Source: an uncultured virus (IMG/VR IMGVR_UViG_3300002231_000753) | Taxonomy: Duplodnaviria; Heunggongvirae; Uroviricota; Caudoviricetes; Schitoviridae | Length of the DNA stretch: 20,000 nucleotides | IMG/VR virus record: IMGVR_UViG_3300002231_000753 | Span: 56,094 to 76,093 of that record | Reading direction: 5' to 3' (one strand) | Shown: in pieces, positions 1-20,000 of the stretch | How the letters are laid out: each line of letters opens with the position of its first letter | Position numbering within the stretch: position 1 is the stretch's first letter | Program-made: the position numbers and the translations under genes | The notes under the pieces: model-generated | Seen by the model: the letters and a program-made list of their open reading frames with translations, nothing else | Told to the model about the DNA's origin: nothing | Databases searched by the model: none

Positions 1-331
1 TATTAATTACATGATCTGCTGCTTCATTAAAAATCTCAGGATCTCTAATACCAGTTCGACACATATGTTGTAAAGCTACGTGCATTACTTCATGACAAAT
101 TAATCCAACTCTTTCATCTGGACTTAGTTGTAAAAACCAGTCCGGGTTAATAACCATATCGATACCATTAGTACCGGCAGAAGGAATAGAATCATCCCAT
201 GCATACTTAAGCGAGAATGCTATGGATATATAAAAGGCAGTGTTAGACATCTGCATCAAATTAATTTTGGCTTTACTTAAAGCTTTATTGGCTTTTGTAT
301 AATCTCTTTGTACTACGGGTGCTTCTGACAT
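1..331 (-). CDS. HEXXH metallopeptidase-like N-terminal domain of an N4 gp25-like / DUF2201-VWA protein (5' part, runs off the window)
   Basis: Not in the ORF track. Manual translation from ATG at 331: MSEAPVVQRDYTKANKALSKAKINLMQMSNTAFYISIAFSLKYAWDDSIPSAGTNGIDMVINPDWFLQLSPDERVGLICHEVMHVALQHMCRTGIRDPEIFNEAADHVIN. It has the A-x-T-N-G, HEVMH and N-x-A-x-D-x-x-I-N motifs typical of this family, the usual partner of the MoxR ATPase. Confidence 0.85.
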   Translation of the reverse strand, partial: MSEAPVVQRDYTKANKALSKAKINLMQMSNTAFYISIAFSLKYAWDDSIPSAGTNGIDMVINPDWFLQLSPDERVGLICHEVMHVALQHMCRTGIRDPEIFNEAADHVIN

Positions 332-609
332 AATTCTTTTTCCTTTTGTAAAATTTCAGATAGTTGTTTTAATGTGTTTTCGTATGTATTAGTTCCGTTA
401 GAAGGTATAATGACTCCATCACATATATCGCGAGTATCATCAAAAATAATAAATTGACTTTGTTTTTTGTGATTATAGTGTCCTGAAAATACATACGCCC
501 TTATGACAAGGGAATTGTCGATATTAGTGTATCGATAAATATGAGGTTTGTGGGGCATTAAAGTAAAACCCATCAACGATAAATTAGTTATATATTCTTC
601 TCTATTCAT
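313..609 (-). CDS. Paralogue-array protein (98 aa)
   Basis: N-terminus MNREEYITNLSLMGF, C-terminal helix TYENTLKQLSEIL. Overlaps neighbouring genes. Confidence 0.8.
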   Translation of the reverse strand: MNREEYITNLSLMGFTLMPHKPHIYRYTNIDNSLVIRAYVFSGHYNHKKQSQFIIFDDTRDICDGVIIPSNGTNTYENTLKQLSEILQKEKELCQKHP

Positions 610-908
610 TATGGATTCAACCTAATTAAATTATCGATAGTCTCTATGGCATCTTTATAAGTTGTCCATACGTTATGTGAGTATGCTCTAATACGCGTTC
701 GAGTATCTATATCAGGATTTTCTAAAGATACTGATACAGGGCATTGATCCTGAAATTTATCTTCGGTTTCTACGTAGATAATTATTTTCTTATTAGTTTT
801 AAGTTTGATTATGTATTTTTCCACACTACCAAATACTGCTGAATCATTTGTAGATACTTTAGTTGCACTGAGGATAGTTATGTTAAGTAAAAATTTATCT
901 TTGTTCAT
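609..908 (-). CDS. Paralogue-array protein (99 aa)
   Basis: MNKDKFLLNITILSA ... TYKDAIETIDNLIR. Confidence 0.8.
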   Translation of the reverse strand: MNKDKFLLNITILSATKVSTNDSAVFGSVEKYIIKLKTNKKIIIYVETEDKFQDQCPVSVSLENPDIDTRTRIRAYSHNVWTTYKDAIETIDNLIRLNP

Positions 909-1201
909 GACAACTCTTTTAAATATTTATCTATAGCTTCCATAGATTCAGCATAATTTACCCATATTTTATGAGTTAAACTTGAGTATGATTCACTATA
1001 TATCCCTATTCTTACTGGCTTTTTATCGAAAGGATCTTCTTCAACGATTTCAACATAAATATCTTTTCCATTAGGTACAGGTATTACATAGGACATATTA
1101 CATATATGATTAAGCCTTATAGCCTGATTATGGCTATATTCGCAGGTAGCATTCTTAGCACCAAGAATAATTATATTAGCTATAAAAGTATCTCTATCCA
1201 T
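905..1201 (-). CDS. Paralogue-array protein (98 aa)
   Basis: MDRDTFIANIIILGA ... NYAESMEAIDKYLK. Closest to 609..908 (shared PV-x-[IV] and H-x-[IV]-W). Confidence 0.8.
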   Translation of the reverse strand: MDRDTFIANIIILGAKNATCEYSHNQAIRLNHICNMSYVIPVPNGKDIYVEIVEEDPFDKKPVRIGIYSESYSSLTHKIWVNYAESMEAIDKYLKELS

Positions 1202-1493
1202 TTTTAGTTAACTCTTTAGCAACAGCATCTAATATTTTTTCATAAGAAGGGAATTCATTAGGATTATCTGCGACTATATCTGTACTCCACGTATCAGGAT
1301 ACTGAACAGTTACTTTTCTTTTAGGGGGCGTAATATTATCTAAGTATACTGTGTGTTTGATAATTAAATTGGTTGATCCCCTAGACCAAAATAATTCTAA
1401 AACATTAGTTTTGTCATAGGCTTTAAATGATTGTTCACCTAAATATTTATATCCTAGTATCAGTAAATTGGTTTTGAATGTTTTGAAGTTCAT
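1194..1493 (-). CDS. Paralogue-array protein (99 aa)
   Basis: MNFKTFKTNLLILGY ... SYEKILDAVAKEL. Confidence 0.8.
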   Translation of the reverse strand: MNFKTFKTNLLILGYKYLGEQSFKAYDKTNVLELFWSRGSTNLIIKHTVYLDNITPPKRKVTVQYPDTWSTDIVADNPNEFPSYEKILDAVAKELTKNG

Positions 1494-1783
1494 CGTCTAT
1501 AAATCTCAATATGCCTTTAAAAGAAGTACCTAAAATTCCAAACTTTTCTCTGGGGTACACCATAACTGAAGGCCCATTAGGATCATCACTCATTAAGCAA
1601 CTAATGTTGTATGTAATTCCAGGCATACTCTTATCAGTAATATGGAATTCTAAATTGAATTCAAAGTTTTGTTTACGCCAGACAAAATATTTAAATTTAT
1701 CTACCAGATTACCGTCTGTCGCATCTTCTACTAATTTGAAATCCATTAATAACATATTAGTTTTGAATTCGTTGTAAGGTCAT
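1447..1783 (-). CDS. Paralogue-array protein, true start probably 1783 with a +1 frameshift
   Basis: Track ORF 1447..1755. Removing one base at ~1776 (gtaaggt to gtaggt) gives MTYNEFKTNMLLMDF from ATG 1783, which is preceded by GGAG. C-terminus SFKGILRFIDDEL. Confidence 0.7.
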
Positions 1784-1868
1784 GCTGTCTCCCCNCAATA
1801 TATCTATCCACTCTTTTAAGTACTTCATCGTAGTTAGGACATTTGTACGTAGTTGCTTCATAAGTCAT
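1780..1868 (-). pseudogene. Internally deleted remnant of an array paralogue (~29 codons)
   Basis: ATG 1868 gives MTYEATTYKCPNYDEVLKRVDRYI: the family start (MTYE) joined to the family C-terminal helix (Y-x-x-x-L-x-x-[IV]-D). The 3' end is uncertain because of the N at 1795. Confidence 0.5.
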
Positions 1869-2413
1869 CTTCTTTGGCATCGGGAATCTCATTTAATAAG
1901 TAATGGAAATGTTCCATTACTTTTTTAGTAGAAGTTGCTTTATAGGTAGTAAAATTTCTACTACTTATTTTATCAATTGTGGTTGAATGAAGTATAATTT
2001 CCGTAAATGGCCAAAAAGAATAATTAAACATGCTGACAATAATAATATAGCTAAACCCATCTACTTTTTTCGTATACTTATAAGTGTGCTGACGTGTAGA
2101 TTCCTCTTCTACCTCTAAACCTAAAATAAATAACTCAAACTTAATTCTTTTAAAGCGTAGTTCTTTTCTCTTGAGTAAGTTTGTTAATTTCTTCCATAAT
2201 GCCTTTATAAGAGTCAAACCATTTTCCTCCAATAGTTCCGCCTAAACAGTATCCACCATACTCACTTACATAAGTTCGAAAGGTTAAATCAGATCTACCG
2301 CTGTTATCACGCCATTCTGTATATTCAGCAAGATGGGGTATATCTGCATCTTCTTTATTTACTGGAAGTATATTTAATAGAAATAGATTGGCTTTAAATT
2401 CATTGAACGTCAT
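1858..2413 (-). CDS. Two array domains, possibly one two-domain protein split by a frameshift (track ORFs 2150..2413 and 1858..2232)
   Basis: First unit MTFNEFKANLFLLNI...SYKGIMEEINKL. Second unit FKRIKFELFILGL... has no nearby ATG. Deleting one A from GAGAAAAGAA (~2165) fuses them as ...QEKELRFKRIKFELFILGL. Confidence 0.65.
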
Positions 2414-2711
2414 ATTTAATATAACCTGTTAAGTGTTCTAGCATGTGGGAATAAGAATGAGTTTTTGTTAATATTTTACCTGTAGATCTTACGACTAAAG
2501 TCATAGAACCATCAGGTAAAAAACGAATCTGAAGAGAGTATCCTTCATTTACAAATACCGTATAAGAACTGACATCTAAGTTGGAATGATTTAGTTCATA
2601 CAGTAATGTTGCATTATCCTGATATAAATACTGTAAATATTCCTTAGGGCCAGTCTCTTTTATACGGAAGCCTAGGATAATTAGATTGGCTTTAAATTGT
2701 TTTCTGTTCAT
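2400..2711 (-). CDS. Paralogue-array protein (103 aa)
   Basis: MNRKQFKANLIILGF ... SYSHMLEHLTGYIKYD. Confidence 0.85.
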   Translation of the reverse strand: MNRKQFKANLIILGFRIKETGPKEYLQYLYQDNATLLYELNHSNLDVSSYTVFVNEGYSLQIRFLPDGSMTLVVRSTGKILTKTHSYSHMLEHLTGYIKYDVQ

Positions 2712-2958
2712 GTTTAATTAACTCATCTATCCATTCAAGAGCATCTTCATGAAAAATCATGCATCTACTTGTAGGCGTATTTTTTACAGATATAGGTTGT
2801 ACAGTTACATCTGCAGTACCGTTCCTATATATATCTATAGTTATTATGATGGATTCATGCAGTTCATTACGTATATACCTTTGACCATTTTTATAATGTG
2901 AAAGAGCTTTAGTAAATTTTAATAATACTAAATTACTTATAAATTCTTTACGCGTCAT
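2692..2958 (-). CDS. Paralogue-array protein (88 aa)
   Basis: MTRKEFISNLVLLKF ... HEDALEWIDELIK. Confidence 0.85.
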   Translation of the reverse strand: MTRKEFISNLVLLKFTKALSHYKNGQRYIRNELHESIIITIDIYRNGTADVTVQPISVKNTPTSRCMIFHEDALEWIDELIKHEQKTI

Positions 2959-3196
2959 TGTATGCCTTTATGATTTCATCTATTTTATTGACAGCTTTCT
3001 GGAAAGTAGGCATTTCGTTACGAATTACTCTGATATAGCCATTTTCCCTTATACGTATATCAATGCCTTCAGTTAAAACTCGTACATAGATGCTATAGTG
3101 CGATGTATCTAAGTCATACCAAGTCCTATCTGAATAGGCTTTATTTAATTTAAAGCCAAGGATCATTAAATTGGATATGAACTGCTCTTTATTCAT
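2948..3196 (-). CDS. Paralogue-array protein (82 aa)
   Basis: MNKEQFISNLMILGF ... TFQKAVNKIDEIIK. Confidence 0.85.
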   Translation of the reverse strand: MNKEQFISNLMILGFKLNKAYSDRTWYDLDTSHYSIYVRVLTEGIDIRIRENGYIRVIRNEMPTFQKAVNKIDEIIKAYNDA

Positions 3197-3425
3197 CTTT
3201 AATAAGCTTATCGATTATTCTTAGTCCAGCCATATAAGGTAAGCTAGTGTATCCATCATATTCTTCGTAAAATCCTGGAACATATTTAACTACATTAATT
3301 AAAGGAGTTTGTCTGAATACAGTTACTTCAATAGAATATCTAGGAAAATCTAAATCATATTTAGTTGAAGTACGTTGCTTAAATCCCATTATCATTAGGT
3401 TAGATATAAACGCTTTTTTATTCAT
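3189..3425 (-). CDS. Paralogue-array protein (78 aa)
   Basis: MNKKAFISNLMIMGF ... PYMAGLRIIDKLIK. Confidence 0.85.
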   Translation of the reverse strand: MNKKAFISNLMIMGFKQRTSTKYDLDFPRYSIEVTVFRQTPLINVVKYVPGFYEEYDGYTSLPYMAGLRIIDKLIKDE

Positions 3426-3669
3426 TTTGTTGGGTCAACGTATCAAGTATTTTTAAGGCTTCTTCGTAGGTATTAGTAGGATAGCGAATTGAATCGCGGT
3501 GATAGAATCCGCTTTTATGGGGATAAACATCTATATCTACGCTATCGAAATCTTTCCATATAGCTACAGTTATTTTTACAGATTTAAAATCTCGTTTATA
3601 GTTATTACCATAATGCTGTTTTAATTTATGGATTAGGGTCAAATTAACTATGAATTCTTTTCGGGTCAT
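3418..3669 (-). CDS. Paralogue-array protein (83 aa)
   Basis: MTRKEFIVNLTLIHKL ... TYEEALKILDTL. Confidence 0.85.
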   Translation of the reverse strand: MTRKEFIVNLTLIHKLKQHYGNNYKRDFKSVKITVAIWKDFDSVDIDVYPHKSGFYHRDSIRYPTNTYEEALKILDTLTQQNE

Positions 3670-3922
3670 GTTTATCCATAAAACTATCTATGTCACGTAG
3701 GATTTGTTTGTATTCTTTATGTATGTATTTTTTGTTATTTGAGCCCAGAATATCGTAATAATCTACACGTATTAATTTACCAAAAAAGATTACATCAATG
3801 GCATGCTCTTTACTTAGATCTGTTTCATAAATAGGGTTAACTGAATCACTTTGAGAGTGATCTAGTTTAAATTCATTAAATCCTAAAATGATAAGATTAC
3901 TTATGAACTCTTTCTTGGTCAT
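3644..3922 (-). CDS. Paralogue-array protein (start reassigned to ATG 3922)
   Basis: MTKKEFISNLIILGF ... EYKQILRDIDSFM. Start chosen by family consensus. Confidence 0.8.
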   Translation of the reverse strand: MTKKEFISNLIILGFNEFKLDHSQSDSVNPIYETDLSKEHAIDVIFFGKLIRVDYYDILGSNNKKYIHKEYKQILRDIDSFMDKHDPKRIHS

Positions 3923-3932
3923 ATTCTTTAAT

Positions 3933-4169
3933 CTATCTATCAATATATTTCAGACCTTTCTCATATGAGATAGTATTTATATCATGCAAAAGAATTCCTG
4001 AATCTAACTCATATGAATACAGATTATAAATATGTTGTGGTTTTTCATCTGAGCATACACTTATAGATATTTGTGAATTTACTGTTTTATCGTACCATTT
4101 AGTTGTTAAATCAGCTGCCGGTTTAAATCCTAATATCAGTATATTAGTAATAAATTCTTCATAGGTCAT
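3933..4169 (-). CDS. Paralogue-array protein (78 aa)
   Basis: MTYEEFITNILILGF ... SYEKGLKYIDR. Confidence 0.85.
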   Translation of the reverse strand: MTYEEFITNILILGFKPAADLTTKWYDKTVNSQISISVCSDEKPQHIYNLYSYELDSGILLHDINTISYEKGLKYIDR

Positions 4170-4436
4170 AAGATTTAATCACCTTATCGATGTGCTCTAT
4201 AGCACTTTGAAATGAGATATTACGCCTATTATCTTTTCCCCTATTTATGGAACCTCCTGTTATATTATTATTAAAAACGACTACGTCTTACTTTGTTTTC
4301 TGATATATGTACTTCTATGTTTAAACCACGTTCAGGTAAACTTAGATCATACCAAGTATGGACTACGTCACTAGACTTAATATCTTTAATAGATCCTAAT
4401 ATAGTTAAATTAGCTATAAATATTTTTTCATTTCAT
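4159..4436 (-). CDS. Paralogue-array protein hidden by two +1 frameshifts (sequencing errors or pseudogene)
   Basis: Not in the track. Removing one A at ~4432 and one at ~4288 gives MNEKIFIANLTILGSIKDIKSSDVVHTWYDLSLPERGLNIEVHISENKVDVVVFNNNITGGSINRGKDNRRNISFQSAIEHIDKVIKSYDL*, which fits both family motifs. Confidence 0.7.
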
Positions 4437-4442
4437 AAAAAT

Positions 4443-4470
4443 AAGGGAGTACCATTAAAGTACTCCCTTT
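4443..4470 (-). terminator. Hairpin (terminator-like or processing site) between the ATPase and the array
   Basis: AGGGAGTAC-N7-GTACTCCCT followed on the minus strand by TATTTTT. Confidence 0.5.
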
Positions 4471-4489
4471 CCTTTATTAACAAAGTTCT

Positions 4490-5533
4490 TCAGTGTTTTC
4501 TGTTACCCCACTTTTGAATTTCACTGCGTTCACGTAATTCAATTCTACGGCGCATCATGTCTTGCATCGTTAATACCTGGAATTCTTTAGGCATACGATT
4601 CAATACATCCATCAATGAACCTAGAGTTTTATCATTTACATTAGCTGCAATGATTCCAGATAATGCAAAGTTTACTGAGGGCTCATTCTCATCATATTTA
4701 AAGCCTTTAGGATCATTCAGAATATCTTCAATCTTAGGTAACTTATCGAAGATCTTACAGAACGTCATAAACTCATTTGCAACACCGGTACCAAGGGTAC
4801 CAACCAAAACAGGACGTTTACTGTTTGGAATGGTAGGCCAGTCTTTAATGATACGAGAAGCAAACTCAAGCGTACGTGGGCATGAGAATGTTTTGTCATC
4901 CATATTCGAATTAAAGCTGTGAAGTGAATCAGGCTTATAAGCGATATACGAAGTAAGTCGAGTATCGATGTCATTATCTGCTGCCCAAATTAACCACTCT
5001 TTATGGCTTACTTCTAATTCAAAGTGAACCATACGTGAAGCCATAGCTGTCGATAGTTTATTTACAATGGCTTTATCAGTAATCAAGTTACCTGCTGCCA
5101 TCATAGCTACATCTTTGTGCAAATCGAATTGTCCTACTTGTCGATCCAATACTAATTTATATGCACTGGCTTGAACCATTAGAGGAGCTGAATTAATTTC
5201 ATCTAATAGTAGGAGCCATCCGCTATAAGAAGTACCATCATCCTTTTTAGGGAATGGGGTATTTTCAGTAGGGAATGTATCCATAGGCACATAACTAGCG
5301 ATATTATTTTCTCTATCAATAGAAGGAAATCCAGATAGATCAGTCGGGTCACATTGACTTAATCGTAAATCAATTACTTTTAAATTATGTGCTTTAGCTA
5401 AATCTTTAGCTATAGATGATTTACCGATACCCGGACTTGAGTGCATCATTGGCACTAAGCCAGCTCTAAGTACATCCTTCAATAGCTCAGGAGCTTGTGA
5501 AGTAGTAATAGTGGTTTTCATTGTTGCTTTCAT
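4490..5533 (-). CDS. MoxR-like AAA+ ATPase (N4 gp24-like)
   Basis: Walker A SSPGIGKS, IDLRLSQCDPTDLSGFP, Walker B LLLLDEIN, AAGN, and SRMVH (Arg finger). The last codons are probably frameshifted (KWVTENTEEL if one G is removed). Confidence 0.9.
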   Translation of the reverse strand: MKATMKTTITTSQAPELLKDVLRAGLVPMMHSSPGIGKSSIAKDLAKAHNLKVIDLRLSQCDPTDLSGFPSIDRENNIASYVPMDTFPTENTPFPKKDDGTSYSGWLLLLDEINSAPLMVQASAYKLVLDRQVGQFDLHKDVAMMAAGNLITDKAIVNKLSTAMASRMVHFELEVSHKEWLIWAADNDIDTRLTSYIAYKPDSLHSFNSNMDDKTFSCPRTLEFASRIIKDWPTIPNSKRPVLVGTLGTGVANEFMTFCKIFDKLPKIEDILNDPKGFKYDENEPSVNFALSGIIAANVNDKTLGSLMDVLNRMPKEFQVLTMQDMMRRRIELRERSEIQKWGNRKH

Positions 5534-5552
5534 TAAAATATTTCCTTTTGGT

Positions 5553-5807
5553 TTATTGTTTAAGTTGTTTAAGTTTATTTTCTATTTGATCTAAAATTTC
5601 TTTATAGGAATGAGTATCAAAGAATACATATCCACCATCCCATCTACCTCCTATAAGATATACCCTAATTTTTCCATCAATACCTCGATTTTTCCTTATA
5701 TGGATAGCTACATCTTCAATAGGACCTATTCTACTGATGTTTTTTACAGGTTTATGTAGTTTTAATCCCAGGATTAATAAATTCATTTTGAATTCTTTTT
5801 CAGTCAT
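5553..5807 (-). CDS. Array-family paralogue upstream of the ATPase
   Basis: MTEKEFKMNLLILGL ... SYKEILDQIENKLK. GGAG RBS before ATG 5807. Confidence 0.8.
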   Translation of the reverse strand: MTEKEFKMNLLILGLKLHKPVKNISRIGPIEDVAIHIRKNRGIDGKIRVYLIGGRWDGGYVFFDTHSYKEILDQIENKLKQLKQ

Positions 5808-5851
5808 GGTAATGCTCTCCACAGAAGGGTGCCGAAGGCAACCATCTATAA

Positions 5852-6433
5852 TTACCATCCAGTTAAAACGAGATAATTCTTATCCCAATCAAAAATTTTA
5901 TATAGATACATGTAATTCATTAAACCAACTTCTTTAGTCCAAGCACCTGTTATCTCATATTCAGATGTTTCTTTAAGATAGACGCCATTTTCCCATTCAC
6001 TTGTTTTACGTTTTAAATAGTTTCTAGCAGTAACTAATGCTGCTTTATTTAATTCGGTTGTATATTTATCGTAATTAACGATTTGTTCTATGCATCTCTC
6101 CAAATCTTTAGAGATTTTTGTGATATAAGCTTGTTGTTGCCATATTTCTTCATGAATTAATTTACTGAATTGTTCTTTAGTAAATATTTTAAATTCATGT
6201 TCATCAATATTTACAGGATAAAAGTTTTCGAGCTTATTTATTACTTTTTCCTGTATAGCACCATCAATCACAATTTCAAATATTCGTTCAAATTGAGGTG
6301 GCTGATAAGGTGTGTAATCATCATTTGGATGTAACAGGGTAATGCTACATGTTATTTCTTCTTCGGATGTAAACTTTGTATAAATACTTTTTTCATATTT
6401 AGGTATGCTGCCTAGATAATTACGGTATCCCAT
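5852..6433 (-). CDS. Hypothetical protein (~193 aa)
   Basis: Long ORF. Start MGYRNYLG at 6433 with an AGGAG RBS, ends ...FDWDKNYLVLTGW. Confidence 0.75.
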   Translation of the reverse strand: MGYRNYLGSIPKYEKSIYTKFTSEEEITCSITLLHPNDDYTPYQPPQFERIFEIVIDGAIQEKVINKLENFYPVNIDEHEFKIFTKEQFSKLIHEEIWQQQAYITKISKDLERCIEQIVNYDKYTTELNKAALVTARNYLKRKTSEWENGVYLKETSEYEITGAWTKEVGLMNYMYLYKIFDWDKNYLVLTGW

Positions 6434-6611
6434 CTTCTTTTCTCCTAGAAATGAGTTTAATGGTTTCATTATTTCTATGTTTTATATGACAGCTGCTATG
6501 GCTAGTAAATAATTTAGTGTAATCACTAGGCTTGCCTCCAAATTTCTCGGCTCTTTCTTTAGCACTAGGTATCAAAATTATTTCTTTACCGCAGTATGTG
6601 CATTTAGCCAT
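6420..6611 (-). CDS. Small Cys/His (putative Zn-binding) protein
   Basis: MAKCTYCG...HSSC, RBS GGGGAG before ATG 6611. Confidence 0.7.
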   Translation of the reverse strand: MAKCTYCGKEIILIPSAKERAEKFGGKPSDYTKLFTSHSSCHIKHRNNETIKLISRRKEDGIP

Positions 6612-6630
6612 ATACTCTCCCCTAAAATAA

Positions 6631-6656
6631 ATAAGCCTCCAATTAAGGAGGCTTAT
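6631..6656 (-). terminator. Intrinsic terminator-like hairpin
   Basis: ATAAGCCTCC-N6-GGAGGCTTAT followed by TTATTTT on the minus strand. Confidence 0.55.
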
Positions 6657-6800
6657 CAACTGATTATATCTCTATAGTATTTCTGTTTTAGTGCAGCATA
6701 GGATACATGGCCCAGAACCATGCCCTGGTTATACTGCTATATATGGGAGTGCTGCTCTCCCGGTGAATCATTAAAAGTATGGATAAGATCATTTCAATTC

Positions 6801-7070
6801 CTATAGAGGAGAGGCTTTACTCAAATGTCTTTGCATGTCTGCAAGTTCAGTACATTTTTTTATGTACCTTGATGTTATTTTACAATAATCACAATTAGTT
6901 GGATCGTGCATTGCTCCAGGTATCTTTGGTTGATGCTTACTGCATAGGTTTACTTTTTCTCTATCATTAAGTATTTCAGCACGTTTCTTTTCTTTGATTT
7001 TATCTAAAATAATTTCTCCTAATTCTGAGCCATACTTTATAGCCAGACATACTCTTTTAAAAATATTCAT
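6801..7070 (-). CDS. Hypothetical protein with C-x-x-H and C-x-x-C motifs
   Basis: 89 aa ORF, AGGAG RBS, CSKH...H...CDYC. Confidence 0.7.
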   Translation of the reverse strand: MNIFKRVCLAIKYGSELGEIILDKIKEKKRAEILNDREKVNLCSKHQPKIPGAMHDPTNCDYCKITSRYIKKCTELADMQRHLSKASPL

Positions 7071-7118
7071 TACTGACTCCTGTTATGAAGTAAATAGTAA
7101 AAACGACAAAATCGCGTC

Positions 7119-7505
7119 TTAGTTGCCAAAGTGCTCGACGGCCTTGGCGTAAATCTCTTTTATGGTGTCCCAGCCAACGGGCACCCTGTACGTGTAGCTC
7201 CCATTACCGCTACATACTTCGCAATCTTCATCATCTTGATCGCAAGCTGAACATTCGAGTTCAGAAACCTCAAAAAACTCACCAATCATCAAACCTTTTG
7301 CGCCGTTTTCTGCTGTTAGTTCTAATGGCATGGTGCTAAGGCCGCTTGGGATATCAAACAAAAATTTGTCTGTTGTTGTGTCTGTCCCGCCATGCTCATA
7401 ACGAATGTAGATGCCGCCCACCATACTTGGGTTTTCGCCAAGAACTTCCACAACTCGTAAATTTCCACTGGACCGGCTTTCTAAAAATAGTTTATGTTTT
7501 AACAT
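7119..7505 (-). CDS. Hypothetical protein with a Zn-finger C-terminal domain (LTAENGAK...CxxC...CxxCxGxG...PVxWxTIK type)
   Basis: 128 aa ORF, AGGAG RBS, visibly more GC-rich than its flanks. The motif is recalled from other phage accessory proteins. Confidence 0.7.
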   Translation of the reverse strand: MLKHKLFLESRSSGNLRVVEVLGENPSMVGGIYIRYEHGGTDTTTDKFLFDIPSGLSTMPLELTAENGAKGLMIGEFFEVSELECSACDQDDEDCEVCSGNGSYTYRVPVGWDTIKEIYAKAVEHFGN

Positions 7506-7889
7506 TTCATTCTCCTAATTAAATAAATATTGAATGCGATACTGCTTTTGAATTGGTGCAGTACTGCAATCGATATTTATTTAAATAAGTAAATACCCTA
7601 TATACTACATGCGTGTGTTAGGTTTGGCGTATATAGGGTATTTATTGTGTACGTCACTGTTGTAAATTGTACGATCGGTTAATTAGTTCATTGGGCTAAA
7701 TCCTCCATGTTGATTAATCCAGTATTGGCATGAGTTTTGTATAGAGTTATCAATAGAAGCCCTAAAACTGTCCTTAGACTTTAAGTGCCATTGAGTAGTA
7801 TTAAGGGTTTTGGGTACTCTTACACTTTCAGTAGAGCAATTTTAGAACTTCTATCATAACTATNATTGGCAGGNGCCGAAGGCACCCTA

Positions 7890-8873
7890 TTAACTGAGTG
7901 CATATTCGGCATCTTTCATAGCTTTTCCAAGATCATTGGATAACTTTTGAACAGTTAGAGAAGTATTACCAGTGATTTGACGAAGTATTGATTGCAGTAA
8001 ATCAGACTCAGCTATCTCAATTAAGATATCTAAATAGGTCTGTCTAACAGCTTGCATGTTATTGGGGTGTGCTAGGAAGTTGTCATGGATCGTCAGCAGG
8101 TTAAATCTACATCTTCGAACCATTTCCCTACACACATATGCGTCCACTGAGTGGGTCACATTGGCCGGCAGAGAGACACCATACTTACTGGTACCAATGA
8201 CGTCCATCTGATAGGTAAATGTAGCCTTATCGAGCTCAGCTACCTCTATCTTCTTCTTCACCGGTACCATCACATCACAACGTACATAATGGCCGTCAGG
8301 CATGTACCATTCATGATATGGAGCATTTGGATTCCAACATGACTGAATGTCTTCCATGGCTTCACAAGCCCCTGGTAAGTCATCCTTGAGCGTCTGATAG
8401 AATGCATCTAACTCAGGGGTATCTTCACCGAATACAGCCTTTGGTTCAGCCTTAGAGTTATAAAAGTAAGTCATAATCGGGTGCTTGATCATCTTCCTAC
8501 TAATCTCATGGCCACATAAGTTACTCATGTGTTCAGCAGTCGATTCATATACGTCTTCACGCTTACCGGTATTGATTAGATTTACTTTAGCAGCTGTCTT
8601 GTGACACCCGGACAAACACGCCAACAACTGGATACCAGAAGCAGTAGCATCTAACCCCATAAGATGGCCAGAAGGACGATTCTCTTTAGCATCTTGATAA
8701 GCGTTCATTGCTTTAGCTAATAACTCGGGTTCATCAGCATCTGCTTGATCGGTTTTAATAGTACCTGATCTAACCCAAGCCAATCTTTCTGACCAAGTTT
8801 TCTTATCTAATCCATTACCATAGTTATTAGCAATATCAATTTCTAAATATTCTAGACCCGTAAGTTGTATCAT
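7890..8873 (-). CDS. N4-like RNA polymerase II, subunit 2 (catalytic half of a T7-type RNAP)
   Basis: IDIANNYG-x-x-LDK, motif A GLDATASGIQ, motif B RKMIKHPIMTYFY, NVTHSVDA, motif C TIHDNF. Confidence 0.93.
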   Translation of the reverse strand: MIQLTGLEYLEIDIANNYGNGLDKKTWSERLAWVRSGTIKTDQADADEPELLAKAMNAYQDAKENRPSGHLMGLDATASGIQLLACLSGCHKTAAKVNLINTGKREDVYESTAEHMSNLCGHEISRKMIKHPIMTYFYNSKAEPKAVFGEDTPELDAFYQTLKDDLPGACEAMEDIQSCWNPNAPYHEWYMPDGHYVRCDVMVPVKKKIEVAELDKATFTYQMDVIGTSKYGVSLPANVTHSVDAYVCREMVRRCRFNLLTIHDNFLAHPNNMQAVRQTYLDILIEIAESDLLQSILRQITGNTSLTVQKLSNDLGKAMKDAEYALS

Positions 8874-8875
8874 GA

Positions 8876-9064
8876 TTATTCCTCAGCGTGATTCATATCA
8901 AAACTCTTAATGAACTTATCATCTTTAAATGAATGTACGTTCATACAGTTAGCTTCATCTGGATCTAACATATATTCATGAGCTTTCTCGGCTGCTTCTT
9001 CTGGAGTATCTGCTGTCACTTGGATTAACCATTTAATAGTGAACTCTTTTGGTGTATCACTCAT
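8876..9064 (-). CDS. Small hypothetical protein between the RNAP subunits
   Basis: 62 aa with a V-x-A-D-T-P-E-E-A motif, translationally coupled (ATGA) to the upstream gene. Confidence 0.7.
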   Translation of the reverse strand: MSDTPKEFTIKWLIQVTADTPEEAAEKAHEYMLDPDEANCMNVHSFKDDKFIKSFDMNHAEE

Positions 9065-9981
9065 AACGTTTCCTTAATGCGTTCTTGTACAGCTAAGTTG
9101 AGCATTGCTTTCTTATAGCTATTACCTTGAATATTTACTTGATAACCTTGTGAGTACATTCTGCCTCTGAAGTCATATTTCCAACTAAACCAAAACTCAT
9201 TATCATTATTTAATAACAAGCTAACTATATGTTTAGTGCCCAATACCATACGATTGAAGTTATTCTTCTTTTCAATGGAATCGAGCGGCTTCTTAGATTT
9301 CTCAACAAAGTTATTAATAACGTATTCATCGATGGTTAGAGGAACAGCATTTAACTTATTGATTACATCAGTACTCAAGCATTTATTATGTTTGGTTTGC
9401 TTACCTAACAACAGGTGATCTCTTTCTTTAGCAAGATAAGCAGAATCAGTATTCCTATGTATTTCTAATGGTTCACAAATCAATGGAGGTAAGTAGCAAG
9501 TATTCTGAATGAACTGTTTAACATCATTATCAAACTGATAATTGCTCTTAACTAAGATACCGCCAGTAGGACTATCCTTTGAAGGAATGATCTCATAGAT
9601 ACTACATGGTTCAAGTACAGCAATTAATTCAGCCATAGTCTTGATACCATCAAATGGATCTTCATATTTTATCTTCTTAGCTAACTTGCCAACCACACTT
9701 TGAATAGTTTGAGTGTTACCGGACTCCATAATTGATATGAATATATCTGCTACTAACTCATCTAATTTATCGATGTATTTATATAGAAGATCAGTAACTC
9801 TTATGGTTTTACTATTGTGATAGGTGTTACGGATATTAATGTAGTGACTAATAAAGTGTACTCCTTTATCTACAGCTTCCTTAAACAGTGGATACTTTTC
9901 CATATTCATTATGATCACATGTTTAATCTGATCTTTAGAATATGTATTTTCAATACAAACTTGCTCTAGCCGTTTTAACAT
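9061..9981 (-). CDS. N4-like RNA polymerase II, subunit 1
   Basis: YLPPLICEP, then KYDFRGRMYSQGYQVNIQGNSYKKA (DxRGRxY motif of T7-type RNAPs). Adjacent to subunit 2. Confidence 0.92.
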   Translation of the reverse strand: MLKRLEQVCIENTYSKDQIKHVIIMNMEKYPLFKEAVDKGVHFISHYINIRNTYHNSKTIRVTDLLYKYIDKLDELVADIFISIMESGNTQTIQSVVGKLAKKIKYEDPFDGIKTMAELIAVLEPCSIYEIIPSKDSPTGGILVKSNYQFDNDVKQFIQNTCYLPPLICEPLEIHRNTDSAYLAKERDHLLLGKQTKHNKCLSTDVINKLNAVPLTIDEYVINNFVEKSKKPLDSIEKKNNFNRMVLGTKHIVSLLLNNDNEFWFSWKYDFRGRMYSQGYQVNIQGNSYKKAMLNLAVQERIKETL

Positions 9982-9983
9982 TT

Positions 9984-10181
9984 CTACTCTCCCGAGTTTT
10001 GTTCTAGACCCAATCGATATGCTTGATGTATTAAACTATTTATTTCATGTTTTAACTGTTGACGAGTTTCTTCATATGCAGCAGCATTTTTAGCTGCATA
10101 AGCTTCTACTGTAGAAGTTATGTTACGATTAATTGTATTCATATCTGTATCTTCTAATTCCAATTTAGCTACCACTTTCAT
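9984..10181 (-). CDS. Hypothetical protein
   Basis: 65 aa ORF in a tightly packed operon, AGGAG RBS. Confidence 0.65.
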   Translation of the reverse strand: MKVVAKLELEDTDMNTINRNITSTVEAYAAKNAAAYEETRQQLKHEINSLIHQAYRLGLEQNSGE

Positions 10182-10389
10182 CTGATATCTCCTTTCTTAA
10201 TCCATTTGTTATGAATTGCTGATATTGAGGGAATGTCCAAAAATTTTGTATTACAGGTAGAGGAGTATCTTTACTAACTACAAGATATTCTTCAGTTGGT
10301 TTGGTAAATGTGCCGTTAGTAATCTTGAAGTACTTACCTGACTTAAGTAATACATATTCTTTCTTTGCTAACTTATTATCGGTAGTCAC
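10165..10389 (-). CDS. Hypothetical protein
   Basis: 74 aa, GTG start with GAGG RBS. Confidence 0.6.
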   Translation of the reverse strand: MTTDNKLAKKEYVLLKSGKYFKITNGTFTKPTEEYLVVSKDTPLPVIQNFWTFPQYQQFITNGLRKEISDESGS

Positions 10390-10547
10390 GGTACTTCCTC
10401 ATAAGCAATACATTTAGGTTCAGTAGTAACAGGAACAGGAATGAATAATGCAACAGCAAGTACCAGTAATACTCCTAACGATAGAGAGATAATTAAAATA
10501 TTCTCCTCAATAGTATCAGACAAATCTTCAGGTATTTTCCATTTCAT
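10386..10547 (-). CDS. Small single-TM membrane protein (53 aa, not in track)
   Basis: MKWKIPEDLSDTIEENILIISLSLGVLLVLAVALFIPVPVTTEPKCIAYEEVP*. Fills the gap with overlapping start/stop codons. Confidence 0.65.
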   Translation of the reverse strand: MKWKIPEDLSDTIEENILIISLSLGVLLVLAVALFIPVPVTTEPKCIAYEEVP

Positions 10548-10729
10548 TACTTACATTCCTCTTCAGTTTCACAGTATTTAAATACTAACGTTGGTTGAGG
10601 TTCTTCAGCTTTACATCTAACTTGAATGTGCTGAGTAACTGGTGGAGTGTAGATATCATTTATTAATGGATCATCTCCAATAACAATGCCTACACCTAAA
10701 GCCATAACTATAATCATTAATATTTCCAT
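10547..10729 (-). CDS. Small membrane/secreted protein
   Basis: Hydrophobic N-terminus MEILMIIVMALGVGIVIG. Confidence 0.6.
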   Translation of the reverse strand: MEILMIIVMALGVGIVIGDDPLINDIYTPPVTQHIQVRCKAEEPQPTLVFKYCETEEECK

Positions 10730-10932
10730 GAATCTATCTCCTGTTGTGTTGGTAAAGCGTCATCGAATTCTCCATCCATAAATGCTTGGAGTACTACGTT
10801 ATCTTGTTGACATGATGCTAGTTTGTTTTCAGTAGATCGCATACTCAATCCAGCTAGTATTATCATGACTAATCCCAGCATGATTGCTATGAATGCTGAG
10901 AGTACTACTCTTACCTCTGATTTATCTATCAT
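10717..10932 (-). CDS. Small single-TM membrane protein
   Basis: VVLSAFIAIMLGLVMIILAGL. Confidence 0.65.
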   Translation of the reverse strand: MIDKSEVRVVLSAFIAIMLGLVMIILAGLSMRSTENKLASCQQDNVVLQAFMDGEFDDALPTQQEIDSWKY

Positions 10933-11348
10933 TTTACTTTCCCTCGTTTTTCTAACAATTGAGATTTAACTATTGCAGTTCTACTTAACATTTTTACATG
11001 TAATGGATTATGTATAGGTGATAAGAATTGAATGTTACTTATATGATGATCAGGATTATCAGAATTTACTGCTATCAACTGACGTATGCTCATTTTAATT
11101 GTATTATCAAATAAGACATACATATCATTACCTGCAAAGCTACCTAAGTAATAAAACCTATCAAAATAACAAGCAAGAGGATTGCCTGGATATAAGATAT
11201 CTGTCTTACTGCCATAGTGCGTTGATAATGCATTTGATTTACGTGACTTAAACCATTTTTTAATGTCACGACTAAACAAATCTATTACAAACAATAGAGA
11301 TATTACTGTAGCTATTTCTATTACAATCATTATTGATGTTGTGAACAT
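10929..11348 (-). CDS. Membrane-anchored hypothetical protein
   Basis: N-terminal hydrophobic segment, AGGAG RBS. Confidence 0.65.
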   Translation of the reverse strand: MFTTSIMIVIEIATVISLLFVIDLFSRDIKKWFKSRKSNALSTHYGSKTDILYPGNPLACYFDRFYYLGSFAGNDMYVLFDNTIKMSIRQLIAVNSDNPDHHISNIQFLSPIHNPLHVKMLSRTAIVKSQLLEKRGKVK

Positions 11349-11350
11349 AA

Positions 11351-11743
11351 TTATTCTCCTTTAATTGATTTATGTAATTCATCTGCAATCAACCCACAGA
11401 GTTCTTTACGTCTACGCCCATACTCATTCTTCCACATTGGAACATAGCTAACATAAAATGCTGATTTATGGTTGTATTCATTTTTAGGATAAGCAATGGG
11501 ATATGTCCTATCACCACTGAAATGTTTCCAAGTTCTGGCTATAGTTGCTATGGCAGCATCTATTATGTGATAACAATGTGCGTAGAGATCTTCATTGTTC
11601 TCATGCTCCATATACACGAAACTTTCTATAGCACCACACATTCCATAACCTATATCAACGTATTTAGGAATATCTCCATTACTAAGCTTACGAAGGAATA
11701 TACTTATTCCTTTTATTAATTTAACTTCATCTTCTCTAGTCAC
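11351..11743 (-). CDS. Phage hypothetical protein
   Basis: 130 aa with G-x-C ... W-x-x-FSG-x-x-x-YP ... W-x-x-EYG-x-x-R-x-x-L pattern recalled from phage early proteins. Confidence 0.7.
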   Translation of the reverse strand: MTREDEVKLIKGISIFLRKLSNGDIPKYVDIGYGMCGAIESFVYMEHENNEDLYAHCYHIIDAAIATIARTWKHFSGDRTYPIAYPKNEYNHKSAFYVSYVPMWKNEYGRRRKELCGLIADELHKSIKGE

Positions 11744-11768
11744 GGCTATTTCCTTAAAATGATTTGGT

Positions 11769-12107
11769 TTAAATTTCTATCTTAGGCATGTTGCCTATTT
11801 TATTAATGTAATAGGTAACACGTTCATGGGATAAATGGCCAAGCACAGTGTCATACCTATCTCCTTCATCAAATACATCTGGATTATCAGGCATTATTTC
11901 AAATAAGCCTCTGTCTCCTCCATAGGTATGTTGACCTCGAATGACTGATACGTTGTGCCCGTTGTTAAACTCAATAAACACTCTCGCTATATAGTATTCG
12001 TTAGAAGGATTTTTTTCATTTGAGTTATTTCTAATTGATTTAATTAAACCTAAATTTATAGGTCCTTTAATGTGACTAAGAATTTCATTCTTCTTAACTG
12101 TATCCAT
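11769..12107 (-). CDS. Conserved phage hypothetical protein
   Basis: F-x-NG-x-x-x-SV...YGG-x-x-GLFE...V-x-G-x-L pattern. Confidence 0.7.
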   Translation of the reverse strand: MDTVKKNEILSHIKGPINLGLIKSIRNNSNEKNPSNEYYIARVFIEFNNGHNVSVIRGQHTYGGDRGLFEIMPDNPDVFDEGDRYDTVLGHLSHERVTYYINKIGNMPKIEI

Positions 12108-12109
12108 AA

Positions 12110-12277
12110 TTAAAATGCCTTGGTTTCAGAATAGAATGTAGGATTGATACCAAGTGTACTCATCAATCTTGATGTACCAGTACTCCAATTAATATCTAAG
12201 TAATACGTATCAGTTTTCAAGAATGAATAACTGAAATCAGTCCTACTACCTATGTGTTGTATGATGTTATCAAACAT
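12110..12277 (-). CDS. Hypothetical protein (55 aa, not in track)
   Basis: MFDNIIQHIGSRTDFSYSFLKTDTYYLDINWSTGTSRLMSTLGINPTFYSETKAF*, AGGAG RBS, fills an operon gap. Confidence 0.55.
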   Translation of the reverse strand: MFDNIIQHIGSRTDFSYSFLKTDTYYLDINWSTGTSRLMSTLGINPTFYSETKAF

Positions 12278-12279
12278 GA

Positions 12280-12498
12280 TTACTCCTTATTATTTAATGC
12301 AGGTAAGCAATTCTTTTCAGTAATATTAACCATTCCAACTTGATCTCTTTCACCGTTGTTTGCTCTTACTGCACACCATCCTAACGGTTTAGGGTTACGC
12401 GTAATTGAATCGGTTTTCTGGGCTGCTTCTAATTGGGTAGTTGCTTTTATTGCATAAGTTTTAGTTACATAAAACAGTTGCTCAGCTTCTTCAGACAT
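12280..12498 (-). CDS. Hypothetical protein
   Basis: 72 aa, GGAG RBS. Confidence 0.65.
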   Translation of the reverse strand: MSEEAEQLFYVTKTYAIKATTQLEAAQKTDSITRNPKPLGWCAVRANNGERDQVGMVNITEKNCLPALNNKE

Positions 12499-12500
12499 GA

Positions 12501-12803
12501 TTACTCTCCATGATCCAAATAAGGTCCATCAAGTTTAAGTGCTAGTTTCTGAATGCTTTCACTTTTAGGTAAATCAACAACGCGTTTAATTACATCATGC
12601 GTGTAATCAATACGTGAGTCAGTTACTTTAGTTGATTTATTGAGTTCAAGATGAGCCCAGTATTGTCCATCACTGGTACGTGATACTTCTACGTGACCGC
12701 CAGGAAACTTAATAATTCCTGTTGATGGTTCAGGACTAGATTTATTTCCTTTAAACAGTACTGTAACTGCATCTTGACTGTGTACTACCTTAGCGCGTGC
12801 CAT
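12501..12803 (-). CDS. Hypothetical protein
   Basis: 100 aa, GGAG RBS, IIKFPGGHVEVSRTSDGQYWAH. Confidence 0.7.
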   Translation of the reverse strand: MARAKVVHSQDAVTVLFKGNKSSPEPSTGIIKFPGGHVEVSRTSDGQYWAHLELNKSTKVTDSRIDYTHDVIKRVVDLPKSESIQKLALKLDGPYLDHGE

Positions 12804-12816
12804 AGTAATTACTCCG

Positions 12817-13047
12817 CTATATATTAATATTTAATGAGTGAATGGATTGTCTTTGTCCTAAGTCATACTCCATTTGTGCATCGATTATTGTTTCAAATGC
12901 TTTGTACTGATCTTTAAATAAGAAATAGTCTTTACTTTCTGTGTACTCAACTACATCAGCATAACCATGACCCATGATAATCATGTTAGCGATATGAGCT
13001 TTGATGACTCGATCCTTATCAGGATTTATAAAGTTAATTAGATTCAT
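12817..13047 (-). CDS. Hypothetical protein
   Basis: 76 aa ORF with AGGA RBS. Confidence 0.6.
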   Translation of the reverse strand: MNLINFINPDKDRVIKAHIANMIIMGHGYADVVEYTESKDYFLFKDQYKAFETIIDAQMEYDLGQRQSIHSLNINI

Positions 13048-13136
13048 TTTATTAATTCCTAGTTAATATTTATCTGTAAGAGTTGGAATTGATTCCACAT
13101 TTAACAAGTAATTTAAATCTTCTAGTTTTAAGTTCA

Positions 13137-13481
13137 TTAAGCCGTTCCTTTTAATACTTGATTTAAATATTTCTCAGCATGTTTACGTTTGGTGAATACA
13201 TGTAAATGTTCAGGATTATTACGTGGAGAATTATCGTCTTGGATATATAGCGGTGTATTATACCAATGATCTTTATTCCATCGTAATGTCTTGCAATGCC
13301 ATACAGGTTTATCGTTACTGTGATTACTTTTATAGAAAAGATACGGTTTACATAAAGGTTTAAATATATCTATTCTTCCAGTACGCCCATGAGAATTGAT
13401 TATTACTATGTATAAAATTTTACCTTGAATGTATAACTGTTTAGTCTTTTTACTGAGTCCAATCATTACTAACTCCCACAT
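13137..13481 (-). CDS. Hypothetical basic protein
   Basis: 114 aa ORF, start possibly at an internal Met after GGGAG. Confidence 0.6.
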   Translation of the reverse strand: MWELVMIGLSKKTKQLYIQGKILYIVIINSHGRTGRIDIFKPLCKPYLFYKSNHSNDKPVWHCKTLRWNKDHWYNTPLYIQDDNSPRNNPEHLHVFTKRKHAEKYLNQVLKGTA

Positions 13482-13486
13482 ACTAA

Positions 13487-13508
13487 AAGAGCTATCGAAG
13501 TAGCTCTT
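13487..13508 (-). terminator. Intrinsic terminator-like hairpin
   Basis: AAGAGCTA-CTTCGA-TAGCTCTT then TT on the minus strand. Confidence 0.55.
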
Positions 13509-13530
13509 ATTAATAGAGATATTTATTAAG

Positions 13531-13800
13531 TTACTGTTTCCTTTCTATTGCATAGAAAGCTTGCAAATAACGTAGACCTACCATGTGATTGAATGTATTG
13601 GCTAATGCATTGGAACCACTAAATTCAAACACTGTTTCTTTCTGTACTTTTAACTCTCCTGAATGTTTATCCTCACAACGTGGAATACGTGTTACTACTT
13701 CAAACTCATGATCACCATTGGCTTCGTCTAAAAGTATTTGCTTGGCTTCTACGAGTATTGAATTTAAGTCTACACATTCTTCAGGCATTACTGTTTTCAT
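13531..13800 (-). CDS. Hypothetical early protein
   Basis: Track ORF 13531..13848. Likely start MKTVMPEE at 13800, downstream of a terminator-like hairpin at ~13829-13846. Confidence 0.6.
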   Translation of the reverse strand: MKTVMPEECVDLNSILVEAKQILLDEANGDHEFEVVTRIPRCEDKHSGELKVQKETVFEFSGSNALANTFNHMVGLRYLQAFYAIERKQ

Positions 13801-13860
13801 TGGATTGATCTCGCTAAAAATGAATGTACCCTGCATTAAGCAGGGCACATTCTATTGAGG

Positions 13861-14115
13861 TTAAGCGAACTCTAAATCTACTGACTCTTCTTCTACTGAA
13901 GCAGTTAGTTGTACTGAACCTACCAGTTCAAACTCGATTTCTTCATTAGCACTGTGAGCATTGATTAGACTGCGATCTATTTGCTTGTTGATATACAGTG
14001 CAATACCACGAGGAATTCTACGGGTTGAACCATCTTTCATCTTGATAGCAAGATTCAAGTAAGCATCAGGACGTTGATTGTTGTTCGTTGCAGTTTGGTT
14101 GTTTGCATTAAGCAT
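13861..14115 (-). CDS. Drc / N4 gp2-like ssDNA-binding RNAP II cofactor
   Basis: N/Q/T-rich N-terminus, AYLN-L-x-I-x-x-KDG-x-x-R-x-I-x-x-GI-x-L motif and acidic tail ending LEFA resemble Drc-type proteins. It is also the second gene of the early region. Confidence 0.65.
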   Translation of the reverse strand: MLNANNQTATNNNQRPDAYLNLAIKMKDGSTRRIPRGIALYINKQIDRSLINAHSANEEIEFELVGSVQLTASVEEESVDLEFA

Positions 14116-14167
14116 GATGTTTCTCCAATAAAGTTGATTTGAATAAGGCTGAATGCCCTATCTGCCA

Positions 14168-14182
14168 TATGCGCGCTAGCGC
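14168..14182 (-). promoter_or_regulatory. Candidate virion-RNAP hairpin promoter (hairpin on the + template strand)
   Basis: TAT-GCGC-GCTA-GCGC upstream of the Drc-like gene, with a matching copy at 14567..14581. Confidence 0.55.
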
Positions 14183-14305
14183 CCAACCGATACCAACCCG
14201 AACAACAGGAGTACTACGAGTAAAAGAAATCTTTCTAGTGGTACTATCTTAGAAAAGTGTGGTGTTTGTGTGTGCTTGTTTGTGTGCTTTTGGGTTAAAA
14301 AGAAT

Positions 14306-14326
14306 GACCCCACATATAGTGGGGTC
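14306..14326 (-). terminator. Intrinsic terminator after the first early gene
   Basis: GACCCCAC-N5-GTGGGGTC followed by ATTCTTTTT on the minus strand. Confidence 0.65.
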
Positions 14327-14335
14327 TTAGAAGTA

Positions 14336-14524
14336 TTAATCAGAGGCTAATTCTTCTTTGAGTTCTTTGAGTCGAGACTTAGCTTCAAGGTCTTGTTCTT
14401 TAAGTGCTATTTCAGTTTCGTTGAGTAGCATTTCTGTGCTGTTCTCCAATGAGCCAAGTATATTGTCAATTGAGTTTAAGCTTCTATCTAGTGAGTCCAT
14501 GAGATGACGCCATAGTTTCTTCAT
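14336..14524 (-). CDS. First early gene (gp1 position), 62 aa helical protein
   Basis: MKKLWRHLMDSLDRSLNSIDNILGSLENSTEML..., AAGG RBS. The track's upstream extension to 14749 crosses promoter and terminus signals and is unlikely. Confidence 0.65.
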   Translation of the reverse strand: MKKLWRHLMDSLDRSLNSIDNILGSLENSTEMLLNETEIALKEQDLEAKSRLKELKEELASD

Positions 14525-14566
14525 AGTGATGTACCTTTGGTTGATTGAGGATGAATGTATCCATTG

Positions 14567-14581
14567 TATGTGCGCTAGCAC
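14567..14581 (-). promoter_or_regulatory. Candidate virion-RNAP hairpin promoter
   Basis: TAT-GTGC-GCTA-GCAC, a compensatory stem change relative to 14168..14182. Confidence 0.55.
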
Positions 14582-14715
14582 TGGTAGTTGCCAGAGGTTG
14601 GAGAGGACTGAGGATTCAAATAGGGGGGGGAGTCTTTTAGTTTTTAGTTCCGTCCAATACAGTACTGAACTCATACGTAATTTTAAAAATCTGAAAAACC
14701 TGAATTCTGAGAACG

Positions 14716-14731
14716 TGTTCCACGTGGAACA
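14716..14731. promoter_or_regulatory. parS: parS-like perfect 16-bp palindrome TGTTCCACGTGGAACA
   Basis: Matches the chromosomal ParB-binding consensus TGTTNCACGTGNAACA. Confidence 0.7.
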
Positions 14732-15042
14732 TACATGATGTAAATTCACTTTACTATCTTATGATTTTGGTTTGAGATGGTTTATATGCTATTGGTTAAT
14801 TATTACCCATAATCTGAGAGCCCTACAATCGCTCTGTATAGGTCGACAGAGAATACTTACGTGATAGGAACGAGAGAATGTTATTTAACTAGCTGAAGCC
14901 ACTGTAGGCGTAACGCAGTGAAGCCTATCCCTGTGGCTGAAGATAGGTGAATAACATGAATGAGTGACGCATTACGTAAGTATTATTTGGAGATCTATAT
15001 AATATTTTAAAAACTATACTTAATACTCAAATAATATGTGAA

Positions 15043-15348
15043 ATGGAGAAATGTATGTCTGTACTTAGAACTGTTAAAGATAGCCCTGGTACGTTTTTAT
15101 TTAACTGCCCTGGTTGTAATAGAGTCCATCAAATATGGACTAACAAAGATACCTCACCGAATAGCAATGTAACTTGGGGATTTAATGGTGATATGAATAA
15201 GCCAACGTTTACTCCCTCTCTGTTGGTTAAATGGGGTAGGGAATATGTTTGCCATAGTTTTATTAGAGATGGTAATTGGGAGTTCTTAGGTGACTGTACC
15301 CACAAGCTAGCGGGTAAAACTATTCCTATGGAACAGGTTGACACTTAA
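15043..15348 (+). CDS. DUF6527-like Cys/His protein
   Basis: FNCPGC-x-x-x-H ... W-x-FNGD-x-x-KPTFTPS ... CHSFIRDG-x-W-x-FL-x-DCTH-x-LAG. Confidence 0.7.
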   Translation: MEKCMSVLRTVKDSPGTFLFNCPGCNRVHQIWTNKDTSPNSNVTWGFNGDMNKPTFTPSLLVKWGREYVCHSFIRDGNWEFLGDCTHKLAGKTIPMEQVDT

Positions 15349-15429
15349 TCCATATTTACTGATACTTGGGGTGTCGAAATTTAGGTACACCCAAAAGACT
15401 GACCCCTCCAGTAGCTTAAACTGCTGGAA

Positions 15430-15705
15430 CTAAGCCCCAGCGTCAACTGGGGTTTTTTTATGCCCAGATTCTGTACCGTTGATTACTCCCGTAGAATCTT
15501 TTGGGTGTAAGCACCATTCCAAACTATTTAAAGTATCTGCATCCACTGCAGGATTTACTGTTATACCTATGGGTCGATCGTTCTTCCATTTCCTCGGTAT
15601 GAACTGCCCATATCTTAGATCCATCAAACTAACTGGATCGTACGTTCTTACCATTCCATTTGCATAACGTAATTCGTAATAGTATTTAGCATCTTCTGGT
15701 GCCAT
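15430..15705 (-). CDS. Hypothetical protein downstream of the tRNAs (possibly a 5'-truncated fragment)
   Basis: 91 aa ORF. The frame stays open upstream to the tRNA-Gln 3' end and there is no clear RBS. Confidence 0.45.
   Translation of the reverse strand: MAPEDAKYYYELRYANGMVRTYDPVSLMDLRYGQFIPRKWKNDRPIGITVNPAVDADTLNSLEWCLHPKDSTGVINGTESGHKKTPVDAGA
15433..15459 (+). terminator. Intrinsic terminator
   Basis: AGCCCCAG-CGTCAA-CTGGGGTT followed by a T run. Confidence 0.7.
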
Positions 15706-15761
15706 TGGACTTTCCCACGTATCAATGATGTTTACAGAGATTGTCAGAATAGCATGGAATT

Positions 15762-15835
15762 TGGAAGTGGATACTGGAGTCGAACCAGTATCAAGGGATT
15801 CAAAGGCCCTTGCTTTACCATTAAGCTAATCCACT
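15762..15835 (-). tRNA. tRNA-Gln(TTG)
   Basis: AGTGGAT/ATCCACT acceptor stem, D arm GCTTAATGGTAAAGC, anticodon loop CTTTGAA, T arm ACTGG-TTCGACT-CCAGT, encoded CCA. Confidence 0.9.
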
Positions 15836-15843
15836 ATTAAAAA

Positions 15844-15920
15844 TGGCATGCCTCCAGGGATTCGAACCCCGAACCAAGAAATTTGGAATTTCCCGCTCTA
15901 CCAGACTGCGCTACATCCCG
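15844..15920 (-). tRNA. Chimeric/pseudo tRNA: tRNA-Pro-like 5' end joined to the body of tRNA-Trp(CCA)
   Basis: Anticodon arm GGAAA-TTCCAAA-TTTCT, T arm CGGGG-TTCGAAT-CCCTG and CCA end are intact. The 5' CGGGATG cannot pair with the 3' GAGGCAT, and the D stem GCGC/GAGC is mismatched. Confidence 0.7.
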
Positions 15921-15941
15921 TATTCTTTTAATCCATAAACT

Positions 15942-15972
15942 AAAAAACCCCAGCTTTTTAGGGCTGAGGTCT
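15942..15972 (-). terminator. Attenuator terminator directly upstream of the tRNA cluster
   Basis: ACCTCAGC-CCTAAAAA-GCTGGGGT followed by TTTTT. Confidence 0.75.
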
Positions 15973-16028
15973 TTGGGTTATCAATCGTCTCAGCCATTTA
16001 TCTGCTGAGCACGTGCACTCACCAGAAG

Positions 16029-16079
16029 TTAATCAGGTTGTGGCCACGGTTGATAAGTATTTTTAGTAAATGATTTCAT
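16029..16079 (-). CDS. Putative attenuator leader peptide MKSFTKNTYQPWPQPD
   Basis: ATG AAA TCA TTT ACT AAA AAT ACT TAT CAA CCG TGG CCA CAA CCT GAT TAA. Confidence 0.65.
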   Translation of the reverse strand: MKSFTKNTYQPWPQPD

Positions 16080-16103
16080 ATTTTCACTATAGGTTAAATA
16101 TTA

Positions 16104-16270
16104 CAAAAAATAAACCCCCTTAGATCATTGTAGGCGGCTAGGAGTACCAGATCTAAGAGGGCTATTTCAATCAGCAAACCACTGCTGGGATTCAAACCAT
16201 GCAAGGAAACGGAACATGGTCACTGGTCGAATTAACAAAGGGGTCTAATTCAGTGCTAATCCAATTCAGT
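16104..16270 (-). ncRNA. Putative structured small RNA (~165 nt)
   Basis: Preceded by TTGTTA-N17-TAATAT, has multi-stem pairing, ends in CCCTCTTAGATC...GATCTAAGGGGG-TTTATTTTTT. Confidence 0.45.
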
Positions 16271-16276
16271 AAGGTG

Positions 16277-16305
16277 ATATTAGTTATTAATAATAATATT
16301 AACAA
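16277..16305 (-). promoter_or_regulatory. Sigma70-type promoter
   Basis: -35 TTGTTA (16305-16300), 17-nt spacer, -10 TAATAT (16282-16277). The AT-rich context lowers specificity. Confidence 0.45.
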
Positions 16306-16833
16306 GTATTAATTATTATAGGCCGTCATCGGTTGCGATTTTGCTCCCCCGAGCAAATATCGCATGTAGAGCGGCCAGTATATATATTATTAATTATATA
16401 CGTAATTATTTACCTATAGTCTGCAATCGATTTCGCTTCGCTCATCTCAATTGACTACCGGTAAATAATTACTGGTAAGTTAGGGAGATTTTTTAAGGGT
16501 TGCTACGAACTCATCCGAAGGATGGGTGAGCCGTCTTCTTTATTAGTAATAGTCTTTATTAGGTGGCCATTTTTGGCTAGCCAAATATGACCATATATGT
16601 AACTGGCCATATATGGCCATCGACTATATATTCTTACAGTATAAAAACAATAATTTTTGAATAACTTGAACAGACGCAAAATAGCGACTATAGTTCCTAC
16701 TACCTACAAGAAACAGCAATTTTACGTCGATCTAAGGTAGTTTAGGTAATACGTCACTAGCCACATTTGTCCGGCAATTTAGGATTCAAAGGAAATTGGG
16801 GCAGATATCCCACGAATTTAGGAAAAATCAGGT

Positions 16834-17196
16834 ATGCACATTAAGAAAAGTTTACCCAACAGAAGCTTCACTAAAATGGATAATCGTATATTTGTTGATC
16901 CAAATCTAAGTGATGGCGCCATACGGTTATATGGGTTCCTGGCTAGTTTACCTAATGGTAAAACCATCGTGGATAAGTACATCATGAAGTCCATGGACAT
17001 ATCCCAACGAGTACTGTCTCGACGTAAAAGTGAGCTCAAAGAGGCTGGGTTAATCTATATGGAACAATTGGCCCCTCGGGTGTATGACCTTTATATTGGT
17101 TACCCAGACATGCCGGCAAAGAAGGTACGAGAGCACTGGAGAGATGATATTAGTGATAACTCGGAAGATACTGGGTCATTGAGAAGTGTTAATTAA
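16834..17196 (+). CDS. Winged helix-turn-helix protein resembling the N-terminal domain of phage replication initiators
   Basis: FTKMDNRIF-x-D-x-NLS-x-GA-x-RLY-x-FL-x-SLP ... IS-x-R-x-x-x-R-x-x-x-EL-x-x-x-GLI. Confidence 0.75.
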   Translation: MHIKKSLPNRSFTKMDNRIFVDPNLSDGAIRLYGFLASLPNGKTIVDKYIMKSMDISQRVLSRRKSELKEAGLIYMEQLAPRVYDLYIGYPDMPAKKVREHWRDDISDNSEDTGSLRSVN

Positions 17197-17488
17197 TAGG
17201 AGATAAGTCATGCCAGTAAGTTATTTAATAAATTGCCATATAGAATCCAGGAACCCGGTTAAACCGACATTCCCCCTTTTCACAGATAATCAGTAGTACT
17301 GGTCAGGTTGAACTGGTTCCTCAATTAGACGGTTATGCCATTATTCCGATAGAGGTATATAATCAATTGGTACCAAGTACTGCTAACCCTTCAGTTAGTG
17401 AATTCACTCGACGGATACATAAGACTGAAGGGTTTCCAGGAACACTTAAGACATTCAAACATTATCTAAAACAACTGAGAGCACAATC

Positions 17489-17716
17489 ATGACAGAAGAA
17501 AATGCAGTAACCGATGAAACCCAAGAAAAAATGGTCACAGTCACACGTGAGAAACAATATAAAGCGTTTAAACGTATGGCATTGCACCGTAAGTTCCAGT
17601 TCTTATTTAATACTCTCATGGACATTAAAGATGGAACAGATCAGGTGAAGTCAGAAGTAGCTGAAGTCGAAAGTGAAACACCTCCACCAGCAACTAACCC
17701 ATTTACTTACAGATAA
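17489..17716 (+). CDS. Hypothetical protein
   Basis: 75 aa ORF with plausible composition. Confidence 0.6.
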   Translation: MTEENAVTDETQEKMVTVTREKQYKAFKRMALHRKFQFLFNTLMDIKDGTDQVKSEVAEVESETPPPATNPFTYR

Positions 17717-17809
17717 TATTAATTAGCCCCGGTAGTGCTACGACGAATGAGCGCAAGCGAAATGAGAAGTAAAGCACGATTAGGGGCTAATGATTAAGGC
17801 AAGGAAACT

Positions 17810-18355
17810 ATGAATACAGACAACTTAAGACAACGCTTCGGATCTATACTTACCGATTTTGTTACCAGAATTCTCTCTGATGATTGTGACAATCAGAATA
17901 TTAATATTGTGACTAAAGAAGTTAATGCCACTGCAGAAGGCTTAGTCATAGCGTATTTGAAAGAAGCTGATCCATCAAAAGCAAGCCCCACTTCAGCAGA
18001 GCCCGTATATAAGAAACAATCCCGTTACCTCAATGGTGAAGGCAAGTTAGATCATATTGATGAATGTGCTCGGGACTTATCGCCAGAAGAATTTCGTGGC
18101 GCCATGAAGTTTACGTCAGGTAAGTACCTCAAACGATTGGGTAAAAAAGACAGCATTATCCAAGAGTTAGAGAAGATTCATGATTACATTGGTCGCTGGT
18201 TAGCGTATGAACGTAAGCAAAGTTCGCTTGCTATAAGACAGGATGATACCCAGTCATGTCAGCCAGATATGAATCAAATTATAGGTTCAGGGCGCACACT
18301 TAATACTAAATTTGATTTCCCTACGTCAGTAATGATAGACAAAATGGATAACTAA
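17810..18355 (+). CDS. DUF3310-like domain protein (family includes T7 gp1.7-like and SaV-like proteins)
   Basis: Y-x-x-GEG-x-x-DHID ... SPEEFRGAMKF-x-x-GKY-x-x-R-x-GKKD-x-x-x-QEL-x-KI-x-DY, AAGGA RBS. Confidence 0.7.
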   Translation: MNTDNLRQRFGSILTDFVTRILSDDCDNQNINIVTKEVNATAEGLVIAYLKEADPSKASPTSAEPVYKKQSRYLNGEGKLDHIDECARDLSPEEFRGAMKFTSGKYLKRLGKKDSIIQELEKIHDYIGRWLAYERKQSSLAIRQDDTQSCQPDMNQIIGSGRTLNTKFDFPTSVMIDKMDN

Positions 18356-18425
18356 GCTAATCTTATTAATGTATTGAAAAGTTGTACCTCTACTTAAGCA
18401 TTTTGCTCTCCTGACAAAAATTGCT

Positions 18426-18449
18426 AGCCCCATTCATTGGGGCTTTTTT
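18426..18449 (+). terminator. Intrinsic terminator
   Basis: AGCCCCA-TTCAT-TGGGGCT followed by TTTTT. Confidence 0.7.
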
Positions 18450-18497
18450 GTGTCTGTTAACTATACTTAGTTTTATTCACAGATCGGGGGATCTACC

Positions 18498-18716
18498 ATG
18501 CCCATTCCAACAAATGATTATGAAATCCTATTAACTAAGAAATACTGGAAACGACAGTTCTATGTTGTAACTGGCGGTAGACCTATGCAGCTAATTTGCG
18601 AAAGCCGGCATGTACCGGAGAAAGGCAAACCGATGCACCGTTATCTAGATAAGTTTGGCAGAGTTTGGCTAGCAGCTGGACCATGGGCTCGATTCCGGGT
18701 ACCGCGAACCCATTAG
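18498..18716 (+). CDS. Small basic hypothetical protein
   Basis: 72 aa, GGGGGA RBS. Confidence 0.6.
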   Translation: MPIPTNDYEILLTKKYWKRQFYVVTGGRPMQLICESRHVPEKGKPMHRYLDKFGRVWLAAGPWARFRVPRTH

Positions 18717-18785
18717 TATCCAGTATTAGGGCTATCTGCTATCCTATAAACAAAATTTATACAGCAAAATAGCGAGAAGATTACG

Positions 18786-20000
18786 ATGCCTTATCCGCTA
18801 AACACTACAAATTACTTTTATGGGATAGAGTTTACTGGAAAGTTTCACTCTAAGTTTCGTAAAGGTAATATGCCAGATAATAATCCTTATCAAACGTTAG
18901 GGATTCCCTCACCTACCTGGGGAGTACAGGATTCACGCCCCAACAGACCTTCTGATTGGTCGAGTGAAGTAGCCAATTACTATTACATCAAGCACTCAAC
19001 CGGAAGTGATGCCAACGACTACGGTACTCCTTCTGTACCTAGAAAAACTCTACCCTATCCGATACCTGCAGGCGCCTACATTGAGATTGATGGCGCCTAT
19101 GCAGAATTAATCGCAAATGATATGCGTATATGGGGGCAAGGCACTAGCTTTGCGCCTATTTGGATAGTTGGCGCTACTGGGACAAGTCCCGAATTCAATG
19201 CAGGAGGCCAGAAAACGCTGGTCTTCGGTAGCTATATTTATATAGCAGACATTAAATGTGATGGCACTACTAGCGGTCCAGCTATGCAGATAGCCAGTAC
19301 TTCAGATGACATGTTTGCTTCTCACCACATCATGCTGAATAACGTTGAAATCACTGGCAATGTGACTACGGGTGGAGGGCTTATAGTAGTCAACACTCCT
19401 ACAAGTATTACTAACAACATCATTGCCATCGGTGGCGAGATCCACACTTTAGGGCCGCAAGTTGATGCCGATTTTGACGCTCACGGTATATCACTTGGTG
19501 ACGGTACCCAGAAAATTTGGGTACTTGGAATGCACATCCATGATACTGCTGGTTCGGGTATACAAGTAGGCACAGGTGGGGGCGGTACTGAGAATACTCG
19601 ACATATTTATATCGGCAAAAATCTAGTCAATAACACTCGCCAATCAGGTATTTGGGCTAAAGCTACAACAGATGCAATTGTCTCTATGAATATCGTCCAT
19701 GACATTCAGGACAGATGTGTTGGACAAGATTCATCCCCAAGTAAAGGTATGGGTGGCCAGTACCGATTAGAAAATGTTTGGTGGATAAATAATACTATTT
19801 ACAACTGCCGATATGGTATCAGAGCTGCATCTACTAACACTGGTTCGGGTAAATCCATATACGCCATAGGCAATACAATAAGTACTATTGATGGCGCCCT
19901 TACAGGCGGCGCATGTTTCCCTAATGACCCTGATGGTACGAATAACTGGGACGATGCAGCGGTACATTTAGAAGGTTGCGACGATCGTTGGATTGTGGAT
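18786..20000 (+). CDS. Right-handed parallel beta-helix (pectin-lyase-like) protein, putative tailspike/depolymerase. Partial, runs off the window.
   Basis: Not in the track. Open frame of 405 codons from ATG 18786 (MPYPLNTTNYFYG...) with GSDANDYGTPSVPRKTL and PbH1-like repeats: DAHGISL, HIHDTAGSGIQV, YIGKNLVNNTRQSGI, SMNIVHDI, WWINNTIYNCRYGI, AIGNTI. Confidence 0.8.
   Translation, partial: MPYPLNTTNYFYGIEFTGKFHSKFRKGNMPDNNPYQTLGIPSPTWGVQDSRPNRPSDWSSEVANYYYIKHSTGSDANDYGTPSVPRKTLPYPIPAGAYIEIDGAYAELIANDMRIWGQGTSFAPIWIVGATGTSPEFNAGGQKTLVFGSYIYIADIKCDGTTSGPAMQIASTSDDMFASHHIMLNNVEITGNVTTGGGLIVVNTPTSITNNIIAIGGEIHTLGPQVDADFDAHGISLGDGTQKIWVLGMHIHDTAGSGIQVGTGGGGTENTRHIYIGKNLVNNTRQSGIWAKATTDAIVSMNIVHDIQDRCVGQDSSPSKGMGGQYRLENVWWINNTIYNCRYGIRAASTNTGSGKSIYAIGNTISTIDGALTGGACFPNDPDGTNNWDDAAVHLEGCDDRWIVD

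Follow-up and report, generated by a model that had tools for sequence, protein, structure and literature searches.

A putative ribosome-sensed terminator switch ahead of the tRNA genes of an uncultured N4-like phage

What does an intrinsic terminator do directly in front of the only tRNA-like genes of a phage, and could a short reading frame ahead of it decide whether those genes are read? The question is raised by a locus in the window studied here, the whole stretch of 20,000 nucleotides at the end of a virus record of 76,093 bp from an uncultured N4-like phage. Two tRNA-like genes occur in the whole genome and both are found at this locus. The initial annotation had interpreted the region as a trp/his-type attenuator preceding three tRNAs. 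The anatomy, the codon match and the terminator/antiterminator pair of such an attenuator are indeed there, but only the tRNA for Gln is intact.

The genome carries split RNA polymerase II genes of the N4-like type (9061-9981 and 7890-8873, minus strand). The RNAP2 of the closest cultured phage is 42.6% identical, while the closest relatives overall reach 55-58% and those in a large protein collection 55-56%. Minus-strand frames extend from window position 15705 down to genome position 36974, and plus-strand frames from window position 16834, over the ends of the record, to genome position 36962. Because the frame orientations part there, the assembly is taken to be circularly permuted, with the interval 15705-16834 as its divergence point. 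The comparison with N4 suggests that this interval may be the left end of the genome and the start of early transcription, which would put the locus at the head of the early block. After the tRNA genes, and on the same (minus) strand, lies a 91-aa frame (15430-15705) that may also belong to the unit. It has no match among Pfam or PHROG families, and the relatives found for it are only two distant, non-syntenic matches.

The gene nearest to this frame, tRNA-Gln (UUG) at 15762-15835 (minus strand), is intact and canonical, being called by ARAGORN and matched over its full length by Rfam with 66.7 bits. Among the matches listed, its closest counterpart is in phage M5.1, which was set aside as a relative of the locus, its array being different and without this leader. 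The initial annotation had counted two further tRNAs, a Pro-like remnant and Trp(CCA), but these are one chimeric gene (15920-15844, minus strand), so that there are two tRNA-like genes and not three. It is of the tRNA-Pro type in its 5′ acceptor strand and D arm, and of the tRNA-Trp type in its anticodon arm (CCA), T arm and 3′ end. Specifically, 28 of the 40 phage matches listed for the 5′ 33 nt are annotated as tRNA-Pro, and the 40 listed for the 3′ 45 nt, all with weak E-values, comprise 17 tRNA-Trp, 4 tRNA-Arg and 19 unannotated sequences. The Rfam match is local (34.1 bits, limited to positions 8-63 of the tRNA model), and ARAGORN arrives at an odd fold in which bases of the D arm are used to build a stem with mismatches. 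In the canonical register only two of seven positions pair between the 5′ CGGGAUG and the 3′ GAGGCAU of the acceptor, short of a seven-pair stem. Since no acceptor stem can form, the chimera is probably non-functional and, judging from its sequence, probably a single dead gene. The simplest history would be a deletion between the D arms of adjacent Pro and Trp genes, and the ancestral array was very likely Pro-Trp-Gln.

A deletion of this kind, recorded within the array itself, is also what might be expected if the whole of 15760-16300 were the remains of a tRNA array in decay, with terminators left behind and with regulation that was ancestral or never existed. Decay on such a scale seems improbable, as the tRNA-Gln is intact, a search of the window for the lost half of the Pro gene and for that of the Trp gene found neither elsewhere, and the short frame, the five RNA segments and the terminator described below are all intact as well.

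The short frame is a 16-codon ATG frame, MKSFTKNTYQPWPQPD, followed by TAA (16029-16079, minus strand; ATG at 16079-16077, TAA at 16031-16029), and is a candidate leader peptide. When the minus strand is read, this frame with its QPWPQP run, the TATAGT in front of it and the segments S0 to S4 behind it all lie where the initial annotation had placed them. Codons 10-15 are CAA CCG TGG CCA CAA CCT (Q P W P Q P), and this run agrees with the identities of the downstream genes, tRNA-Gln (UUG) and the Pro/Trp chimera, of which Gln alone is intact. Of the 1426 ATG frames with 8-40 codons that the two strands of the whole genome contain, just one, namely the frame at 16079-16029, has a run of six Q/P/W codons out of six; five of six is reached by none, and the next best score, four of six, by nine. 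The share of Q, P and W together is 8.4% of codons in 65 long frames. As a rough estimate, and given its composition, a run of this kind has a chance of about one in a thousand or less per frame.

This figure has to be read with some care. Pro codons are likelier in the leader run because it forms the C-rich strand of a helix, and without Pro the codon match is weak (three Q/W in six codons), so its significance depends on counting the Pro-type half of the chimera. Counting that half seems justified by the sequence matches of the two parts of the chimera. It had further been pointed out that both Gln codons of the leader are CAA, which is correct, but as a sign of a match to the UUG anticodon two out of two is unremarkable, since CAA accounts for 64% of the Gln codons in the 65 long frames. 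Finally, the locus was drawn from very many windows, so that a one-locus coincidence of such size is to be expected now and then.

Coincidence is indeed central to the most serious alternative, an untranslated structured leader or short RNA of ~140 nt, ended by the terminator, with the tRNAs reached by constitutive leaky read-through. Its transcript would start near 16085-16079 or be part of a longer early transcript, its helices would represent a switch not operated by ribosomes or just a stable fold, and the Q/P/W frame would be an accident of a C-rich strand. The codons do lie in a helix strand, which raises the C/G content and thus the number of Pro/Trp codons. This leaves unexplained the 1-in-1426 codon run and the match of that run to the identities of the genes downstream. 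Such a leader is a possibility to be taken seriously, though a doubtful one, and several of the observations given below bear on it.

Behind the frame, terminator scanning and folding place an intrinsic terminator, T2, at 15937-15974 (minus strand), consisting of AAAGACCUCAGC / GCUGGGGUUUUU and a U-rich tail and including segment S4 (15954-15942). Its hairpin (15974-15943) has 12 pairs, a loop of 8 and a U6 tail, with a folding energy of -15.5 to -16.0 kcal/mol, and it is the sole minus-strand terminator-like site that the scan found in 15000-17500. The segments that compete for its 5′ arm follow one another along the same strand. Segment 1, UUAUCAA.CGUGGCCA (16041-16056), corresponds to codons 9-13 of the frame and pairs with segment 2 in the unconstrained minimum-energy fold. 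The S0:S1 hairpin (16001-16026, with S0 at 16025-16016 and S1 at 16011-16002) comes next. Segment 2 (15978-15996), which holds S2 GGCUGAG (15995-15989) together with ACG.AUUGAUAA, has three possible partners in segment 1, S1 and S3; and S3, ACCUCAGCC (15962-15970), is common to the antiterminator S2:S3 and the 5′ arm of the terminator. All four of the pairings claimed earlier are possible, with energies of the isolated helices of -9.6 (S0:S1), -7.3 (S1:S2), -11.5 (S2:S3) and -15.5 (S3:S4) kcal/mol. A CUCAGC hexamer is common to the antiterminator and the terminator arm, and three of the 17 CTCAGC/GCTGAG hexamers of the genome fall within the 47 nt of 15963-16009, in alternating orientation.

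The unconstrained fold adds a helix to this set. In it, codons 9-13 (16056-16041) pair with the strand that bears S2 (15996-15978), enclosing S0:S1, and the terminator follows. As modelled, this is the classical 1:2 / 2:3 / 3:4 layout and goes beyond the pairings of the initial annotation. The predicted interaction between frame and spacer amounts to -8.8 kcal/mol, a value reached in 38 of 1000 frame shuffles and therefore weak as statistics.

The competition around the terminator stands out more clearly. The unit from leader to terminator folds better than each of 200 shuffles (200/200, z = -3.9). The strength of the antiterminator was expressed as the energy gained when the 5′ arm of the terminator pairs upstream, as calculated for a 54-nt spacer plus that arm; this gain is -9.8 kcal/mol and was matched by 4 of 1000 dinucleotide shuffles. 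A comparison was also made with 236 other terminator-like sites, taken from the phage's own genome and from 80 loci of relatives. When the arm is defined strictly, the gain is -6.5, which eight of the 236 equal, a point against an attenuator; when it is extended by 1 or 2 nt into the loop, which is what the real S2:S3 helix requires, none of the 236 does. The terminator switch is thus genuine, real and unusual. In favour of an untranslated leader, 494 of 500 shuffles are less structured than the unit is even when its terminator is left off; however, such a leader offers no explanation of why the strongest competitor helix among 237 terminators should be found exactly here.

If the switch is real, what might set it? 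The effect of a translating ribosome was modelled by treating RNA as covered, everything 5′ of 16031 for a ribosome on the Trp codon (W12) and everything as far as 16016 for one at the stop codon. In the absence of a ribosome the first helix to form is 1:2, which together with the terminator makes up the minimum for the full-length RNA (-40.1 kcal/mol). With the ribosome on W12, the full-length minimum becomes S0:S1 plus S2:S3 (-31.1 kcal/mol, versus -30.0 kcal/mol for the terminator state), in agreement, within the model, with the earlier claim that a ribosome stalled at the Q/P/W codons allows these two helices to form. It is only with the ribosome modelled on those codons that the minimum-energy fold switches in this way. 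The complementary claim, that a ribosome reaching the stop codon leads to the terminator, fares less well. The full-length minimum is then S1:S2 plus terminator, as proposed, but just as S3 emerges the best fold remains S2:S3, even with S0 covered, so termination after full translation rests on kinetics. In other words, the equilibrium folds of these models show a coherent design and are no proof of a kinetic mechanism.

Taken together, the locus has the anatomy of a his/trp-type attenuator, and has it in a statistically unusual form; every structural feature of such an attenuator that was tested was found, from the short frame with cognate codons through the terminator and antiterminator to the codon-linked helix. 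Its dynamics are what we infer. A ribosome-sensed leader-peptide attenuator is the best single reading of the locus, although it is put forward tentatively and an untranslated structured leader follows closely behind. Under the favoured attenuator reading, ~16085-15937 (minus strand) would be a promoter-to-terminator leader that controls the genes behind it, namely the Pro/Trp chimera, tRNA-Gln (UUG) and perhaps the 91-aa frame. With no ribosome present, codons 9-13 would pair with segment 2, S0:S1 would be held inside, and S3, being left free, would pair with S4 so that transcription stops. A ribosome held on codons 10-15 would strip segment 1 from its partner and leave S0 free, allowing S0:S1 and S2:S3 to form and transcription to read through into the tRNAs. 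A ribosome that has arrived at the stop codon would cover S0, whereupon S1 would take S2 and the terminator would form.

The set of codons (Q/P/W) suggests that such a switch evolved ahead of a Pro-Trp-Gln array, in which a deletion between D arms may later have fused the Pro and Trp genes; present-day feedback would then run only through tRNA-Gln. That the locus is a working codon-matched sensor, opening the terminator only upon Gln/Pro/Trp stalls and giving feedback on tRNA supply (for the ancestral array), is a more hesitant proposition than the attenuator reading as such. A candidate sensor of this kind would be useful when the tRNA pool of the host is poor or is cut by a defence nuclease. 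The anticodon-nuclease rationale offered in the initial annotation is nevertheless speculation, as nothing in the sequence points to it.

An attenuator of this type requires that the leader be both transcribed and translated. A 20-nt motif, GTAATATTTAACCTATAGTG (16085-16104, minus strand), was noticed on reading the sequence; it holds a -10-like TATAGT (16091-16086) six bases before the ATG and is a possible promoter, which would set the start of the transcript at or beside the A of the ATG. Further copies of the motif are found at 16402-16421 (plus strand) and 16472-16453 (minus strand), and its 14-nt core has no other copy elsewhere in the 76-kb genome when up to 3 mismatches are allowed. 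The copies being local only, the motif was rejected as a genome-wide phage promoter. The TATAGT site has a poor -35 and was not called by the promoter scan. No SD-like 4-mer lies upstream of the 16079-16029 frame, whereas one is present at 46 of 94 long frames, and the lack of an SD is in keeping with an untranslated leader. Both the TATAGT six nucleotides before the ATG and the absence of an SD had been cited in favour of a leaderless transcript, and both are present in the sequence. The same spacing between -10 and ATG, again without an SD, occurs at two other self-contained genes, the DUF6527 gene (15043, plus strand) and an HNH-like gene outside the window, so that leaderless starts are not far-fetched in the host. 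A leaderless start of the 16-codon frame may on these grounds be considered a possibility.

Downstream of the terminator, a promoter belonging to the tRNAs themselves had been named as an observation that would count against an attenuator. The promoter scan reports no promoter-like site between the terminator and the tRNAs (15942 to 15920), and the tRNA genes accordingly depend on read-through.

Which polymerase reads the leader is a further consideration. The virion polymerase of N4 is T7-like, and T7-like enzymes, including those of N4, are expected in this family, which speaks for an untranslated leader; if the virion polymerase reads this leader, coupling to a ribosome, which that enzyme is not known to show, becomes doubtful. 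In N4 and LUZ7, transcription of the early genes is described as the work of the injected virion polymerase, which starts at small hairpins with a loop of 3 nt (PMC4496689, PMC9163698). Five hairpins of the C-G(A/G)A-G type with a stem of at least 4 bp were found in the present genome, three of them in the strand that serves as template for the early block. One of these three, a candidate promoter hairpin at 16512-16524, lies upstream of the leader, the terminators and the tRNAs. A GCGAAGC at 16441-16435 was discarded as an N4-type promoter because its stem is just 2 bp.

Between that hairpin and the leader lies a second terminated unit, which helps to gauge how readily such arrangements arise. 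It includes another 16-codon ATG frame, MFRFLAWFESQQWFAD (16217-16167, minus strand), rich in W/Q and with four Q/W in seven codons, one of only five such frames among the 1426, and the frame is directly followed by a strong terminator-like hairpin (~16168-16107, -23.8 kcal/mol). The unit was rejected as a second attenuator, no competitor helix being found (383 of 500 and 500 of 500 shuffles were as good), and the two units were likewise rejected as tandem duplicates, since 50 of 500 shuffles score equally. As the frame at 16217-16167 has no antiterminator, W/Q-rich frames can evidently arise here without a switch, and a similar terminated unit without a switch is what an untranslated leader would lead one to expect. 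The evidence of the upstream unit cuts both ways: it supplies a second local frame with the same codons, yet no switch.

In the same unit (16300-16100), a marginal resemblance to tRNA-Gln is equalled by 19 of 500 shuffles and one to a T arm by 22 of 500, which would agree with a decaying array. In contrast, the leader itself has no tRNA likeness (319 of 500 and 471 of 500 shuffles score as well) and yielded nothing with ARAGORN at relaxed settings, and the idea that it is a decayed tRNA was dropped for these reasons.

Relatives of the locus were sought in phage records, IMG/VR, metagenomes and bacterial genomes, and these collections yielded none. With 15400-16700 as the query against phage records, megablast returned no match and blastn only tRNA-level matches (in 4 records). 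Searches of IMG/VR for close relatives with the 91-aa frame, a 120-aa frame and RNAP2 yielded no more than a single match of 20 residues; scanning the same collection for exact 20-mers and 22-mers found none; and a metagenome scan with the 91-aa frame gave a single non-syntenic match without a tRNA. Codon-degenerate scans for YQPWPQP produced 12 matches in viral sequences, none with a tRNA within 700 nt, and 0 and then 17 matches in bacterial genomes, none with a tRNA within 500 nt. Among the listed sequencing runs that hold the locus there is no RNA run. One DNA run contains four low-depth contig pieces of it, and as these are identical there is no microdiversity to use.

At a greater distance, a profile search with RNAP2 retrieved 80 loci at 36-58% identity. 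In none of the 80 is there a same-strand tRNA upstream of RNAP2, and because no relative carries tRNAs at this place, the array appears to have been acquired in this lineage specifically and could now be in the course of being lost, another point in favour of decay. The initial annotation had suggested testing whether the codons of mini-ORFs upstream of phage tRNA clusters vary together with the anticodons downstream. Among the relatives, seven of the 80 loci hold tRNA clusters, eight in total, and no frame with a run of cognate codons was found upstream of any of them. In one (L007), a terminator lies 20-54 nt ahead of the tRNA genes without a leader frame, which is the arrangement expected of an untranslated leader.

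Something other than a ribosome could also set the switch, either a tRNA that binds the leader directly, as in a T-box, or a protein. The CAA and UGG triplets of the leader are suggestive in this respect, and the UGGC beside S2 could, on sequence, pair with the GCCA 3′ end of the chimera. However, the T-box model of Rfam finds no match at E<=1 over 14500-18000 nor at E<=10 over 15920-16320, and no other Rfam family matches at E up to 10 either, a result that is equally unhelpful to an untranslated structured leader. Furthermore, the element is far shorter than a T-box and has no Stem I-like platform. Control by direct tRNA or protein binding is consequently the least probable of the explanations considered, and very improbable in itself.

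Returning to the leader-peptide attenuator, its closest parallels are found outside phages. Leader-peptide attenuation is textbook knowledge for amino-acid synthesis genes. In Escherichia coli, hisL has 16 codons, with the regulatory run placed just before the final Pro-Asp-stop; here, too, a 16-codon frame, within the range of about 14-35 codons of such leaders, has its regulatory codons clustered near the end. An intrinsic terminator, an overlapping antiterminator and a helix containing the regulatory codons are shared with the attenuators of amino-acid operons such as hisL and trpL, the relay of five segments resembles that of the his leader, and the sensing of several amino acids together is also a feature of thrL and ilvL. 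On the other hand, those leaders precede biosynthetic enzymes and not phage tRNA genes. The phage frame further differs from them in having no SD, in its interleaved QPWPQP in place of a homopolymeric run and in being known from sequence alone.

Three other systems share particular aspects. In the pheM leader of pheST (phenylalanyl-tRNA synthetase), leader-peptide attenuation likewise serves the translation apparatus, the charged tRNA that is sensed being the one on which the gene product acts, but it is bacterial and controls a synthetase protein rather than phage tRNA genes. The T-box (RF00230) also switches between terminator and antiterminator according to the state of a particular tRNA, although it binds that tRNA directly, without translation, and has no match at the locus. 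The mgtP leader of Salmonella mgtCBR is a short frame with proline codons in which the speed of translation sets the RNA structure downstream; unlike the present frame, it responds to the supply of proline on behalf of a virulence operon and is not followed by tRNA genes. A full-text search of the literature found no paper on leader-peptide attenuation of tRNA genes.

If the attenuator reading is true, phages would do more than just express their spare tRNAs and would meter them against the actual decoding speed of the ribosomes of the infected cell, using a compact sensor of translation state. It would explain the strong terminators that lie directly before some phage tRNA genes, and it would be relevant to the conflict of phage tRNAs with the host defences that cut tRNAs. 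The element would also constitute a small portable part (~140 nt) that reports a shortage of chosen tRNAs. The N4-like phage described here would be an unusual case, in that the codon set of its leader would record a tRNA array that has since been partly lost.

Upstream of the leader, the candidate tRNA-sensing attenuator that precedes the tRNA-like genes on the minus strand, there is a second ATG frame of 16 codons (MFRFLAWFESQQWFAD; 16167-16217, minus strand), in which Trp and Gln codons abound and which is one of only five among the 1426 short frames of the genome (ATG frames of 8-40 codons, both strands) with at least four Q/W in seven codons. Its end is separated by 5 nt from a strong hairpin that resembles a terminator and is followed by a U tract (16101-16168, minus strand; -23.8 kcal/mol). 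A competing antiterminator for this hairpin was looked for and not found.

The same locus carries all three copies in the genome of a 20-nt motif, GTAAT(T)ATTTA(A)CCTATAGT, at 16085-16104 (minus strand), 16402-16421 (plus strand) and 16453-16472 (minus strand), the latter two forming a 20-bp inverted repeat with a 31-nt loop. As to its role, the motif may act as a promoter or as a protein site, form a hairpin of the RNase III type, or be an end-related repeat. An interrupted 12-bp hairpin (GCGAT.TTTGCTC-GGGG-GAGCAAA-ATCGC) lies at 16330-16357, in a spacer that is otherwise AT-rich. TGGCCA occurs 17 times in the genome, with three copies clustered inside 56 nt (16564-16619) and a fourth in the leader at 16041; together with the near-palindromes TGGCTAGCCA and TGGCCATATATGGCCA, which are also present beside it, the cluster may be a protein-binding array close to the genome end.

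With regard to transcription of the early block (the minus-strand genes behind the leader), three of the five small C-GAA-G triloop hairpins genome-wide are found on its template strand (window 16512-16524 and 5830-5840, plus strand; genome 55040-55052), and are candidate N4-type virion-polymerase promoters. As such a promoter, the hairpin at 16512-16524 would start transcription near 16506, heading for the tRNAs. Within the early block, on the opposite strand, a DUF6527 gene (15043-15348, plus strand) has its own terminator (15432-15455, plus strand) and its own promoter-like site, whose position fits a leaderless start; it has the look of a self-contained gene that was inserted there. An HNH-like frame of 225 aa, which lies outside the window (start region at genome 50233-50248, minus strand), starts 9 nt past a TATAGT that is itself preceded by TTGACT; this gene is near-leaderless and has a promoter to itself.

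Seven of the relatives' loci contain tRNA genes (L007, L008, L010, L032, L040, L056 and L059), and in none of them do these genes open the early block; they lie 2.6-8 kb downstream of RNAP2, an RNA polymerase II gene, except in L010, where they are on the other strand. A strong terminator is located 20-54 nt ahead of tRNA-Arg in L007. In the phage under study, the Pro/Trp chimeric tRNA gene (15844-15920, minus strand) apparently originated by a deletion joining two D arms, and is a clear case of a tRNA array decaying in a phage.
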